DNA from: a virus
Reading direction: 5' to 3' (one strand)
Virus record (IMG/VR): IMGVR_UViG_3300034082_001419
Coordinates: 57,495 to 121,494 of that record
Length of the DNA: 64,000 nucleotides
Positions within the stretch are counted from its first letter, which is position 1, and every line of letters starts with the position of its first letter. The translations under genes were made by a program, and so were the position numbers. Under the pieces are notes generated by a model. That model was not told the DNA's origin. It worked only from the letters and a program-made list of their open reading frames with translations, and did no database searches. Below, in pieces: positions 1-64,000 of this stretch.

Positions 1-527
1 AAATAGTTAGTTGAAATAAACTTTTGTTTTGTATCACAACAAGCTGAAAGATCATTTACAGTTGTTTGTAAAGTAGTTACATCTCCTTGTAAAGTTGTTA
101 TATCACCTTGTATTGCAGTTACATCAGTTTGTAATGTTGTTACTGCACCTTGTAATGTTAATATTTGCCCATTAATTGTAACTATTTGTCCTTGTATAGT
201 TACAATTTGTCCTTGTATTGTAACAATATTACCTTCAATAGTAGTAAGTCTACCATTAATGATAAGTAATTGTGCATTAATAAAGTTAGTTAATGTAACA
301 AGTCTTTGACAAAAATAAGTAACAATACCTTCTAATGCATCTACAATAGAATCTCCTTGAGAGACAACAGTATCATTACCACATTTGATATCATCAATTG
401 TTAATACCATACATTGTGCATCAAATACTTCAGCACATGGTTCTGGATTAGGACATTCTGGTGGAGTTGGACATGGTGGTAAAGATGGATAAGCATCATC
501 ACAACCACAATTTATACAAGTATTCAT
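1..527 (-). CDS. Partial (runs off window) Cys-rich, coiled-coil virion/fibre protein
   Basis: Read by hand: ATG at 527, MNTCINCGCDDAYPSFPPCPTPPECPNPEPC..., followed by heptad repeats (IVTIQGQ / VTTLQGD), open to position 1; absent from ORF track. Confidence 0.75.
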   Translation of the reverse strand, partial: MNTCINCGCDDAYPSLPPCPTPPECPNPEPCAEVFDAQCMVLTIDDIKCGNDTVVSQGDSIVDALEGIVTYFCQRLVTLTNFINAQLLIINGRLTTIEGNIVTIQGQIVTIQGQIVTINGQILTLQGAVTTLQTDVTAIQGDITTLQGDVTTLQTTVNDLSACCDTKQKFISTNY

Positions 528-550
528 AGTATTTTATTATTAATTTTTAA

Positions 551-2128
551 TTAAAAAGCTCTTAGTGCACGTACTGCACAAGATGTTGTAGATTTATTAG
601 TATAACTTGTAGTTCCAAAGTCAAATGATTTTGTAATAGCTTCTGAAGCATTAAATTCTGTACTTGACCAATAAAGTTCATTTGCTGCAAGTACATCATA
701 ACCACCTACGGCATCTAATATTTTATTTACAATTGGTGCTACATTAAATAAATAGTTTAATTCCCATATAGCTGGTAAATACCAGTCTGTGAAACCACCA
801 TAAGTATATATATCTGCTAATCCTGCTGCATATGTTCCAACTGCAGGTGCCCCTGTTTGTGCTACAATTGCATTAGTATTTGATAAACCATTATATCTAT
901 TTTTTGCACCAACACCTGGTACAGTTGTAGAATCATATGCGGGTATTGCCCATTCAATACCATAACTTAAATTAAAAAGTGAAGCAATTAATCCTTTTTC
1001 TATACCTGCTTCTTTCCATACTGCTATTACTATACCACCACCATATAGTTCACCTATATAATGTGTGAATGCTCCAGGCACTGTTACATCAACAGTAACA
1101 TCACCAACACCTGTTGTAGGAGTTAATGTTACATTTGTTCCAGCAATAATTTTTGTAACACCTCCATTAACCAATGGACTTGCTGGTGTTCCTAATCCTG
1201 TTATAGTTGTACCATCAACTGATATTTTAACTATTGGATTTAATGGATCTGTATTATCTGTGTTTAATCCTGTTACTGATCTTACAGTAGGCGCATTTCT
1301 TAAGTCTTTAACACAAGCCCATAAGTTATTTATTGTACCTGCAATTGTTGCTGTTGGTGTTGTCCATAAACCAGCGTACTGTGCAGACATTTGTGCAGCA
1401 GGATTAACTTTTGATAAATCAGTTGCAGCTACTGTTTGATTAGAAACTGCTGTAGATAATGCTCCTGTATTTCCTGTTGCTGCAACAAATGGAAACCAAA
1501 TTTGATTTACATATGAATCAATAACAACATTAATAGGTTGTGTACTTCCTGCAGCTAATATTGGTACAGAAGGTAACTCATATGCCATTACCATTGTAGG
1601 TGTAGTATATGAAGGAGGTGGTGTAGTTTCTAAATCAGTTACTCTTACATCTAGATTATCAATTTGATTTTGTTGTAATGTTATTGTAGTTACTAATGTA
1701 CATATTCTTGTACCTATAGTAGTTACATAATTTGTTAAATTCATAGTTGTAACTCCACCTGTTACAAAACACGGAGCAACCTCAACAAAACAATCTGTAG
1801 GACAACCTGATGATGGTACTGGTGGAGTTGCACCTCCTCCTGAACTTGGTGTTCCATTATCTAACTCACATACTTTAACAATTAAAAAATTAATTAAATC
1901 TGTAAAGTTTTGTGGAGAACAATTAGCTAAACTAAAACATGTAAGATCATATGCTGTAATATTTAATGTATCAAGTATTGTACATATTTCTAATGCAATT
2001 TTTTCAACTACATCTGTAATATTATCTCCTTTACATAAATTAATACATTGTAAATCTGGTCCACCCCAAATTACACAATTTGAAGATGTAGGGCTACATG
2101 GAGAATTATCAAAGTTTAATGGTTTCAT
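551..2128 (-). CDS. Virion fibre/adhesin-like protein with Cys-rich N-terminus and C-terminal DUF1566/Lcl (C-type lectin-like) domain
   Basis: C-terminal motifs YIGELYGGGIV, GLSNTNAI, DWYLPAIWELN, YWSSTE, VRALRAF match the DUF1566 pattern. Confidence 0.7.
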   Translation of the reverse strand: MKPLNFDNSPCSPTSSNCVIWGGPDLQCINLCKGDNITDVVEKIALEICTILDTLNITAYDLTCFSLANCSPQNFTDLINFLIVKVCELDNGTPSSGGGATPPVPSSGCPTDCFVEVAPCFVTGGVTTMNLTNYVTTIGTRICTLVTTITLQQNQIDNLDVRVTDLETTPPPSYTTPTMVMAYELPSVPILAAGSTQPINVVIDSYVNQIWFPFVAATGNTGALSTAVSNQTVAATDLSKVNPAAQMSAQYAGLWTTPTATIAGTINNLWACVKDLRNAPTVRSVTGLNTDNTDPLNPIVKISVDGTTITGLGTPASPLVNGGVTKIIAGTNVTLTPTTGVGDVTVDVTVPGAFTHYIGELYGGGIVIAVWKEAGIEKGLIASLFNLSYGIEWAIPAYDSTTVPGVGAKNRYNGLSNTNAIVAQTGAPAVGTYAAGLADIYTYGGFTDWYLPAIWELNYLFNVAPIVNKILDAVGGYDVLAANELYWSSTEFNASEAITKSFDFGTTSYTNKSTTSCAVRALRAF

Positions 2129-2162
2129 ATCTTTTGTATATATTATAATATAAGTATTTTAA

Positions 2163-3200
2163 TTAAGAATTACAACCACATCCGCAATTTGTAGTCTGCT
2201 GACATGAGTTATTATTACATCCACATCCACAATCAGTACTATCTTGACAACAGTCACTAAATGGTTTACATATGTAATCAGGATTATTTATTGCTTGAAG
2301 TTCTAATAATTGATATTTTATATCAAGTCTGTATAGTTCTTCTTCATCACAACATGGTGCAATACCATATCTTTGAGCTATTACATCTTTATAAAGTATT
2401 TCAGAATATGCACAAGCAATTCTTTCATAGTATTGAGTTGTACATGCAGGAGAATTATAACCTGGTCTTATACTTTTAAATGCTACACCTGATGGGCATT
2501 TACCATCTATACATGGTCCATCATTTGTATATATTTTTGGTAAAGTCCATCCTATTGGGTATATCCATTTTAATACACAATACTTTCTACTTATTGTATT
2601 AGCACCAAGTGTTATATCTTGAATAACATTATCACAATCTTCATATTGAAATACTTGTGTTGTTGTACTATTATTTGTTATGGTGCTACAGAAGCAAACT
2701 GTATTAGTTGTGCAGACTTCACATGTAGCAAATTCACTAGCTATTATTACTAAATCATCAGATGAATTAATATTAGTTGTTGATACTGACCAGCATGTAT
2801 CTGGATAAAATGTAAGTTTAACTATTGAAGATAAATATGCTGATACATTAGTTGTAGTATATATACTTGGTCTTACACCATCACAATCAGTTAATTTATA
2901 TCTTGGTGCAGCACACTCAACACAATTAGGATAGTTGTTTTGTAAGGTAACTGTAACTGTTGACGGAACATTACTGGTAAATACAGTAAGATTAAAACAA
3001 CCTGGGTATTCATCTACTGTAATTGTTTTTCCAGCATATGCAGATAAATTTACTGAAGTATAAATTATTAATGGATTTGAAGCATTACATGATTCAAGTC
3101 TATAATATAACGGTGGTAAACACGCAGCACAATTTGGAAATGTTTCTGTTACTGTTGTTGGTACGTAACCAGTTTCAAAGCTAGGTTCAGGAAACTCCAT
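2163..3200 (-). CDS. Cys-rich repeat virion protein with metallothionein-like C-terminal tail
   Basis: Repeated YxLxxC...CxxC units; ends CCQDSTDCGCGCNNNSCQQTTNCGCGCNS. Confidence 0.6.
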   Translation of the reverse strand: MEFPEPSFETGYVPTTVTETFPNCAACLPPLYYRLESCNASNPLIIYTSVNLSAYAGKTITVDEYPGCFNLTVFTSNVPSTVTVTLQNNYPNCVECAAPRYKLTDCDGVRPSIYTTTNVSAYLSSIVKLTFYPDTCWSVSTTNINSSDDLVIIASEFATCEVCTTNTVCFCSTITNNSTTTQVFQYEDCDNVIQDITLGANTISRKYCVLKWIYPIGWTLPKIYTNDGPCIDGKCPSGVAFKSIRPGYNSPACTTQYYERIACAYSEILYKDVIAQRYGIAPCCDEEELYRLDIKYQLLELQAINNPDYICKPFSDCCQDSTDCGCGCNNNSCQQTTNCGCGCNS

Positions 3201-3221
3201 AATATTTATTTTTTTTAATTT

Positions 3222-4070
3222 TTAAGCTCTATTATAAACAAACTGAACAATTGTCCAACAAGCACCTGGATACTCAGCAAGTTTAACAGTTTGATCTAAT
3301 GCATATGGAAATGCTAACTCTTGATCTTCTGATTGTATTTTAACTCCAGTTACACAATTAGTTAATTCATATGTATAGTAACAAGGAATATCACCATCAC
3401 AAAAAAGATTATTAGTAAAAATCTGATAATCAGTTCCCGTAACTGATGGATATGAACTTGAACAAATTACAGCTGGTGCATCAGTAGTTGTAAACTCACT
3501 ATAGCCATCAAAATATGTTATAACACCTGTTCCAGTAACTGTATAACAAATTGGTTCACATTGGTCACAATATGCATCACCATCAATTATTACAGTAGTA
3601 AGATCACCAACAGTTTCTGGTACAACTGTAACATACCAACATGGATTTGGTTCCAAGTAAGTATATGCTAATTGATTAATATAGTTTATACAATCTGGAC
3701 ATTCTTGATAATCAGTATATATTACATCACTATTTATACAATTAACTAATTTATATTTATACTGTGAACAACTACTACATGTATTATAATAACCTTCACT
3801 TGCTTGAGCAATTTGAGCATTAGTTATTGCATTTGGATAATAACCTTCTCCTACTGCTTGCCAACAATACGGAGATATATTACCATTAATGTTTAACTTG
3901 TAAACTTTATTAAATGTATAAGTTAATACTGGTTGTATTATTCTATAAACAGTATTTACTGTTGGATCACAAGATACAAAATACACAACAGTTGAACCAG
4001 CATAATCTTCTAAATCAAAATCAAAATTGAGAAATCTTTCTCTTTCACCTGTATATAAATCTAATCTCAT
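3222..4070 (-). CDS. Cys-rich repeat virion protein (repeats paralogous to 2163-3200)
   Basis: YKLVNC, YELTNC, CW and CxxC units. Confidence 0.6.
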   Translation of the reverse strand: MRLDLYTGERERFLNFDFDLEDYAGSTVVYFVSCDPTVNTVYRIIQPVLTYTFNKVYKLNINGNISPYCWQAVGEGYYPNAITNAQIAQASEGYYNTCSSCSQYKYKLVNCINSDVIYTDYQECPDCINYINQLAYTYLEPNPCWYVTVVPETVGDLTTVIIDGDAYCDQCEPICYTVTGTGVITYFDGYSEFTTTDAPAVICSSSYPSVTGTDYQIFTNNLFCDGDIPCYYTYELTNCVTGVKIQSEDQELAFPYALDQTVKLAEYPGACWTIVQFVYNRA

Positions 4071-4204
4071 GGTTTCTTTGGTTGTTGTTTAAGTTTAACT
4101 TCATAAGCTGAAATACAATTTGAACACACTTGTGCTTTATTGGATGCTACTCTTTTTTGACATCCACATGATAATCTTATTTTGCAGTTTGGACAGTTTG
4201 CCAT
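4067..4204 (-). CDS. Small Cys-rich (Zn-finger-like) protein, 45 aa
   Basis: Read by hand: MANCPNCKIRLSCGCQKRVASNKAQVCSNCISAYEVKLKQQPKKP; ATGA overlap with the next gene. Confidence 0.65.
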   Translation of the reverse strand: MANCPNCKIRLSCGCQKRVASNKAQVCSNCISAYEVKLKQQPKKP

Positions 4205-4223
4205 CTTGTTGGTTTTTAATGGG

Positions 4224-4766
4224 TTAACAATTTTTACATTCAATTTTTTTCATAATCTTTAAAGCATAATTGTAAAGTGACATACCATGATTTGGTTCAT
4301 GACAAAATTCAACTTTTGCTTTTGCAGCATCTAAATACATTTTAGCTGTCTTTAAGATTTCAAGTTTCTTTTTAATATTTGCTGGCGGCTCACACGCAGC
4401 AAGATCTAATTTACATAAAATATTATTATAAATATTTAATGCTTTAGTAATTCTTAAATGATTGTACTCAACAAATACCTGATCATTTGGAGCTACACTA
4501 TATTTAATAGCATATACACCATCAGGTAAATCACTTAATGTATCTCCACATCCTTGTGATTGTAATTGTAAATCACATGCCGTTAATATTGTATTTGCTC
4601 CTGGTACAGTAGTAAGTTGTGTAGAATAATTAAATCCCGGCACTGTTACATTTAATGCAGGACAAGATACATTAATTGAATCTGAGTATACACTTGTATC
4701 AAGTACAGACATAATGCATGTATTTAATACAGTTGGTATTTCTAAACTTAATATATGATGTGCCAT
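4224..4766 (-). CDS. Structural protein (tail hub/collar-like)
   Basis: LPDGVYxIKYS motif; position in crAss-like structural block. Confidence 0.45.
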   Translation of the reverse strand: MAHHILSLEIPTVLNTCIMSVLDTSVYSDSINVSCPALNVTVPGFNYSTQLTTVPGANTILTACDLQLQSQGCGDTLSDLPDGVYAIKYSVAPNDQVFVEYNHLRITKALNIYNNILCKLDLAACEPPANIKKKLEILKTAKMYLDAAKAKVEFCHEPNHGMSLYNYALKIMKKIECKNC

Positions 4767-4776
4767 AATAATTTAT

Positions 4777-4811
4777 AAAAAAAGGGAGGGAAAACTAGTT
4801 CACCTCCCTTT
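4777..4811 (-). terminator. Intrinsic terminator
   Basis: aaagggagg/cctcccttt stem with A-tract on the plus strand (U-tract on minus), downstream of 4837-6150. Confidence 0.7.
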
Positions 4812-4836
4812 GTTAGTAATATAATTTTACTTATCC

Positions 4837-6150
4837 TTAAGGAGCAGGAGCAAGTGGAATACGTGGAGTACATGCTGTAACTGCATCAATAACTTCTAAT
4901 TCAGCACAATCATTACAATTAGATAACCAGTTTGTAACAAAGTTTTCAAATTGATTATCAACACCATCAGTAATAATTTCTAATAAGTATTGCTCATTAT
5001 CAAATGTACTTGTAGGGTTATTGAAACGTGGAACTGAGTGTTGTAAATAGTATCTTGTGTAGAAAGAATTTCTATCAATAGTATTTAAGATTTCATTTCC
5101 TTGTGTGATCTCTCTTATTCTTAAATCAGAATGGAAGAAGTTTTGTCTGTATCTTTCTGATAAGATTACATCTCTTGCAACTGACTCACCTAGACCCATT
5201 GCTTGTAAACCTTCACATTCAGTAACTACACATAATCCTTCAAATTCACATGGAGCACCAGCATAATCAACTAAAGAAGCATACAATTTAACTGGCTCTT
5301 TTTCATAGAAATCAGAAGTTTGGAATGTACAGTCATCAAAACTAGTTCCAACATACGCACCATACAAAGTAATACCTGCGTATTGACCTACTGTGTGTCC
5401 TGGAGATACATAGTTATCCCAAGTACCACCAATTGAATATCCAGCTGGAGCAACTAAACCTGATACATTAGTTCCTGGTGCATACCAAATTGAATTATCT
5501 TCTGCAGTAACTACTGGTAATACAAACGGAGAGATTACAGTTTTAGCTGAATTAACAATTGTATTTGGTAAACTAACACCAACAATATTTTGAGCCCATT
5601 GGATCATTACTAAAGTACCATCAACTGGAACTGGAGCAATAGAACCTGCTGGACAACATCCTGTGTAAGCTTCAACAGTTAAGTAAGCATTGTGATTTAA
5701 AAATCTTAATGCAGGAGAACCTTTAACGTCAATACGTAAAGAATAAGTCTCATCACATAAAAATTCTTTTTCACATGAACCACCAGCTAAAGCGTTAAAT
5801 GGAGTGTATCCAATATTGATTACATTTTGTTGAGCAGCGTTTGGATCAACTCTGTAAAATCTATTTACATACTTAGGATTAATAAGTTTAGATTTATTAG
5901 ACTCTTGGTATCCACCGTGAGATCCAATTTTATCTTTAGTATATAAAGATCCTGAAGCAAGAATTAATGGGCAACAACTTCCCTCCATAGGACCACTTGT
6001 ACTTACTAATTCCCAAGTTTTAGGATCAACAAATGCAAACTGACCAGTTGCTAAAATGTTACCTGGTGTCCCTAATTGACCGTTTGCTAGGTCTGTGAAA
6101 CCTTGTGTTCCAACGAAAGCCTTTTGAAAGGCATGATTAAAATAAGCCAT
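4837..6150 (-). CDS. Abundant structural protein (auxiliary capsid/decoration-like, crAss gene-73 position)
   Basis: Synteny downstream of MCP and ring protein; has its own promoter-like motif and terminator. Confidence 0.5.
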   Translation of the reverse strand: MAYFNHAFQKAFVGTQGFTDLANGQLGTPGNILATGQFAFVDPKTWELVSTSGPMEGSCCPLILASGSLYTKDKIGSHGGYQESNKSKLINPKYVNRFYRVDPNAAQQNVINIGYTPFNALAGGSCEKEFLCDETYSLRIDVKGSPALRFLNHNAYLTVEAYTGCCPAGSIAPVPVDGTLVMIQWAQNIVGVSLPNTIVNSAKTVISPFVLPVVTAEDNSIWYAPGTNVSGLVAPAGYSIGGTWDNYVSPGHTVGQYAGITLYGAYVGTSFDDCTFQTSDFYEKEPVKLYASLVDYAGAPCEFEGLCVVTECEGLQAMGLGESVARDVILSERYRQNFFHSDLRIREITQGNEILNTIDRNSFYTRYYLQHSVPRFNNPTSTFDNEQYLLEIITDGVDNQFENFVTNWLSNCNDCAELEVIDAVTACTPRIPLAPAP

Positions 6151-6214
6151 GATTTTTTTAATTTTAATTTATAAACATATATATAATATACTAAAACATT
6201 TTGTTTTAGCAAAA

Positions 6215-6712
6215 TTATTTTAAAAATAATAATTTGTACTTAGTTGAATTAATAGCATCTTTAATAAGATCTAAATTATTTACTATTTCTGAATAAGGTA
6301 GTTTACCTTGTAATTTATTTATCATTGCATAAATATCTCTAAGATAATTTACACCATCTGCTACAGTGTCAAGAGTTCTTGGAGCAACATCTTTACAAGC
6401 TAAGATTTTTTCAGAAACACCTTGATAACCTTCTATAAGAGTATCAGCATGTCCAGGTAGACCATCATAAAAATCTCCTATTGCTATATGTGCAGCATAA
6501 GATCCTTCACCAGTTACTTTTAAATGTAATTTATGAAAACTATTTCTTGCATTCATTAATTCCATAGCACATGCTGCAACCATTGTATCAAGAGAACTAC
6601 CACCTACACCTGAATCTATAATGGGTTCAGGTTTAGCTTGCTCAACTTTAGGTTGAGGTCTACTAATTTTTGTAGTATCAGTATTTCTTTTTAGCATTCT
6701 ATTTTGTTCCAT
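6215..6712 (-). CDS. Dps/ferritin-like four-helix protein (DUF5856-like)
   Basis: HKLHL...SYAAHIAIGDFYD...DTLIEGYQG...KYKL resembles the Dps-type ferroxidase pattern. Confidence 0.7.
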   Translation of the reverse strand: MEQNRMLKRNTDTTKISRPQPKVEQAKPEPIIDSGVGGSSLDTMVAACAMELMNARNSFHKLHLKVTGEGSYAAHIAIGDFYDGLPGHADTLIEGYQGVSEKILACKDVAPRTLDTVADGVNYLRDIYAMINKLQGKLPYSEIVNNLDLIKDAINSTKYKLLFLK

Positions 6713-6723
6713 TATTATAAATA

Positions 6724-7422
6724 TTAATTGTTTCTTTCTGCTGTTTCTGTTCCTCTAGAGAATTGGTTACCTGATTCAATATCACCAGCTAATATACTAG
6801 CAGCTTCATCAATTAGTAATTCAACTATATCATCTTTAAATTCACAGATTACTTCTGTAGTAGTTTGTACACTTGTATAAGGATCTACACAACCTAATAC
6901 TTCTATTCTTACTGGTTGTCTATAATATGTAAGACTACCTTTACTTATTTCAAATTCATTATTTGTATATACATTAACCTTATTATTTTTTAATGTAGCA
7001 AATGTTTCTGCCCATTCAAAGCTAGGTCTTTTAGCATTATCAAAAAGTAACTGATTTAAGTTGCCTTCTTCTGCAAGATATACTGACATTCTTCTATCAT
7101 CACAACATCCTTTCTTAGCATAAATATCTACACGTTTCCATTGTAGGTAATTAGTTGGTAAGTCAGAGTAAGATGAAATATCTGCTTTTACAAATGGTAC
7201 ATTAATAGTTCCTAGTAATAATTGTAAATCATCTATTCTTCTAGTTGATTGCTCATCACCTTCCTTCACAATATTAATACCATGAAGTTGTCTTCTGACC
7301 CATTCTACTTGAGCTTTATTAAATGCCTCAACTACTTGCCAACATTCAATGTTGTCATAGTCTTGACTATCTAATTTGTTTAGCCTTTGTTTTACTTTTA
7401 TTACTAATACACTATTTTGCAT
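6724..7422 (-). CDS. Head-tail connector / ring protein (crAss gene-74-like)
   Basis: LNKLDSQ...FNKAQ...EQSTRRIDDL...YYRQP...CE...IDEA pattern and synteny. Confidence 0.6.
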   Translation of the reverse strand: MQNSVLVIKVKQRLNKLDSQDYDNIECWQVVEAFNKAQVEWVRRQLHGINIVKEGDEQSTRRIDDLQLLLGTINVPFVKADISSYSDLPTNYLQWKRVDIYAKKGCCDDRRMSVYLAEEGNLNQLLFDNAKRPSFEWAETFATLKNNKVNVYTNNEFEISKGSLTYYRQPVRIEVLGCVDPYTSVQTTTEVICEFKDDIVELLIDEAASILAGDIESGNQFSRGTETAERNN

Positions 7423-7425
7423 TTG

Positions 7426-7896
7426 TTATTTCTTTTTAACTTTCTTAATAACAGATTTTTTCTTAATACTTCCACCTTTTCTATACTGTGCATCTTCAAT
7501 ATCTTCAGCAGTCTTTAAAGGTCCATTATTAAAATCTTCTCTCCAACCTTTAGATCTTAGTTGTTTTTCTTCTTCATTTCTTAAGCTTTGTTCTAAATCA
7601 GCACTAGAACCCCATGAAGTAGCACCTTGTGTATTAGCAATTTTTGATTTTTGTCTATCTATATAGTCATTTGAATATGGTCCATTAAGTTTTAAAGCAG
7701 TTCCTGGATATTTTGTATCCATATATTTTGCAGTATTGCTATCCATAGGACCAACTGTTTGACCATTTTGAGCTTTTTTTAAATTTTGTTTTAATTCAGG
7801 TTTAGCTTTACCTTTTAATGAATTAAAAAATCCAAGTGGATTACCCAAAGGATTTCCCAATGGTCCCATTTTTGGTTTTGTTGTTTTCTTGTTCAT
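7426..7896 (-). CDS. Basic protein with KAQxG and RKGG motifs
   Basis: Lys-rich termini; motifs shared with neighbouring ORFs. Confidence 0.6.
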   Translation of the reverse strand: MNKKTTKPKMGPLGNPLGNPLGFFNSLKGKAKPELKQNLKKAQNGQTVGPMDSNTAKYMDTKYPGTALKLNGPYSNDYIDRQKSKIANTQGATSWGSSADLEQSLRNEEEKQLRSKGWREDFNNGPLKTAEDIEDAQYRKGGSIKKKSVIKKVKKK

Positions 7897-7898
7897 AA

Positions 7899-8411
7899 TT
7901 ATTTCTTTTTAGATTTTAGAGTACCCCCCTTTTTTTTAATCATTCCTGTACCAACATTTGGTGAAGGGTCAGTATTATAGAATTGTTTTGCAAAACTATC
8001 TCCTTTATCTAGTTTTTTAGAAACACTATCCCAACCTTTATTATTTTTACCACCTTTAAAGGGAACTTCTTCAAATTGCTCATAATATGGATATTTTTTA
8101 TTTAGAGCAGCAACTTGATCTGCTAAAGGAACAATAGGTCCTTGTGGTTGATAATTTTTTATAAGATTACCATAATCTCTTTGAGCTTCTTCACTACTAT
8201 TATTATCTCTTATACCTGCAGCAGCTTGTCTAGATCTTGCATCATCCATTGCTCTTTTTTCAGGATTATTAAACCAATAATTATTTTGTGGTCCAACAGT
8301 ATTACCTGTTTGTGCTTTAGGTAATGATTTTTTATATGCAGTTTGTCTAGCTTCATTAGCTTTTCTAAATGCAGTAATAGGGTGTTCTTTAGTTATTGTT
8401 TTCTTAGCCAT
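7899..8411 (-). CDS. Basic protein with KAQxG and KKGG motifs
   Basis: KAQTGNTVGP vs KAQNGQTVGP of the neighbour; ends KKKGGTLKSKKK. Confidence 0.6.
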   Translation of the reverse strand: MAKKTITKEHPITAFRKANEARQTAYKKSLPKAQTGNTVGPQNNYWFNNPEKRAMDDARSRQAAAGIRDNNSSEEAQRDYGNLIKNYQPQGPIVPLADQVAALNKKYPYYEQFEEVPFKGGKNNKGWDSVSKKLDKGDSFAKQFYNTDPSPNVGTGMIKKKGGTLKSKKK

Positions 8412-8422
8412 TGTATATTATT

Positions 8423-8932
8423 TTAACAGTTCCACTTTCTTAAAGCTAATGCTTTTCTTGTAGGTCTACCTTTTTCATCTTTCATAGGTCCATCTACTCC
8501 AGACATTCTGCTACAGAAACTCTTGCGTCTCTTAGCATCTTTGCTTTTAGGATCAAGTTTAGAAGGTTTAGTTGTAACAGCCATCTTAAGTTTACTACCA
8601 GGATTAGCGGCTCTATATGAAGCCACTCCTTTAGCATTTAAGCCGCCTGTTTTATTCTTACCTTCTGATCTTGTCCAAGCAGGAGTGCTGCCCCCACTTT
8701 TCAATTTGGGCATTTTATCATTTTGTTTATGCCAATCTTTTTCAGCTTTAACACCTTGTTTAACTGTCTTAGCATTTGCTGTTCTTGTTAAACTAATTTT
8801 ATCATAACTACCTTTATTTTTATTAGTATGGTTAACCATTATGTCACCAACTTTACCTTCACCTCTTTTAGTAGTTTTTTTATACACTAGATGTTTTTCA
8901 TCACCTGTAGTAAGTTTAACTTTAGTAGCCAT
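8423..8932 (-). CDS. Basic protein with C-terminal DUF6321-like domain
   Basis: AWTRSEGKNKTGGLNAKG...RRKSFCSRM...ALRKWNC. Confidence 0.7.
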   Translation of the reverse strand: MATKVKLTTGDEKHLVYKKTTKRGEGKVGDIMVNHTNKNKGSYDKISLTRTANAKTVKQGVKAEKDWHKQNDKMPKLKSGGSTPAWTRSEGKNKTGGLNAKGVASYRAANPGSKLKMAVTTKPSKLDPKSKDAKRRKSFCSRMSGVDGPMKDEKGRPTRKALALRKWNC

Positions 8933-8934
8933 AA

Positions 8935-9087
8935 CTATTTCTTTTTAGTTGTTGCTTTAATCTTCTTTTCTTGTTTAAGCATTTGTGTAGTAGGTGCTTT
9001 ACCAGAACCTTTATTAGCTCTGATATTATCCCAAAGTCCTCTTTGAGATACACTACCATCTTTACGCTTTAACATTTGCTTTGCCAT
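8935..9087 (-). CDS. Small basic protein, 50 aa
   Basis: Read by hand: MAKQMLKRKDGSVSQRGLWDNIRANKGSGKAPTTQMLKQEKKIKATTKKK; fills the gap exactly. Confidence 0.7.
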   Translation of the reverse strand: MAKQMLKRKDGSVSQRGLWDNIRANKGSGKAPTTQMLKQEKKIKATTKKK

Positions 9088-9088
9088 T

Positions 9089-9706
9089 TTACTTTACTTT
9101 TTTAAGTCTAGGGTTTGCAGCTTTAGCTTTAGCACTAGCTTTTCTAGCAGATGATGCTAATATAGCTCCAGCAGCTTCTTTACTAATACCTTGTTTAGCA
9201 GCTATCTTAGATTGTACAGCTTTGAATCCTGGATGAGTAGTTCCACCTGATTTTTTATTTTCAAGTGCTTGCTTATCAAGTAATTTCTTACCTTTCATAG
9301 CACCTAAACCAAGTGCACCTATAGTAGCAACAGTTCCAAGAACTTTACCAACTACAGGTCCAACTTTACTCATTGCTCTACTTCTATTATTTTTTCTTTG
9401 TGCTTTAGCATAACCACATCCTTTTGGCTTACCAGGTCCACAACTTTCAGTCATACCACCAACTTCTGCTTTAGGTATAACTTTCTTACCAATAAGAATA
9501 TCAGCTTTAGTTATTTTACCATCTTTATTTAAATCTGGAAAAGATTTAGTAGACCCACCTTTTCTACCAAATCCCATTTGAGATGACGTACCCATATTTT
9601 CTTGAGGAATACCATACATATTAACTGGTGCTTTTGCTACTGCAGAACCACCTAATTTCATTTTCTTAGTACCTCCACAAGAAGCACATCCTAGTTTCTT
9701 TGCCAT
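9089..9706 (-). CDS. Basic protein with several xxGG motifs and an EF-hand/dockerin-like loop
   Basis: FPDLNKDGKITKADIL; KMKLGG, RKGG, AEVGG, KSGG. Confidence 0.65.
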   Translation of the reverse strand: MAKKLGCASCGGTKKMKLGGSAVAKAPVNMYGIPQENMGTSSQMGFGRKGGSTKSFPDLNKDGKITKADILIGKKVIPKAEVGGMTESCGPGKPKGCGYAKAQRKNNRSRAMSKVGPVVGKVLGTVATIGALGLGAMKGKKLLDKQALENKKSGGTTHPGFKAVQSKIAAKQGISKEAAGAILASSARKASAKAKAANPRLKKVK

Positions 9707-9717
9707 GATCTTTCAGA

Positions 9718-9888
9718 TTAACATTTTTTACCTTTACTACCACCCATCTTCATTTTAGGTGCAGCTTGTGGTTTATTAACTTTTCCACATGATTTACCTG
9801 ATGCATTTTTTAATGCATATACTGGAGCGTTGGTTCCACCAACTCTACCTGTTGCAACTTTTTGTGCGTTTACTTTTGCGTTAGCCAT
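9718..9888 (-). CDS. Small basic protein, 56 aa
   Basis: Read by hand: MANAKVNAQKVATGRVGG...PKMKMGGSKGKKC. Confidence 0.65.
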   Translation of the reverse strand: MANAKVNAQKVATGRVGGTNAPVYALKNASGKSCGKVNKPQAAPKMKMGGSKGKKC

Positions 9889-9900
9889 GATATATAGTTT

Positions 9901-9931
9901 AAAAAAAGTATACCAGCATTACTGGTATACT
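9901..9931 (-). terminator. Intrinsic terminator
   Basis: agtataccag/ctggtatact stem plus A7 tract. Confidence 0.7.
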
Positions 9932-9941
9932 CTAGAGTTAT

Positions 9942-10952
9942 TTACATATTCCACAGTTTTTCAACTTGTGTGTTTAAATCTTTTAATACATCCTCATTTA
10001 AAGGACTTTTCAAAAACTCAATTACATCTGATACATTTCTACCAAGTAAGCTATTAGACTTAGCATGATAAATATAACCATCTGCCTTATTTATAATATA
10101 CTTAAAAAATATGGAATCTTTAACAATTGCTTTGATTTTTAATGACTCCATGTCTAAAGCAGCAGCTTCTAAGAAACCTTTTGCAGCTCTTTCTTTATTA
10201 CCTTCTGTACCTTCACCATTAATGTGTCTATCCATATTGTCATAGATAACATCATTAGGTGTATGTTTTTTATACTGTATACTTGCAGTATCAACAGACT
10301 TAGCAATGTAGAATAACTTAGTACTATTTTTATCAAATAGTTTTTGTAATTCAGCAAGTGCTTTATTTTTAAGTTTTTTGTATTCAGTTTTAATACCACT
10401 TGTCTCAGTTACTTTATCTAAGTAAAATTTTGGCGGTACTGCTTTTGATCTTGCATCATCATAACTTCTTGATATAAGTGAGAATCCACCAGCTTCAACA
10501 GCATATAGTTTTATTCTATCATATGGATTTGCAGGATCTAGAAATACTGGATCATTACCACATGACATTGTTATCTTATTCCAGAAATCTTTGTTATCTG
10601 GTTTAAGCAATTTTACCTCATTCCAGAATGTTGGACTCTCTACATCCAATACATTAGCTGCTAGTTCTTTCTCTAGTTCAGCAACGGCAATTCTGATTTC
10701 TCTTGATTTTGCAGCTTTCTCTTCTGCAGGTAATAATCTGATCTCAGGAGCAAACTCATTTAATCCTGTTACATATCTTACTACTCCATTTTGCTCTAAA
10801 CAAGCAAGTTGCTCATAATGTTTTACACCATCAAATAATGATTGGCCATAATGTTCTAATCCCATGTTTGACATTGAATTGTCAAAGTAAGGTTTGATTG
10901 AGATCTTGTTACTCTTGTTTGTGTTAAATACTTCTACGTGTGTAAAGTCCAT
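9942..10952 (-). CDS. Conserved capsid-module protein (crAss gene-75-like)
   Basis: Immediately downstream of MCP, as in crAss-like gene order. Confidence 0.5.
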   Translation of the reverse strand: MDFTHVEVFNTNKSNKISIKPYFDNSMSNMGLEHYGQSLFDGVKHYEQLACLEQNGVVRYVTGLNEFAPEIRLLPAEEKAAKSREIRIAVAELEKELAANVLDVESPTFWNEVKLLKPDNKDFWNKITMSCGNDPVFLDPANPYDRIKLYAVEAGGFSLISRSYDDARSKAVPPKFYLDKVTETSGIKTEYKKLKNKALAELQKLFDKNSTKLFYIAKSVDTASIQYKKHTPNDVIYDNMDRHINGEGTEGNKERAAKGFLEAAALDMESLKIKAIVKDSIFFKYIINKADGYIYHAKSNSLLGRNVSDVIEFLKSPLNEDVLKDLNTQVEKLWNM

Positions 10953-10991
10953 TTTGTGTTGGTTTTAAAATGTTTATAATTGTAAATATAT

Positions 10992-11025
10992 AAAAAAAGG
11001 AGGAGAATTAACCCCTCCTTTTTTT
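10992..11025 (-). terminator. Intrinsic terminator after major capsid gene
   Basis: aaaaaaaggagg...cctccttttttt symmetric hairpin. Confidence 0.8.
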
Positions 11026-11042
11026 ATTTCTAGTTTGACATA

Positions 11043-12659
11043 TTAGAATGATCCACCAGTGATAGGATTTCTCATAACAATTTTCAATACTTTAGTTGGA
11101 TCTTTAACCCAAATAGCTGGCATTGTTTGAGACATCATTACACGGTAACCGTTGAATTGTCCAGAAGATTGGAATCCTTGAGATCTACCCATGTAATCCA
11201 TTGTTCCATTTTGGTACCACCATTTCAATTGATTATCCCAAGATAATTTCAACATGTAAATGTTGTCATTAGTATTATCTGTGATATCAAAGATAATGAA
11301 TGAGTAAGAAGATAATGGGAAACCATCAATGATTGGGTTCTCAATATCATTAGTGTGAACATTATCAAATGCAGGATTCAATACAAATTTCACATTAGCC
11401 AAGAATGGTATAACGTAAGAAGTGTAAGAGAAACCAAAGTTTAAGTCCATACCTTTACCAGTGATAGCACCGATATCAGCAGCTTGAATCAATAAACCTG
11501 AAGAAATAGCTTCTTGTTTAATTGCTTCATTAACCATTCTCATACCACCCATACCTGTTTGAACAACAAGTTGACGTTTAGGATCTGGTCCTTGGAACTC
11601 AACCTTACCATTGAAGAAGTTATATAACTCTCCTCTGAATAAATCTAAGTTGAAGTTGTTTTTGTTGTAGATACGTTTGAAAGAGTTATCTAACTGTTTC
11701 CACAAACCTACTGATAATCTTACATCATCTGGTCCGTCTTGACGTACTCTACCCCCGTGACCCCACATAAGGTAAGTCTCAATATCAGAAGCAATCTTAG
11801 TTAAGTGAGCAGCCTCCATGTTAGTTAAGAAAGTTCTTGATAAATCACCATTATCAAATGCTTTTTTAACTGAGTCTTTACCCATTACTTTAACCATATC
11901 ATCCAAAGATGAAATAGATGGATCTAATCCTTTCAAGTGAGATCTCCAGATTTCAGTTACAGGAACTGTACCATCTGCATTCATACCACCTTTGATCATT
12001 AAATCTGCTCTAGAAGAGATAGAGTAATGAACGTGAGCTTCAGCACCACCAACAAAGTTATAGTATTCACGGAATCCTGTGTTAGTTTGGATGTCTGAGA
12101 ATCTCTCACCATACTCACCTCTAGCAGAACCTTTACGGAATACTTTAGTACCATTAGCTAAATAAGCATTATCAATGTACTTGTAGTTATCATTGTTAAC
12201 TAACTGAACTGTATAGATAAATCCATCACCAATTGGTAAGATATCATCTGCAGTAATGTACATCTCAACTCCATTGTATTTGTCATAGGTAATAATATCA
12301 CCATGTCCAAATTCTCTTTTGTTAAGTTTGATTTTGAAAGTTGTACCTTCAATACCTTTAGCTGAGTTGTTAGGCTCAATATCTTCTACTATGTAAGGAA
12401 GATCAATTGATACCGGAGTTTGCCATTTGTACTCACCTCTTGCGTTATCTACATTGATAACATTTTTTCCACCAAAAGAAGACAACTGGTATAAAGGCAT
12501 TTCAACTTTTTGAGCCATAGCCCATAAGTCTACTGGACCTAAATCCATTGGTTCTGCATCTTTTAGCATGTTTTGTAAATGGTAAGAATCAACATGTGAA
12601 CTAGCATTGTATGCCGTATCACGTAGGAAAATACCATTATTTAATACTGGAGTTGCCAT
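11043..12659 (-). CDS. Major capsid protein (crAss-like)
   Basis: 538 aa; terminase-portal-scaffold-MCP synteny; followed by a strong terminator. Confidence 0.85.
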   Translation of the reverse strand: MATPVLNNGIFLRDTAYNASSHVDSYHLQNMLKDAEPMDLGPVDLWAMAQKVEMPLYQLSSFGGKNVINVDNARGEYKWQTPVSIDLPYIVEDIEPNNSAKGIEGTTFKIKLNKREFGHGDIITYDKYNGVEMYITADDILPIGDGFIYTVQLVNNDNYKYIDNAYLANGTKVFRKGSARGEYGERFSDIQTNTGFREYYNFVGGAEAHVHYSISSRADLMIKGGMNADGTVPVTEIWRSHLKGLDPSISSLDDMVKVMGKDSVKKAFDNGDLSRTFLTNMEAAHLTKIASDIETYLMWGHGGRVRQDGPDDVRLSVGLWKQLDNSFKRIYNKNNFNLDLFRGELYNFFNGKVEFQGPDPKRQLVVQTGMGGMRMVNEAIKQEAISSGLLIQAADIGAITGKGMDLNFGFSYTSYVIPFLANVKFVLNPAFDNVHTNDIENPIIDGFPLSSYSFIIFDITDNTNDNIYMLKLSWDNQLKWWYQNGTMDYMGRSQGFQSSGQFNGYRVMMSQTMPAIWVKDPTKVLKIVMRNPITGGSF

Positions 12660-12691
12660 TTTTACTTATTTATTTATTTATATTATTTATT

Positions 12692-13948
12692 TTAAAATCT
12701 TTTAAACATATTATTTCCAGGTGTTCTAGAAATTGTATTGTTGTTTGAAGTTGTTTTTCTACTAGCAGGTTTTTCATCTACTGTATTTGAAGAAGATATT
12801 TTCTTAGCTTCTTCAGTCTTCAACATTCTAACAGTTTTTTCAGTTGCTGCCTTAGTACCTTGGTCTTTGATCTTAGCTCTGTATCCTTCTGGATCAGCTA
12901 ATAACCATAATGCCTCAGCAATAAGATCATGTCTTGGTTCTACAAACTGGTACTTCTCTAATAGGTGACCTAACATATTTGTTGGTTTACCTGATATTGA
13001 AGGATAGTTTGGTTGAACTAATCCACTGTATAACATGTTCTGTGTTTTTTTATCAAGTTTAACACCGTCAAGTTCTCCTACTGATAATACATTATATACA
13101 TTATCTGTATATTGTTTAGCAGCTTGAACTTGTTGTTCTTTTTTAGTTTCCTGTTCAGCAAGTTTTCTAGATACTATCTCTTCTTGCATTCTATCCAACT
13201 TAGGTTTAAACTGTCTAGCTTTTTGTCCTAACTTGTCTACATCTGCCCAGTCCTCAATTTCTGACTCTATTTCCTCTGGTGTACCAAAGTTAGTAGCGTA
13301 TAAGTATTGTCTTGCAATTTCTGCTTGGTGATTCTCATCATCAGCATCTAATTCAAATACTTCTTCTACTTGAGCAAGTGTTCTAAATAAACCTTTTAAA
13401 TCTTGTCCACCATCTGCTACATATTTAGCTGCAGTTTTCAATTCATCAGGTAAAGCATTAAAAAAGTCTTTAGGTGCATCTTCTTTTATCTTTCTTTCTT
13501 TCTCTTGAAAGTTAGCTTCAAATAACTCTCTAAAATCTTTAGTAGTATACTCTTCTAAATCTTTATCATCATCAAAGCCAAAAAGAGTACCTTCTTCAAT
13601 CATCTTAGTTGCTAACTCATATAAACCTGACTTATCTACTTTAGGTCTACCTTTGTTACCTGCTTCTTCTTCCTGAGAAATAAGTCCATCCAATTCATCA
13701 ATTGTTTCTTGGACTTCTTCCTTAGTAATGATTTGCTCTGCTGTATCTGGTTTACTTGTTATACCAGTTTTACTGTCAAGGAACTCATAATCAGTTTTTG
13801 CATCTTTAGAAAAAAGAGATTTTTTCTCTTCTTCATTTTCTGGTAGCATCACGTTATCCGCACCAGGCATTCCAAATAATTCATCCAAGTTTACATCTAC
13901 CTGTGAAATGGTAGTGTTATCTTGTGTTGTTTGCTCATCAGTATTCAT
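12692..13948 (-). CDS. Acidic scaffolding-like protein (crAss gene-77 position)
   Basis: Asp/Glu-rich and helical; lies between portal and MCP. Confidence 0.65.
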   Translation of the reverse strand: MNTDEQTTQDNTTISQVDVNLDELFGMPGADNVMLPENEEEKKSLFSKDAKTDYEFLDSKTGITSKPDTAEQIITKEEVQETIDELDGLISQEEEAGNKGRPKVDKSGLYELATKMIEEGTLFGFDDDKDLEEYTTKDFRELFEANFQEKERKIKEDAPKDFFNALPDELKTAAKYVADGGQDLKGLFRTLAQVEEVFELDADDENHQAEIARQYLYATNFGTPEEIESEIEDWADVDKLGQKARQFKPKLDRMQEEIVSRKLAEQETKKEQQVQAAKQYTDNVYNVLSVGELDGVKLDKKTQNMLYSGLVQPNYPSISGKPTNMLGHLLEKYQFVEPRHDLIAEALWLLADPEGYRAKIKDQGTKAATEKTVRMLKTEEAKKISSSNTVDEKPASRKTTSNNNTISRTPGNNMFKRF

Positions 13949-14061
13949 ATGTTGGTCTTTATGTTACTATAAATAATATAACTATTTTTTTACAAATAAA
14001 CTTCTAAAATTTAAAATAGACTATTTTTATTTTTTCATTTTTGGCATTATATAGCTAAATC

Positions 14062-16815
14062 TTATTTCTTCTTATTATCTGTTTTACTTTTTGTATCAAA
14101 CTTGTTCTTATTTTCTCTAGCAATCTGTAATTGTTTATCTGCTATAGACTGTTGAACTTGTAGTTTTTCTCTTTCAAGTTGATTCTTTTGACCATCTGCA
14201 GACATACGGTTAGACTCTTTTTGTCTTTCTAAACTCATTTGACTAGTAAATTGTTCAGACTTTTGTATATCTCTCATACTATCAGTAAAGTCTGACATTT
14301 GATTTTGATTAATATCTTGAGTAGCACCAAATCCTGCAGCTCTAATTTCAGCAACAAGTATATCTCTTTGTCTATCTTTCTCTGCTCTCATATCTGCACC
14401 CTCAGCTTTAAGTTTTTCTTCTTGAGCTTTAGCCTGTAATGCTTGATCTTGCATTTGTTGTTGATGTTGCATTTCTTGATCTTTCTGAGCTTTAATTTTA
14501 GCTTCAGAATCTTTAAGCACTGTATTTAACTCAGCAATACTTTCTGATTGTACTAATTTACCTAAGTCATATATTGATGCACCAGTAGTATTATTGTTTA
14601 ATGCCATACCTTTTAACTGCTCAAGTACTGCTCTATAGTTTGCTTTAGTTGTAGCAAATATATTCAAGTCTCTCATAAGTAAATCTGTTCCATTAATCTG
14701 GAAGTTTACTTTCTCATCTGCTGCTGTAACATAAGTTAATCTTGCAGAAGGTTTTGTTGAGTGATAGAATTGAGCTAAGTCAGTTCTCATTTGATGTACT
14801 CTTGGCATTAAGTAATCAGAGTGTTGCATAAAGTACATTTCAGTCTGTGCATATGATGCTCCTACTGCTTGTTCAACGCCTGTTGCAGTTTGTTGAGAAA
14901 GTTGTTGACCCATTCTTTGTGGATTAATACCTATAACTTCATATGCTTGTTGTTTCATATATGTAGCTAACTGTATTCTTGACATTAACCTTGATGTTTG
15001 TTCAAGGTCTAATTTTTGAAAGTGCTGAAAGTTTAATGCATTCTCTGTATTAGTTATAGATGTATCTAATGGTAACATCTGGAAGTTCTTCATAGCTACA
15101 TAAGCTTTAGCTAAGTTGTTCTTACCCCAGTCTTCACCCATTGAGTGTCTTGGTAATGCATTCTGATCTAGTAGTATTACTGTACCTAGTTCGTCAACAA
15201 GGATATCCGCTATTTGATTGTTTACTATATTGTATCCTATCTGAAATGGTTTCATTAAATCAATCAATGCTGTAGACTTAGTATTTCTATCTGAGAATAC
15301 TGCACCCTCTACTGGTAACTTACAACCATATATAGAGTTATCTCCTTTAAATTGAAATCTTAATGGACCTATGTTTTGTTTATCTATACCAATATATAGT
15401 GGCGTAAATCCACCTGGATTATTCATACCCCAGAATGATGGAATATTTGGTCCAACTTTTATACCTCCCCATACTTCATTAATCCATATCCAATCAATGT
15501 GCTCTCCATATACTAAATTGTCTTTAGTCTTGTTCTTGAAGAGTCTTGTATCATATATTGGATTATCAGTTACTTTATAGTCTTCAGTTACTATTTCAGT
15601 TATTACTTCACCTGAGTCAGTAATTTTAGTTAAGTGACCTACTTTTCTTTGAGATTTCCAGTATCCTGTAGTTACTCTCAATAAGTATGCAGTACCTTGG
15701 TCATAATAATCTTCACCTTCTCTTAAAATATAATTGATTATATCTCCACTGTTAAAGATATTATTAGCTGCAGCTGTAGAGTATTGACGCATACCTAATG
15801 AAGGCATATTAGTATTCCAGTCATGAGACTTAGTAGCATCATAAAAAGATCCGTCATTCTGTACACCACCAATATTATATCCTGCAGATCTAATTGGATA
15901 GATAGCTTCTAATGATGCCATCTGATCCTCATTCATCATATACCCATACTTATCAATAACATCAGCTACTGTTAGCATGTCTGTTTTACCAACCCAGTTA
16001 GATTGAGATATATATCTAGCATCAGGAGATTTGTGATAGAATGTAAGTACAGGATTCCATAATTCAACATCATAATCATCTTCCATCATACGCATATGCC
16101 AGAACTCTCTATCTGTAATAAGCATATCTCTGAATCCTCTTTCTTCTAACTCATCCATTCTAAATCTTTCAACATCAACTTCATGTTGGTGAGTAGCCCA
16201 CTGTTCAACCATTGATCTGTAATCCTTTTTAAAGAATTGTTCAATCTCAGGTAATGATTTAAGTTTATCAGGATTTAATTGTTGTTGTGCTTCTTCAGAT
16301 TCAGGATCAAGACCTTGTTCTACCATTGCTGCAATAATCTTCATGCTTGCATCAGACATAAGCACATCTTCTACCATTTGTCTTTTTTGCTCCATCATCT
16401 CATTATAAGATCCTTCATCAACTGCACGGTATGATAACTTACTTGATCTTTTAGCAAACTCAGCTACAAGAACATTAATAACATTTGGGATGATAGGATA
16501 AAACTTTAACTCAAGTGCAGATGCATCTTCTTTAGTAAGAGTTTCAATTATATCTCTATAATCATTATCTTCTTCAACTATATAATCAGATTTATCTATA
16601 ACACCTTTTGCTAATTTGTAGTTCTTCATTAACCTACGGGCATTTCTTTTAATCTGTTTAAGACCATTCCACTCTAACCAGTCAAGATTCCAAGCAGCCC
16701 ACTTATCATCCTTTTCTTTTTTAGGTATAAATTGTAAAGGTTGAGTTATACTACCTAATCTATTGTGTTCTGTTTTGGCACCCTTTTTTAATTGTAAACT
16801 GTTATATACTTGCAT
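14062..16815 (-). CDS. Portal protein
   Basis: 917 aa; YPIIPNVINVLVAE and SxIDLMKPFQ motifs; Q-rich coiled-coil C-terminus; follows terminase. Confidence 0.85.
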   Translation of the reverse strand: MQVYNSLQLKKGAKTEHNRLGSITQPLQFIPKKEKDDKWAAWNLDWLEWNGLKQIKRNARRLMKNYKLAKGVIDKSDYIVEEDNDYRDIIETLTKEDASALELKFYPIIPNVINVLVAEFAKRSSKLSYRAVDEGSYNEMMEQKRQMVEDVLMSDASMKIIAAMVEQGLDPESEEAQQQLNPDKLKSLPEIEQFFKKDYRSMVEQWATHQHEVDVERFRMDELEERGFRDMLITDREFWHMRMMEDDYDVELWNPVLTFYHKSPDARYISQSNWVGKTDMLTVADVIDKYGYMMNEDQMASLEAIYPIRSAGYNIGGVQNDGSFYDATKSHDWNTNMPSLGMRQYSTAAANNIFNSGDIINYILREGEDYYDQGTAYLLRVTTGYWKSQRKVGHLTKITDSGEVITEIVTEDYKVTDNPIYDTRLFKNKTKDNLVYGEHIDWIWINEVWGGIKVGPNIPSFWGMNNPGGFTPLYIGIDKQNIGPLRFQFKGDNSIYGCKLPVEGAVFSDRNTKSTALIDLMKPFQIGYNIVNNQIADILVDELGTVILLDQNALPRHSMGEDWGKNNLAKAYVAMKNFQMLPLDTSITNTENALNFQHFQKLDLEQTSRLMSRIQLATYMKQQAYEVIGINPQRMGQQLSQQTATGVEQAVGASYAQTEMYFMQHSDYLMPRVHQMRTDLAQFYHSTKPSARLTYVTAADEKVNFQINGTDLLMRDLNIFATTKANYRAVLEQLKGMALNNNTTGASIYDLGKLVQSESIAELNTVLKDSEAKIKAQKDQEMQHQQQMQDQALQAKAQEEKLKAEGADMRAEKDRQRDILVAEIRAAGFGATQDINQNQMSDFTDSMRDIQKSEQFTSQMSLERQKESNRMSADGQKNQLEREKLQVQQSIADKQLQIARENKNKFDTKSKTDNKKK

Positions 16816-16821
16816 ATCTTT

Positions 16822-19026
16822 TTATTTTAAATTTTTAAATGGTGACCTGTTTAATTTTTTATTTTCACCCAATCCACTTCTACCCATATGTCTAAAAGGA
16901 CTACTCTTTAAGGTATATAAATTTTTTTGATTTTCCAACTTTTTACTTGCATCATCCATCACTACTCTTTTAGCATAACCTATATTTGCTTGCTGTATTT
17001 TAACAAAAGATACCAGTGCAGCAAAAGCTACAAGTCTATCCACGTTGACACCATCCTGATAAGCTTGCATTTCTTTAAGTAACATGATGTCTGGTATACG
17101 TTCAACACCATAGTTTATCTTTACTGTAGTACCATCATCTTTTTGTATATGATCTATTTCTTCTGTAAGATAGTCAATAGTATAACTAATCATGTGATTT
17201 TTAAATAATGTTCCCGTATTTCTCCAACCATACTCCTGGAATACGTTAGCATTTGCACCTACATCTTTTAAAAATACTATCTGATTTCTTGGTACCAAGT
17301 ATCTTTGTTTTTTTCTAGCTAACATATGATTGATAAACTGAGAGATATTATTCTCAACAATTGTAAAGGCATTATACCATTCAATTATAAGTTCAAGTCT
17401 TTCATGTGTTTTATTTATATCATCAAATCTACCACACCAAGCAGCTACAATCTTATCTCTTTCTATAAAAGTCTCTGCTTCACCATTAGTAACTTTAGTC
17501 ACTTCAACCGGTGCTTTCATTACATATATAGAACATAGTGATTCTGAGGTAGTTGTCTTACCCTCTGCAACAGGGTCAATTGATGCATAGTACATTCCAT
17601 ATGTAGGATCAGGTACTGGTCTTTCCCATACTACTAATGTACCTGTTTTATCTTCTGTCTTTTTAGATATAGGAAACTCTGCAATAGGTAATTTACTTGT
17701 ACCTTTTACTTTTACTTTACCTGTTTCATCTCTTGATATATCTAAATATTCTGAAGAGTATTCTTTTTCTTCAATTCTTCTTAATTGTGCATTAACTAAA
17801 TGAGGAGGAAACTTAGATGCTTTTCTAAATGCAAATGCCTCTTCTATATTTCTTGGATGCTGTGATACTTCAAGTTGATAATCTTTAGCTTCCTTATTTT
17901 TCTTTATCTCAGCAAAGTATTCATCAAGTGCAATCAGTGCTTCTTTTACAAGACTATTACCATAGTCATCTATGTATGGAGGCATTGACCATTGTTCAGG
18001 AATAAATAATCCTGATTTACCCCATGTATTTTCTTTATCAATTAGATTAGTCTCTACTGCGTATATATCATTGCTATTAGGATCAAGTATCATTTTCTTT
18101 AATGGCTCACATTGATCCAAATCTCCAACTGATCCTGCTGCTATAAACATACCAGTAGTCATCATCCCTGATTTAAGTGCTGGTTTAATATATCCAAATG
18201 TAGTATCCATCTTAGGAGCAATACCAGCTTCCTCATGAAAGAAGAACTTAACCGGTCCCCCTACACCATTTGTTGGATCTTTCTCAAAAGACATACCTTG
18301 CATAGTACCTTTTAAACCTGCTTCAGTTTTTCTATCTCCTCTTCTGACTTCAATCTTTTGTTGCCACATCATGACCTTGTCTGGAGACATAGGTCTATAC
18401 CATGCCGTGTGCTCATTTAAGAATGCTGCATATTCAGATAAGAATTTCCATGTACCTTTTTCATTAATGTAATCTTTTAGGGAGGCACCCATCTTTAAAG
18501 TAACCCCTGCTTCAAACCATAACTGATTAATAAGCTTACCTGCATGAAAGTATGAAGATGCTATCTGACGTTTTTTAAGAATAGCTACGTGCATGTAGTT
18601 TACTTCTGCAAGTATTTCATACATGGCCATATGATATTGAGCATCTCTGATTTTTGCAAATCCAAAGTTCTGCTCCTCCTTATCAAAGATAGGTAAGAAA
18701 TTTAACCACATGTAATAATCTCTTGTGAGGAACCAAGTCTTATTACCATTCTTAACAATTACACCTAATCTACACTTAGCTTTTTGATCATCCCAGTAAT
18801 TAATAAAATCCTTAGATTTAAATGGTGCAACACAGTATACCTTGTCTTTATTAAATTTAGTTGACTCAGCATTAAATATCTTATTAGTTACTTCATCAAA
18901 TTCATATAAACCTGGTTCTTTAAATATTGAGAATAAAAAGTCACCAAAATCTTTTCTACTATCAAAAGATGTAGTAGTCCAAGTACCATTATCCCAAGTT
19001 GGTATATCTGAATATATATTTTCCAT
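16822..19026 (-). CDS. Terminase large subunit
   Basis: LKKRQIASSY (Walker A variant), FFHEEAG (Walker B), IDP nuclease motif, IVENN, NVDRL. Confidence 0.9.
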   Translation of the reverse strand: MENIYSDIPTWDNGTWTTTSFDSRKDFGDFLFSIFKEPGLYEFDEVTNKIFNAESTKFNKDKVYCVAPFKSKDFINYWDDQKAKCRLGVIVKNGNKTWFLTRDYYMWLNFLPIFDKEEQNFGFAKIRDAQYHMAMYEILAEVNYMHVAILKKRQIASSYFHAGKLINQLWFEAGVTLKMGASLKDYINEKGTWKFLSEYAAFLNEHTAWYRPMSPDKVMMWQQKIEVRRGDRKTEAGLKGTMQGMSFEKDPTNGVGGPVKFFFHEEAGIAPKMDTTFGYIKPALKSGMMTTGMFIAAGSVGDLDQCEPLKKMILDPNSNDIYAVETNLIDKENTWGKSGLFIPEQWSMPPYIDDYGNSLVKEALIALDEYFAEIKKNKEAKDYQLEVSQHPRNIEEAFAFRKASKFPPHLVNAQLRRIEEKEYSSEYLDISRDETGKVKVKGTSKLPIAEFPISKKTEDKTGTLVVWERPVPDPTYGMYYASIDPVAEGKTTTSESLCSIYVMKAPVEVTKVTNGEAETFIERDKIVAAWCGRFDDINKTHERLELIIEWYNAFTIVENNISQFINHMLARKKQRYLVPRNQIVFLKDVGANANVFQEYGWRNTGTLFKNHMISYTIDYLTEEIDHIQKDDGTTVKINYGVERIPDIMLLKEMQAYQDGVNVDRLVAFAALVSFVKIQQANIGYAKRVVMDDASKKLENQKNLYTLKSSPFRHMGRSGLGENKKLNRSPFKNLK

Positions 19027-19034
19027 ATAATTAA

Positions 19035-19550
19035 TTATTGATCATAAGCCATACCAATTCCTCCTCTTACTTTACTGGATTGCTCATCCTGTAGATCTTT
19101 ATATACACCTTTAAATGAAGCTCTAATCTGATCAAAGTTTTTAGCTGCAGCAACTAATGCATTTATATTACCATCTCTTCCATCAGTAATCTGTGTAGTT
19201 TCCATGTATCTTCCTAATCTATCTATCATAGATGAGATACCTTTGTATGCTCTTGATGTAGCAGTACTGTACATATCTTCACAGAATTTTAAAGCAAGTC
19301 TTATTGCTTGATCCTCTAAAGAGAAATCAGCTTCTATCTCAGATAAAATAATATCCTCTTTATCTATCTCAGGAGTATGAAAGAATGGATTAGAATCAGG
19401 ATTAGGACATGTCATATAGAACAAGTACTGATATATCTTAAGATAGTTATCAGGATACTTATCCATTAAGTTCTTTAAAGTTGATAAAGTGTAACAGTGT
19501 TCTGTTGGTACTACAACACCATTCTGTATATCAAATAGTTTAGTGTACAT
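19035..19550 (-). CDS. Conserved protein upstream of terminase (possible small terminase)
   Basis: Position; helical; ends KVRGG. Confidence 0.4.
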   Translation of the reverse strand: MYTKLFDIQNGVVVPTEHCYTLSTLKNLMDKYPDNYLKIYQYLFYMTCPNPDSNPFFHTPEIDKEDIILSEIEADFSLEDQAIRLALKFCEDMYSTATSRAYKGISSMIDRLGRYMETTQITDGRDGNINALVAAAKNFDQIRASFKGVYKDLQDEQSSKVRGGIGMAYDQ

Positions 19551-19797
19551 TTTTTTCAGTTTTAGATTTAATAAATATTGCTAAAAATTCTTCATATGGA
19601 GTATCTATGCAATATGTAGTACCCATGTCTGTATATAGTACCGTGTATTCTTCAGGTTCACTATCATTATTTACTGATTGTCTTATACTAACAATATAAT
19701 CTAAGTCAATACACGTAGGTACAAACACCAAGTGCTCAGATCCAGTTATTTCATTTAGTCTTGTATTCTCTAATACACCGTTACAAACATGTACCAT
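19540..19797 (-). CDS. Hypothetical protein
   Basis: ORF in tight operon. Confidence 0.6.
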   Translation of the reverse strand: MVHVCNGVLENTRLNEITGSEHLVFVPTCIDLDYIVSIRQSVNNDSEPEEYTVLYTDMGTTYCIDTPYEEFLAIFIKSKTEKNVH

Positions 19798-19798
19798 A

Positions 19799-20605
19799 TT
19801 ATAAATTTTTTAAAATTGCTATTACTTCTTCTTTTAAATAAGGCATCTCCATTGGTATAACTTGTTTAATAACAGGATCACCATTATCATCATACTTAGT
19901 AATTGGGTACCCATATTCATCTTCACCTTCTAAATCAAATGTAACATGATGTATAAACATTTTACCCGGTCTTAACTTTGGATTATGCTTTAACATAATA
20001 TACATATAGATACTTAATTGTAATGCATAGTGATTAAAGTTGCAGTCATCTAAATGTGATACTGGAGCAAGTAGTTTATCACTTATTCCATCCCAGTCTT
20101 TATATGACTGTGTATCAATCTTCTTATTAGTCTTGTAATCAATAATGTTTATTTTATCATTAACTACTTCAACTAAATCTGACTGACCACAAACACCTAC
20201 GGATTTTAAAAATACCATGTGCTCAGGATATACGCCTGGTTCAAGTTTTTGAGAAGGTGCATGCTTTAAATTATTAATTTCAGGTACAGGAGGTATGATA
20301 GGTATTATAACACCATCAACTTCTAATGATGATAAACCACATAAGTCTGCTTCTCTTTGATTATGATAATAAGTACCAAGTGTTGTAGCTCTTAAACCTT
20401 CACTATCCCATATCTTAATTATCTCTTCAGGTTTAATACCATACCATTTAGATTTCTTATTCTTAGAAACCTTTTTAGCTACACCTTCTTTATCAAAGTG
20501 TTTTTTAAACTTAGCTATTAAACTTGTTACACTAGTCCATTTGATTTGTTCTTCACCCTCAATACTAGTATAACTATGATCATCTGCTTTAAATACTATA
20601 CTCAT
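19799..20605 (-). CDS. PD-(D/E)XK nuclease
   Basis: SVT, GTYYH, GQSDL, IIDYKT, YALQLSIY motifs. Confidence 0.8.
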   Translation of the reverse strand: MSIVFKADDHSYTSIEGEEQIKWTSVTSLIAKFKKHFDKEGVAKKVSKNKKSKWYGIKPEEIIKIWDSEGLRATTLGTYYHNQREADLCGLSSLEVDGVIIPIIPPVPEINNLKHAPSQKLEPGVYPEHMVFLKSVGVCGQSDLVEVVNDKINIIDYKTNKKIDTQSYKDWDGISDKLLAPVSHLDDCNFNHYALQLSIYMYIMLKHNPKLRPGKMFIHHVTFDLEGEDEYGYPITKYDDNGDPVIKQVIPMEMPYLKEEVIAILKNL

Positions 20606-20928
20606 GCTGTCTCAAGATTATCAATTATTTCTTTAGCTAATATTACAGATGCTTCATCATTTGACATCAACATCTTTTTTAAATTCTCACACTCTTCTGA
20701 ATCTAGTTTATTCTCAAGTTGAATAATGCGTATACTTTGCTTATACATTTTTAACTCAAGTTTATCTATATATGTTGTAGTACTAATATTACTACCACCC
20801 ATTGCAAATTTAGTTGATGTAGTAGTAAGTGTACTACCTAAATCCATACCATTACTACCCATATGAGTAGGATTAGATACATAAAGACCTTGTGCAGTTG
20901 TTAAATGTGTATTAGTTCCCATACTCAT
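20602..20928 (-). CDS. Hypothetical protein
   Basis: ORF with overlapping start/stop codons. Confidence 0.55.
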   Translation of the reverse strand: MSMGTNTHLTTAQGLYVSNPTHMGSNGMDLGSTLTTTSTKFAMGGSNISTTTYIDKLELKMYKQSIRIIQLENKLDSEECENLKKMLMSNDEASVILAKEIIDNLETA

Positions 20929-21224
20929 AATAAATTAAGTTTATCTTCTTCTTCCTCTGTAAGTACTGCATACCATCTTTTATCTGGACACTCAGCAGAT
21001 AGTGCTCTTAACTTAAATGATAATGAGCATCCACATAAATTACAACATGGTTGTGTACCTGGTACAACACATGATGATCCCTCATCATCTTTTCTCACAC
21101 ATGCATTGCATATCTCTCTTCTTTGTGCAGCTACTTCCTCTACAAATTTATCTCTTATTAGGGCATTCTTTACACCCTCCATGATTTGCTTTCTATTCTT
21201 CCAAATCTTTCCCAGCTTTCCCAT
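20925..21224 (-). CDS. Zn-binding protein (DUF6171-like)
   Basis: RxxICxxC...CxxCGC...CPxxxW. Confidence 0.7.
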   Translation of the reverse strand: MGKLGKIWKNRKQIMEGVKNALIRDKFVEEVAAQRREICNACVRKDDEGSSCVVPGTQPCCNLCGCSLSFKLRALSAECPDKRWYAVLTEEEEDKLNLL

Positions 21225-21582
21225 CTGCTTTTTCTTTTAAAAATTTATCCTTTACTTCTTTGTCTGCATCTAATAACTTTTTAGTTTTCTCTAATAATTC
21301 AACTTTACCTTCTATTCTTTTTTTATAATGGTAGTTATCCATTGTATCTGTATTCAACTTACTAAGTTTGCTTTTGTATTTATCAATTAAGCCATCAACT
21401 GTTTTAGGTTTAACTGCCATAACACCTAAGCCATCTATATTGATCTTAGTATAATTTAACTCAGATAAATTTTTTCTTACTTCTTTATAATAAAAAGTCA
21501 TAAAATTATCTACAAGTGCTTCTGATATATTCATCTCTTCAGCTACCTGTTTATATAATATGTTAGGTTTTTTTGGAATCAT
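21193..21582 (-). CDS. IHF/HU-like DNA-binding protein
   Basis: VAEEMNIS...INIDGLGVM pattern; crAss-like phages carry IHF-like genes next to the capsid module. Confidence 0.6.
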   Translation of the reverse strand: MIPKKPNILYKQVAEEMNISEALVDNFMTFYYKEVRKNLSELNYTKINIDGLGVMAVKPKTVDGLIDKYKSKLSKLNTDTMDNYHYKKRIEGKVELLEKTKKLLDADKEVKDKFLKEKADGKAGKDLEE

Positions 21583-21941
21583 CTACCTAAAAATTTATAG
21601 TCTAATAATATATCTCCTTCTGTTTGCACTTTTAAATTAGGATTTAATTTAATGATTTTTTTATCACTATCATCTTTTATCACTAACATATTTTTCATTG
21701 CTTTATTAACTGCATTTCTAACAGTCTGTGGAGATTTAAATATCATCTGCTCATCTGATGAAGCATCATAACAAAAATGAGTTAATTCTATTGGTCCTGT
21801 CATACTTAATAATGTTAAACAGTTTAAGTCAGATTCACTCACTACTATACGGTTAATATAGCAGTGAGATAGTATCTGAAATTTAACAATTTCCCATTTA
21901 GGCATTACAGCACGTTTCTGTACTTGATTTACTAATGCCAT
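21579..21941 (-). CDS. Putative winged-HTH protein
   Basis: SPQTVRNAVNK helix followed by a beta hairpin and LNP. Confidence 0.45.
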   Translation of the reverse strand: MALVNQVQKRAVMPKWEIVKFQILSHCYINRIVVSESDLNCLTLLSMTGPIELTHFCYDASSDEQMIFKSPQTVRNAVNKAMKNMLVIKDDSDKKIIKLNPNLKVQTEGDILLDYKFLGR

Positions 21942-21947
21942 AACTTA

Positions 21948-22199
21948 TTATTGTTTAACTGGTTCTTTATCTTCAGTAGGTTGCTCTTGTTGGTTTTGCT
22001 CCATCATTGCATACTGATACTGGATTGTAGTTCTTTTGAATCTTGCTTCATCTATTTCACACAATGTTTTTTCATATTCTGCTTGTGCTTTTAAATAAGG
22101 TAATGACTCAGTGTAGAATTTTAGCATCTGCTCTTTTTTCTCAGCTAATTCTTCTGCTGTTAACTCTACTTCTTGCTCTTGTTGGTTTACATTTTCCAT
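21948..22199 (-). CDS. Hypothetical coiled-coil protein (start reassigned to MENVNQ)
   Basis: Promoter-like TATATTTG at 22222-22229 lies inside the track's longer ORF. Confidence 0.6.
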   Translation of the reverse strand: MENVNQQEQEVELTAEELAEKKEQMLKFYTESLPYLKAQAEYEKTLCEIDEARFKRTTIQYQYAMMEQNQQEQPTEDKEPVKQ

Positions 22200-22260
22200 T
22201 TTATATAAATTTATGTTTACACAAATATACAAAATAAGTTTAAACTTTAATTATTTAAAC

Positions 22261-22290
22261 AAAAAAACTCAGACTTATAAGGCCTGAGTT
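22261..22290 (-). terminator. Intrinsic terminator
   Basis: aactcag/ctgagtt stem plus A-tract. Confidence 0.65.
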
Positions 22291-22311
22291 AAATCTATAT
22301 TATGGAAGGTG

Positions 22312-22470
22312 TTATCTATTTTTAATAGTAAAGTTTAGTATAGTTAACATATAAAATGTTCTGTCTATATCTACTTCAATTGAGAGTAGATCTATAGCAC
22401 CAAGTCTTAATCTTAAACAAATCTTATCCCATTGTTTATTCTTAGATTTCCAAGAGTTTCTGTATTTCAT
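22312..22470 (-). CDS. Small protein, 52 aa
   Basis: Read by hand: MKYRNSWKSKNKQWDKICLRLRLGAIDLLSIEVDIDRTFYMLTILNFTIKNR. Confidence 0.6.
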   Translation of the reverse strand: MKYRNSWKSKNKQWDKICLRLRLGAIDLLSIEVDIDRTFYMLTILNFTIKNR

Positions 22471-22473
22471 AAT

Positions 22474-22941
22474 TTATAATTTAATCTCAAAATGCATCCA
22501 ATCATAATCCTTTTCTACACCTAATGATATAAAACCATGCTTGTAAAATATATCAATCATTGGTTTATACTCAGGTCTTGCAAATCTAGCAGTACGTTTA
22601 GTTTCTTTAAGTGTGTTTCTTGCAGGATCTAAATCAATAGCAATACCCCAAGCATGCTTTGACCATGATGAACCACCTCTCATTTTACGGTAATTAAATA
22701 CTCCTCCGTATAAATCAATTCCAAGTTCTTTAATCTTAGCAAGACCGTAGTGAGCTAAAATATCTGTAAATACAGCTTTTAAATTAGGTGCAATAAGTTT
22801 ATGACATCTTACTTTAGAAGTTGTACTATCAGTATCCCATGCAATTCTTAATGGATATGGACATAGAACTGTTTCTAAATATCCAGCACCAGTTTCATTT
22901 GGTGTACCATATTTTTTTGTTGCTTGCTGTGTTGTTAACAT
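22474..22941 (-). CDS. Endolysin, M15-family peptidase
   Basis: R...[10 protein letters not shown]...DWMHFE Zn-peptidase motifs. Confidence 0.85.
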
Positions 22942-22956
22942 ATTCTTATTTATTAA

Positions 22957-23448
22957 TTAAATAACTACTTCATAAAAGAAATTAGTTTTACACCAATCAT
23001 AAAGATCTTGAGGTGAAAACTTGTATGCTTTTTCTACTCCATATACCCAAGCTACATATTCAGAACAATACATTTTCTTTTCTGTATCTCCTTTTTCAAC
23101 CCATCTATGAGTTAATAACTCAATTGGTTGTCTTACAAGTAAACCTTCAAAGTCATATGCTGTAGTTCCTACTTTAGTAAGAGCACGTTGAGCAAATGTT
23201 TTCTCATTAACAAGATCACTAGATCTATGAACTGTTATTTCATAATCATATTTCTTTTGCCAATCATTCCAAGGTCTTACATTAACTCCATCATTCTGAG
23301 CATCTATTACATATGGTTGTCCCCATATCTCTATAAATAGTGCGGTATGACTAAATTTAGATCTTGTTGCCTTTTTAATTAATCTACTGATTAATCTTTT
23401 TCCACTACAGTGTAGTATGTCTCCTGTTTTTAATGCTGTTGGATTCAT
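22957..23448 (-). CDS. Permuted papain-like NlpC/P60 (YaeF/YiiX-type) enzyme
   Basis: GDIL, FSHTA, YD, YCSEYV, SPQDL. Confidence 0.8.
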   Translation of the reverse strand: MNPTALKTGDILHCSGKRLISRLIKKATRSKFSHTALFIEIWGQPYVIDAQNDGVNVRPWNDWQKKYDYEITVHRSSDLVNEKTFAQRALTKVGTTAYDFEGLLVRQPIELLTHRWVEKGDTEKKMYCSEYVAWVYGVEKAYKFSPQDLYDWCKTNFFYEVVI

Positions 23449-23762
23449 TATTTGTTTTGTTTAATTTGAAATGTTACAAGCTCACCTACAGTATCAGATA
23501 GTTTTCCTATTTGTGATGCCATATTCTTGATCTCTTGTTGAGTCACTTCTTGAATTAACTGATACTTTAGTCTATGTTCTTGTTCAAGTAATTCTAATTT
23601 ACCTTTTAATCTACCATGATCTTCTCTATGTGCGTGGAAGTCATCTTTAAGTTCTTCTAGACCTGTAGTAATATTATTGTAAGAAGTCTTTAAGAAAAAA
23701 CTTATTAAACCTATTACAGATCCTGCTACAAATAATATTATAGTTAATGTTGTTGAGTTCAT
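23448..23762 (-). CDS. Membrane protein (holin/spanin-like)
   Basis: N-terminal TM helix plus coiled coil; next to endolysin. Confidence 0.5.
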   Translation of the reverse strand: MNSTTLTIILFVAGSVIGLISFFLKTSYNNITTGLEELKDDFHAHREDHGRLKGKLELLEQEHRLKYQLIQEVTQQEIKNMASQIGKLSDTVGELVTFQIKQNK

Positions 23763-23839
23763 GTCTTATTGTTTTATAAATATATACATATAATATACAA
23801 AAATAAATAATAGTACCCTACTAATTCTTTAGTTAAATT

Positions 23840-24067
23840 CTATTTTTCAACTGTTAGTTGTGCCAACGTTGCAGTAACAGAACCCGCTAATAATAAATAT
23901 CCACTTAATGTAACTAATGCTGCAGGTAATGCAATAGGTGCAGCAACTATAACTCCACCAATAGCACCAGCTATCACACCTATTCTTTGTACTTTTTTCC
24001 AAAAGGTTGGTGTCTTACCACTCCATCTTGTTTTTAATTCTGTTGCTGTTGTTTTTATCTTTTTCAT
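23840..24067 (-). CDS. Putative holin
   Basis: RWxxxTPxFWKKV plus two hydrophobic segments. Confidence 0.55.
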   Translation of the reverse strand: MKKIKTTATELKTRWSGKTPTFWKKVQRIGVIAGAIGGVIVAAPIALPAALVTLSGYLLLAGSVTATLAQLTVEK

Positions 24068-24306
24068 AATTCAAATTGATTTCTTATTTCTATTGGTACA
24101 TTATCCATTTGTTGAAACTCAGCAAATAACAATGGTGTCATTTCAGTAATAAAAGCTGGCGTTTCTGTATTTGCTACAACTTCATTTTCAAAAGTTCTAT
24201 ATGTTGCTATATAGTTTTCTATTAATGGACTTGAAGGCTTTAAACAAACATTTGCTTCTAAGTCATCTTCTATAATCATTGATGATACTAGTATAAATTT
24301 TTCCAT
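24064..24306 (-). CDS. Small acidic protein (possible fibre chaperone)
   Basis: ORF following a fibre-like gene. Confidence 0.5.
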   Translation of the reverse strand: MEKFILVSSMIIEDDLEANVCLKPSSPLIENYIATYRTFENEVVANTETPAFITEMTPLLFAEFQQMDNVPIEIRNQFEL

Positions 24307-24309
24307 ATC

Positions 24310-25092
24310 TTATAATTGTGAGAATACTCCTAATTTCATTAAATCAAATTGACCTGTGTTAGTTACTGAAGTTACTGACATACATCTACTTGCAAAAAAG
24401 TTTAAACCTTGTGTTGTAGATGGTTTATTTAATGTAGTAACTACACCCTCTGCAATTGCTCCTGTTTCTTTATTTACAACTCTATAATTTACATTTGTTG
24501 ACATAGGTTCATTATATAATGTTATACTATATACAGTTGTTGAAATTGCTCCAGCCGTTCTATTTGCGGGAAAATCACTACCCAAATCAACCTTAGTTGC
24601 TACACCATAAGAACCTAAAGCGTCTTGACTAAATACTTGTAAATTTGCATCTCCAACCTCACTACCAACACCTATTATATTATTCAAGGTGCTTACTAAA
24701 ATATTTGATGCAGTACCATAAGCTAAATCCCCAGTTTGTCCAGCTAACCCATAAAATTGTTGACACCCAGCAGAAAATGCAGTATCTGAAATATTGAAAT
24801 CACATACAAATTTGAATCCTCCATGAATGTACCATAGTAATGCAGAACCACGTGTTCCTGTGTACCTTCCACCAGATACAGTTGACGCATAATATCTAAG
24901 TCTTATTTGTTTTGTTGCAAAATTAGTAGATGCAACAGATTGTGCTAATGTAGAAGCACTTGAAGACATAACAATACCACCGTCTGCCACAACAGTTGTA
25001 CTATTATTATTAATTGTTATACCTCTATATACTTCTGAAGGTTTTAAATACATTATATCTAAAACGTCTTCACTCCAATATGTACCTGCCAT
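24310..25092 (-). CDS. Beta-rich virion/receptor-binding-like protein
   Basis: Ser/Thr/Gly-rich; located in the fibre region. Confidence 0.5.
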   Translation of the reverse strand: MAGTYWSEDVLDIMYLKPSEVYRGITINNNSTTVVADGGIVMSSSASTLAQSVASTNFATKQIRLRYYASTVSGGRYTGTRGSALLWYIHGGFKFVCDFNISDTAFSAGCQQFYGLAGQTGDLAYGTASNILVSTLNNIIGVGSEVGDANLQVFSQDALGSYGVATKVDLGSDFPANRTAGAISTTVYSITLYNEPMSTNVNYRVVNKETGAIAEGVVTTLNKPSTTQGLNFFASRCMSVTSVTNTGQFDLMKLGVFSQL

Positions 25093-25102
25093 CTTATTAT
25101 TA

Positions 25103-25447
25103 TTACAAAATTATTTCAATATCATTAACTGTAATCCCAAATGTACCAGCCATTTGTATTCTAAATCCTAAATAGTAAAGATAAGTTGTTGAATCAGTAT
25201 ATGATAAACCTGTTGGAACTTGATCCTTTACCGCTTCATATAAAGCATTTGTTTCTTCAGCCGTTACTGGATACATATTGTTAGCGATAACTTGACCGCT
25301 TTCACTTGCGTACTCAAACATATACTGAGAATTAAATCCAAATCTTAATCCTTGTTGACATCCTTGTAAAATTCCCGTTACTAGTCCACTTTCTTGTCCC
25401 GTAATTCCGTTGTTATAAGTTACTGGTACTAATGTTTTAATTTTCAT
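25103..25447 (-). CDS. Hypothetical protein (possible fibre chaperone)
   Basis: ORF between fibre genes. Confidence 0.5.
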   Translation of the reverse strand: MKIKTLVPVTYNNGITGQESGLVTGILQGCQQGLRFGFNSQYMFEYASESGQVIANNMYPVTAEETNALYEAVKDQVPTGLSYTDSTTYLYYLGFRIQMAGTFGITVNDIEIIL

Positions 25448-25465
25448 ATTTATTTTTTTTTAAAA

Positions 25466-27082
25466 TTATGCTAAAATTACTTCTGTGCTATCTATTCTAC
25501 AACTCCATTTGATAGTTGTTGTTAATTTAGCTCCTGATTTAACTGATAAACCACCTAATGTTGTATTAGCTGTTAGTGTTGGTATAGTGCCTAATGTAAT
25601 TGTATCTAAAACTAAATTCATGTTACTTAATGGTAAAATTGTACTCGATGCTGTTGTACCCCTTACTACTACACAATCAAAGTCATAACAAGTTACATTT
25701 GTAGATGCTGTTTGTTTTCCTATTATAGAACCTCTAACTCTTATGGCTTCATTATTTTGCAATGTTAAACAAATAGCTGTACCACCTTGCGTGGATAGTT
25801 CAACAGCTGTATTAGTTGTACTTGTTTTTCCAGTAGATGAAATTGAGCATTGAGTTTCCCCCTTAAGATAGGGGCCCGCAGTATCTTGAGAAGCGACTGA
25901 TATTCTTGAAGCAACTCCTTTTGTCGAACATTGATAACCAGTAGCTAAACTTCCAGTAGCATCAGCAGTATTGAAAACACCAAAGGCTACTGAACCTAAT
26001 GCAGTAGCTGAAGTTAACTCACCAATTGACCCTCCAAATGCAAATGAACAAGTCCCTGAAGCTGTTGCATTTCCACCTCCAGCTAATGAATTTAGTCCTG
26101 AAGCAGACCCACCGTTTAAAGCTATTGCATTTGTGTTACTAGCAGAGCCTTTATTAAGCACAAATGAGTCTGTACCAGAACTAGCATATCCACTTCCTGT
26201 TCCAATTGAAATTGAACCACTATTAGTTGCTGAAAGAACTCTACCAATTGCTATTGAATTAGAACCTTTAGCTTCAACTTGTGTTCCAATTGCAACTGAA
26301 TTAACACCTTGAGCTCCAGCATAGTAATTCATAGAGCCACTCATTAATTCAATAGCTCCTGTTCCTCTTTTACCACCATTTGTTATACTACCATCAGGTA
26401 TATGCCCAACAATAAAAGCTCCAGTACCCTTTGGTAATATTGCAAAATCACCATTAGTTGTTCCTGTTACCGCTGTTAAACTATCAACAGGTACGGTTGC
26501 GTTCGGTGATGTTGTGTTTTGCGCTTCAGTGAAGTACGTTAAACCACCTGATGCTGTAGTCCATTGCGTTGTTCCAGAGCCTAAATAACCCAAAACTTGA
26601 CCTGTTGTTGGTGCAACTGTTGGTAAGGTATAAGCATTATTAATTACTACATTCCCATCAACATTAATACCAAATTTTTCAGTAGTAGTGTTGGTATCTA
26701 CAATTTTAAATATTCTTGAAGTGGGAAATGGGGTAAGGCTTCCACTATTTACATTTATATTGAAACCTGTTGTGTCACCTAAAACTGGATCTACATTGTG
26801 TATTTCTCTCCTTACATTATCAAAAGTTAAAATTTTTGAGTCACCGCTAACTGTTCTGTCTGCTGTTAAAGTGCCATTTGCATTATAAATATTTACACCT
26901 GAACCACCAGCTCCAAATATTTCAATTATAGCTCCTGTTGAGTCTTTATAATGAACTAATTTATCTGTTAAATCAAAGAAATATGTACTATTTGATACAG
27001 AAGCCCAATCTGATGAACTTGCTGTAGTTACTGTATATTTAGTACCTACTACGGGATTACCCGAAACTGTTACTACCGCCAT
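25466..27082 (-). CDS. Tail fibre/adhesin with YadA-head-like repeats
   Basis: SVAIG / SIAIG / SFAFG ~14-aa repeats. Confidence 0.7.
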   Translation of the reverse strand: MAVVTVSGNPVVGTKYTVTTASSSDWASVSNSTYFFDLTDKLVHYKDSTGAIIEIFGAGGSGVNIYNANGTLTADRTVSGDSKILTFDNVRREIHNVDPVLGDTTGFNINVNSGSLTPFPTSRIFKIVDTNTTTEKFGINVDGNVVINNAYTLPTVAPTTGQVLGYLGSGTTQWTTASGGLTYFTEAQNTTSPNATVPVDSLTAVTGTTNGDFAILPKGTGAFIVGHIPDGSITNGGKRGTGAIELMSGSMNYYAGAQGVNSVAIGTQVEAKGSNSIAIGRVLSATNSGSISIGTGSGYASSGTDSFVLNKGSASNTNAIALNGGSASGLNSLAGGGNATASGTCSFAFGGSIGELTSATALGSVAFGVFNTADATGSLATGYQCSTKGVASRISVASQDTAGPYLKGETQCSISSTGKTSTTNTAVELSTQGGTAICLTLQNNEAIRVRGSIIGKQTASTNVTCYDFDCVVVRGTTASSTILPLSNMNLVLDTITLGTIPTLTANTTLGGLSVKSGAKLTTTIKWSCRIDSTEVILA

Positions 27083-27094
27083 AATTATTTATAT

Positions 27095-27268
27095 TTACTT
27101 AGATTCAATCATATTTACACAAGCTACCAATTGAGCTTGTTCCTCTACTGTAAAGTCTTCCCAAACTAAGACTTTCACGTTATTACCGTTTAAATCTTGG
27201 GTGATTATTCTCATGTTTTCAGTCATCTTTAACTGAGCTATTATCTGTCCTATTTCTACTGTTTCCAT
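27095..27268 (-). CDS. Small acidic protein, 57 aa
   Basis: Read by hand: METVEIGQIIAQLKMTENMRIITQDLNGNNVKVLVWEDFTVEEQAQLVACVNMIESK. Confidence 0.6.
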   Translation of the reverse strand: METVEIGQIIAQLKMTENMRIITQDLNGNNVKVLVWEDFTVEEQAQLVACVNMIESK

Positions 27269-27288
27269 ATTTTTATTTATTAATTATT

Positions 27289-28575
27289 TTATTGTAAAAT
27301 TACATTTCCTTGTGCATCTGCTGTATTTGTTTGACCGTTTGTTACATTTACATTTTTAAAGTTTGTTGAGCCTTTTATTGAATTATTAGCTAAATACATT
27401 GTTAAAGCACCACTACTAAAAAAAGCTGTCGCTGAAGCGTTAGCTAATTGAATAACTGAATTATTAACATAACAAGCTGACCCAGTAAAACCATAACCTC
27501 CAGCATTATTGTAATTACAAATAACATTACAATTATTGACAATAGTACTACTCCCAGCGGAATCAAAAACAGCTGAAGCATTTGCTGTTATTGTACAATT
27601 ATTAAAAAGTCCACCGCCTAAATAAGTGTTGATAGCTGTTGTTGAAGCAATCAATGTACAATTATTAAATTTTCCATTTCCCGCTACATTATTGGCTGAA
27701 GATTTTATCCAACAATTATTAAATGTTATTCCATTACCATTTACAGCTCTCGAAGTAACTGATACAATTGTACAATTATTTACCTCCATTGCACCTGTAG
27801 ATACAACAGCACTTCCACCGTTAGAATATATATAACAATTATTAACTGTTCCACAATCATTTACAGGAACATTTCCAGCTGCACTTGTTTTAATTATTGA
27901 ATTTGATAATGTCCCAGTAGTAATAGAACCACCAAGTGATTCAACATAGACATTGTCAATAACAGCATTAGGAGAGAAAAAATTAACTGACGATATAGGG
28001 TTATAGCCATTACCAGTAAATCCATAAATTTTTGCAACACTTCTTCCTAATACACCATAAGATGTTGCATTATTACTGTTAAATGTAGCATTACCACCTA
28101 TGATAGAACCGTTAGCATTAATGTATAAACCACTAAAACTAGCAGTAGCTTGATTAACAACTATATTGTTTATTTGACAAATAGTAGGTGAAGAAGTTGC
28201 TACAAAACCGTCAACTACTGAAAATGACACAGAATGTCCGTTACCATTGATATTAACACCATTTTTTAGAGTGTAACTAACAGCACTTTCAGTAATATCA
28301 GCAAATAATTCAATAACTTGACCACTTGTTGCTGCGGCAACCGCCAAAGCCCACGTTGCATAATATGTATAAACCCCACTAGAATTAGATATTCCCCATA
28401 TACCACCCGATGCAACAACACCATAGGCAACTTGTTGCCAACTTGTAGTGTATTGGTAAGTGTTTCCATTTGAAGTATCTGTATATCTGTCACCAGCAAC
28501 CGCTGAATGTGTAGGCGCACCTGTTCCAGTTGTTATCTGTAAAGATTGGTCTGTTTTTATATATGTTACTCCCAT
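27289..28575 (-). CDS. Beta-helix tailspike-like protein
   Basis: Repeated (V/F)NNCxI Asn/Cys-ladder motifs. Confidence 0.7.
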   Translation of the reverse strand: MGVTYIKTDQSLQITTGTGAPTHSAVAGDRYTDTSNGNTYQYTTSWQQVAYGVVASGGIWGISNSSGVYTYYATWALAVAAATSGQVIELFADITESAVSYTLKNGVNINGNGHSVSFSVVDGFVATSSPTICQINNIVVNQATASFSGLYINANGSIIGGNATFNSNNATSYGVLGRSVAKIYGFTGNGYNPISSVNFFSPNAVIDNVYVESLGGSITTGTLSNSIIKTSAAGNVPVNDCGTVNNCYIYSNGGSAVVSTGAMEVNNCTIVSVTSRAVNGNGITFNNCWIKSSANNVAGNGKFNNCTLIASTTAINTYLGGGLFNNCTITANASAVFDSAGSSTIVNNCNVICNYNNAGGYGFTGSACYVNNSVIQLANASATAFFSSGALTMYLANNSIKGSTNFKNVNVTNGQTNTADAQGNVILQ

Positions 28576-28577
28576 TT

Positions 28578-28901
28578 TTAATTATTTAATAGTTCTAAAC
28601 ATATAGCCAATACTTTATCAACTATTAATTTGTCATTTTCATCTAATTCATCTACTAGAATACACTTTGTTTCTCCCTCTAAAGGTTGAGCATCTAGTCT
28701 ATTTAAATCAGTTGTGTAAACTGAATAATCCAAAGTATCAACTTGAGTTAATAGAAAATCCCTCAAATCTAAAAATGCTTGTTTTTGAGTTTCATTTAGA
28801 TCATTAACAAATCTAATATCTGTTTGCTCACTCTCATCAGATGGCACTATCATTAGTGCCGTATCTGATTGCCTATATACTATTTGTTTGTATGTTTTCA
28901 T
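28578..28901 (-). CDS. Acidic protein with internal duplication (possible chaperone)
   Basis: VNDLNETQKQ / VDELDENDKL internal repeat. Confidence 0.5.
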   Translation of the reverse strand: MKTYKQIVYRQSDTALMIVPSDESEQTDIRFVNDLNETQKQAFLDLRDFLLTQVDTLDYSVYTTDLNRLDAQPLEGETKCILVDELDENDKLIVDKVLAICLELLNN

Positions 28902-28903
28902 AG

Positions 28904-31900
28904 TTAAAAATTATAATCTATACTTAATAATTCACTTCCTCCCCCTAAAACTGTTGGAATAAATCCGCCACCACCTGAAAATGTACCTATAGAACTGATA
29001 TTAGTGGTAGATGTAAAGGTAGGTGTTACCCCTGTATTTGCAACGAAAACTAATTGATTTCCAGAAAATGATCCTACACATTGATATATTAATATAGACG
29101 CCTGTATTTGAGTTACAATTTCAGAAGTTATTGTTGAAGTTGTTTTACCAGCACCAATAACAGAAATAGTTACTGTATTTGTACCGTCAAATATAGTTAC
29201 AGATGTATCTATATTCGCACTGGTTACTACCATTCTATTCATTATACCTGTGCCACTTGTGGAGTTTGCATTTATTTTTCCATTAGACATTGCATACCCT
29301 AATGTTATATTTTTAGAGGGTGTTGTATTTACAGGATATGTGACAAAAAGATTTGTAGGAGAATAAAGCCTACCATTATTTACAAAAACTCCCAAAGATT
29401 TACTTATCAATGGTGCAAATTCATTAATTCCTTTATTGTAGTAAATAGTTCCGTTATTTATTAATGTACCATTATTGTTTACAATTAGTGATGCACCAAC
29501 TGCCGTTAAATTTCCTGTTGTAATATAACCATTATTTGTAAATTTTCCTGCCCCAGTATAAGTTAAGCCACCTAAAAGAATGATACCACTATTAATAAAT
29601 TCACCGCCAGCTATTACTACAGTCATAAGTCTTGTTCCATGTGGCCCAGCTTGATTTCCATTATATTTAATAGACCCAGAATTTACGGTAACAGTGCCAT
29701 TAATACTTCCGTTTATATTATTTCCAAGACTATTTGACAATCCACTAACAACCACATTCCCAATAATAGCCCCATTAACAATTGATGGAGAACTACTTAA
29801 CGTAACAGTATTTACTGTTAATGAACCATAAATATTTACTGATCTAACACCATCTCCAGAGTCTATTATTGCAGTTGTTCCTGTAATATTTGCGTATATA
29901 TTTACAGGCCCAATTAGATTATAACTACCCAAAATAGTACCATTAATATTTCCTGATGCACCGCCTGTTATAGCCAACACACTAGAAGGTGTTACAATTT
30001 TTGTTGTTACGTCCGAATATCCTGCGTTATATCTTAATCCCCCTAATAATCCATAAGCATTTCCATTCCAAGTGAAATTATTAGTTACATTTATGTATGA
30101 TATAGAACCAAATCGACAATCAAACATATCACATACTATAGATAAATTTGTAAATGATAAGGTAAATGAACCAGTTCCCAAATTAACGGTAGTACAAATA
30201 GAATAATAATTGCCTAAATCCATAAAACCATCAATACCAGAAAAAGCATTTGGATTTATTAAAACACTATTTGCGTGTGTGCCATAGGTATTGCCTAAAT
30301 TTAAATAAAATGGAATTAATATATTACTTGTAAAAGTGAATAAGGATTGGTTACCGTATGATATTGTACCACCTAATTTTTTACTGTTAATATAAAAACC
30401 ATGTTTGTAATAATTTCCAGTTGCAACAAAACTACCGCTTAATACAACTTCATAAACAGTCCACCAAGTAGCCGTAATAGTAGCACTTGCCGTACACGCT
30501 TTACTTAATACAATTGTATTAGAAGTTTTACTAACTACAATTGAACCATAGGGTATTCCAGCACCTGTAATATATTGACCTACTTTAATATTTGTAGTAT
30601 CTGAAACAGCCGTTAATGTTGCACTTGTACTCGTTGTTGTTGCTGTTACCGTTCCTGTATTAGTTATATTTCCTAAGGCATATTCTGGCGTTAAATAAGG
30701 AGTGTTTATATCACCTCTACCTGTTGTTGCATTAATTCCGTTAACAGAATCTATATATATTGTATTTGCTTGTGGAATTGCTGACCCTCCATCTACCCAA
30801 CTAACAACCCCAGCACCATTTGTTTTTAAAATTTGATTTGCTGTACCATCAACTATTGGAAATGTATATGCATTATTTATTGTAAGACCACTAGAAGAAA
30901 TATTAACTCCAAAAAGAGAAGAAATATTATCACTTATTTGTAATGTTATACTTGCTGGTGTTTGTTGAATATTAGTATTACCTGATGTATCACCAACATT
31001 TAACATATTTTGTGTTAATGTTTGTTCTATCAATGAAGAAGAACCAGTACCATTTGTTTGATAAAAACGTATAATATTTCCTGATCCGTTGAATCTTAAA
31101 TTATTAGTTCCAAGTGATACTATTCTGTTTGCTGTTAAAGTACCGTCTGTATTGTAAATATTTACAGAAGAAGGTGTAGGTATATTTAATGTATTTGATA
31201 TTAATGTTGCTGCACCTGATGTTCCTATAGTAGTAAGAGTAATTGCATTTTGTTTTGCATTAAATATTGCAAAGTCAGAAGAAGATAAATAACCATTTGT
31301 TGATCCTGATGCTTGAGTAATACTTATTGCTGGAGTTGTTCCTCCAGATGATTGTATTGGTGCGGTACCAGTAACATTAGTTACAGCATTATTAGGAACT
31401 ACTTGATTTAATGTTGTTAACCCAACTGAATAATGTTGAGATCCCTCTGTTCTAAATGTAGCTGTTTGAGATACACCTGTAATATTCTCCATTGAGATTT
31501 TTACTACTATTCTATCTGATGTAAGTACTGTAGATGCAGGGATTACAGCATCACAAATATACATTGTAGTTACTGTTGGCATATTAGTTACAACAACTGG
31601 ATCTAATGTAAGTAGTAATGTTTCAATACCACCTAAATCTCTTTTATATACCGTAGGCCTAATTATCCAATTCTGACCTGTTGTTCCTGCATTAAAGTGT
31701 AAAAAGAATTGCCATAAACCTGTTGGAATTTGAGTTGTATTTGGAACTCCAATGGGTGTTTGAAATTCAGCAACTATTGTTGTAGCTCCACCGGCTATTG
31801 TAAAAGGAACAGTTTGTTCTGCTATACTTGTTGCAACTGATGAAAATTCTTTATAAGGTGTCTGTGTTACAGACTGATTTAAATAATATGTTGTAGTACC

Positions 31901-32053
31901 AGATCCACCAGGAATAGTAATAGTTGTATTACCGCCTGCATCTGATGATGAAACACCAGCACCTACAAAATCAATACTTAAAGCATCTGTAGTTATATTT
32001 ACACCTTCTTCAAGTATTGCAAGTTTTTTCTTTATATTAATTTCTGTACTCAT
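28904..32053 (-). CDS. Large tail fibre/tailspike protein
   Basis: 1049 aa, T/S/G/N-rich; IYIDSVNG motif followed by a beta-helix-like region. Confidence 0.7.
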   Translation of the reverse strand: MSTEINIKKKLAILEEGVNITTDALSIDFVGAGVSSSDAGGNTTITIPGGSGTTTYYLNQSVTQTPYKEFSSVATSIAEQTVPFTIAGGATTIVAEFQTPIGVPNTTQIPTGLWQFFLHFNAGTTGQNWIIRPTVYKRDLGGIETLLLTLDPVVVTNMPTVTTMYICDAVIPASTVLTSDRIVVKISMENITGVSQTATFRTEGSQHYSVGLTTLNQVVPNNAVTNVTGTAPIQSSGGTTPAISITQASGSTNGYLSSSDFAIFNAKQNAITLTTIGTSGAATLISNTLNIPTPSSVNIYNTDGTLTANRIVSLGTNNLRFNGSGNIIRFYQTNGTGSSSLIEQTLTQNMLNVGDTSGNTNIQQTPASITLQISDNISSLFGVNISSSGLTINNAYTFPIVDGTANQILKTNGAGVVSWVDGGSAIPQANTIYIDSVNGINATTGRGDINTPYLTPEYALGNITNTGTVTATTTSTSATLTAVSDTTNIKVGQYITGAGIPYGSIVVSKTSNTIVLSKACTASATITATWWTVYEVVLSGSFVATGNYYKHGFYINSKKLGGTISYGNQSLFTFTSNILIPFYLNLGNTYGTHANSVLINPNAFSGIDGFMDLGNYYSICTTVNLGTGSFTLSFTNLSIVCDMFDCRFGSISYINVTNNFTWNGNAYGLLGGLRYNAGYSDVTTKIVTPSSVLAITGGASGNINGTILGSYNLIGPVNIYANITGTTAIIDSGDGVRSVNIYGSLTVNTVTLSSSPSIVNGAIIGNVVVSGLSNSLGNNINGSINGTVTVNSGSIKYNGNQAGPHGTRLMTVVIAGGEFINSGIILLGGLTYTGAGKFTNNGYITTGNLTAVGASLIVNNNGTLINNGTIYYNKGINEFAPLISKSLGVFVNNGRLYSPTNLFVTYPVNTTPSKNITLGYAMSNGKINANSTSGTGIMNRMVVTSANIDTSVTIFDGTNTVTISVIGAGKTTSTITSEIVTQIQASILIYQCVGSFSGNQLVFVANTGVTPTFTSTTNISSIGTFSGGGGFIPTVLGGGSELLSIDYNF

Positions 32054-32064
32054 TTTTTATCTTT

Positions 32065-33321
32065 TTAATAAATTTCTCTCCATTGCATTGCACAACCTAC
32101 AGTAGTAGATGTAGTACCTAAATTTGTTACAGCAATCACATATATTTCTGAATTAGTGCTATCATAATTTTGAGCAATATAATTTTCTCTAGCATTTGAA
32201 GCATCACTATCAGCACTAACAGAACCTCTATTGCCTACTGCTGCGGATACATAACCAGAAGCAAAAACTTTACCATCAGTATATGCATTAGCTCCAATAT
32301 TATATTCAACACCTGAACCTGAATTTACAGATGTCCAAGAACCCCCTGTTAAAAAAGAATCATTAGGTAGTTTTATAACCTTGTAATACAATGGTTCTTT
32401 TACAGAATAAAAACTAAACTCTCCTAACTTACAAGTTAGTCTGTTTAGATAACCTTGAAAAGTATTACTTAATCTTATTGCTAATAATGGAACTGTTGCT
32501 CCTGCAACTACTGTTCTTAAGTTTGTATTAAGTGTTGAATAATCTTGACCTGTTTCTACATAACCACCTTCACTTATTACAGATGAACAGATTTGATCAA
32601 ATGATCCACCTGTTGTTGTTCCAGTATTAAAAATCTCACATCTTACTGGAAGATTAGGAGATTGCATATAAGGTACAGTAATGGTATTTGATGTGTTAAA
32701 TTCATTTGCAATTATATACTCACCATTTACTAAGAACCCACATCTTACTCTTCCTAATCCTAACCATGTAAAATCTGTAAAGAAAAATTGAGTTTTTGTA
32801 ATATCAAGGTTATATCCTGAAGCCCCTGTTCCATCACACTTGTCTACATTCCAAGAAGACTGCACTATTCTTGTTCCAATAGCTATTCCACTTGTACTAG
32901 TTCTTACATTAAATGATAATGTACCCTCACCATTTTGTTCAAAATATATACCATTAAGATCATCAAAGTATCCTGTTCTTTTAGTTACATTAGTAACAGC
33001 TGCTTTAAAACATATTGTAGAATAAATTAACTGACTTTTACCAGGCATATATGCATGATAAAGTTTAGTTTGATGAATAGCACTACTAGTGGGGTTAGAC
33101 GTTGTTGATAATAAAGCAGAAGATTGGTTAGGAATAAAAGTTACTGTACCACCATTAGTTAATTTATCTAAGAAGTTTGTATTTAAACCATAAATATGTT
33201 TATAATCTCCAAGTGTAAATGGTTCAGAAACCCTTTGTCTACCAAAGGCATCAGCCAACATTGGGTAACTAGTAAATATTGGTTCACTAGGTAAACCTGC
33301 TATAGTAACTTGAGTACTCAT
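32065..33321 (-). CDS. Virion structural protein (lectin-like fold likely)
   Basis: DAFGRQRVSEPFTL, YMPGKSQ, WLGLGRVRCGF and PNLPVRCE motifs, recalled as typical of aquatic phage proteins. Confidence 0.6.
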   Translation of the reverse strand: MSTQVTIAGLPSEPIFTSYPMLADAFGRQRVSEPFTLGDYKHIYGLNTNFLDKLTNGGTVTFIPNQSSALLSTTSNPTSSAIHQTKLYHAYMPGKSQLIYSTICFKAAVTNVTKRTGYFDDLNGIYFEQNGEGTLSFNVRTSTSGIAIGTRIVQSSWNVDKCDGTGASGYNLDITKTQFFFTDFTWLGLGRVRCGFLVNGEYIIANEFNTSNTITVPYMQSPNLPVRCEIFNTGTTTGGSFDQICSSVISEGGYVETGQDYSTLNTNLRTVVAGATVPLLAIRLSNTFQGYLNRLTCKLGEFSFYSVKEPLYYKVIKLPNDSFLTGGSWTSVNSGSGVEYNIGANAYTDGKVFASGYVSAAVGNRGSVSADSDASNARENYIAQNYDSTNSEIYVIAVTNLGTTSTTVGCAMQWREIY

Positions 33322-33324
33322 TTA

Positions 33325-33930
33325 TTACGAGTTATATATAATAATTAATTCAGTGCCTGTACCGTTATATGTAAATGTTCCAGTTGTGTAATAGTTATTC
33401 AATGATCCTGCATCAAAGTTTAATGTTTCTCCAGATTTAATTGTTGAACCTAATACAGTTCCATTACCTGTTCCTACATTAGCTACAGATACACTAAATG
33501 TTTCAACTGCAATAGAACCTGAACCAGTTACTCTAATAAAGTTTGGAGTTCTCTGAATTGACGTTGTATTAGTAACAAGTGTAGCTAAATAACTATTTGG
33601 ATTAATATATGTTATTGGTGCTACTGGTGTACCTGGTGTATTACTACCTGCTTGAAAATAAACTGGTGGATTAAATGTACCCGTATCTGGGTTATATATT
33701 CTAACCTCCAACCATGTAACTCCATTAGCATCTACAACTAAAGAAGCTTCATAATCAGCTCCAGCTTGTATAGCTGCAAGTATTTGGTTAAGTAATGAAT
33801 CTACATTACTTGTATTTGTGTTAATATCAGTAAGGTTATCACATGCACATTCTTGTCCCAATAGCATTTTTAATTGCCATGGCATGTTAGTCCCTTTACC
33901 ACCGTATGTTTTTAAATTTCCTACAGACAT
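33325..33930 (-). CDS. Structural protein (start reassigned to MSVGNLK)
   Basis: Late-type motif at 33951-33958 lies 21 nt upstream of this ATG. Confidence 0.6.
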   Translation of the reverse strand: MSVGNLKTYGGKGTNMPWQLKMLLGQECACDNLTDINTNTSNVDSLLNQILAAIQAGADYEASLVVDANGVTWLEVRIYNPDTGTFNPPVYFQAGSNTPGTPVAPITYINPNSYLATLVTNTTSIQRTPNFIRVTGSGSIAVETFSVSVANVGTGNGTVLGSTIKSGETLNFDAGSLNNYYTTGTFTYNGTGTELIIIYNS

Positions 33931-33990
33931 AATAATTGATTTATATATTATAATATACAGAAAAGTTTCTATATAAGCAAATATAAAAAA

Positions 33991-34015
33991 GAAAAGCCAC
34001 ATCTCTGTGGCTCTT
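33991..34015 (-). terminator. Intrinsic terminator
   Basis: agccaca/tgtggct stem with adjacent A-tract. Confidence 0.6.
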
Positions 34016-34019
34016 GCTT

Positions 34020-34166
34020 TTAATTTTCTTGAACTAGTTGTGGTTCTGTAAATAGAACTCCTAATGCTTGTGTTATCATAGCTGCATCTTGTAAACTAAA
34101 TGCTCCTTTAAGGAATGCTTGATTTAAAGCTTGTTCAACTACTTGTTTTGCATCTTCTGTTTTCAT
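34020..34166 (-). CDS. Small protein MKTEDAKQVV... (48 aa)
   Basis: ATGA overlap with the preceding gene. Confidence 0.55.
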   Translation of the reverse strand: MKTEDAKQVVEQALNQAFLKGAFSLQDAAMITQALGVLFTEPQLVQEN

Positions 34167-34381
34167 ATTGCTTGTAATTCTGTAATTTGTGTAACAGTAA
34201 GTCCAGCAACAAACCATTCTTTACCCATCATAATTCTGATGTGATCTTCATTACGTTTTACAGTTGCTGTTTCTTCTTCAGTTAAAGTTTCTTTAACTTT
34301 TAAATCTTTTAATAAGTTAACACTATCATATGCAGCTGATACTGATTTTGCTACTTGCTCTGCTGTTAATTCTAATTCCAT
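34163..34381 (-). CDS. Small protein (fibre assembly-like)
   Basis: AAYDSVNL...RNEDHIRIM. Confidence 0.55.
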   Translation of the reverse strand: MELELTAEQVAKSVSAAYDSVNLLKDLKVKETLTEEETATVKRNEDHIRIMMGKEWFVAGLTVTQITELQAI

Positions 34382-34420
34382 GATTTTTATTTTTTGTAAA
34401 GTTAATATATTTATTTTTTA

Positions 34421-35221
34421 TTATGCTAATAAAATTCTTTGTGCAACACCATTAATAATTACATCCCAGTATTTAGTTTGAGTTTGTGCTGCTGTAACTA
34501 CTGTTCCCGCATTAGTTCCTACTGAACCAACAACAAATTGATTTGTATTTGTTGATACAGCATCTATACCAATTACAATTGAATTATTATGATTTGCTCT
34601 TGCATTTGAACCAATTGAAATTGTAAAATTTGCATTACTGGAAGCAAAACCAGCTTTAGAACCAATAGCCGTATTATCTGATCCAGTAGTATTATTTTTT
34701 AATGCTTGCCAACCTAATGCAACATTATTAGAACCAACCGTATTAGTATATAATGCTCCTTGACCTATTGCTACGTTAATGGAACCTGTTGTAGTAGCAA
34801 TTCCACAATCTGCTCCCATAATGATGTTACCACCACTAGTAGTATTACTTGATAAAGCATTTTGACCAATTGCAATATTTGTTGAACTAAACATACCATA
34901 TGGTAAAGCATTTTTTCCAATTGCAATATTATTAGTACTTCCATAAATAAAATTTACACCAGAACCTGAACCAATTGCTACATTATAATTTGAATCTTCA
35001 TCTGTATAAAGTCCAGTATTATAACCAATATTAACATTTTGTCCAACTACATAAGTAATAACAAAACTACTTGATAAATCTTCTACTGATATAGCACCAG
35101 GCAAATATCCATCTTTTCTTCTATTATCTTTTAACCCTACAGGGATAAGAGTTTGAGAAGCATCTACTGTTGTTACTTGTCTCTTGCTCTTAAGCCAAGA
35201 GATAAAATTTAAAACATCCAT
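34421..35221 (-). CDS. Fibre protein, MDxLNFISW family, with YadA-like repeats
   Basis: N-terminus shared with 36853-37893 and 37905-38744; NxAIGxxAL repeats. Confidence 0.7.
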   Translation of the reverse strand: MDVLNFISWLKSKRQVTTVDASQTLIPVGLKDNRRKDGYLPGAISVEDLSSSFVITYVVGQNVNIGYNTGLYTDEDSNYNVAIGSGSGVNFIYGSTNNIAIGKNALPYGMFSSTNIAIGQNALSSNTTSGGNIIMGADCGIATTTGSINVAIGQGALYTNTVGSNNVALGWQALKNNTTGSDNTAIGSKAGFASSNANFTISIGSNARANHNNSIVIGIDAVSTNTNQFVVGSVGTNAGTVVTAAQTQTKYWDVIINGVAQRILLA

Positions 35222-35248
35222 TTTATTTATTTATTTTTAAGTTAATTA

Positions 35249-36829
35249 TTATGCTAATAAGATTTTTCTTGCTACTCCATTGATAACTACATTCCATACA
35301 TTAGAAGAAGTGTTAACTTCTGATGTTACTGTTCCTGCGTTAATACTTGATGAACCCACTACAAATTGATTAGATGCAGTAGAATTAGCACCAAAACCAA
35401 GTATAATTGAACCACTAAAGTTATTTGTTTGAGTAGATGCACCAATTACTGTATTATTACTAGCAGTAGAATTTCCACCTCCTGCACTTTGTCCAATAGC
35501 AATGTTATTTGTACCAGTAGTATTTTGTCCTAATGAAGAACTGCCACATGCAGTATTTCCTGTTCCTGTTGTATTTACTAGCAATGTTCCAGAACCTACA
35601 GCAGTATTGCTTGTACCTGTAGATGTTGAATATAATGAACTTGTACCAATTCCAACATTTCCAGTTCCAGTCGTATTAGTATACAGAGCTTGATTTCCTA
35701 TTGCAACATTGTTATCTGCATTAATATTTCTAAATAAAGTTTGATAACCAATAGCAACATTATTATTTCCAGTAACATTGTCTCTCAATGTTCTATAACC
35801 TAATGCAACATTATATTGTCCAGATATTAAAGTTGCAGGAGATATTTGAAAACCTGTTCCAGCACCAATTAAGGTACTTGTCATTACAGTTGTTAAATTT
35901 TTAAAACCGTAACCATTTGGACTAAAGCCAGTTGTAGTTAATGTACATGCTGTTACAATACCTCCTGTTACAGTTATATTAACTTTTGGATATTGTGGTG
36001 TTGCAGTTCCTGAAAAATATTCTAATACTATATCTGTATATGATCCGTCTGTATATCCTGATCCTGGTGTAATTGCACCAAATGAACCAACTCCAGTACT
36101 ATTACTATCAAGTGCATTAGAACCCATTGCATGATTATAATTTCCAAGAATATTACTTCCTAAACTATTGGAACCTATAGCAACATTTCCTATACCAGCA
36201 GTATTTACACCTAATGCTAGATAACCAATACCAGTATTATTACTACCAGTCGTATTTAATAATGCATATGTTCCAATAGCAGTATTATAATTTGCACTAA
36301 TATTAGTAAATAAGGCTTGATGACCAATTGCAGTATTAAAGTTACCTGATGTATTTCCTCTTAATGCACTGTTTCCAAGTGAAGTATTATTAATACCAAT
36401 TTGATTACTAACTAATGCGGAATTTCCTATTGCTGTATTACTATTACCTGTTGTATTAGCAGCTAATGCTCCTTGTCCATATGATAAATTACCTACAATA
36501 TTATTATTACCATTACACCATACTGTTTTATCACTTTCATTATATTCAAACCAATAAGGCAATGATCCACCAGCATAGTTAGGAATATTTAATGTAGATC
36601 CTATTAACGTAGCTGCACCAGATGAACCAGTTGTAGTTAAAGTAATTGGAGGAGGTAATAATCCAGCAATACTACTAACTAAATCAGTTGTAGTTATTAA
36701 TGCTGGTTGATAATTACCATAGAAGTTTGAATCTCTTACACCAATAGTAAACAAGTCTGTTGCTTCTAATAGTGTTCTAACCTTTCTAGTATCAATAAGG
36801 TTTGTGTAGTTTGTTATATTGTTTAACAT
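35249..36829 (-). CDS. Fibre protein with many NxAIGxxAL repeats
   Basis: ~17-aa repeats; C-terminus shared with 34421-35221. Confidence 0.7.
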   Translation of the reverse strand: MLNNITNYTNLIDTRKVRTLLEATDLFTIGVRDSNFYGNYQPALITTTDLVSSIAGLLPPPITLTTTGSSGAATLIGSTLNIPNYAGGSLPYWFEYNESDKTVWCNGNNNIVGNLSYGQGALAANTTGNSNTAIGNSALVSNQIGINNTSLGNSALRGNTSGNFNTAIGHQALFTNISANYNTAIGTYALLNTTGSNNTGIGYLALGVNTAGIGNVAIGSNSLGSNILGNYNHAMGSNALDSNSTGVGSFGAITPGSGYTDGSYTDIVLEYFSGTATPQYPKVNITVTGGIVTACTLTTTGFSPNGYGFKNLTTVMTSTLIGAGTGFQISPATLISGQYNVALGYRTLRDNVTGNNNVAIGYQTLFRNINADNNVAIGNQALYTNTTGTGNVGIGTSSLYSTSTGTSNTAVGSGTLLVNTTGTGNTACGSSSLGQNTTGTNNIAIGQSAGGGNSTASNNTVIGASTQTNNFSGSIILGFGANSTASNQFVVGSSSINAGTVTSEVNTSSNVWNVVINGVARKILLA

Positions 36830-36852
36830 ATCTTTTTATTTTAAATTATTTA

Positions 36853-37893
36853 TTATTCAACTAGAGTAAATATAGATTCACTATAATTATAAGTATCACT
36901 ATATACAAATCCATTTTCATCTATCACACGTAACTTTACAAGTGCGCTATATTTACGAGCTTTATATACATCTGGACTAACTATTTCTATTAAAAAGGGT
37001 AAATATTGAGATGTATCTGTAATTCTTGAAATTGTTACATTTTGAAGCATGGTTAAGGATGTAAATACAAAACCAGGATCTGAGTCTGCAAAACTCCAAT
37101 CATATGTTACATCACCAAGTATACCTGATAATACTGCAGTAAGTGTATTATCATTTTGTATTATTGTTACATACCCCCTTGATATTGTTGGAATCCAATT
37201 AGCATGACCATCTGTACTCATACAAGTTAATACTTTACCAATACCGACAGTGTGATCTTGTAACTGTACTGCATAGTTTTGATCAGTACTTGAATTATTA
37301 GCTACTGCCTGTAAACCAACATTAATACCTGCAGTTGAATATATTGCAGAAGTAAAAGTTCCAATATTTTCTGTTGTTGAATTAACTGCAGTAAACTGTG
37401 CTCCATAGTTTGTTAATGGTCCAACACCTCTTGAACTTCCTGCAATAGCTCCAAAAGAACCATTTTTTAAGTTTGTTGATTCTGCTACTATATCATATAT
37501 TGAAGAAGATATTGTTAATAGACGAGAAGAAGTTGGTGCTGTTCCAATTCCAAGGGTTGTTCCATTATCTCTAATAACACCATATCCTAAAGTTGTATTA
37601 TTTGGAGTCCAGCGTGCTACATAATCTTGTAATCCTAATCCAGATAAACCTGTAGTAGATAATACACCTGAACTATTTATAGTTAAACCTGAACCAATCT
37701 TAATACCACCAAGTGTTGTACTACTTGCAATTGGTAATGTATATGAACCAAATGCACTTATTGGTACAACAATGGATAAATACTTATCATCTCTTGTAGG
37801 ATCTGGGACGCCAACTACAGTCAATGCATCTGGTGGCATTGTTTCTCTATAATCTTTTCTTTTAATCCAGCTTATAAAATTTAATACATCCAT
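36853..37893 (-). CDS. Fibre protein, MDxLNFISW family
   Basis: YTLPIASSTTLGGIKIGSGL head-fibre-type motif. Confidence 0.65.
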   Translation of the reverse strand: MDVLNFISWIKRKDYRETMPPDALTVVGVPDPTRDDKYLSIVVPISAFGSYTLPIASSTTLGGIKIGSGLTINSSGVLSTTGLSGLGLQDYVARWTPNNTTLGYGVIRDNGTTLGIGTAPTSSRLLTISSSIYDIVAESTNLKNGSFGAIAGSSRGVGPLTNYGAQFTAVNSTTENIGTFTSAIYSTAGINVGLQAVANNSSTDQNYAVQLQDHTVGIGKVLTCMSTDGHANWIPTISRGYVTIIQNDNTLTAVLSGILGDVTYDWSFADSDPGFVFTSLTMLQNVTISRITDTSQYLPFLIEIVSPDVYKARKYSALVKLRVIDENGFVYSDTYNYSESIFTLVE

Positions 37894-37904
37894 AATTATT
37901 TATT

Positions 37905-38744
37905 TTATCCAATTAACCAGTTTGTACCATCTGAAAATACAGGTATTATATTAGCACCACCTCCTACTACAATAACACCAAAATTTCCTGATGCTTGTGA
38001 AGTAGAGTCAGCAATCATAGCTCTTGCTCCAGGTGCTGAAACTGCATTTGGTAATGTAGCTAAAGTAACTACTGGAAATTTAAGTAATGCATTTCTTGTT
38101 GAAAATTCCCATGTAAAGTTACCGCTGATAATAACATCACCAAATATACCATCTACACTATTACCTGCATAAAGAGTGATGTCACTTCCTGGTAAACCAG
38201 ATGTTGTAGTATAACCAGCTTGAATATTTACAAAGCCACCTTCTCCTTGAGAACCTGATACACTGTTACCAGCATCACCTGCTTCAATTCTAATGTCCCC
38301 ACCAGAACCAGCATTAGATGCATTACCATCAGAACCATCTCCAGCATAAATGTTTATATCACCACCTTCAGTCTCTCCCTCATAAAGACCTTTATCACCT
38401 TGTAGTCTGATATCATCACCTGATTCAAGAATAATATCATCTCCAGTAAGTGTTCTAATATATAAATCAGATCCAGAACCTGAAGTTTGGATTACGGCAG
38501 TACCTGGATTAAAAGTTAACTCTGCATCACCCTCATTGTCAGTTAGTACAACTTCTCTTGTACCAGCAACTAATTGATCACCTCCTAAACCTGAAATCAA
38601 GTCAGCTACACTAATAGCACCAGCTAAGTAACTATCATCTCTTCTTCCGTCTTTAAGAGCAATTGGAATTAATGTTTGTGTTGGATCTACTGTAGTAACA
38701 ATACGTTTACCTTTAATCCAAGATATGAAATTTAAAATATCCAT
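37905..38744 (-). CDS. Fibre protein, MDxLNFISW family, Gly-rich
   Basis: GGDIxIxAG repeats; C-terminal PVFSDGTNW. Confidence 0.65.
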   Translation of the reverse strand: MDILNFISWIKGKRIVTTVDPTQTLIPIALKDGRRDDSYLAGAISVADLISGLGGDQLVAGTREVVLTDNEGDAELTFNPGTAVIQTSGSGSDLYIRTLTGDDIILESGDDIRLQGDKGLYEGETEGGDINIYAGDGSDGNASNAGSGGDIRIEAGDAGNSVSGSQGEGGFVNIQAGYTTTSGLPGSDITLYAGNSVDGIFGDVIISGNFTWEFSTRNALLKFPVVTLATLPNAVSAPGARAMIADSTSQASGNFGVIVVGGGANIIPVFSDGTNWLIG

Positions 38745-38797
38745 AGTTATTATTTTTTATTTATTTATATATAATATAATATACATAATAATAACAT

Positions 38798-38879
38798 AAA
38801 AACAAAATCCCAGACTATTAATCCGGGATTTCCTTACCTATCTCATCTAGTAAATATTGCATGATACATTGCAAATATA
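38798..38879 (-). ncRNA. Candidate small RNA unit (promoter to terminator, no ORF)
   Basis: TATATTTG (minus strand, 38879-38872), ~65 nt body, aatccc/gggatt hairpin plus U-tract; body complementary to the dnaB start region. Confidence 0.45.
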
Positions 38880-38881
38880 AA

Positions 38882-38962
38882 TAAAAAAACCCAATAAGCA
38901 TTATACTTATTGGGATTCTTTCCAGCGAGAAGACTGAGAATAAAAAGGAGTTGCTAAAGTAT
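38882..38962 (-). ncRNA. Candidate second small RNA, or 3' UTR unit with terminator
   Basis: cccaataag/cttattggg hairpin plus U-tract; upstream promoter-like TATACTTTAG is imperfect. Confidence 0.3.
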
Positions 38963-38972
38963 ATATAATATT

Positions 38973-39206
38973 TTAATTAATAAACCTTCTGCCTCTCTTT
39001 TTTCTAACTTTTTTTGTTTTAACTAAACCACGTCTTGCATGTTGTCTATGTTTTATCATTGTATTTTTCATCCTTGCATCTTCAGCCATAACAATTCTTT
39101 CTCTATTACCTAAATCAGAATTGTGAGTCCTACCTTGATTATAGTTAGGACCTACAGAATGAGGTGCACATGATGATAATAATAATAAAAGTAGTAAACA
39201 TTTCAT
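38973..39206 (-). CDS. Putative lipoprotein with basic tail
   Basis: MKCLLLLLLLSSC lipobox. Confidence 0.6.
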   Translation of the reverse strand: MKCLLLLLLLSSCAPHSVGPNYNQGRTHNSDLGNRERIVMAEDARMKNTMIKHRQHARRGLVKTKKVRKKRGRRFIN

Positions 39207-39643
39207 TTCTTTAGTTCAGCAATTCTTCTTTTTAAATACACTTCAGCTTTTTCCAGATCCTCTAACTCCTTAGTAGAATCTTTTTTACCTGCTCTTACAA
39301 TGTACTTAATAACATTACCTAAGTAAAAGTCTTTATCTAATCCCCATGCTTCAAGTACATTGAATACTTCATATACATTTCCATCACAACCATAGTGAGC
39401 TGGTCTTAGTGGAGAAGCTTTAGCAGTACAATCAGGTACTGTAACTGCTTTAGGTTTTGTTCCAGCAAATGGATCTTTTCCTACATAAGGACTAGGTTCA
39501 GTTTTTCTGATGTAATCCTTATACATTTCTTGACTTTTATTAGCAGCAATTTCAGCCATAATTTTTAGACTCTTTCTATATGTATTTGATGTCTCAGGTT
39601 TTGAGACCATCTTTCTGTACTCTTCACAAACTAAAGGACTCAT
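39203..39643 (-). CDS. DUF3310-family protein
   Basis: PAHY...FYLGNVIKYIVRAGKK...EDLEKAEVYL. Confidence 0.8.
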   Translation of the reverse strand: MSPLVCEEYRKMVSKPETSNTYRKSLKIMAEIAANKSQEMYKDYIRKTEPSPYVGKDPFAGTKPKAVTVPDCTAKASPLRPAHYGCDGNVYEVFNVLEAWGLDKDFYLGNVIKYIVRAGKKDSTKELEDLEKAEVYLKRRIAELKK

Positions 39644-39933
39644 TACCAAACAATTGCAATGTCATACTCACTAAGCATAAGCTTAATACTTTTCTCTACT
39701 TCAATTACTTCTGCACCTTTAATTGCATTTACTGAAATATAAACTGAATCACCTGCTGCTACACTAGTAACATCATCACCAACTGCATACACTTCTAAAC
39801 GTGTCCACTGTTTCATTGACTCTTGTTCAATGTGTGCTTTATCTGCTTCACTTAATTGGATAGCTGATTCTTTCATCTCTGGTTGATTAACCAATACTCT
39901 TCGTCCTTTTAGACTCTTAAATGCTGTACTCAT
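39643..39933 (-). CDS. groES: GroES-like co-chaperonin
   Basis: LKGRRVLV...VYAVGDDV...GDSV...EYDIAIV. Confidence 0.65.
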   Translation of the reverse strand: MSTAFKSLKGRRVLVNQPEMKESAIQLSEADKAHIEQESMKQWTRLEVYAVGDDVTSVAAGDSVYISVNAIKGAEVIEVEKSIKLMLSEYDIAIVW

Positions 39934-39944
39934 GATACTTGTTT

Positions 39945-40898
39945 TTAATTATAACTTAACATTTCTACTTTCAACTTTGGATAGCTATTATAACCAACCA
40001 AACTAAAGTCTTGTAAAGATAATGAATTTATTACACTATTAAAGTTTAAAGCTGAAGGATTATCTAAAAAAAGTTTAAACTTAGATTTATCTATTTCTAG
40101 TTTACTTTCTCCATGCAATTCTGTATCTCTAAACATTAACTCTTTAGCTACATTGATTTGGTTATCATATATATGTACATTCTTAAGTTCTCCTATTACT
40201 GCGCTACATTTATATCCTGTCATTATTTCCAGTACTTGTGCTAGTGCAGCATAGAACATTATGTTAACTGGAGTACCTAAGAAAAAATCTGTAGACCTTT
40301 GATTCCATACAAGATTGAATGTGTAAGTATCATTTACAGGTTGACATATTACCTGGAAAGAATAATGACACGGAGGCAAACACATATCAGGAAGATCTGC
40401 GGGATTCCAAGAGTTAACGATTAATGATGTTGACATAGGAGTTTTAATCATGGAAGAAACAAGGTTAAATAACTGATCAACTCCATTGGCGTTTCTCCAC
40501 TGATGAGAATAGATCTTACCCATATCATAAACTTTTGATACAGATGCATCCTTGTAGTCTTCCTTATTTGATTTCCAACCTTCATATAAATAATTTGCTG
40601 CAGACTCTGAATACTTATGAAAGTGTGCCCAATCTTTATCCCAGAATCTAACACCCATTTCCCAAAGCTTTCTTATATCTGTAGAACCAGACATAAAGAA
40701 TATCAACTCTGCTATTGCTCCTTTAAAATAAACCTCCTTAGTGGTTAATGCTGGAAACCCAACACTTGGTCTACAATATAAATTGATCATAGATATCTCT
40801 ATCCTCTCAACTCCTTTTCTATTTGGATCCTGATACTTATATCCTCCATAATAGATCTCCTCTAAAATCTTCTTGTACTGTCCATCAAATACTGCCAT
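39945..40898 (-). CDS. thyA: Thymidylate synthase
   Basis: FPALTTK, LPPCH, QRSTD, NVHIYDN motifs. Confidence 0.9.
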   Translation of the reverse strand: MAVFDGQYKKILEEIYYGGYKYQDPNRKGVERIEISMINLYCRPSVGFPALTTKEVYFKGAIAELIFFMSGSTDIRKLWEMGVRFWDKDWAHFHKYSESAANYLYEGWKSNKEDYKDASVSKVYDMGKIYSHQWRNANGVDQLFNLVSSMIKTPMSTSLIVNSWNPADLPDMCLPPCHYSFQVICQPVNDTYTFNLVWNQRSTDFFLGTPVNIMFYAALAQVLEIMTGYKCSAVIGELKNVHIYDNQINVAKELMFRDTELHGESKLEIDKSKFKLFLDNPSALNFNSVINSLSLQDFSLVGYNSYPKLKVEMLSYN

Positions 40899-40910
40899 GC
40901 TTTCCTTTTT

Positions 40911-41012
40911 AAAAAAACAAAGCCCTGAGTTTTTAATTCAGAGCTTTATAACCATCAATCAATTAAATAAAATAAATGAACCGTAAACATCTATATTACG
41001 GATGTAAAGATA
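40911..41012 (-). ncRNA. Candidate antisense sRNA complementary to the leader/start of 47633-48109
   Basis: Near-consensus TATCTTTA promoter, 5' hairpin ccgtaa/ttacgg, 3' terminator hairpin plus U-tract; ~47 nt similar to 47586-47637. Confidence 0.5.
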
Positions 41013-41018
41013 AGTATT

Positions 41019-41282
41019 TTATACCAATTCTTTATAAAATTTTTCAAATATTTTTTCAGACATTATAGAAAACTGTTCCTCCCAGTCCTGTATAATATAG
41101 TCCCCCTGGTCAACTCTGAATTCTTTACCCCCTATCTCAATCCATAAAGTAGAAAACTTTTTCTGTCTGTAATCAACCATACCTTCAAAGTCTTCTCTAC
41201 TTGCAATCTCTAATGCCATCTTCTCTGTACCATCATATTGCATAGCCTCAATAGTTCTTGGTCTCTCTGTATATAATTTCAT
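41019..41282 (-). CDS. Hypothetical phage protein (IEAxQ...GDYI family)
   Basis: IEAMQYDG...GDYII...IFEKFY. Confidence 0.65.
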   Translation of the reverse strand: MKLYTERPRTIEAMQYDGTEKMALEIASREDFEGMVDYRQKKFSTLWIEIGGKEFRVDQGDYIIQDWEEQFSIMSEKIFEKFYKELV

Positions 41283-41558
41283 ATTTCTGTATATGTTGTT
41301 TCAAATATTTCTTTTTCTACTAGCCATCTCTCACCTTGTATACCAGTACACACATAGTGTTTTCCAAATTCACCTTTAAGTTCTTGATTTTCCAATGTAG
41401 ATACATAAGGTATTGTTGGTTCTGGTGCTGTAATACCAAATTGTGCATCATCTCTTGCAGATGCTAATTCACGATATGTCCAAGTGAATCCATCCTCATC
41501 ACCTGGTTCAAATATCTTAGCTTTTACTGTAGCTATTTTTCTATACTCCTTCATAGTC
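41279..41558 (-). CDS. PGDYG-like protein
   Basis: YRKxAxVKA...TLE...GxQGERWxVxxxIFxxTY; start likely MTMKEY (start coordinate approximate). Confidence 0.55.
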
Positions 41559-41580
41559 ATAATTTTAACAACACAAATAT

Positions 41581-41655
41581 AAAACAAAATCCCCAGACTG
41601 GCATCTGAGGATCTTCTTACCTAACAACATAAGTTTTTATTAACGCACAAATATA
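41581..41655 (-). ncRNA. Candidate small RNA unit paralogous to 38798-38879
   Basis: TATATTTG promoter (41655-41648); shares cttaccta and aaaacaaaatccc..cagact with the 38.8 kb unit; terminator hairpin. Confidence 0.4.
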
Positions 41656-41891
41656 ATAACATTGGTGCAATAATAGATAACATTTCCCGGTTATTTCACC
41701 CCGCACATTATCTATTGTGGCACCAATACGGGGATATACTCTTAATAGGGGGATGGTTTTTGTGCATGCATTACTTTGTGATGGAGCCTCCATACAGAAC
41801 CCCCCACCCCTTCCGCTCCTAGGTGGTACCCCCTATGCTTCGCATAGTATCCAACTCATAACTATATATGAATTACTAAAAAATATCTACT

Positions 41892-42095
41892 ATGAAATAT
41901 TCTTTTACATTTAAAGTTGTGATGTTCATTGGCATTACATTAGGTATGTTCTCTCTTGTATCATATCAAGAGGGACTACCAACACTCACAGCCTGCATGC
42001 TTGTGATGAGCTTCTTCTTCTGTTACTGTGCTATAGCGGCACCTGATAGTGAGAGATATAGTAGAGAGTACTATAAGAAACGTAAGGGCTTATAG
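41892..42095 (+). CDS. Small two-TM membrane protein (cassette 1)
   Basis: Hydrophobic segments; follows motif copy 1. Confidence 0.6.
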   Translation: MKYSFTFKVVMFIGITLGMFSLVSYQEGLPTLTACMLVMSFFFCYCAIAAPDSERYSREYYKKRKGL

Positions 42096-42159
42096 CCTTT
42101 ATGTTTTTCTCTCTTATCCAACTCATAACTTATAGGGATAATAATTAAAACTATATATT

Positions 42160-42339
42160 ATGGATACAGAAACTTTATACAAAGTAATAAATCATATCAA
42201 TAAACAAATTGATATGATTAATGGTTATGCACTTAATAACCAAGGAGGTTTAACTGAAGCAGAAGCTATCAGTGCTATTGCAGGTAGAAAAACTCTTAAA
42301 CAATTAAAAGAGTATTTGCAAGAACATATTGAAAAATAA
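42160..42339 (+). CDS. Small protein, 59 aa (cassette 2)
   Basis: Read by hand: MDTETLYKVINHINKQIDMING...EYLQEHIEK. Confidence 0.65.
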   Translation: MDTETLYKVINHINKQIDMINGYALNNQGGLTEAEAISAIAGRKTLKQLKEYLQEHIEK

Positions 42340-42413
42340 CAAGAGGGAGCTTAGGCTCTCTCTCTTATTTATTTTATCCAACTCAAGACTATTAATAATT
42401 TAAACTAAAGACT

Positions 42414-42590
42414 ATGAATACAGAACTTATAAACAGTATAATTGCTGATCTTGAAAATGATGCTAAATCAATGCTCTCTCATATAGATACTACTAATGAC
42501 CCATTTGAAACTGGCTACATTAAAGGATATCACGATGCTCTAATGGGTCACGTTCATTTATTGCATGAGTATATCAGTAATAATGAATAA
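42414..42590 (+). CDS. Small protein, 58 aa (cassette 3)
   Basis: Read by hand: MNTELINSIIADLENDAKSML...GYIKGYHDAL...YISNNE. Confidence 0.65.
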   Translation: MNTELINSIIADLENDAKSMLSHIDTTNDPFETGYIKGYHDALMGHVHLLHEYISNNE

Positions 42591-42696
42591 CAAGAGTGGG
42601 TGTAATACCCATTCTTTTTTTCTTGCTTCGCAGCTTTTTTTGTCCAACTCATAACTGATATGGATATAAATTGTTTAATTATTAAAAATTTGAGTT

Positions 42697-43020
42697 ATGG
42701 AAACTATTAAAGACAAAATCGTAATGTGCAACATCAAATCAATTGATGCTGAAATCTCTATCAACACTAACGGTAAACGTTACAAAAAATGCACATTAAC
42801 TGCATCTTCTGGTAAGAATGCACGTGGTGTGATATACGAAAGTGTATGGAGTAAAGTTGCAGTAGGTGATGATGCTAATGTAGCATTAAGCTTATTGGAT
42901 GACGGAAGAACTATCATCCCATCTGTAATTGGCTTACCACTTGAAAGTCTTACATTTGAAGACTTTGGTGTTGCAGAACCAGTTGCTGAAGCATTTGATG
43001 CTGAAGATTTCAACATCTAA
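42697..43020 (+). CDS. OB-fold-like protein with acidic tail (SSB-like; cassette 4)
   Basis: Beta-rich, NGKRYKKCTL; ends AEAFDAEDFNI. Confidence 0.5.
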   Translation: METIKDKIVMCNIKSIDAEISINTNGKRYKKCTLTASSGKNARGVIYESVWSKVAVGDDANVALSLLDDGRTIIPSVIGLPLESLTFEDFGVAEPVAEAFDAEDFNI

Positions 43021-43025
43021 TAATA

Positions 43026-43060
43026 TAACCTCTACCTTAATAGGTAGGGGTTTATTATTT
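43026..43060 (+). terminator. Intrinsic terminator
   Basis: aacctctacc/ggtaggggtt stem plus T-rich tail. Confidence 0.65.
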
Positions 43061-43279
43061 TTATGCTCATTGTGTTTAAATGTATTACTGTGTTTTATAT
43101 ACTATGTATACTATATGTAATATTTCTTGCTACGCAGCTTTAGTATCCAACTCAAAACTAAATTGGGTTCATTGTATACAGTAATACGGTCAACTGGTAC
43201 ACGGCTCATTGGTCTATTATATACATATGGTCTAACACTAACGGTAAATATATACTCAGTCAGTATCATTAAGCTAATA

Positions 43280-43359
43280 ATAATTAATTTGACACAATAT
43301 ATTATATATAATAATCAAATTGACAGTACTATCCCGTAGTATATAATCAAATTGACAGT
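43280..43359. repeat. Three iteron-like direct repeats ATAAT(C/T)AA(A/T)TTGACA
   Basis: 43280 (degenerate), 43311 and 43343 (identical 17-mers); spacing 31-32 bp. Confidence 0.6.
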
Positions 43360-43801
43360 GATATAATAGTATATACAATAGGTACAATTAGTATTAAAGA
43401 AGATACAGGAGCATCATTAGGATATAATGGTCTAATGATAATATATCTGGTACAATAAGGATAAGCTTGAAATAGTTTTATCCAGCCTGTGGACAAAGTA
43501 GACTTTGATACTGGTAATCAGGCTATTATCTTTTGAGATAAATATAAATTGTGGGTGAATGAGAGGGTGAAAGAGTAGGACTGTCATACTTCCACCTAAA
43601 TAAACACTTGAGATAGTCTGCATAAATGCCTGATACAGACAATATAATAAGAAATATATAGCTAAATGAGTGAGTATGCACTTATATGACTATATACACT
43701 AGTATTATCTATAGTGTTATTACTCTTATTAGTATTAGTACTATAATGAAAGAAAGTATTATAGTATCCGGTTTCTTAAAAATTCAACTAAAAAATATAA
43801 A

Positions 43802-44099
43802 TATGAAAATCTCAACAATGACATTTGGAGCACAGTCTCCTCAGCAAGACCTTAGATACATAAAGTATAAGGCAAGACCAGAGTTTCAAGACTTTGATAT
43901 GAAAAATGATAAAGGTAACTATGGTACAAGAAGAAGAACTAGACCATGGGATAAATGTTGGTTTAGTAATAAACCTGGACTAATTAACATTACAGTTGAA
44001 GAAGCTTGTAAGTTAAATCCTTCTTATATGAAATGGGTATATATCAACTTAAATATTAAGTGGTCGGTATATAGTATCCAGATTTTTGAAAAATTATAA
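43802..44099 (+). CDS. Hypothetical protein (likely start MKISTM; start coordinate approximate)
   Basis: NPSYMKWV resembles exonuclease-X C-terminal-like motifs. Confidence 0.5.
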
Positions 44100-44123
44100 A
44101 ACAACAAATAAAACTGAAAAGAA

Positions 44124-44372
44124 ATGAAACTGATAATGATGATAATGGTGATGGTAGCTACAGGATGTGCTACTTCACATGGTGGATGTAATTATGCTAA
44201 AGCCAAAGCTTACAATGATAAACAAATGAAAAAAGCTAAAAGACATAGAATGTCTTATGCTAATAATATTCATAATCCAGAGAATAATGAATATATAAAT
44301 GAAATAGCATTTAATGAAGGTATCTCTTATGAAGAGGTAACTCAGGAAATGTTTAATGAAAGATACAGATGA
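44124..44372 (+). CDS. Putative lipoprotein
   Basis: MKLIMMIMVMVATGC lipobox. Confidence 0.55.
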   Translation: MKLIMMIMVMVATGCATSHGGCNYAKAKAYNDKQMKKAKRHRMSYANNIHNPENNEYINEIAFNEGISYEEVTQEMFNERYR

Positions 44373-44507
44373 GATTTAGTATTACTTATACAATAGGTAG
44401 GTTACCGTATACTGAGATAGTTAACTGTACTACCGTAGGTGAATTAAGCATAGCTATTGAGTTAGTTATGCTTGAAAATGATTTATTAAGAAGCCAAATC
44501 ACTGTAC

Positions 44508-44696
44508 ATGAGCAATGATGAAGAAGAGTTCAAAACTATTACATCAAGGTTTGACCTGGAGGATTGGAGAACTGTAAGAAATGAAGACTATTGGAAATCA
44601 GATGAGATATATAGTCAAGTAGAAAGATTAAGATATAAGTTAGTGCGCTTGAGACACTATGATAAATATGGTACAGTATTAGAAATAAGAGAATAA
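44508..44696 (+). CDS. Hypothetical protein
   Basis: ORF track. Confidence 0.5.
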   Translation: MSNDEEEFKTITSRFDLEDWRTVRNEDYWKSDEIYSQVERLRYKLVRLRHYDKYGTVLEIRE

Positions 44697-44983
44697 TGGT
44701 AGAGTTTGCGGGATTTAAGTGTGAGGTACAAGTAGAAAAGTATCAGTCAGGTTATAAAGCATTAAGATTAGTAGACCAAGAAGATGGTCAGTCAGTTGTA
44801 ATAGCTACAGTTAATCTTGATGAGCTTGACTCAGATGAAATAGCTATAAAAGACTATAGTGAAAATGAAGGAATATATAATGCATTATTAAATGCAGGAG
44901 TAATAACACCAAAACATAGAGAATTAAGTACAGGTTATGTTACTGTACCAGTGTGTAAACTAACAGAATATTATACACTATGA
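44696..44983 (+). CDS. DUF4313-like protein
   Basis: ATVNL...IKDYSENEG...L..AGVI...TGYVTVPVC. Confidence 0.65.
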   Translation: MVEFAGFKCEVQVEKYQSGYKALRLVDQEDGQSVVIATVNLDELDSDEIAIKDYSENEGIYNALLNAGVITPKHRELSTGYVTVPVCKLTEYYTL

Positions 44984-45396
44984 AAGAAGAATTTGTAACA
45001 TACGAAACTGCATTAGCTTTGAAGGAATTAGGTTTTAATGAACCTTGTTTGGTTTATTGGGTATTTGATGGTAAAGAAATTACATTTTCAACATCACATA
45101 ATAAAAGTGGATGGTCCATGATTGGATATAAAAACAGTCAAATGAATAAAAAAGCAGGTTTATGTACAGCACCACTTAAACAACAAGCATTTAGATGGTT
45201 TAGAGAAAAGTATAAACCCGAAGAACTAAACTTTTACATACACTTGCTAGATACACATACAATACCTAAAGAATATTTACCATGTTATACTATTAGAAGG
45301 GGTGTGAACATTATTGAAATAAAAACAAGTGATACTTATGAAGAAGCAGAATCAGTGTGTATAGATAAATTAATAGAAATTATTAAAAACAAATAA
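44980..45396 (+). CDS. Hypothetical phage protein
   Basis: FVTYETALALKELGF...APLxQQAFRWFRE...TYEEAE, a pattern recalled from Bacteroidota phages. Confidence 0.65.
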   Translation: MKEEFVTYETALALKELGFNEPCLVYWVFDGKEITFSTSHNKSGWSMIGYKNSQMNKKAGLCTAPLKQQAFRWFREKYKPEELNFYIHLLDTHTIPKEYLPCYTIRRGVNIIEIKTSDTYEEAESVCIDKLIEIIKNK

Positions 45397-45398
45397 AT

Positions 45399-45584
45399 AT
45401 GAAAGCAGGAACATTAATAGTAATTGCTTTATCAATTGCAGCATTAGTAGGAGAAATTAAATGCATAGTAAAAGCATTTGATTGTAATTGGGAACCAGTT
45501 GGTAAAGCAGAAATATGCTATACTGTATCAGTAGTAACCGGATTAGGTTGTATTGTAGGATATATTGATATCAAGGATAAATAA
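45399..45584 (+). CDS. Small membrane protein
   Basis: Two hydrophobic segments. Confidence 0.55.
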   Translation: MKAGTLIVIALSIAALVGEIKCIVKAFDCNWEPVGKAEICYTVSVVTGLGCIVGYIDIKDK

Positions 45585-45680
45585 AGATTATGAAAAAATA
45601 TTGGACACAAATCATCCTGTTTTATTTAACAATGTTTAGTGTAGGGTTTTTAATTGTAAGATTTTTATTATAAATTGTTC

Positions 45681-45978
45681 TTCCCTTATGTTGAAATATA
45701 CATTGAATTCACCAGATAAATGAGGACTGGACCTAAGTACTAAAGGGAAATATGTACAAATGTGTTGTTCCCTTGAGAAAGGAACTAGGGTCAAAACGGA
45801 GCATAGGAAGGGTGAAGATTGCTACAACACAGAGGGTCTCAACCTCAAACAGATTGACACAAAGGCATGAACAGTGGTGTTGTCGTAAAGTGTTATAAGA
45901 TTAATGGTAGCTAAAAAATAAATCTTATGACTAGGCTCTCGGCAGTACGTTACACAATCTGAACAGGTGCTTCCTGTT
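45681..45978 (+). ncRNA. Cluster of structured non-coding elements
   Basis: Closing helices ttccctt/aagggaa, tgtgttgt/acaacaca (with a GAGA tetraloop hairpin) and cagattg/caatctg; no ORF. Confidence 0.45.
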
Positions 45979-45984
45979 ATTTAT

Positions 45985-46089
45985 AGTGGTATGGCGGAAT
46001 TGGTAGACGCTAAATTAATGGGTGGATAGCGTGCCATTGGGGTAGAACCAAGAAAGTTACGTGTACAGGTTCGAGTCCTGTTGCCGCTG
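45985..46089 (+). tRNA. tRNA-Leu-like element with aberrant/expanded anticodon region
   Basis: Acceptor AGTGGTA/TGCCGCT, D-arm GCGGAATTGGTAGACGC, T-arm ACAGG-TTCGAGT-CCTGT; ~50-nt central part. Confidence 0.6.
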
Positions 46090-46459
46090 CAAACATATTT
46101 GATATGAGTAATGAAAAAGAGAAAGATAATGGTCAATCTATGAACCAGAAAATCATGGAAAGGTTAGTTAAATACAATAAAGAAAAAGAAAATGGCAGAG
46201 GAACTGAAAAGTCTAAGAGAGAGTCTAAATGACGTTGATGCATTGAATGCATCTTGGGACGTAAAAGAGTACATCAAGAATGAGATTGCTTATGCAATTA
46301 TGTGTTTAGAATTTGCATTAGAAGCATAATGGAGACACTAATTGTAATTACTTGCTCAATAGCAGCAGTATTATTGGTAGCAATAGTAGTAATAGAGGTA
46401 GAAAAACGTAGTATTAACAAGTAAACATTTGGTCATGTTTATATAATTCAGAAAAAGAT

Positions 46460-46684
46460 ATGTATAATATTAACGTAATTAATTCAGTGATAGGCTTTGA
46501 TAAAGCTTGTCAACTTGAGGTAGACGGTAAAGTACTTACAGGAGGTGTAACTAGAACAGTTATGCCTACTGTATATGGTATAGTAAGTGAAGAGTGTGTT
46601 AACAATACACTTGATATTGAGGTGTTTGATCACTTTAACTGGGAGTTATTCTTTAGGTTAAGGTCTATAAAGAACTCAAGATGA
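46460..46684 (+). CDS. Hypothetical protein
   Basis: ORF track. Confidence 0.55.
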   Translation: MYNINVINSVIGFDKACQLEVDGKVLTGGVTRTVMPTVYGIVSEECVNNTLDIEVFDHFNWELFFRLRSIKNSR

Positions 46685-47094
46685 GCCAAGTAACAATAAC
46701 AGTAGATGAAGAAATCTTAGTTAATTCATTAGATGCATTCATTGGACATGGTGAGATAAGGGATCTGGTTAAAGATATGTTTAACCATAGTGATAAGGCT
46801 AAGAAATTACTTGGTAGGTTATTATTAGGTGAGAAATTATCTGAAAAACCAAAAATTGGTCAAATGGGTCTATTCAAGATTCAAGGACAATGGTTCACTA
46901 ATAGAGATACTACAAAAGATACAGACCTAGATTTAAAAGGTTATATATCTTGTAGAGTAAGTGGATTATGTGCTTATACTGATTATTCACCAATTAAAGT
47001 AGAAGTTCCTACATATGATGCATCAGGTAAAATAGATATTATAATAACGGGATTAGACTATGATGAATTCATATGGTTGGAAGAAGATAAATAA
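46681..47094 (+). CDS. Hypothetical protein
   Basis: ORF track; ATGA overlap. Confidence 0.6.
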   Translation: MSQVTITVDEEILVNSLDAFIGHGEIRDLVKDMFNHSDKAKKLLGRLLLGEKLSEKPKIGQMGLFKIQGQWFTNRDTTKDTDLDLKGYISCRVSGLCAYTDYSPIKVEVPTYDASGKIDIIITGLDYDEFIWLEEDK

Positions 47095-47257
47095 AACATT
47101 AAAGATAGTATCTGAGTATACTACATGACCAGAAAAATAATAATTTGGGGAGTATTAATATTCCCCATTGTTATTTTTAGCTATATAATGATGGTTTTGT
47201 GATTTAAATTGTTATTATTTTGCATATAAGCAGTAACTTTAGGCATATTTAAAAATA

Positions 47258-47536
47258 ATGCAATATCAGTTACCAAATGGACGTGTAATAAATATCACAA
47301 TAGAACAGTATTTGTCTATGAGTGATAATGATATTCAGTACTTATTATGTACAAATGCAGGTGAATCAATTCACAATCCTTTCACTGGCTCTGCACTAGA
47401 TGAAAACACCACAGAAAAACAAGAAAAGATTTATGACTTCACATTCAATGTTGATGATGAAGCAGAAATAAAAGAGATATCTATTGAGGACTTAACTCAA
47501 GAAGATATAGATAGAATAGATAGTCTGGATAATTAA
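47258..47536 (+). CDS. Acidic hypothetical protein
   Basis: YQLPNGRVI...EQYL...NPF, followed by an acidic tail. Confidence 0.6.
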   Translation: MQYQLPNGRVINITIEQYLSMSDNDIQYLLCTNAGESIHNPFTGSALDENTTEKQEKIYDFTFNVDDEAEIKEISIEDLTQEDIDRIDSLDN

Positions 47537-47544
47537 AATCTTAA

Positions 47545-47583
47545 CTTGGGAGTGTAGACCAAGGAATAGCTAAAATCATACAC
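47545..47583 (+). promoter_or_regulatory. H-type pseudoknot in mRNA leader
   Basis: Stem cttgg/ccaag; loop gtgta pairs with tacac at 47579-47583. Confidence 0.45.
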
Positions 47584-47632
47584 AACAATCAATTATAAAA
47601 TAAAATAGTGTTAACCGTAAAAAACATGTATT

Positions 47633-48109
47633 ATGGAATCAAAAGTTAAAGTTACTGGTGATGAACTAGGTAATGTTATCTATCAGTCAGTAAACAATCC
47701 TGAGTATGGATATGTAAGAGTAGAACAAGTTAGATCTATGTATGATGACAACTCATTCTTAAGAAGAAGAGTAGTTAGTGCATTAATACAAGGGAGTATG
47801 GAAGACTTGAAACAAGAAGGTTATTATCTTGGTCAGGATTTACCAGGAAAAATTGCCATTATTGAATCATTGAACCCAACAAACAAAAAAGACCATACTA
47901 AAAACATTAAAACTGCAGGTAATACTGGAGTAGTGTGTAAAGTAGGTAATAAACCAATTTATAGAAAAACTATCTATACAATCATTACTAATGTAACTGA
48001 TGAATTGGTTAAGCATGATAATGTGGATGAAATTAAAGCAGCTAATAATTTAAGTAGTATTAGACCGTCTGCAATTCATCCGTCAGCATCAAGTGAGTTC
48101 AATATTTAA
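47633..48109 (+). CDS. Putative single-stranded DNA-binding protein
   Basis: Beta-rich with aromatic residues; ends EFNI; own terminator; pseudoknot leader. Function is inferred. Confidence 0.4.
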   Translation: MESKVKVTGDELGNVIYQSVNNPEYGYVRVEQVRSMYDDNSFLRRRVVSALIQGSMEDLKQEGYYLGQDLPGKIAIIESLNPTNKKDHTKNIKTAGNTGVVCKVGNKPIYRKTIYTIITNVTDELVKHDNVDEIKAANNLSSIRPSAIHPSASSEFNI

Positions 48110-48136
48110 GTAGGTATATATAATCAACAATGTATA

Positions 48137-48167
48137 TAGGGATAGTGTTAAAGCTATCCCTTTTTTT
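48137..48167 (+). terminator. Intrinsic terminator
   Basis: agggatag/ctatccct stem plus T-tract. Confidence 0.8.
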
Positions 48168-48184
48168 ATTAATTGTAAAAACTA

Positions 48185-48682
48185 ATGGTCATGGAGTTAC
48201 AAGAAAAGAATTTAGAGTATAAAGGTAAGTTAGAGGCTTATCAATTGTATAAAGGTGAAACTTATATGCAATATGAAAAAGATAATTATAATGATTATCA
48301 AAACCATTTATATAAAAGAGCTTTACACGGGTTAAGTGCATTTACTCAAGAAGAATTAGCTACTATGTGTAGTAAAAAGAAACAGAGAGTAAGTAAAGTA
48401 TATATGAAAGGTCAAAGTATTATTAATCTGTATAAGCAAAAGTTAACTAATGCTTATAGTAATTTTATATTCAAGACATTATTTCCTGAAAGTCCTCTTA
48501 CACAATTCTTTGTAGAGACAGAAGAAACTGATGCTGAGTTTAAAAATACACTGACATTCAAGCAATTAGGTATAACTAAAGATCAAATTGTAGGTATCTT
48601 TATAACTGAAGGCATATTACCTAAAAACTTTTATGAGTTGAAAAAAGACATGAATGCTTTACCAAGATTAAGACAAAAATAA
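48185..48682 (+). CDS. Hypothetical protein
   Basis: ORF track. Confidence 0.6.
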   Translation: MVMELQEKNLEYKGKLEAYQLYKGETYMQYEKDNYNDYQNHLYKRALHGLSAFTQEELATMCSKKKQRVSKVYMKGQSIINLYKQKLTNAYSNFIFKTLFPESPLTQFFVETEETDAEFKNTLTFKQLGITKDQIVGIFITEGILPKNFYELKKDMNALPRLRQK

Positions 48683-48689
48683 TATTAAT

Positions 48690-48715
48690 GGGTAGATGTA
48701 ACAGTCTACCCTTTT
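48690..48715 (+). terminator. Intrinsic terminator
   Basis: gggtaga/tctaccc stem plus T-tract. Confidence 0.7.
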
Positions 48716-48726
48716 AAACTATTAAA

Positions 48727-49179
48727 ATGAAAAAATTATTATTAAGTATATTTACACTTTTATTAATTGAAAGTACATATGCACAATGGATAAATAAAAG
48801 TGTGAATAATGGGTTTGATGATCCATATAGAATATGTTACACAAAAGAAAGTAATGAAACTGTTTTAAAACTTGAAAATGTAGATGGTGATATAGTACTT
48901 TATCTTCAAGGTGGATATTTTTGTGATGATGCACCAATTGTAGATATTTCTTTTTTAGTAAATGGTGCCTGGAAAAAATATGCTACAGAAGCCACAAAAG
49001 GAACTCAAAGCAATTCTTTATTTTTAGTTGATGATATGAGTACAAGTGATGCACTTGTAGACTTTTTAAATGCAACTTCTGTTAAATTAAGAGTTAATGA
49101 AAGTCACTGTGAAAATAATTACTATCAATTTAATATGTCTGGAAGTACAGCAGCATATAAATTCATTAGTAATTATTAA
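48727..49179 (+). CDS. Secreted/periplasmic protein
   Basis: Bacteroidota-style signal peptide MKKLLL...YAQW. Confidence 0.65.
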   Translation: MKKLLLSIFTLLLIESTYAQWINKSVNNGFDDPYRICYTKESNETVLKLENVDGDIVLYLQGGYFCDDAPIVDISFLVNGAWKKYATEATKGTQSNSLFLVDDMSTSDALVDFLNATSVKLRVNESHCENNYYQFNMSGSTAAYKFISNY

Positions 49180-49188
49180 GTTTGAGTA

Positions 49189-49581
49189 ATGGAAAAGAAA
49201 AAAAAGTACTGCTCAGGGTGTGATTCTGAGCAGTATATTTGGAAAGCACATGAAGGCAATAAGTATTGCAAAAACTGTTGGGGTAAGATACAATCTAAAG
49301 ATCCAGATCATAAGGTTATACCTCAAGTATCAGCTAAGAGAAAGAAACTTGATGCTGAATATTTACTACTAAGAAAAAAGCATATGGAGAATAATGCATT
49401 ATGTCAAGTAAAAGTTGGTGGTTGTACTAATCTCGGATCAGACATACACCATACTTTTGCAGGATCAAATAGAAATGCGTTTTATTTAATACAAAGCACC
49501 TGGCTTGTTGTTTGCCGTAACTGTCATGATCATATTCATATGAATCCAGCAGAAGCAAGAACAATGGGTTGGTTAAAATAA
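49189..49581 (+). CDS. Zn-finger / HNH nuclease-like protein
   Basis: CxxC...CxxC; DIHH...CRNCHDHIH. Confidence 0.7.
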   Translation: MEKKKKYCSGCDSEQYIWKAHEGNKYCKNCWGKIQSKDPDHKVIPQVSAKRKKLDAEYLLLRKKHMENNALCQVKVGGCTNLGSDIHHTFAGSNRNAFYLIQSTWLVVCRNCHDHIHMNPAEARTMGWLK

Positions 49582-49619
49582 ACTGAAAAAACAATAACTG
49601 AAATTAAAAAACTGAAAAG

Positions 49620-50360
49620 ATGAAAAAAAATGTAATTCAAATAGCAACAACAACAGAGTATTCAATGTTTAATTATTTACCAATGAATAGAAATATTGAT
49701 TCACTACAAGTTGAAAGATTAGTACAAAGTATAAGAGAAATGGGTGTTACCAGACAAGCAATCTGTATTAAAACAGCAGTAATTGATGGTGAATTAAAAA
49801 CATATGTAATTGATGGTCAACATTTAATACACGCATGTCAAAGAGAAGCAGTACCTGTAGAATACAGATACATTGAAGTTATTGATAAAGCTGACATTAT
49901 TAAAAAAATAGCTTTTTATAATAATTCATCTAAGTCATGGCAATTAATGGATTATGTTAATGCATGGATGTTTGATGTTCCTGATTATCTTTCTCTTAAA
50001 AAGTTTAAGAATTTATATAATCTTGAACCATTAATGATTGCTAATATCTGTAATAGTGAAATTGGATATAATGGAGTATCTTCAGCTAGTCAATTAATAA
50101 AAACAGGTGCATTTAGAATTAGTAATGTAAATGCAGAAGCAATGTGTAAAGATTTTAGTGATATGTTTATTAAGATTGGTAAAGCTGATAGATGGGTTAA
50201 ACATCAATTTTTAAAAGTATTTATTAAATCTTATAATCATCCTAGTTATAATCATAATGCTACATTAGCTAATGTTGATAAAAACATTAGTCAAATTAAA
50301 GCTATGACTGATATAACTATAGCTATGACTTTTATACAAAAAAATGTATTTGTTGTATAA
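49620..50360 (+). CDS. ParB/Srx-like N-terminal domain protein
   Basis: NRxI...VIDGQH. Confidence 0.65.
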   Translation: MKKNVIQIATTTEYSMFNYLPMNRNIDSLQVERLVQSIREMGVTRQAICIKTAVIDGELKTYVIDGQHLIHACQREAVPVEYRYIEVIDKADIIKKIAFYNNSSKSWQLMDYVNAWMFDVPDYLSLKKFKNLYNLEPLMIANICNSEIGYNGVSSASQLIKTGAFRISNVNAEAMCKDFSDMFIKIGKADRWVKHQFLKVFIKSYNHPSYNHNATLANVDKNISQIKAMTDITIAMTFIQKNVFVV

Positions 50361-50380
50361 TTAATTTTAAAACTATAAAA

Positions 50381-50470
50381 ATGACAAGAGAAGAGATACA
50401 AAAGTTAGCATTGGATGCTACTGATAAGAAAAGAAAATGTGGATTAAGTTTAGCTACTGGTGGTTTGTAA
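50381..50470 (+). pseudogene. Orphaned duplicate 5' end of the SF2 helicase gene (29 codons)
   Basis: MTREEIQKLALDATDKKRKCGLSLATGGL* vs MTREKIQELALNATNNKKRCSLILATGVGKT: 18 of the first 27 residues identical. Confidence 0.85.
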
Positions 50471-50495
50471 AAAATAAATAATATCCGTATCTTTG
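50464..50495 (+). promoter_or_regulatory. Bacteroidota sigma70-type promoter for the GIY-YIG gene
   Basis: TTTG (50464-50467), 20-nt spacer, TATCTTTG (50488-50495); matches TTTG-N19-21-TAnnTTTG. Confidence 0.7.
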
Positions 50496-50499
50496 TAAT

Positions 50500-51273
50500 A
50501 TGGAAATGAAACAAGGATACGGATATAAAATTTGTGGTATATATAAAATTACTAATGGTGTAAATAATAAAATATATATTGGCAGTAGTACAAACATTTA
50601 TTATAGACTGAGAAGACATAAGTCAGATCTATTAAATCAACAGCATAAAAATCTTTATTTGCAAAATGCATACAATAAATATGGAAAAACCTGCTTTAAA
50701 GTAGACATAATTGAAATATGTAGCATTGATCAAATATTTATTAGAGAGCAATATTATATAGATACACTTAATCCAGATTATAATATAAGAAGAGATGTAA
50801 TCACAAATAAAATGAGTGATGAAACTAAAAAGAAAATCTCTGAAATAATGAAAGAAAAGTCTAAAGCTGGTATAATAGTAAATCATTTAAATACTGATAA
50901 GAAAAAAGAAATTGATATATATGATTGTAATTGTAATCTTATTAAAAAGTTTAATGGATATAATGAAGCAGGTAGATATTTAAAAAGTATTTATCCCGCA
51001 TTTAAACCAAATTCAACATCACAAATAATTAAAAGTAAAAGTGGAAAATATAAAGATTATTATTTAATCCTACCTGATAAAAAATGTAATAACACAATTA
51101 CAAGGTCTGATGCATTCACAATTCAAATGATTAATACCATAACAGATGAAATGATTGTTTTTGATAGTGCTATGAAAGCTGCAAAATATTTAAATTGCGC
51201 TGAAAGTAGTGTTTTAAAGTCAATAAAAAAATCAAGGTTGTTGTTAAAAAAATATAAATTAATAAAATTATGA
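50500..51273 (+). CDS. GIY-YIG homing endonuclease with NUMOD-like DNA-binding repeats
   Basis: CGIYKITN...IYIGSS...R...H...REQYYI...YNI; MSDETKKKIS; FDSAMKAAKYL. Confidence 0.9.
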   Translation: MEMKQGYGYKICGIYKITNGVNNKIYIGSSTNIYYRLRRHKSDLLNQQHKNLYLQNAYNKYGKTCFKVDIIEICSIDQIFIREQYYIDTLNPDYNIRRDVITNKMSDETKKKISEIMKEKSKAGIIVNHLNTDKKKEIDIYDCNCNLIKKFNGYNEAGRYLKSIYPAFKPNSTSQIIKSKSGKYKDYYLILPDKKCNNTITRSDAFTIQMINTITDEMIVFDSAMKAAKYLNCAESSVLKSIKKSRLLLKKYKLIKL

Positions 51274-52370
51274 CCAGAGAAAAAATTCAAGAACTTGCAT
51301 TAAATGCAACTAATAATAAAAAGCGTTGTTCATTGATTCTTGCCACAGGTGTTGGTAAGACTTTAGTAGGTCTTATGCATATGGAAAGAAATCTGACTCC
51401 ATTAATGAATGTGCTTATTGTTGCTCCTAAGCTTAGTATTTTTACATCTTGGAGAACTGAAGCTATTAAGTTTAATAAGTCTCACTTACTTGACACAGCA
51501 CAATTCACTACTTACTTAAGTTTGAATAAACTAGATCCAAGAGAGTATGATATGATTTACTTTGATGAAGCTCACTCATTGTTACCTTCACATAGAGAAT
51601 TTTTAGATGAGTATGACGGTAAGATCTTAGGTCTTACCGGTACTCCTCCTAAAATGGTAAATAGTGAGAAAGGTGAGATGATGCAAGAGTTCTATCCTAT
51701 ATGTTATGAATACTTAACTGATGATGCTATTAATGATAATATCTTAAATGATTATAAAATTATTGTGCATCAACTTAGGTTAGACAATAGTAATAAGAAT
51801 GTTAAAGCAGGTAGTAAGTATAAATCATTCTTTACTACTGAATTAGCTAATTATAATTATTGGTGCAGCAGAATAGAGGATTCTAGACCGGGAAAAGAGC
51901 AGCAAATTTCAAGAGTAATGAGGATGAAGGCTATGATGGCTTTTCCAAGTAAAGAAGCTTATACTAAGATATTGAGTAACTCAATTAAATCTAAGTGTAT
52001 TATATTTGCTAATACTCAAGAGCAAGCTGATCAATTATGTAACTATAGTTATCATAGTAATAATCCAGAATCTAGTGATAATCTTAATATGTTTAAGTCA
52101 GGTAATATTACTAAACTATCTTGTGTATTACAATTAAGTGAGGGTATTAATATTCCTAATCTTAAACAATGTATTATACTACATGCTTATGGTAATGAGC
52201 GTAAGGCTAGTCAAAGAATCGGGAGATGTTTGAGATTATCTGTTGATGAAACAGCTACTATTCACATTCTATGTTATATGGATACTATAGATCAGAAATG
52301 GGTTACTGAAGCATTATCTGGTTTTGATCAGGATAAAATAGAGTGGAAAGATTTTAATATTAAGTTATAA
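51270..52370 (+). CDS. SF2 DEAD/DEAH-box helicase
   Basis: ATGVGKT, DEAH, LTGTP, EGINIP, QRIGR. Confidence 0.9.
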   Translation: MTREKIQELALNATNNKKRCSLILATGVGKTLVGLMHMERNLTPLMNVLIVAPKLSIFTSWRTEAIKFNKSHLLDTAQFTTYLSLNKLDPREYDMIYFDEAHSLLPSHREFLDEYDGKILGLTGTPPKMVNSEKGEMMQEFYPICYEYLTDDAINDNILNDYKIIVHQLRLDNSNKNVKAGSKYKSFFTTELANYNYWCSRIEDSRPGKEQQISRVMRMKAMMAFPSKEAYTKILSNSIKSKCIIFANTQEQADQLCNYSYHSNNPESSDNLNMFKSGNITKLSCVLQLSEGINIPNLKQCIILHAYGNERKASQRIGRCLRLSVDETATIHILCYMDTIDQKWVTEALSGFDQDKIEWKDFNIKL

Positions 52371-52383
52371 CAGCATTTTAAAT

Positions 52384-52695
52384 ATGTATATAAGAGATTT
52401 ATTTGATATTTTATCAGAAGGTGAGAAAGAATTAATGTATGATCTATGTAGAATATGGAAAAAGCAAGAAGAAGAAAAAAGAAAAAAACTAAGAGAGGAA
52501 AATAAAAAAATATTATTAGACTTAAGTGATAACAAAATGAGTGCAAGATTATTAACAGCTCTATTAGATTACTATGAAAATCATAAAGTGAATGAAGAAC
52601 TCATGCTTGAACATATTTGTTTAAAAAATGTGAGAAATATTGGTAAAGTAGGTATAGAAGAGTTTAATAAATTATTTTTTTACAATCATGAGTAG
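52384..52695 (+). CDS. RNA polymerase alpha-CTD-like protein
   Basis: MSARLLTAL...LKNVRNIGKVGIEEF resembles the alpha-CTD LSVRxxNxL...NxGxKSxxE pattern. Confidence 0.5.
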   Translation: MYIRDLFDILSEGEKELMYDLCRIWKKQEEEKRKKLREENKKILLDLSDNKMSARLLTALLDYYENHKVNEELMLEHICLKNVRNIGKVGIEEFNKLFFYNHE

Positions 52696-52906
52696 CCCAA
52701 AAGAAAAAGCAAAAGAATTATTTGATAGACATTTAATGTCTCAATTTATAATGAGTAGAGAGACAGCTAAAGTACATTCATTAATTACAATAGATGAGAT
52801 ATTAAAAAGTGGTTGTACATTACCAAGTAATAATGCTTATTATGGATGTAATGAAGAAGCAAGTAAGTATTGGTTAGAAGTTAAATCTGAATTGGAAAAA
52901 TTATGA
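52688..52906 (+). CDS. Hypothetical phage protein
   Basis: PKEKAKEL...AK...IDEI...YWxEVKxEL. Confidence 0.6.
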   Translation: MSSPKEKAKELFDRHLMSQFIMSRETAKVHSLITIDEILKSGCTLPSNNAYYGCNEEASKYWLEVKSELEKL

Positions 52907-54578
52907 CAGTAGGTGATAAAATGAAAGCTTTAATTATGGCAGATGACTATAATAAAGTAAGAGTACATGTATCAGATGAATTTATCAATATGGCTAGAAC
53001 TATGTTAGGAGATTTTAAATATATTGAGGAAAAAGAAGAAAAGTATCAGGAATTAGTTAAATCTTTTAAACATGAAGATTCACATTGAGATAAGAAATGA
53101 TATTAACCCTGCTCTTGCACTTACTAAAGTAAAACAAGTAATTGAGCAGGGTAAAATATCTAATGATGGTAAAAACTATTGTTGGATAACTGAATGGTCT
53201 GATGATATAGTAGTATACACAAGGGATAATAGGAAATCAGACTGTTTTGTAGTCTATAAAAAAGGACAATATGGCAAATAAAACAGCAGTAGAATTTGTA
53301 GCTTATGAACTTATGAACTTAGATATAGCTTACGAAATGGGTCTTGAGAAAAATGAGTTTCATAAGCTAAGACAAGAAATTATTAAGAAAGCCAAAGAAA
53401 TGGAAAAACAACAGATAATGGATGCTTACAATGATGCTGAGGACAAATGTGAATACTTTATTGAAGAACATGCTTGGCAAAGACACCATCTTTTAAGTGA
53501 AAATTATTATAAACAAACCTTTAAATCAGAATAAGATGAAACAGTATATACCGTACATAGTAATACTACTAATATCATATTTAGTAGTAGCATTTGTAAA
53601 GATGCAATTTAATCCTGCATATTGGGAACAAGAGGCAAGATTTGCCTTAATGGTAATAGTATTAGTATTAATGGCTCTATATAGCTTTTTTAAATTTATA
53701 GAATAGTATGAAAGGATTTGAATTAGTAAAACGTGAAGACCATTGGGCTTTATACAATGAAGACGGTCATAAAATTGCTGCTACTATAGATGGTTGTAAT
53801 AGTAAACTATCTAAAGAAAACTGTGATGAGATATTTGGAATATTTGATGTTGGAGCATTAGCTTTAGAAGAATGTAATAACACTGACCCATTAAGATTAG
53901 ATAGCGTAAAGTATAAACAAGACCCTTATTTTAGGATAGGTTATTTAAAAGGTTACAACAAAGCAATGGAGTTGAATAAAGACAAGTTGTTTACTGAGGA
54001 TGATTTATATAGAGTATTCTTAATTAATTCAGCAGGAAATAACACTACATTAAGACACTTCTTTGAAGAAACTGTACTTTCAATGTTTGAACAACCAACA
54101 GAAATTGAGGTTGAGATTGTTTCTGAATTAGCTTATACTGTTAATGAGAATAGTGAAACTGAAATGATGCCAGAACCACATATTAAACTTGATGAAAATG
54201 GTTGTTTAATACTTAAAAAGAAATAAGATGGAAAAACCATTTCACACAATAATTATTCAACGTGTTGGTAAGTCAGAGCAATTAACAGCTGAAGAAATAA
54301 ATAAAATGATTACTGATAATAGACTGTTAACTGAAGAGTATGAACAAAGTAAAAAGAAAAGCATGAAAACAATCACAAAAGCAGTGATACCGTTATCAGA
54401 TATCCCTGTAAAACTAAGAAAAAACTCATTGTTTAAGAAGGTAAGAGTACATACATACATTGAGTGTCACATGGAAGGTAAAGGTAAAGAATCAGATGAT
54501 GATTTAACAGCATGGTTACGTGAAATGTATCCAACATTGACAAGAAAAATTAGTTTTTTAATACACATTGATATATGA
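52903..54578 (+). CDS. Run of six small hypothetical early genes (52903, 53072, 53271, 53536, 53708, 54228)
   Basis: Tightly packed ORFs; 53271 carries a TAVE...AKEMEKQQI motif also seen in 57893. Confidence 0.55.
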
Positions 54579-54656
54579 AAAAAGTAATAATAGGATTTGT
54601 AGCTTTCTTAATAGGATTTACAGTAATGAGTATAATTTTACATTATTTAATTAATT

Positions 54657-55169
54657 ATGGCAGCATATGATCCAGACAATATCAGATTCATCAGAGCAGT
54701 TGTGAAAATATCAAGTGCTCTGTATGATATTGATGAAATGAAAAGTAATAAAAAGTATAAATTTAGCATGAAGCTAGATGTTAACAAGTGGCATGAGTGG
54801 TCTGAATTATATATTAAAGAACCAATGCATGTTTTTGCTAAAACAGATGCTGTTGCATTAATGGATTTAATAGAGTTATTTGATGATTATCATAATAAAA
54901 TCTTTATAAAAGATGAGTTTAATACAAGATTAAACTTATTTTTAGCTAAAATAGAATCTGCAAGATGGGATTTACTCCAACTTGGAGCTGATAATAAGTC
55001 TAGAATGGGAATATTAATTACTAATATAGAGGATTTAATTAATAAAGGTTATTTCAAGTCATATAAAAACTATGTAGATCCGTATGGAAAAGGTTATGTT
55101 GATATTGTTGACTCTATGAATAGACTTGGTGAGACAATAATAGTTGGAACTAAACCGGAAAATGTGTAA
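54657..55169 (+). CDS. Hypothetical protein with two-fold internal repeat
   Basis: KISSALYDI / KIESARWDL. Confidence 0.55.
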   Translation: MAAYDPDNIRFIRAVVKISSALYDIDEMKSNKKYKFSMKLDVNKWHEWSELYIKEPMHVFAKTDAVALMDLIELFDDYHNKIFIKDEFNTRLNLFLAKIESARWDLLQLGADNKSRMGILITNIEDLINKGYFKSYKNYVDPYGKGYVDIVDSMNRLGETIIVGTKPENV

Positions 55170-55186
55170 ATTAAAATATAAACACT

Positions 55187-55435
55187 ATGGTATTGGAAAA
55201 GACACATAAATTAACGTTATATAATGACAACAAACATGATTTTCTTTATGTTATTGCTTGTCTTATAAGATTTTGTGATCACAACCCTGAACAAGCTGAA
55301 CAATGTGCAGTCTTAGTTGATGGAAGAGAATCATATGATATTAAGTCAGGGTCATTTGATGACATGTATGACTTATTGGTCAAATTAGAAATGTATGAAC
55401 TTAAAGTTGAGTTAAGTGAAAGTAGTGTGCATTAA
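55187..55435 (+). CDS. clpS: ClpS-like adaptor protein
   Basis: LTLYNDNKHDFLYVIACL...EQAEQCAVLVDGR. Confidence 0.75.
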   Translation: MVLEKTHKLTLYNDNKHDFLYVIACLIRFCDHNPEQAEQCAVLVDGRESYDIKSGSFDDMYDLLVKLEMYELKVELSESSVH

Positions 55436-55682
55436 TAGTAGCAACAAGCCTGATAAGGTTCCTGCTACACAATGGATAGAAAAAGGTAAAGCTTATACTG
55501 TTGTGAGAGTTGTAAAAATGGGTATACAAGCCAATACACTTGGATTTGATTTAGAAGAGGTGAACTTAGAGGGATGTTTTCCTTATGAGTTCTATGATGC
55601 TAAGAGATTTTTACCAGAAGATATGGTAGATCAGAAAGATATGGCTGTAGAAGTAGTAGAAGAAGAATTAGAATTAGTATGA
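55416..55682 (+). CDS. Hypothetical SH3-like protein
   Basis: KVVCIN...GKAYTV...YDAKRF; GTG start. Confidence 0.55.
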   Translation: MKVVCINSSNKPDKVPATQWIEKGKAYTVVRVVKMGIQANTLGFDLEEVNLEGCFPYEFYDAKRFLPEDMVDQKDMAVEVVEEELELV

Positions 55683-56134
55683 CAGATTATACCAAAGAAG
55701 ACATACTTGATGAATTATTAAAAATCAGCAGTAAACCAAAAACAAAAGCTCCTCACATTGTAGATAGAAGAAACTATTTAATAGCTATTCTTTACTACAC
55801 ATTTAAAGCAACTGAGGAAGAAATCATTATTTATACTAACTTGACTTCAAGGAGTACAATTAATCATGCTAAAAGGACAGCATTTGAATTGTATAAGATT
55901 AAAGATAAATTGTTTTTAAAAAATGTTGATGAATTAATACAAAAGTATCCATGTGATTTTAATTTTGATATAAAAACGCGGGACTATAATACTACTGCAA
56001 CAACTATATCAATAACATTATCACATCATCAATTAGAAAGTTTTACAAGGTATTTAAAATCTAAAAAGATTGATAAATCAAGTGATGGAGCTAAAAAATT
56101 AATCTTATCAGTATTAAAATTATGGGAAGAGTAA
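55679..56134 (+). CDS. DnaA domain-IV-like HTH protein
   Basis: IVDRRNYLIAIL...RSTINHA resembles Bac_DnaA_C. Confidence 0.45.
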   Translation: MTDYTKEDILDELLKISSKPKTKAPHIVDRRNYLIAILYYTFKATEEEIIIYTNLTSRSTINHAKRTAFELYKIKDKLFLKNVDELIQKYPCDFNFDIKTRDYNTTATTISITLSHHQLESFTRYLKSKKIDKSSDGAKKLILSVLKLWEE

Positions 56135-56403
56135 AGGAGATCTATATTGATTTAATTAATCAGTATGGACATGTAGATGATATTCCTATGGATATCAAAT
56201 TGGATGACTATATAGCTAAAAGAAGAGAAAATGAAGAAGAAAGAGAAGAAACTAGAGATTAGTGACATTAAAACTGTATGTTGTAATGCAGGTTGGTATA
56301 TAAGATCAAGAGCAAACTATAGATGTGAGAAATGCGATGATGATGTTACATTACATATAGTATTTGCTAATATGGCAATTGATGAATCTGAAAAGAAATA
56401 GAT

Positions 56404-56742
56404 ATGGCAGAAGTAGGTGTAAATATAGAAGTAGATGTAGAGATTGATGTATATGACTTTATGGGTAATTGTAATGACTCAGAGATTGCTGAAGTGATTG
56501 AATATTTAGTTGATAGAGAAAAGATTAAACCTGAACACTTTGATCCTGAAGAATATTTAGATACTCTAGATAATGCTGAAGTAGAATTAGTACATGAATG
56601 GTTAATGGTAAGATATAATACTAAATTTGGAATAAATCATGCAAATATAGTAGAAGCTTTAACTAAAATAGGTGCTGGAATACTACAGTTAACTACTGAA
56701 GAAGAAGAGTATATTAAATCATTAGCAAATAGATTAGTATGA
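56404..56742 (+). CDS. Acidic hypothetical protein
   Basis: ORF track. Confidence 0.6.
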   Translation: MAEVGVNIEVDVEIDVYDFMGNCNDSEIAEVIEYLVDREKIKPEHFDPEEYLDTLDNAEVELVHEWLMVRYNTKFGINHANIVEALTKIGAGILQLTTEEEEYIKSLANRLV

Positions 56743-57566
56743 AAAATCAAGTAATTAAATGTCTTACACCAGAACATGGTAAAAAGATAATAGAGTATTG
56801 GAAATCAAAAGGTGTTGATACTGGTATTAAAACAGGTAAACTTTGTGAATCTGATAATGACTATTATATTTATTATGGTGTTATTAATGGTAAATTTGAT
56901 AACTACTCATCAATTGATGTACAAAGAGAAAATGCTGAAATAATTGAGTTACCAGAAGATGAATTTGACATGACTACTAATGAAGGTAGATCAGCTTATG
57001 CTAAAAAACATTATCCAGTAGGGACTAAATATAAATCTTTATATAGTGGTCAAGAATTAATTGTTGGAAGTTATGATGGTCATTTATGTCTCCAACCAGA
57101 AGGTATATGGAGCGTATATGACTTTCTTACCAATAAATGGGCTGAGATTATTGAAGATAAACAAGAAGAAAAAGTTATGGAAACACAAAAATTATCAAGA
57201 AAAGGTCTTAAAGAAATACATTCAGTAGCTTGTTCAGCATGGAGAGAACAATTAGAAGCAATGGGTTATAGAAATCCATTAGAAGATTATATTGAATTAA
57301 CACAAGAACAAGTTGATACAATGTTTAAAGCTTGCACTAAAGAGCAATTACCAATTGTATCTAAGTATCTTAAACAAGATGATGGTAGTGTTGATATAAG
57401 TAAAGTTACATATGGTAATCATGGTATACTTTTAGGTAGTGCTTATATTGTTAGACATGATGCTTTTACTAGTATAAAAAATGGTTTTTGGTTAAATCCT
57501 GACTTTAATTGGGAATTTAAAATAAATGGTGATTATCAATATTTAATACCAACTAAAAAGAAATAG
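56739..57566 (+). CDS. Modular hypothetical protein
   Basis: AKKHYPVGTKY...KWAEII module. Confidence 0.6.
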   Translation: MKNQVIKCLTPEHGKKIIEYWKSKGVDTGIKTGKLCESDNDYYIYYGVINGKFDNYSSIDVQRENAEIIELPEDEFDMTTNEGRSAYAKKHYPVGTKYKSLYSGQELIVGSYDGHLCLQPEGIWSVYDFLTNKWAEIIEDKQEEKVMETQKLSRKGLKEIHSVACSAWREQLEAMGYRNPLEDYIELTQEQVDTMFKACTKEQLPIVSKYLKQDDGSVDISKVTYGNHGILLGSAYIVRHDAFTSIKNGFWLNPDFNWEFKINGDYQYLIPTKKK

Positions 57567-57719
57567 TTATGAAAGTAGTTGTATTAGTATTGTTATCCTA
57601 TATCTTATTAGGAGTAACAGATAAGAAAGTGATTATAAAGGATAGAAATGTTAGAGATGAGTCTTTGTACCGCAGTGATAAAGGGAATGAATCTGTTTAT
57701 TTAATTAATGATATAGAAG

Positions 57720-59227
57720 ATGAGTTACCCGGCAGAATATAAGTATAGCAAAAAAGTAAGAGTATTTGCCAATGAAGAAGAATTTGAGTACTATGTACAA
57801 GTAAAATTTTTATTCTTCTGGTTTACTGTTAGTGTATATTATGATTATATGTCAGCAGATATACATGCAAGATATTTAGCAACTAAAAGAGGATGGATAT
57901 AATGACAGCAGTAGAATACTTAGTAGACTTATTAGAAACTCAAAATTTTATAACTACATCACAAATAGTTGTAGCTAAAGAAATAGAAATGCATCAGATT
58001 ATTATGGCTTCAGCATCTGCATATGAAGATATGTTTGGTACTGATGGCACTGTATATGGAGAAAAGTATTATGATAAACTAACACAAGATGACAAATAAA
58101 GAAGCATTGATGCACTTATGGGAAAGTGTAGATAAAACTAGTATATACCAGTTGAGTTATATTAGGAACCTGGCATTTGAGTTAGGTGAGAAAGAATTGT
58201 ATTTTAAATTCAGAGATTATGAAGATAGTAAAAATTGAAGAGTTAAAACAAATCATTGAAACTCAAAATACTTTAATAGACTTATTGTATTCTCAAGTAG
58301 TAGATTTGACTATGATGTCTAAGATAGAATTGGGTGATGATGTAATTGAAGAAATAAAAATGTTAAAATCTAAGTTATGAAAGAGATATATGAAGAATTT
58401 GGTACCATTGGTGCACCAAGTATTTATGAGATTACATTGTTGATATATAATAATAGCAATCATGATTGAATTATTTATAATTGTTATTTTAGCATTATTG
58501 ATAATAGGGTATCAAATGTATTCAAATAAATAATTAAAATTTAAAGCTATGGAAGATCTATATAAACAAGTATTGATGATGAAGTGGGCTAGTAAAAAGG
58601 TAACAAATAAGGCAAGCATGATGAGAAAGAAAAGGCTGATAAGAAAAGTACCTAAAGATAACTCATTGATTATTAAAAAACATAATCATAGGAAGTTACA
58701 CAAGTTAAACATTACAGAAAAAATAAAGATGGGGTTTTATAAGAATCCTGAGTTTGATTAAATACTTTGGTCAGTAGATATATGAAAAAGAGATTTAGAA
58801 TTTTAAAGTCACAGTACTCATATGGTGGGTATTTTGTGCAGACTAAAAATGGATTTTTTAGTTTTTGGAAATATGTAAAAGATTGTGATGGGTTTATCAT
58901 ACTGTTTTCTACAGCTATGGAAGCTGAAGACAAGATTGAGAAACTGTTAGAACAAGATAAAATAGCAAAATGAGAAAAGAAGACTTAGAAGAGACTGAAT
59001 TTGTAAAAGTATTTGTACCTAAAGAACAGTCAGGTAATAAGAATGACTATTACTATTATAGTTATGCAATCAATGCAGATGTAATACTTACATCAAATGA
59101 GAGTGATACAATAAACAACAATACATGGAAAGTATATGAACACTCTTGGGGTGTTGCTATGACAGATATTGATGATGTAATAACTCTTATCAATTTATTT
59201 AAAAAGTGGAGTAAAATACCATTATAA
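57720..59227 (+). CDS. Run of small hypothetical genes (57720, 57893, 58219, 58549, 58782, 58970)
   Basis: Tightly packed ORFs; 57720 and 58782 share a YxVQxKxxFxxW motif. Confidence 0.5.
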
Positions 59228-59252
59228 GTTTAAACCTATAAAATTTAAGATT

Positions 59253-59639
59253 ATGTTCAGTGCAAAGTTTGTGAAAAAAGAGGGGAAATTAACATATAAA
59301 ACTGATAAAGAAAGTTTAGCATATAAAAACTTTATTGATCAGATACAAGAAGGTGAAGAAGTAGATATGTTTTTAAGCATACCTGGTAAAGGAGGTTCTT
59401 ATGCTCAGATCTCAAAAATACACGCATGTGTAAGAGAAATGGCTAAAGAATCAGGATATACTTTTGAAGAAATGAAAAAGTTAGTTAAGAAACAAGCAGG
59501 TTTATGCTATGCTGTAAATGATGAAGGTAAACAGCTTGAGATGTGCAAATCATTTGCTGAGTGTTCAAATGATGAGTTATCTCAAGCTATTCAAGCATGT
59601 ATAGAAATTGGTCTAGAGTATAATATTAATCTAGCGTAG
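59253..59639 (+). CDS. NinB/DUF1367-like protein
   Basis: SYAQISKIHACVREMAKESG...KSFAECSNDEL. Confidence 0.55.
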   Translation: MFSAKFVKKEGKLTYKTDKESLAYKNFIDQIQEGEEVDMFLSIPGKGGSYAQISKIHACVREMAKESGYTFEEMKKLVKKQAGLCYAVNDEGKQLEMCKSFAECSNDELSQAIQACIEIGLEYNINLA

Positions 59640-59946
59640 GTTCAACATAACCTTCATCACCAGGTTCTAGTATTTCTTTTTCATCAAAAAGATTTTGCTC
59701 AACTGATATTCTTTCAATCTCAGAAATCATTAGTGTAACAGTATAGAAAGATTGTTCAACTTGTGACATTTTAGAATAGTCAGCAGCTTGAACAGTTTCA
59801 ACTGATTTATCAGCTTCTTCTTTACCTTGAGCTTGAATTTGATTGAATAAGTAAAAAAGTGTATTCTTCAACATGAAGTAATATGCTTTGTTTACTTGGA
59901 CACTTAATAAAGCATCATCCTTTAGTTCTTTTACCTTAACAGCCAT
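59626..59946 (-). CDS. Hypothetical protein, counter-oriented in the early arm
   Basis: 106-aa ORF with A-rich leader; fills the gap with no plus-strand alternative. Confidence 0.6.
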   Translation of the reverse strand: MAVKVKELKDDALLSVQVNKAYYFMLKNTLFYLFNQIQAQGKEEADKSVETVQAADYSKMSQVEQSFYTVTLMISEIERISVEQNLFDEKEILEPGDEGYVEPTLD

Positions 59947-59966
59947 AATGTATAATTAAAATTAAT

Positions 59967-60695
59967 ATGACAACAAATATAGATATTAATGATATAAAAG
60001 AAAAATTAAATGCAAAACTTATTGATTCAGGATGGGCAAGAGTGCTCAGAGGATTTATATATAGTACTGAATTTGATAATATTTTATTGAAACTGATTAA
60101 AGACTCACAAGAAGATAGAAGATTTACACCATTTATGAAATACTTGTTTAGAGCATTTGAGGAAACACCTTATACTGATCTCAAAGTAGTTATTGTTGGA
60201 CAAGATCCATATCCGGGAATTGAGCAAGCTGATGGGATAGCATTCTCATGTAGTTTTGAAAAGAAAGCATTACCAAGTCTTAGGTTTATACTTGATGCAG
60301 TAAACAGAACTGTTTATAAAGATGAGTATTACTCTGGTTCATTAGTATCAACGGATATTGATCTGAAAAGATGGAGTAATCAGGGTATACTTATGATTAA
60401 TAGTGCTCTTACATGTACAATAGGGAAACCGGGATCACATTCAGAGTTATGGAAACCTATGATGGCTTATTTATTAGACTATCTTAATTCATATAATCCT
60501 GGATTAATCTATGTATTCATGGGTAAGAAAGCACAAGAAGATTCAGTACATATTAACAACAACTGTTATAAATTCTTTGTATCTCATCCTGCATCAGCTG
60601 CATATTCTCACTTAAAAGAATGGGATTGTCAAGATGTTTTCCACAAGGTAGCTGATCTTACAAAAAAGAATTATAACTTTGATATAAAATGGTAA
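59967..60695 (+). CDS. ung: Uracil-DNA glycosylase (family 1)
   Basis: VVIVGQDPY, GIAFS, PSL, QGILMIN, HPAS. Confidence 0.9.
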   Translation: MTTNIDINDIKEKLNAKLIDSGWARVLRGFIYSTEFDNILLKLIKDSQEDRRFTPFMKYLFRAFEETPYTDLKVVIVGQDPYPGIEQADGIAFSCSFEKKALPSLRFILDAVNRTVYKDEYYSGSLVSTDIDLKRWSNQGILMINSALTCTIGKPGSHSELWKPMMAYLLDYLNSYNPGLIYVFMGKKAQEDSVHINNNCYKFFVSHPASAAYSHLKEWDCQDVFHKVADLTKKNYNFDIKW

Positions 60696-60696
60696 T

Positions 60697-61287
60697 ATGG
60701 ATGAGATATTCAATCTATTAATTAAGAATAACCTGAGTCCAAATCAGTTGTATATACTTTATTGTATTAAACATAAGATCAAAACTAATGATTTTGTCAA
60801 TGATACATTAGAAGTAAAACGCTTACAATCAACTAGTTGGTTGGGAGCTGATTTAACACTTGAAGGTAAGTCAATAATTCTATTACAAGACTTAGACTCA
60901 TTCTTCAAGACAAGTAAAAAGAAAACAAGTACCAGTGTAATGGGGGAAAACTTTATGGAAAATATTGAAACATATTTAGATATTTTTCCTAAATTTAAAC
61001 TCCCAAGTGGTAAATATGCTAGGTCAGATAAGAAGAATCTTGAGAATAATTTCAAGTGGTTCTTTGAATCACACAGTTACTCATGGGATACCATACTTGA
61101 TGCTACAAGAAAGTATGTTGATGAATATGAAGTAAATGGATTTAAGTATATGAGAACATCACAATATTTTATTAGAAAGCAAGGCTCAGATAAAACATAT
61201 GACTCTGAGTTAGCAAACTATTGTGATATGTTATTAAACGGTGGAGAAGACCCAACACAAACACATTTTAAAGAAAGAGTTGTATAA
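60697..61287 (+). CDS. Replication-associated protein upstream of helicase (initiator/loader-like)
   Basis: Position; FPK...ATxxYV...YM...YF pattern. Confidence 0.4.
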   Translation: MDEIFNLLIKNNLSPNQLYILYCIKHKIKTNDFVNDTLEVKRLQSTSWLGADLTLEGKSIILLQDLDSFFKTSKKKTSTSVMGENFMENIETYLDIFPKFKLPSGKYARSDKKNLENNFKWFFESHSYSWDTILDATRKYVDEYEVNGFKYMRTSQYFIRKQGSDKTYDSELANYCDMLLNGGEDPTQTHFKERVV

Positions 61288-61463
61288 TGCGTAAATTGTC
61301 CAGAGTATCACTATTGCTTTGTGCAGTAGTGGGAACTCTGTTTGGCTATGCGGTAACTAATGCTTTTATTATTGAGATTAGTGTAATTAATTTTATAGTA
61401 GTTGAGGTAATCATTAGCATTATGCATGCAAGTTTTAACAGAGTTAAAGTAAAAGTTATTTAA
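61287..61463 (+). CDS. Small membrane protein, 58 aa
   Basis: Read by hand: MRKLSRVSLLLCAVVGTLFGY...; two hydrophobic segments. Confidence 0.55.
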   Translation: MRKLSRVSLLLCAVVGTLFGYAVTNAFIIEISVINFIVVEVIISIMHASFNRVKVKVI

Positions 61464-61475
61464 TATTTGCATGAG

Positions 61476-63311
61476 ATGTTGAAAAAAGCAGAAACACCAA
61501 CAAAGTGGAATAGTCAGAAAGAAGGTTTTCAGGAATCATTACATTATTTAAAAGGTAGAATGGCAGGTGAGATTAAAAGTCTTAGAACTCCATGGCCTAA
61601 ATTTAATGATGCAATGACAGATGGTATTGAATGGAATACAATGACTGTAATTGGTGGAAGACCTGCTTGTTTATCTGGTGATTCACTAATGTATATTGCA
61701 AGAAAAGGTCCAAAAGGATCTGGCAGATGGTATAGTCTAAAAGATATATACTATAAATTTAATGGTTTAAGACATACAGATATGTCATCTAGAGATAGAG
61801 GTTGGAATAATACTATTACAACTAATACTCAATGTTATAAATATGATGAAAACTTAACAGGTTTAAATCAAATTGAAGCAGTGTATGAATCTGGGATTAA
61901 ACCTGTTTATTTAGTAACAACTGAAACAGGCAAAACAATAAAAACAACTTTAGATCATAGATTTTTAGTTGACTTTTGTGATGATTTTAAAGAATTAAAA
62001 GAGTTAAGCATAGGTGATTTTATTGTATGTAAAGCTGAACCAAAGAAAAAAGATAAAGCTGAAAAAATAACTCACAAAAGAGTTCATATAATAAAAAAAA
62101 TGGCTTATTATCCTTCAGCAAAAGTTAAAATAACAGGTAAATATACATATCATAGAATTTCTGAAGCAAGAGCTGTATATGATGCTAACCTTAATGATTT
62201 AGAATTAACTGAATTTCTTGATAAAGTAAATGCACCAAACAATTTTGTATTTTCTGATATGACAATGGAAATACATCATATGGATCAAAATCCTTTAAAC
62301 AATGATATAAGTAATTTACAATTATTATCAGTTAAAGAGCACCATGCTTTACATAATGATAGATCTAGACTTGGTTTAAACCATGTGCAAAAAGAAAAAA
62401 TTGTATCTATTAATTACATAGGGGATGAAATGACTTATGATGTATCAATGAAAGATCCATATAATAATTTTATTGCAAATGGTTTTGTTGTTCATAATTC
62501 AGGTAAAACTTTAATAGTAGAACAAATAGTGAGAGAGTCATTTCTTTTAAATCCAGCTGAAGACTTTAGAGTATTACAGTTTCAGTTTGAGATGTTAGCT
62601 AGATCTTCTGCAATTAGAGAGTACTCAAGTATAATTGGTAAGTCATATAAGTATTTATGTAGTGCTGATGGACAATTGAGTCCTGAAGATTTACAAAAGT
62701 GTTATAACTATGCCAAAGAAAAAGTAAAGTATCCTATTGATATTGTTGAGAAACCATGTACTGTAGATGAGTTCATTAGAACTATTCAAGAATATATGGC
62801 TTATTATTCTACCGTTGATGATAACGGTGTAAGACATTTTAAGAAAACATTGATATCATTAGACCACTCTTTGCTTGTAAAAAAAGCACAAACAGAAAAA
62901 GATAAGAATGAGACACTAAATAATCTTGGTGAGGCATTAACATCATTGAAAAGGATATACCCTATAGCATTTATAATATTAAGTCAGTTAAATAGAAATA
63001 TTGATAATCCTGAAAGATCAGAAGATGGCAAGTATGGTAATTATGTATTAGAATCAGATATATTTGGTGCTGATGCGTTATTACAACATGCTGATACCGT
63101 AATAGGTATTAATAGACCAGCAAAACAAAAGATCAGATTCTATGGCCCTGATAGATTTATAATTGAGAATGATAGAGTAATGGTATTACACTTTTTAAAA
63201 TGTAGAAATGGTGATACAAGATTAAGCTTCTTTAAAGCAGAGTTTGAAAAGATGAGTATTGCAGAGATGAATACTCCTGCTCAACAAGAAAAAAGAATAG
63301 GAACCAAATAA
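61476..63311 (+). CDS. dnaB: DnaB-like replicative helicase containing an intein
   Basis: IGGRPA|SGKT Walker A split by the intein; FQFEM, LDH, LSQLNR, KCRNG. Confidence 0.9.
   Translation: MLKKAETPTKWNSQKEGFQESLHYLKGRMAGEIKSLRTPWPKFNDAMTDGIEWNTMTVIGGRPACLSGDSLMYIARKGPKGSGRWYSLKDIYYKFNGLRHTDMSSRDRGWNNTITTNTQCYKYDENLTGLNQIEAVYESGIKPVYLVTTETGKTIKTTLDHRFLVDFCDDFKELKELSIGDFIVCKAEPKKKDKAEKITHKRVHIIKKMAYYPSAKVKITGKYTYHRISEARAVYDANLNDLELTEFLDKVNAPNNFVFSDMTMEIHHMDQNPLNNDISNLQLLSVKEHHALHNDRSRLGLNHVQKEKIVSINYIGDEMTYDVSMKDPYNNFIANGFVVHNSGKTLIVEQIVRESFLLNPAEDFRVLQFQFEMLARSSAIREYSSIIGKSYKYLCSADGQLSPEDLQKCYNYAKEKVKYPIDIVEKPCTVDEFIRTIQEYMAYYSTVDDNGVRHFKKTLISLDHSLLVKKAQTEKDKNETLNNLGEALTSLKRIYPIAFIILSQLNRNIDNPERSEDGKYGNYVLESDIFGADALLQHADTVIGINRPAKQKIRFYGPDRFIIENDRVMVLHFLKCRNGDTRLSFFKAEFEKMSIAEMNTPAQQEKRIGTK
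61668..62498 (+). mobile_element. Intein (277 aa) with HNH endonuclease
   Basis: Starts CLSGD, block B TTLDHRF, HHMDQNPLNNDISNL..H, ends NFIANGFVVHN followed by Ser. Confidence 0.92.
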
Positions 63312-63318
63312 TTAATAT

Positions 63319-63894
63319 ATGGCATTAACAACAAAAGACGGTGGTAATCAAACCAGTGGATTTAACAGAAAAGAAAAGACTGAGGAGTTGGTGAAGTATC
63401 ACCAAAAGGTTTTTGATGCATTAGATATTTCTAATCCATTATTTATACCTAAATGTGCTTATAGACCTTATGGTAAAGATGAATTACACATGGGGTTCTT
63501 TAAGAGTGAATTAAGTAGAGATCAAGATATATATACTGAGTTTACCAGTATTGCACTTGATCCAGAAGATCCAACAAGAACTTTGTATAAATGGAAACAT
63601 AATCCATTTTATGATGAGGAATATGAAACTACAGATCCTAATGCACAAGGACATGTAAGATATCTTATTCCTGTATCAGAACTGATAAAAATAAAGGCTG
63701 AACCTAAAAAGACTGAAACTAAAAAGACTGAAATTGATACTGAAGAAGTAAATGGGTTATTTCCTGATTTTGATGATATAATGGACTCAGATTTAGATGC
63801 TCCTCTAAGCAGTTTAACTGTAAGAGATCTAGCTGCTATATTATTACAGAAACCAGTGAGTAACAAGAAATGGTTAAATGATTTAATAAAGTAA
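63319..63894 (+). CDS. Hypothetical replication-module protein
   Basis: C-terminal LTVRDLAAI...PVSNKKWLNDLI. Confidence 0.6.
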   Translation: MALTTKDGGNQTSGFNRKEKTEELVKYHQKVFDALDISNPLFIPKCAYRPYGKDELHMGFFKSELSRDQDIYTEFTSIALDPEDPTRTLYKWKHNPFYDEEYETTDPNAQGHVRYLIPVSELIKIKAEPKKTETKKTEIDTEEVNGLFPDFDDIMDSDLDAPLSSLTVRDLAAILLQKPVSNKKWLNDLIK

Positions 63895-63897
63895 AAA

Positions 63898-64000
63898 ATG
63901 GAAGGATTGGTATTGCCCACTAAGAAAGTGAGCGCAACAAGAGTTAATCCAAAAAGATTGTTAATTTACTCTAAGCCAAAGACAGGTAAAACTACCGCTT
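63898..64000 (+). CDS. Partial AAA ATPase (AAA_24/Sak4-like)
   Basis: MEGLVLPT...LLIYSKPKTGKTT Walker A; runs off window. Confidence 0.7.
   Translation, partial: MEGLVLPTKKVSATRVNPKRLLIYSKPKTGKTTA

Follow-up and report, generated by a model that had tools for sequence, protein, structure and literature searches.

Why should a short gap between two minus-strand genes of a phage resemble, on its + strand, the start of a gene that lies 6.6 kb away, from its leader into its first codons? The gap in question, at 40899-41018 of the window (the whole 64,000-nt stretch of DNA that was analysed), separates p87 from thyA. What it resembles on the + strand is 47582-47649, the translation start region of ORF 47633-48109. 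The initial annotation took the minus strand of the gap for a small RNA acting in trans on this start region. The explanation favoured here, given somewhat less than an even chance on the strength of sequence comparison and folding, is a trans-acting antisense RNA, either an sRNA or the 3' UTR of p87, that would have arisen as a partial copy of the 5' end of its target. The source is a large uncultured lake phage, with a 121-kb genome bearing terminal repeats.

Architecture of the gap

The gap lies behind the first two small genes of the minus-strand arm, which the initial annotation supposed to be late and the target gene early, and p87 is kept beside it in relatives. Read on the minus strand, sequence and fold give a 5' hairpin, then an open AU-rich middle and then a terminator hairpin (Table 1), and the fold of the whole unit reaches -20.9 kcal/mol (z -3.19), which 1 of 200 shuffles equals. 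The 5' hairpin had been proposed from its ccgtaa/ttacgg arms, and both arms were located on the minus strand. It is present in the gaps of the window, G001 and L005 types and missing in the L006 type, and in L095 it is weakened by a change that would improve pairing with a TTATGG leader. The U-tailed terminator had also been read correctly: a stem followed by a U run ends 12 nt before the thyA ATG in every lineage, and the stem is kept between lineages through compensatory variation, namely wobble-to-Watson-Crick and G-C-to-A-U changes (read by eye). It was missed by the pattern scan because its loop exceeds the 8-nt limit of that scan, and no antiterminator alternative to its stem was seen in the fold.

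Table 1. Features of the gap, its flanking genes and the distant target in the window
Feature	Position	Strand	Evidence and remarks
thyA	39945-40898	-	PF00303, E 5e-61; phrog_160, E 2.1e-69; directly 3' of the gap terminator
p87 (87-aa ORF)	41019-41282	-	phrog_419 (function unknown), E 2.3e-11; 5' neighbour of the gap
Candidate antisense RNA unit	40911..41012	-	promoter-like box, 5' hairpin, open AU-rich stretch, terminator
TATCTTTA, proposed -7 box	41005..41012 (read 41012-41005)	-	weak evidence
5' hairpin, CCGUAA/UUACGG stem, 9-nt loop	40981..41001	-	arms 41001-40996 and 40986-40981; sequence and fold
Segment complementary to leader and start codon of ORF 47633	40947..41012	-	predicted duplex -40.2 to -42.7 kcal/mol; 0/1000 shuffles
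Intrinsic terminator, 12-bp stem, 9-nt loop, U run	40911..40949	-	hairpin 40949-40917, U run to 40911; fold
Stem-loop just upstream of the target tract	47545..47585	+	arms complementary across lineages
Target: A-rich leader, AUG (47633-47635), first codons	47583..47650	+	alignment, duplex
Target ORF, 158 aa	47633..48109	+	OB-like beta-barrel model, disordered C-terminal tail; candidate SSB

The gap had been described as free of ORFs, which holds for the minus strand at a length of at least 20 aa but not for the + strand, where three short ORFs touch it; one of these, 40976-41068 (30 aa), has its ATG inside the matched block. Rfam searched at gathering thresholds over the whole window returned only a tRNA match at 45985-46089, and permissive scans of the gap and leader sites peaked at 18.3 and 14.5 bits, against thresholds of at least 33 bits.

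The claim of a near-consensus Bacteroidota -7 box fared worse. Words of the type of TATCTTTA, TAnnTTTA, occur 415 times in the genome, and no TTTG was seen by eye at a spacing of 19-21 nt from it in the window lineage, where the promoter of the antisense unit is weak; the consensus is that of Bacteroidota and may not be that of the host. In the L006 lineage, the matching place at the start of the unit is taken by TATATTTG, and a TTTG lies 21 nt upstream of it (hand count). Promoter words in the genome are mixed, and tandem sigma-70 consensus promoters lie at 43320-43380. A separate promoter would not be required if the RNA were the 3' UTR of p87, and from its sequence the unit may be read equally well as that or as a separate sRNA. 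Since both flanking genes are on the minus strand, transcription across the gap is likely. Two further units consisting of TATATTTG, a short stretch and a terminator lie on the same arm, at 38879-38804 and 41655-41586. Contigs from two RNA runs, of related strains (mostly <95% alike), cover the + strand early region at 42.4-47.8 kb, including the leader; over the gap, X23 has low depth and X24 none. The contigs carry no strand or end information, and these depths do not imply absence of an RNA.

Match between the gap and the distant leader

The block-by-block resemblance put forward in the initial annotation is confirmed and clearly exceeds what shuffles give. Aligned locally with 47537-47660 (match 2, mismatch -3, gap -5/-2), the gap scores 44, and the alignment runs through ATG 47633 and about 15 nt further. 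This is the top match of the gap in the window on either strand, the runner-up scoring 31, and dinucleotide shuffles of the gap reach 44 in 1 of 300 cases (mean 32.7, sd 2.8). Among natural 120-nt tiles of the window, 22 of 533 have a non-self match of at least 44, several of which are true repeats. The pair was not reported by an ungapped repeat finder on account of its indels. The composite motif formed by the shared blocks is found in exactly two copies in the 121-kb genome, both on the + strand and in the same orientation.

At the target, 14 related loci have an almost unchanged leader, even those whose sequence diverges upstream, and the tract before the AUG is A- or T-rich in all relatives. 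The arms of the stem-loop just upstream differ between lineages and are still complementary (GAGTGTA/TACAC, GAGTATA/TATACTC, AGAGTA/TACTCT and TGAGTA/TACTCA, read by eye); folded as a single sequence, the leader does no better than shuffles (z +0.35). Three patterns combining the stem-loop with CAATC were searched for in 12 distant loci and gave mostly a single + strand match beside the target gene, the exceptions being some loci with no match, a second + strand match in L035 and one minus-strand match in L014. The CAATCAATT leader element is specific to the target gene in the wider family, and hence the copy in the gap relates to that gene. A general promoter class was considered for these elements and rejected, as the genome has no more than two copies of the composite motif and the stem-loop patterns match mostly once per distant locus, beside the target gene.

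The target had been labelled a putative SSB gene, a label for which sequence searches gave no match. No SSB family was found in Pfam or PHROG with the protein or with its 28-member alignment, a PDB profile search returned one match, to an unrelated protein (E 0.78), a protein Atlas search gave no firm family, and tblastn against isolated phages had no match. The AlphaFold2 model (mean pLDDT 83.9, residues 143-158 below pLDDT 50) is rich in beta strands; the top Foldseek rows are mostly SSB/PriB, with E 0.1-0.45 and TM 0.2-0.4, and VIA-align retrieved mixed small-barrel proteins with Z of at most 4.8. These weak structural resemblances are consistent with an OB-fold, SSB-like protein, which would make the target a candidate SSB and not an established one.

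Predicted duplex and its direction

The core of the minus-strand gap RNA (41012-40950) is predicted to pair with the leader at -40.2 kcal/mol. The initial annotation had asked whether such a duplex would outscore AT-rich shuffles, and it does: shuffling either partner gives a mean of -18.1 kcal/mol (sd 3.45), and in each case 0 of 1000 shuffles reach the observed value. The computed duplex comprises 45 pairs, broken up by small bulges, and includes the AACCGUAAA helix as well as AUG-proximal helices. When intergenic windows were paired with start regions genome-wide, the gap and leader ranked 7th of the 28,336 combinations covered by this incomplete comparison; the pairs above them concern a GC-rich island and a different repeat family. 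With some start regions, intergenic windows rich in AT yield duplexes of similar energy. Neither the score nor the energy alone is unique in this AT-rich genome; it is conservation in relatives that carries weight.

The direction of the pairing is informative as well. The mirror arrangement pairs a + strand gap RNA with a minus-strand leader RNA, and under perfect Watson-Crick complementarity both directions would be equal, hence any difference between them reflects G-U against A-C. In three of the four lineages the proposed pairing is the more stable by 5.5, 9.5 and 10.0 kcal/mol, and in the fourth by 0.7 kcal/mol. Several mismatches between gap and leader are G-U compatible, which agrees with the earlier suggestion that the substitutions would be wobbles in an RNA duplex.

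Conservation in related lineages

Four lineages (window, G001, L005 and L006) hold both sites, and in all four both elements and their predicted pairing persist. Conservation of the pairing in relatives had been named as a check, and when each leader was compared with 3276-3354 windows per locus on both strands, its best partner was the minus-strand gap RNA in 4/4 loci. The energies of the gap and of the next unrelated window were -40.7 and -29.2, -39.0 and -31.2, -36.5 and -30.3, and -34.6 and -32.8 kcal/mol, the margin in L006 being 1.8 kcal/mol. The antisense segment of L006 is predicted to pair at -33.7 kcal/mol with its own leader, versus -22.3 to -28.7 kcal/mol with the other three. Covariation, which had also been suggested as a check, is weak: 44, 38 and 33 of the 45 window-duplex pairs are kept in G001, L005 and L006, respectively, and a hand count of the changed cells in the pair table gives 12 that keep a pair, 10 that break one and 10 gaps, but no clear two-sided compensatory change was found in the central helices of the four lineages. 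As these lineages share ancestry, testing conservation in them is worth no more than one to three independent comparisons.

A wider view of the gap came from viral contigs matching a 17-base pattern, all of which (18/18) are homologous thyA-upstream gaps. A 21-nt core of the gap segment is identical in 10/10 distinct variants, and the spacer between this core and the terminator cannot be aligned between lineages. Within the gap, conservation falls on the complementary part, the adjacent spacer varying freely; together with the near-invariant leader, this points to selection on both elements. The target gene was found on none of the 10 tested fragment contigs that bear the gap element. In L005 and L006, alignment of the leader with the locus is no better than shuffles (score 30), and its top match is not the gap. 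A metagenome scan added two more long contigs, both from lineages already known; a 15-base leader pattern was too unspecific, retrieving 116 stretches from mostly unrelated records. In distant relatives, the best same-strand matches of the leaders within +/-10 kb are start regions of other + strand genes, with no antisense copy among them. Neither thyA nor p87 was found in the five near-complete distant genomes, an empty search result that does not by itself prove absence.

Alternative explanations

The gap block could descend from an old, incomplete duplicate of the leader and first codons and now serve the p87 or thyA transcripts (through 3' UTR stability, terminator context or as a thyA leader), its complementarity being inherited and unused in trans. 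Relative to the target ATG the match reaches from about -50 to about +15, and in the gap it breaks off where p87 has its stop codon, like a truncated copy; the failure to find thyA and p87 in 5/5 distant relatives points to a clade-specific module and gap element, and the missing two-sided changes in the central helices and the shuffle-level alignments of L005 and L006 fit as well. Such a relic is nevertheless rather unlikely, since what is conserved in the gap is the complementary part while the neighbouring spacer is free to vary, the differences are biased toward the G-U-compatible direction, the L006 segment fits its own leader best, and no antiterminator structure competing with the terminator stem was seen in the fold. 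It is very unlikely that two independently conserved AT-rich intergenic elements just happen to look alike. Natural tiles with equally good matches and AT-rich windows with similar duplex energies do exist, but shuffles match the observed score in only 1/300 cases and the duplex in 0/1000, none of the blocks is of low complexity, outside the gap the CAATCAATT element that both sites share is specific to the leader of the target gene, and the gap ranks first in 4/4 lineages.

The two sites might instead be bound by a phage regulator that recognises the motif of about 45 bp (CAATCAATTA, AAATAAAATA, AACCGTAAA) as DNA or RNA in any gene orientation, with no RNA-RNA pairing. Exactly two copies in the same + strand orientation, both kept in relatives, would suit this; yet a motif of such length, with indels of differing length at the two sites, makes an ill-suited footprint for a single protein, no asymmetry of direction is expected from a DNA site where 5.5-10 kcal/mol is observed in three of four lineages, and no candidate regulator was identified, which leaves this explanation unlikely. 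The position of the terminator before thyA in every lineage, the TATATTTG and TTTG arrangement of L006 and the two similar units on the same arm fit a promoter after p87 whose short terminated RNA would be a by-product, unless an antiterminator permitted read-through into thyA and beyond. As the whole explanation this is quite unlikely, for the match to a leader 6.6 kb away and its conservation are left unexplained and no antiterminator gene was identified; it is compatible with an antisense RNA and does not exclude one. Finally, the block could be the start region of a short + strand peptide gene (ATG 40976, 30 aa, MNRKHL...) that resembles the leader as a start region of the same style. The reading frame is present, codons 1 to 6 are preserved throughout the variants apart from two synonymous changes in L006 and a replacement in L005 (by hand translation), and + strand gene start regions do resemble each other in distant relatives. 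Against this, the frame has 11 codons in L006, replacements are frequent past codon 6, it runs antisense into p87, + strand transcripts would be stopped by a hairpin directly upstream of it, and the only nearby + strand promoter match is weak (9/12) with its start falling after the ATG, which together make a peptide gene very improbable.

Proposed mode of action

If the gap encodes a trans-acting antisense RNA, its minus strand would give rise to an RNA segment of about 60 nt, antisense to the translation start region of ORF 47633. The segment would be transcribed from its own weak promoter or as the 3' UTR of the p87 mRNA, and both versions of the transcript would end at the terminator just before thyA. 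The open AU-rich middle and the 5' hairpin would then pair with the A-rich leader and the AUG over about 45 bp with small bulges, so that ribosome entry would be blocked; the long duplex would probably also be open to double-strand RNases. The segment most likely originated when the leader and first codons of its target were partially copied, and was then kept by selection.

Comparison with known systems

The c4 RNA of P1/P7 and the CI RNA of P4 are antisense RNAs, encoded by the phage itself, whose target in trans is a complementary site in a different transcript of that phage. Both serve temperate-phage immunity, pair through short blocks and are processed from the same operon. The proposed RNA would share with them its phage origin, its action in trans on another transcript of the same phage and the block on expression; it would differ in belonging to a 121-kb phage with terminal repeats, in pairing over about 45 bp and in its replication-type target. 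A different precedent is the translational operator of T4 gene 32, where the repressor is the protein itself. The target leader may be organised like that operator, with a structured element and, between it and the AUG of a candidate SSB, an open tract rich in A/U; the difference is that a second, RNA-based layer is proposed here on the same tract, and both a pseudoknot and the SSB identity would be putative. In lambda, an operon is directly preceded by the promoter pR', the short terminated 6S RNA and the terminator tR'. The gap unit resembles this in its promoter-like box, short RNA stretch and terminator directly upstream of thyA, and departs from it in that no antiterminator is known here and that the lambda 6S RNA is not complementary to a distant start region. 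PMC12197685 lists 6S as an Hfq-dependent phage sRNA.

Section 2 of the same paper describes lambda OOP, lambda aQ and P22 sar as cis-antisense RNAs that have long complementarity to a start region or to the end of a coding sequence, block translation and lead to decay of the RNase III type; sar blocks the initiation of ant translation (PMC12197685). Their complementarity is automatic, because they are transcribed from the opposite strand of the target; the candidate antisense copy described here is 6.6-10 kb from its target, and the match must be maintained by selection. The prophage RNA DicF and the Bacteroides RNA GibS are trans-acting sRNAs that use short seeds on host-gene targets (PMC12197685, PMC7366714). 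The gap unit would be similar to both as a short RNA with an intrinsic terminator and pairing with the 5' region of an mRNA, and no sequence or Rfam relation to either was found. PMC7366714 states that Bacteroides has neither Hfq nor ProQ and suggests that extended seeds may be needed by its AT-rich, unstructured sRNAs, a precedent that is relevant only if the host belongs to that phylum. As to the host, a phage collection gave no DNA match to the source phage; the closest bacterial thyA genes share no more than 35% identity and belong to candidate-phyla genomes, and are therefore uninformative about it.

Significance

According to section 2 of PMC12197685, the phage antisense RNAs studied are mostly cis-encoded or from temperate enterobacterial phages, and Table S1 of that paper contains 38 phage sRNAs of unknown function, which may bear on novelty. 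A limited full-text literature search found no comparable trans-acting phage case. Going beyond the antisense RNA itself, it is possible, though doubtful, that the phage sets an SSB-like replication gene by means of a trans-acting antisense RNA born as a partial copy of the 5' end of its target and placed in the opposite transcriptional context; this RNA would use about 45 AU-rich base pairs with no seed-type chaperone, would be overlaid on a gene-32-like protein operator, and may be one of several promoter, short RNA and terminator units that time replication genes. The gap and leader pair is directly testable even without the phage in culture. If the favoured antisense explanation is true, a virulent-type phage of an uncultured freshwater group would adjust how much of a core replication protein is made, or when, by means of a trans-encoded antisense RNA, and a partial duplicate of the 5' end of a target, read from the other strand, would provide a simple route by which antisense RNAs originate.

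Architecture of the thyA-p87 gap

The virus record spans 121,494 bp with direct terminal repeats and a GC content of 31%, the window being its right-hand 64 kb, and DNA of this phage is present in many lake-water runs. Both flanking genes are minus-strand; read on that strand, the gap at 40899-41018 lies 3' of p87 and 5' of thyA, and any of their transcripts crossing it would carry the candidate antisense segment. The promoter-like box, 5' hairpin and U-tailed terminator described in the initial annotation were all found in place, and in the predicted fold of the 99-nt minus-strand RNA the 5' hairpin and the terminator are separated by an AU-rich stretch that stays open (-20.9 kcal/mol, z -3.19). 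The description of the gap as free of ORFs needs qualification, as a 30-aa plus-strand ORF starts within the matched block and overlaps p87 in antisense orientation. Relatives conserve the first six codons of this ORF, and the version of the L006 lineage, a related phage locus, has only 11 codons. The thyA product has 317 aa against 266 positions in the Pfam model, and among the bacterial relatives found, none exceeds 35% identity to it.

Positions of features in the gap, the target region and the two arms
Feature	Position	Strand	Evidence or remark
thyA	39945-40898	-	PF00303, E 5e-61
p87, 87-aa ORF	41019-41282	-	phrog_419, function unknown
Promoter-like box TATCTTTA	41012-41005	-	sequence
5' hairpin CCGTAA/TTACGG	gap	-	sequence
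Terminator, 12-bp hairpin then U run	gap, end 12 nt 5' of thyA ATG	-	sequence
30-aa ORF	40976-41068	+
Target ORF, 158 aa	47633-48109	+
Stem-loop of the leader	47545-47585	+
GC-rich island	41660-41840
ORF call at the island	41617-41793	-
Minus-arm units	38879-38804; 41655-41586	-
TATCCAACTCA(T/A)AACT repeats	41848, 42114, 42375, 42640, 43144	+	start of plus arm
Tandem promoter region	43289-43380	+
Third TTGACA	~43290	+
Sigma-70 consensus promoter TTGACA-16-TATAAT	43320	+	12/12
Sigma-70 consensus promoter TTGACA-16-TACAAT	43352	+	11/12
Rfam tRNA match	45985-46089	+	31.5 bits vs threshold 29

Match and predicted pairing between gap and leader

Local alignment of the gap's plus strand to 47582-47649 scores 44, in blocks split by short indels; relative to the target ATG they span about -50 to +15, and they end at the p87 stop codon; the reported block-by-block match reaching the ATG at 47633 is thereby borne out. 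The leader, the stretch before this ATG, is the top match of the gap across the whole window (runner-up 31), and the score was reached by 1 of 300 dinucleotide shuffles. A stricter control used natural 120-nt tiles of the window, of which 22 of 533 had a non-self match of at least 44, some of these being true repeats, and a scan of the whole AT-rich window could yield a similar match by chance. As RNA, gap core and leader are predicted to form a duplex of -40.2 kcal/mol against a shuffle mean of -18.1 (sd 3.45); 0 of 1000 shuffles attained -40.2 whichever partner was shuffled. Among the 28,336 pairs covered by an all-vs-all comparison of the genome's intergenic windows with start regions, the pair ranked 7th, the better-ranked pairs involving the GC-rich island and another repeat family. 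Taken alone, the match is unusual, not unique.

The island separates the divergent arms of a genome otherwise 31% GC and contains runs of C and of G; many intergenic windows score high but spurious duplex energies against it, and the ORF call there may be no gene.

Both sites are held by four lineages only, those of the window, G001/G002, the L005 contig and L006/L226, the latter three being related phage contigs or loci. In all four loci the best partner of the leader was the minus-strand gap RNA, among 3276-3354 windows per locus from both strands. The L006 segment paired at -33.7 kcal/mol with its own leader and at -22.3 to -28.7 with the other three, and the window-type segment paired about equally with all leaders.

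Predicted pairing of gap RNA and leader in four lineages (energies in kcal/mol; pairs, those of the window duplex that are kept)
Lineage	Own leader	Next unrelated window	Margin over mirror	Pairs
Window	-40.7	-29.2	5.5 better	45/45
G001 (L003)	-39.0	-31.2	9.5 better	44/45
L005	-36.5	-30.3	10.0 better	38/45
L006	-34.6	-32.8	0.7 better	33/45

In the mirror test, the proposed pairing was compared with that of plus-strand gap RNA and minus-strand leader RNA; perfect Watson-Crick duplexes score identically both ways, and the difference arises from G-U versus A-C. The proposed direction was better by 5.5-10.0 kcal/mol in three lineages and by 0.7 in L006, in agreement with the earlier remark that several substitutions are compatible with G-U wobbles. 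A hand count of changed pair cells gave 12 that still pair, 10 broken and 10 gaps; in most of the 12 a single partner had changed, creating or removing a G-U. Most pairs are kept outside the window lineage, and two-sided changes are confined to the outer flank of L006, which aligns poorly. Judged by plain alignment, similarity in L005 and L006 was no better than in shuffles. Together the cross-lineage results, drawn from very few independent events, tend to favour pairing between RNAs in the direction proposed.

Conservation and possible origin of the gap element

The target protein has six close relatives among viral contigs (74-83% identity), and 10 among metagenome contigs; a broader profile search brought 154, of which 80 were kept. 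In the close clade, about 50 nt 5' of the target ATG are almost invariant despite divergence farther upstream. A 17-base gap pattern matched 18 viral contigs, all of them at homologous thyA-upstream gaps, which comprise 10 distinct variants including that of the window; a 21-nt core is identical in all 10, and the spacer from core to terminator cannot be aligned between lineages. As leader and gap core are nearly fixed while neighbouring sequence has diverged, both elements are therefore under selection. None of the 10 gap-bearing fragment contigs tested reached the target gene.

The wider family (45-55% identity) has a different leader, consisting of a stem-loop, then (A)ACAATCAATT and a T-rich tract. 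The stem-loop occurs at the same place in loci L003-L085 with arms that vary by lineage and keep their complementarity, and its loop contains GATATAGTA in most of the distant relatives. Across 12 distant loci, stem-loop and CAATC patterns mostly gave one match per locus, adjoining the target gene, apart from patterns without a match in some loci and a second plus-strand match in L035; by this distribution the motif is a leader element peculiar to the gene, and its interpretation as a promoter class was rejected. The gap also has CAATCAATT. Neither thyA nor p87 was found in the five near-complete distant relatives, and the AACCGTAAA-type leader is likewise limited to the close clade. The simplest origin of the gap element would be partial duplication of the target 5' end into the p87-thyA module, where transcription is from the opposite strand.

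Target protein and promoter signals

The target protein had no match in Pfam, PHROG, PDB sequences or Atlas. Its AlphaFold2 model comprises a small beta-rich domain and a disordered tail (pLDDT 83.9), for which Foldseek returned mostly SSB and PriB at E 0.1-0.45 and VIA-align assorted small barrels at Z of at most 4.8. The data reach no further than a candidate OB-fold nucleic-acid-binding protein, and the label SSB is not supported. Contigs of related strains from two metatranscriptome runs map to the early plus-strand region 42400-47800, target leader included; two contigs of one run, X23, begin at 47556 and one stops at 47585, contig limits not being RNA ends.

The Bacteroidetes promoter consensus is described as TAnnTTTG at -7 with TTTG near -33 (PMC7366714). 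The gap box had been called a near-consensus Bacteroidota -7 box, a claim weakened by the 415 occurrences of TAnnTTTA in the genome and by a consensus that may not be the host's. No TTTG was seen at the usual 19-21 nt spacing in the window lineage; the L006 lineage has TATATTTG with TTTG 21 nt upstream (hand count). TATATTTG is enriched intergenically (8 of 28 sites vs 5% of the genome). Two minus-arm units consist of TATATTTG, a short stretch and a terminator-like hairpin, with similar 3' parts. In the plus arm, the first TATCCAACTCA(T/A)AACT copies each precede a short ORF and a terminator-like hairpin. The tandem sigma-70 promoters, followed by about 300 nt without obvious ORF and a gene at 43686, sit oddly with the assumed Bacteroidota host. 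The Rfam tRNA match is barely over threshold, and ARAGORN found no tRNA in the window.

Proposed mechanism and alternatives

An antisense RNA from the gap acting in trans on the target start region is put forward tentatively, at slightly below an even chance. Minus-strand transcription would start upstream of p87, or at a weak promoter just 3' of it, and stop at the terminator 5' of thyA, leaving the antisense segment in the last ~100 nt of the RNA. The open middle and 5' hairpin would contact the open A-rich leader, in whose predicted fold the AUG may be covered by a CCGUAA/UUAUGG stem, and zippering would give ~45 pairs that span the start codon and the site of ribosome entry. Translational block and exposure of a long duplex to double-strand RNases would be expected. 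In the reverse direction, abundant leader could act as a sponge for the gap RNA.

Partial duplication could also have left a conserved relic with a local role only, which, set beside the lean towards RNA-level pairing, appears unlikely. Selection on both elements would also suit a protein-binding site common to both places; next to the mirror margins, this is rather improbable. Marginally less probable again is a promoter-proximal terminator module with the short RNA as by-product, an arrangement suggested by box and terminator and compatible with the antisense reading. Coincidence, for which the natural tiles speak and against which the duplex shuffles and the four retained pairings stand, is very unlikely, and the small plus-strand ORF, conserved at its start and of differing length, is the least credible explanation.

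Antisense RNAs that block start regions are a known kind of phage regulator, to which the gap RNA, judged by sequence, would belong; no relation to any Rfam family was found. P1 c4 and P4 CI are trans-acting antisense RNAs of temperate phages. Among cis-encoded phage antisense RNAs, lambda OOP, lambda aQ and P22 sar are described (PMC12197685), and compared with these the candidate would be trans-encoded yet cis-like in length. If the antisense reading is true, it would further stand out for a replication-type target gene, for its setting in a large phage whose genome bears terminal repeats, and for an origin probably by partial duplication.

Follow-up and report, generated by a model that had tools for sequence, protein, structure and literature searches.

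A GIY-YIG endonuclease gene that probably homes into the Walker A codons of a phage helicase together with a replacement gene start

We analysed a 64,000-nucleotide stretch of viral DNA (the window; all features described here lie on its plus strand) in which a cassette interrupts a phage helicase gene at the Walker A codons. The intact helicase ORF (51270-52370) is open throughout and encodes an SF2 helicase of 366 aa with ResIII and Helicase_C domains (Pfam) and a match to PHROG 16, DNA helicase. It is composed of codons 1-28 (51270..51353), which belong to the cassette and whose ATG overlaps the endonuclease stop, and of a body running from the Walker A GKT onward (51354..52370), which contains the ResIII/Helicase_C region. 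Another helicase start is found further upstream (50381..50470). This orphan extends from codon 1 to codon 27, which ends at 50461, and continues with GGT TTG TAA at the cassette border, yielding an ORF of 29 codons that terminates in L-A-T-G-G-L with its stop at 50468-50470. An earlier note on this DNA had claimed that the helicase N-terminus occurs twice, that the two copies have 18 of 27 aa in common and that the second overlaps the endonuclease stop. All of this was borne out by the ORFs themselves, with the stop of the 257-aa endonuclease ORF overlapping the ATG at 51270. Local alignment of the left flank with the helicase 5' end gave z = 11.4 over shuffles, so the duplication is not due to chance, and nhmmer recovered the orphan with E = 5e-14, the alignment stopping at profile position 82. 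Orphan and resident start are identical at 18/27 aa and 55/81 nt, their codon differences being 9 synonymous and 9 non-synonymous. The orphan is preceded by a ParB-like gene (49620..50360; PHROG 12305, E 3.4e-19), the native upstream neighbour of the helicase. Since the ParB-like homologue ends 10-26 nt upstream of the helicase start in 27 of 80 related loci (80 of 242 helicase loci were covered), the orphan occupies the native start position.

The gene between the two helicase starts (50500..51273) encodes a GIY-YIG/NUMOD1 homing endonuclease of 257 aa, in line with the GIY-YIG assignment made earlier. Its GIY-YIG domain (PF01541) scored 43.7 bits against a Pfam cut-off of 22.6 (E 3.4e-11) and its NUMOD1 module (PF07453, residues 212-238) 30.3 bits against 22.8 (E 4.7e-07). 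Residues 12-95 matched the catalytic domain of I-TevI (PDB 1MK0/1LN0, E ~8e-11), and PHROG 314, annotated as 'homing endonuclease', was matched with E 2e-24. At the amino acid level, the protein is 91% identical to the copy at the related locus L011 and 54% identical to that at L062. Across 3 endonuclease copies, the GIY and YIG motifs do not vary, nor do R, H, E and N positions, all of which are putatively equivalent to I-TevI catalytic residues. A search of the window found no further copies of the endonuclease. One paralogue is located elsewhere in the genome, outside the window.

The cassette spans ca. 890 bp (50462..51353, with its borders placed to within ca. ±6 nt on the left and ±3 nt on the right) and contains a promoter-like motif, the I-TevI-like GIY-YIG/NUMOD1 gene and helicase codons 1-28. 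Only ca. 30 nt lie outside the endonuclease ORF and the 84 helicase-like nt. Comparison with the endonuclease-free locus L001 and the endonuclease-bearing locus L011 revealed its ancestry. The orphan is nearly identical to L001 (79/81 nt, 27/27 aa), whereas the resident start agrees with L001 at 57/81 nt and with L011 at 80/81 nt. Over its length, the cassette differs from L011 at 50 of 886 nt (94.4% identity). The helicase body has 22 differences in 1017 nt to L001 (97.8% identity) vs 179 differences in 1017 nt to L011 (82.4% identity). On the left, L001 homology stops at 50461 and L011 collinearity begins at ca. 50468, right after the orphan. On the right, 41 of 43 informative sites between 51225 and 51352 are L011-like and 46 consecutive sites from 51356 are L001-like, locating the switch of ancestry between the informative sites 51352 and 51356. 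An orphan nearer to endonuclease-free relatives than the resident copy and a junction at GGT-G, both predicted in the earlier note, were thus found, and the proposal that the element brings its own helicase 5' fragment is supported by replacement codons 1-28 that are in frame with the native body. A related locus without the cassette, an insert of foreign ancestry and sharp borders identify a mobile element. Judged by these sequence ancestries, the orphan is the native helicase start and the cassette is foreign DNA.

The junctions are bridged with 0 differences by contigs from four other lake-metagenome runs (X9 record 21, 50137-51194; X14 record 4, 50732-51455; X17 record 12, 51104-51572; X19 record 18, 51250-51403), which rules out an assembly artefact. 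No contig joining across the cassette, as expected for an empty-site allele, was found in these four runs, X9 having no contig over ca. 51195-51356, a gap in coverage that carries no weight either way. One X9 contig terminates at 51357. The sole skip, seen in X14, was unrelated and measured 395 nt, with a side of 20 nt.

The left end of the cassette carries a promoter-like motif, TTTG-N20-TATCTTTG (50464..50495), conforming to the pattern TTTG-N20-TAnnTTTG. The Bacteroidota promoter consensus is the basis for reading it as a host-type promoter. Of the 'perfect host-type promoter' described earlier, the pattern match at 50464-50495 stands, but the frequency of the pattern is at chance level, with 3 matches in the window vs 3.14 expected. 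The left-end word TTTGTAAAA is retained in 13 of 14 loci, with L081 differing, and has a short microhomology in common with the Walker A word. A hairpin with a 16-bp stem (50481..50526) is formed around the endonuclease start codon and contains a -7-like box in its 5' arm. The RNA fold of 50470-50535 has a free energy of -22.5 kcal/mol (z -8.7), and 0 of 200 shuffles were equally stable. Six cassette copies retain the stem, with changes among them that are one-sided only and no compensatory pairs. Hairpins that sequester the start codon close to a promoter have been described for segB and Aeh1 mobE, and I-TevI is controlled by a hairpin and a late promoter, with a homing-site-like operator over its own promoter (PMC2988022). 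By analogy, the cassette endonuclease may be regulated by its hairpin and promoter-like motif as in these T4 endonuclease genes. One might further speculate that the junction of orphan and cassette acts as an operator, as for I-TevI.

The same arrangement was found in related loci, of which 80 of 242 helicase loci and 80 of 179 endonuclease loci were covered, so that all counts refer to subsets. Endonuclease loci were retrieved with a 3-sequence alignment query; a single-protein query found none. Among the best 15 of the 179 loci, all 13 with a near-full-length endonuclease match have the helicase immediately downstream. A significant orphan was detected by nhmmer in 8 of 14 loci including the window, with E <= 6e-10 for the window, L084, L085, L086, L087, L088 and L089 and E 0.007 for L090. 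In 7 of these 8, the orphan alignment ends at profile position 81-82, i.e. in the same codon, and the 7 loci with this common break point span at least 5 diverged endonuclease lineages. Open, undecayed orphans are present in five lineages, and an in-frame stop closes the orphan at the border in the window, L085 and L089. Upstream of endonuclease-free helicases, no orphan was detected by nhmmer at E < 0.01 in either 76 upstream or 70 far-upstream flanks. A duplication in endonuclease-free relatives, which the earlier note had named as an outcome that would speak against its interpretation, is thus absent (0/76 controls).

Two of these loci allow closer comparison with endonuclease-free relatives. 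The L087 orphan agrees with the N-termini of 7 such relatives at 19-24 of 28 aa, the resident start at 13-16 of 27 aa, and the orphan is closer in all 7 comparisons. In case of L084, the helicase body is 99% identical at the amino acid level to that of endonuclease-free L077 while the first ca. 130 nt are densely different, and L077 is not among the six best matches of the L084 N-terminus. Here, the foreign tract extends ca. 50-100 nt beyond Walker A and the left flank is just 79.5% identical to L077. Based on these identities, L084 would represent a third replicate of the design, but without a clean insertion. By-eye comparison suggests that it is perhaps nested and contains two orphans. A leader motif was discarded as support for two orphans in L084, being a generic gene-start motif, and as proof of an orphan in L082/L083, given that the 16-nt word also stands ahead of numerous unrelated genes in these phages. 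Short remnants were also seen by eye in L082, L083 and L091-L093, together with a trace in L081 and a second, older remnant in L084; nhmmer supported none of them and they are therefore taken as suggestive only. At L081/L011, the cassette is flanked by an unrelated 67-aa ORF and nhmmer found no significant orphan, from which we conclude that a cassette already in place can do without its orphan. No orphan was detected at L016/L057 (z ~0), where different GIY-YIG genes abut the helicase. Named phage genomes contain only distant helicases (Flavobacterium, Cellulophaga and crAss-like, <=34% aa identity), which were for this reason left out of the junction analysis.

Our sequence evidence covers the architecture of the locus, its sharp chimeric borders, its repeated occurrence at one and the same codon among diverged phages, and its absence from endonuclease-free relatives. 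The most probable explanation is an intron-free homing cassette that resides inside the helicase ORF at the Walker A codons and carries a replacement gene start. During a mixed infection, the endonuclease is predicted to cut those helicase alleles that lack it, no more than a few tens of bp away from codon 27/28. The break would be repaired off the cassette-bearing genome, with the right end pairing in the helicase body and the left end, consisting of the recipient's codons 1-27, either pairing with the donor orphan, which would then be used as a homology arm, or undergoing illegitimate joining. The recipient's gene start would thereby be retained as a stub that could not be translated into helicase. 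The helicase would then be expressed from the replacement start of the cassette, whose spelling would no longer match the target, and the recoded copy is presumably immune to the endonuclease. As the replacement start is complete and in frame, splicing is unnecessary, and helicase expression likely proceeds without it.

A more conventional explanation would be an ordinary free-standing endonuclease upstream of the helicase that homes without an intron and co-converts the first 81 nt of the gene. Orphans would then be occasional scars of one-sided illegitimate break repair with no part in the spread of the endonuclease. Repair of this kind at microhomology is known from T4 intron homing (PMC2988022), and the short microhomology of the Walker A and left-end words, the 6 of 14 loci without a significant orphan and the orphan-free cassette next to an unrelated ORF at L081/L011 all fit such a scenario. 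Random illegitimate joins, however, are expected at differing positions, whereas the seven orphans from at least five diverged lineages all break at profile position 81-82 and the same left-end word follows in 13 of 14 loci. Orphans that have stayed open and undecayed in five lineages likewise argue against scars, and we consider this explanation unlikely.

Removal of 50462-51350 would give an in-frame helicase with its native N-terminus, which would also be expected if the 890 bp were a self-splicing intron (group I or other) harbouring an endonuclease gene, the orphan exon being spliced to Walker A; GIY-YIG genes are indeed frequent in phage group I introns (PMC2988022). Splicing is nevertheless highly improbable, as an Rfam scan of 49500-52500 yielded no intron family at E <= 10 and only chance snoRNA/miRNA matches, so that the ribozyme core that would define a group I intron was not found. 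Moreover, little sequence is left outside the two coding segments, a complete in-frame replacement start is present, the L081 cassette has no upstream exon and the orphan is closed at the border by an in-frame stop in three loci. An intein was also rejected because the orphan stops at 50468-50470 and the endonuclease has an ORF of its own, with a stop that overlaps the helicase ATG. Replication slippage can yield duplications flanking insertions, and the window was assembled from metagenomic data; on these grounds, one could propose that the helicase 5' end was locally duplicated in tandem within one lineage and that the copies later diverged, with an unrelated endonuclease inserted between them, or that the assembly is chimeric. 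Both are contradicted by the different ancestry of the two copies (79/81 nt to L001 vs 80/81 nt to L011), by divergence that changes stepwise at the borders, by the junction-spanning contigs of the four other runs and by the same design on other contigs, leaving very little room for this explanation.

The principle behind a homing cassette with a replacement gene start is already known from fungal mitochondria, where mORFs carry a replacement C-terminus and have produced gene hybrids in Allomyces macrogynus (atp6), Glomus sp. (atp6, atp9, cox2 and nad3), Rhizopus (atp9) and Mortierella (cox2) (PMC3630166). In both cases, the invading endonuclease ORF is accompanied by a foreign version of one terminus of the gene that it enters, the resulting hybrid is an intact gene beside which the native end persists as a duplicate, the native end is nearer to relatives than the inserted end, and splicing is not involved or, for the phage cassette, presumably not involved (PMC3630166). 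Similarly, the phage locus has an endonuclease ORF beside a duplicated terminal segment, a native duplicate closer to relatives and, as indicated by the reading frame, an inserted segment in phase that leaves the 366-aa hybrid ORF intact. The systems differ in that mORFs replace the C-terminus, not the N-terminus, in organelle rather than phage genomes and are often in phase with the gene (PMC3630166), while the cassette endonuclease occupies an ORF of its own upstream of the helicase, equipped with a promoter-like motif and a hairpin.

With the free-standing Seg/Mob endonucleases of T4, the cassette has in common a GIY-YIG gene outside any intron or intein, a likely spread by double-strand-break repair with co-conversion of neighbouring sequence and, in case of segB and Aeh1 mobE, a hairpin over the start codon with a promoter or promoter-like motif nearby (PMC2988022). 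The T4 genes, however, are intergenic and their enzymes cut hundreds to thousands of bp away, and a duplicated gene start is not among the features described for them in that source, whereas the cassette lies inside an ORF, 81 nt from its start, and includes a replacement start (PMC2988022). I-TevI from the td intron of phage T4 has a similar catalytic domain (PDB 1MK0/1LN0), the same modular build of an N-terminal GIY-YIG domain and a C-terminal DNA-binding module, and a comparable insertion site within conserved sequence of a gene for DNA metabolism. In contrast to its self-splicing group I intron, no ribozyme was detectable in the cassette (Rfam), and the C-terminal module of the cassette endonuclease differs in matching NUMOD1. 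Two further endonuclease genes are associated with essential genes: Aeh1 mobE splits nrdA into two working pieces and T4 mobA goes with the gene 60 bypass. As with the cassette, an essential gene is occupied or abutted by the endonuclease, and its function is preserved, or would be in case of the helicase, by something linked to the insertion rather than by intron or intein splicing. Whereas those genes are split or rescued by translational bypassing, the cassette provides a new start from which a single ORF would yield the whole helicase. A phage endonuclease with a duplicated or replacement gene start was not found among the titles and abstracts listed by our literature searches.

In conclusion, the design described here extends the fungal-mitochondrial strategy to phages and to the 5' ends of genes. 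The P-loop codons are the most conserved, and hence the most reliable, target in an essential phage gene. A homing endonuclease can settle there without a ribozyme or intein if its cassette brings along the short gene segment that separates the cassette from the cut site. We put forward as a tentative reading, short of an expectation, that carrying a recoded gene start as a replacement is, for phage homing endonucleases, a lifestyle both general and heritable and a third solution, beside introns and inteins, for residing in conserved motifs of essential genes. The orphan would be renewed at each invasion and would serve as left homology arm and, together with the Walker A-mimicking left-end word, as operator over the endonuclease promoter. 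If so, strings of orphans, perhaps as in L084, would be a record of successive invasions. Cassettes of the design described here account for phage genomes with short orphan ORFs or with gene starts that are locally discordant, features by which gene calling, pangenome clustering and analyses of recombination are misled. The orphan border and the switch of ancestry, which here coincide within a few bases, offer an experiment-free prediction of the endonuclease target, and this family of lake phages supplies many natural before-and-after pairs with which the strategy can be tested.

The virus record that contains the window is complete, spans 121,494 bp and has terminal repeats. It was recovered from lake-water metagenomes, and its named relatives (Flavobacterium phages, Cellulophaga phages and crAss-like phages) are all distant. 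On the plus strand of the locus studied here, a ParB-like gene (49620-50360) is followed by an orphan ORF of 29 codons (50381-50470) that begins like the downstream helicase and stops just past the residues L-A-T-G, a spacer of 29 nt, a GIY-YIG/NUMOD1 endonuclease gene (50500-51273, 257 aa, I-TevI match in the catalytic domain) and a ResIII/Helicase_C helicase gene (51270-52370, 366 aa) that overlaps the endonuclease stop. Viral contigs were scanned for helicase relatives, and the best 80 of 242 loci were kept. A gap of 10-26 nt separates the end of the ParB-like gene from the helicase start in 27 of the 80, and the orphan therefore occupies the exact native helicase start position. A Cys/His-rich ORF of 130 aa (49189-49581) has conserved counterparts upstream in many relatives, with 81-93% nt identity in loci L001, L004, L010, L011 and L048, and gave no match in Pfam and PHROG searches. 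Self-BLAST of the window returned diverged direct repeats of 68-85% identity (34402-34583/35222-35411; 31177-31245/36580-36648; 26850-26897/31119-31166).

The duplicate helicase N-terminus proposed in an earlier note was confirmed. The orphan and the resident start of the helicase gene (codons 1-28, 51270-51353) share 18/27 aa and 55/81 nt, with nine synonymous and nine non-synonymous codon differences, a similarity far beyond chance (z 11.4; nhmmer E 5e-14). Contigs of four other lake runs bridge the junctions with zero differences, so the arrangement is not an assembly artefact. The two starts also resemble different relatives. In the endonuclease-free relative L001, the helicase body differs from that of the window at 22/1017 nt and the first 27 codons agree with the orphan in 27/27 aa and 79/81 nt. 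In the endonuclease-bearing relative L011, the helicase body differs at 179/1017 nt, the endonuclease is 91% identical at the amino acid level and the first 27 codons match the resident start at 80/81 nt (35/35 aa identical). At sites distinguishing these relatives, the window is L011-like at 41/43 positions between 51225 and 51352, and from 51356 on it is L001-like at 46 sites in a row and at nearly all that follow. On the left, L001 similarity stops at 50461 and L011 similarity starts at about 50468. The window thus carries an L001-type helicase gene into which an L011-type block of ~890 bp was inserted between codons 27 and 29, within Walker A; both the foreign block and its junction position had been predicted.

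Related loci were compared in the same way. The orphan of L087 shares 19-24/28 residues with the N-termini of seven endonuclease-free relatives, and the L087 resident start shares 13-16/27 with them, the orphan being the better match in 7/7. In case of L084, the helicase body has 99% aa identity to endonuclease-free L077 while the first ~130 helicase nt differ densely. Because this foreign tract extends 50-100 nt beyond Walker A and identity to L077 is just 79.5% in the left flank, L084 displays a recombination edge close to the site, not a clean insertion.

Using a three-copy alignment as query, 179 stretches related to the endonuclease were found; 80 were kept and the best 15 of these examined, and the remaining 65 match in the catalytic domain only. 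Among these 15, a helicase homologue lies immediately downstream in 13/13 near-full-length relatives (43-90% aa identity), while the two partial matches, one at a contig end, have no adjoining helicase. The 13 include contigs of L011 (L081) and L062 (L083) and the near-duplicate pairs L085/86, L087/88 and L091/92. The 300 nt on the left side of every endonuclease gene were then searched with a DNA profile built from the first 32 helicase codons. Orphans were detected at E <= 6e-10 in the window, L084, L085, L086, L087, L088 and L089, all ending at profile position 81-82, and a partial one in L090 (E 0.007). Duplication in endonuclease-free loci, which the earlier note had set against its own proposal, was not seen: among 76 upstream control flanks and 70 lying far upstream, no profile score fell below E 0.9. 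The orphan frame is still open in the window, L084, L085/86, L087/88 and L089, and one short word, containing TTTG and in several copies an in-frame TAA, follows the orphan or its trace in 13/14 loci. Short remnants in L082, L083 and L091-L093 were recognized by eye only and L081 has hardly any; none were counted as orphans. Between the full orphan and the endonuclease, L084 also has a segment similar to the short remnant of L082/L083, and on visual comparison these possible nested orphans could reflect two successive invasions. A shared 16-nt leader considered as support was rejected as a generic gene-start word. Such a word, 16-19 nt long with ATG at its end, stands ahead of many unrelated genes in related phages (L002-L083) and occurs once in the window (53520-53538); it probably serves as a common start signal for translation or transcription. 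In L002, L003 and L010 (3802-3999), a 65-aa ORF ~200 nt upstream of the helicase has helicase-start-like first residues (nhmmer E 1.9-3.7, not significant).

These comparisons support homing of the helicase cassette without splicing, the biochemical steps of which we infer as follows. The I-TevI-like GIY-YIG enzyme would cut endonuclease-free helicase alleles near codons 27-29, and repair from a cassette-bearing genome would copy the block, whose 84 nt of helicase sequence would keep the gene whole. The eight codons before the junction differ at 10/24 nt between the two starts, and this differing spelling may shield the new allele from recutting. The recipient start would survive because the left break end falls inside the helicase gene; this end may pair with the donor orphan or join at microhomology, and T4 intron homing offers a documented case of one-sided illegitimate repair (PMC2988022). 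The endonuclease start codon lies within a very stable hairpin (-22.5 kcal/mol, z -8.7), kept in six copies with no compensatory changes, with a -7-like box in its 5' arm. A similar layout, in which a hairpin and a late promoter together control the gene, has been described for I-TevI, segB and Aeh1 mobE (PMC2988022). The promoter-like pattern, previously taken for a perfect host-type promoter, occurs at chance frequency in the window, and such control is therefore an analogy here, not a result.

An intron, with the helicase restored by splicing, is unlikely given that the block has no Rfam match, nearly no non-coding room and a complete replacement helicase start, and that L081 is without any upstream exon. 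Local duplication or a chimera as the source of two starts is contradicted by their different ancestry and by independent contigs with the same arrangement. The serious rival is that orphans are nothing more than accidental scars left by an ordinary free-standing endonuclease located upstream. L081 shows that the orphan is dispensable, and its role as homology arm is putative; that orphans break at the identical position in at least five lineages speaks against mere accident.

Further GIY-YIG genes and insertions were seen in this phage and in related contigs. Outside the window, the same phage encodes a second paralogue (38% aa; L193 ORF 1444-2199, with L193 1191-3423 corresponding to G000:C1 about 7700-9950), which lies between two ORFs: one of 73 aa has an AAA-type Walker A, and the other, of 319 aa, holds the remainder of the same ATPase. 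Either the gene has been split in two or an intron escaped detection; Rfam gave no intron at E <= 1. In L090 (2169-4336), about 1.1 kb of other sequence separates query residues 317 and 327 of the helicase match, suggesting that the C-terminal part of this gene holds a further insertion. L016 (3162-4153) and L057 (3159-4153) have a different GIY-YIG gene (36-40% aa identity, N-terminal part) that adjoins the helicase and overlaps its start; the helicase there has 5-6 additional N-terminal codons, and a search for an orphan detected none.

The cassette shares its logic with fungal mitochondrial mORF gene hybrids, described as having an endonuclease ORF that supplies a foreign C-terminus while the native one persists as a duplicate closer to relatives (PMC3630166). 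Here, by contrast, the N-terminus is replaced, the setting is a phage and the endonuclease is a separate, putatively regulated ORF. Intronless homing of the T4 type has the enzyme family and repair pathway in common with the cassette but, as reviewed, its endonuclease genes lie between other genes and the cut sites are far off (PMC2988022). Among the papers listed by our full-text literature searches, none described a replacement gene start in a phage, and the helicase cassette is of solid interest for research on mobile elements and on phage genome annotation.
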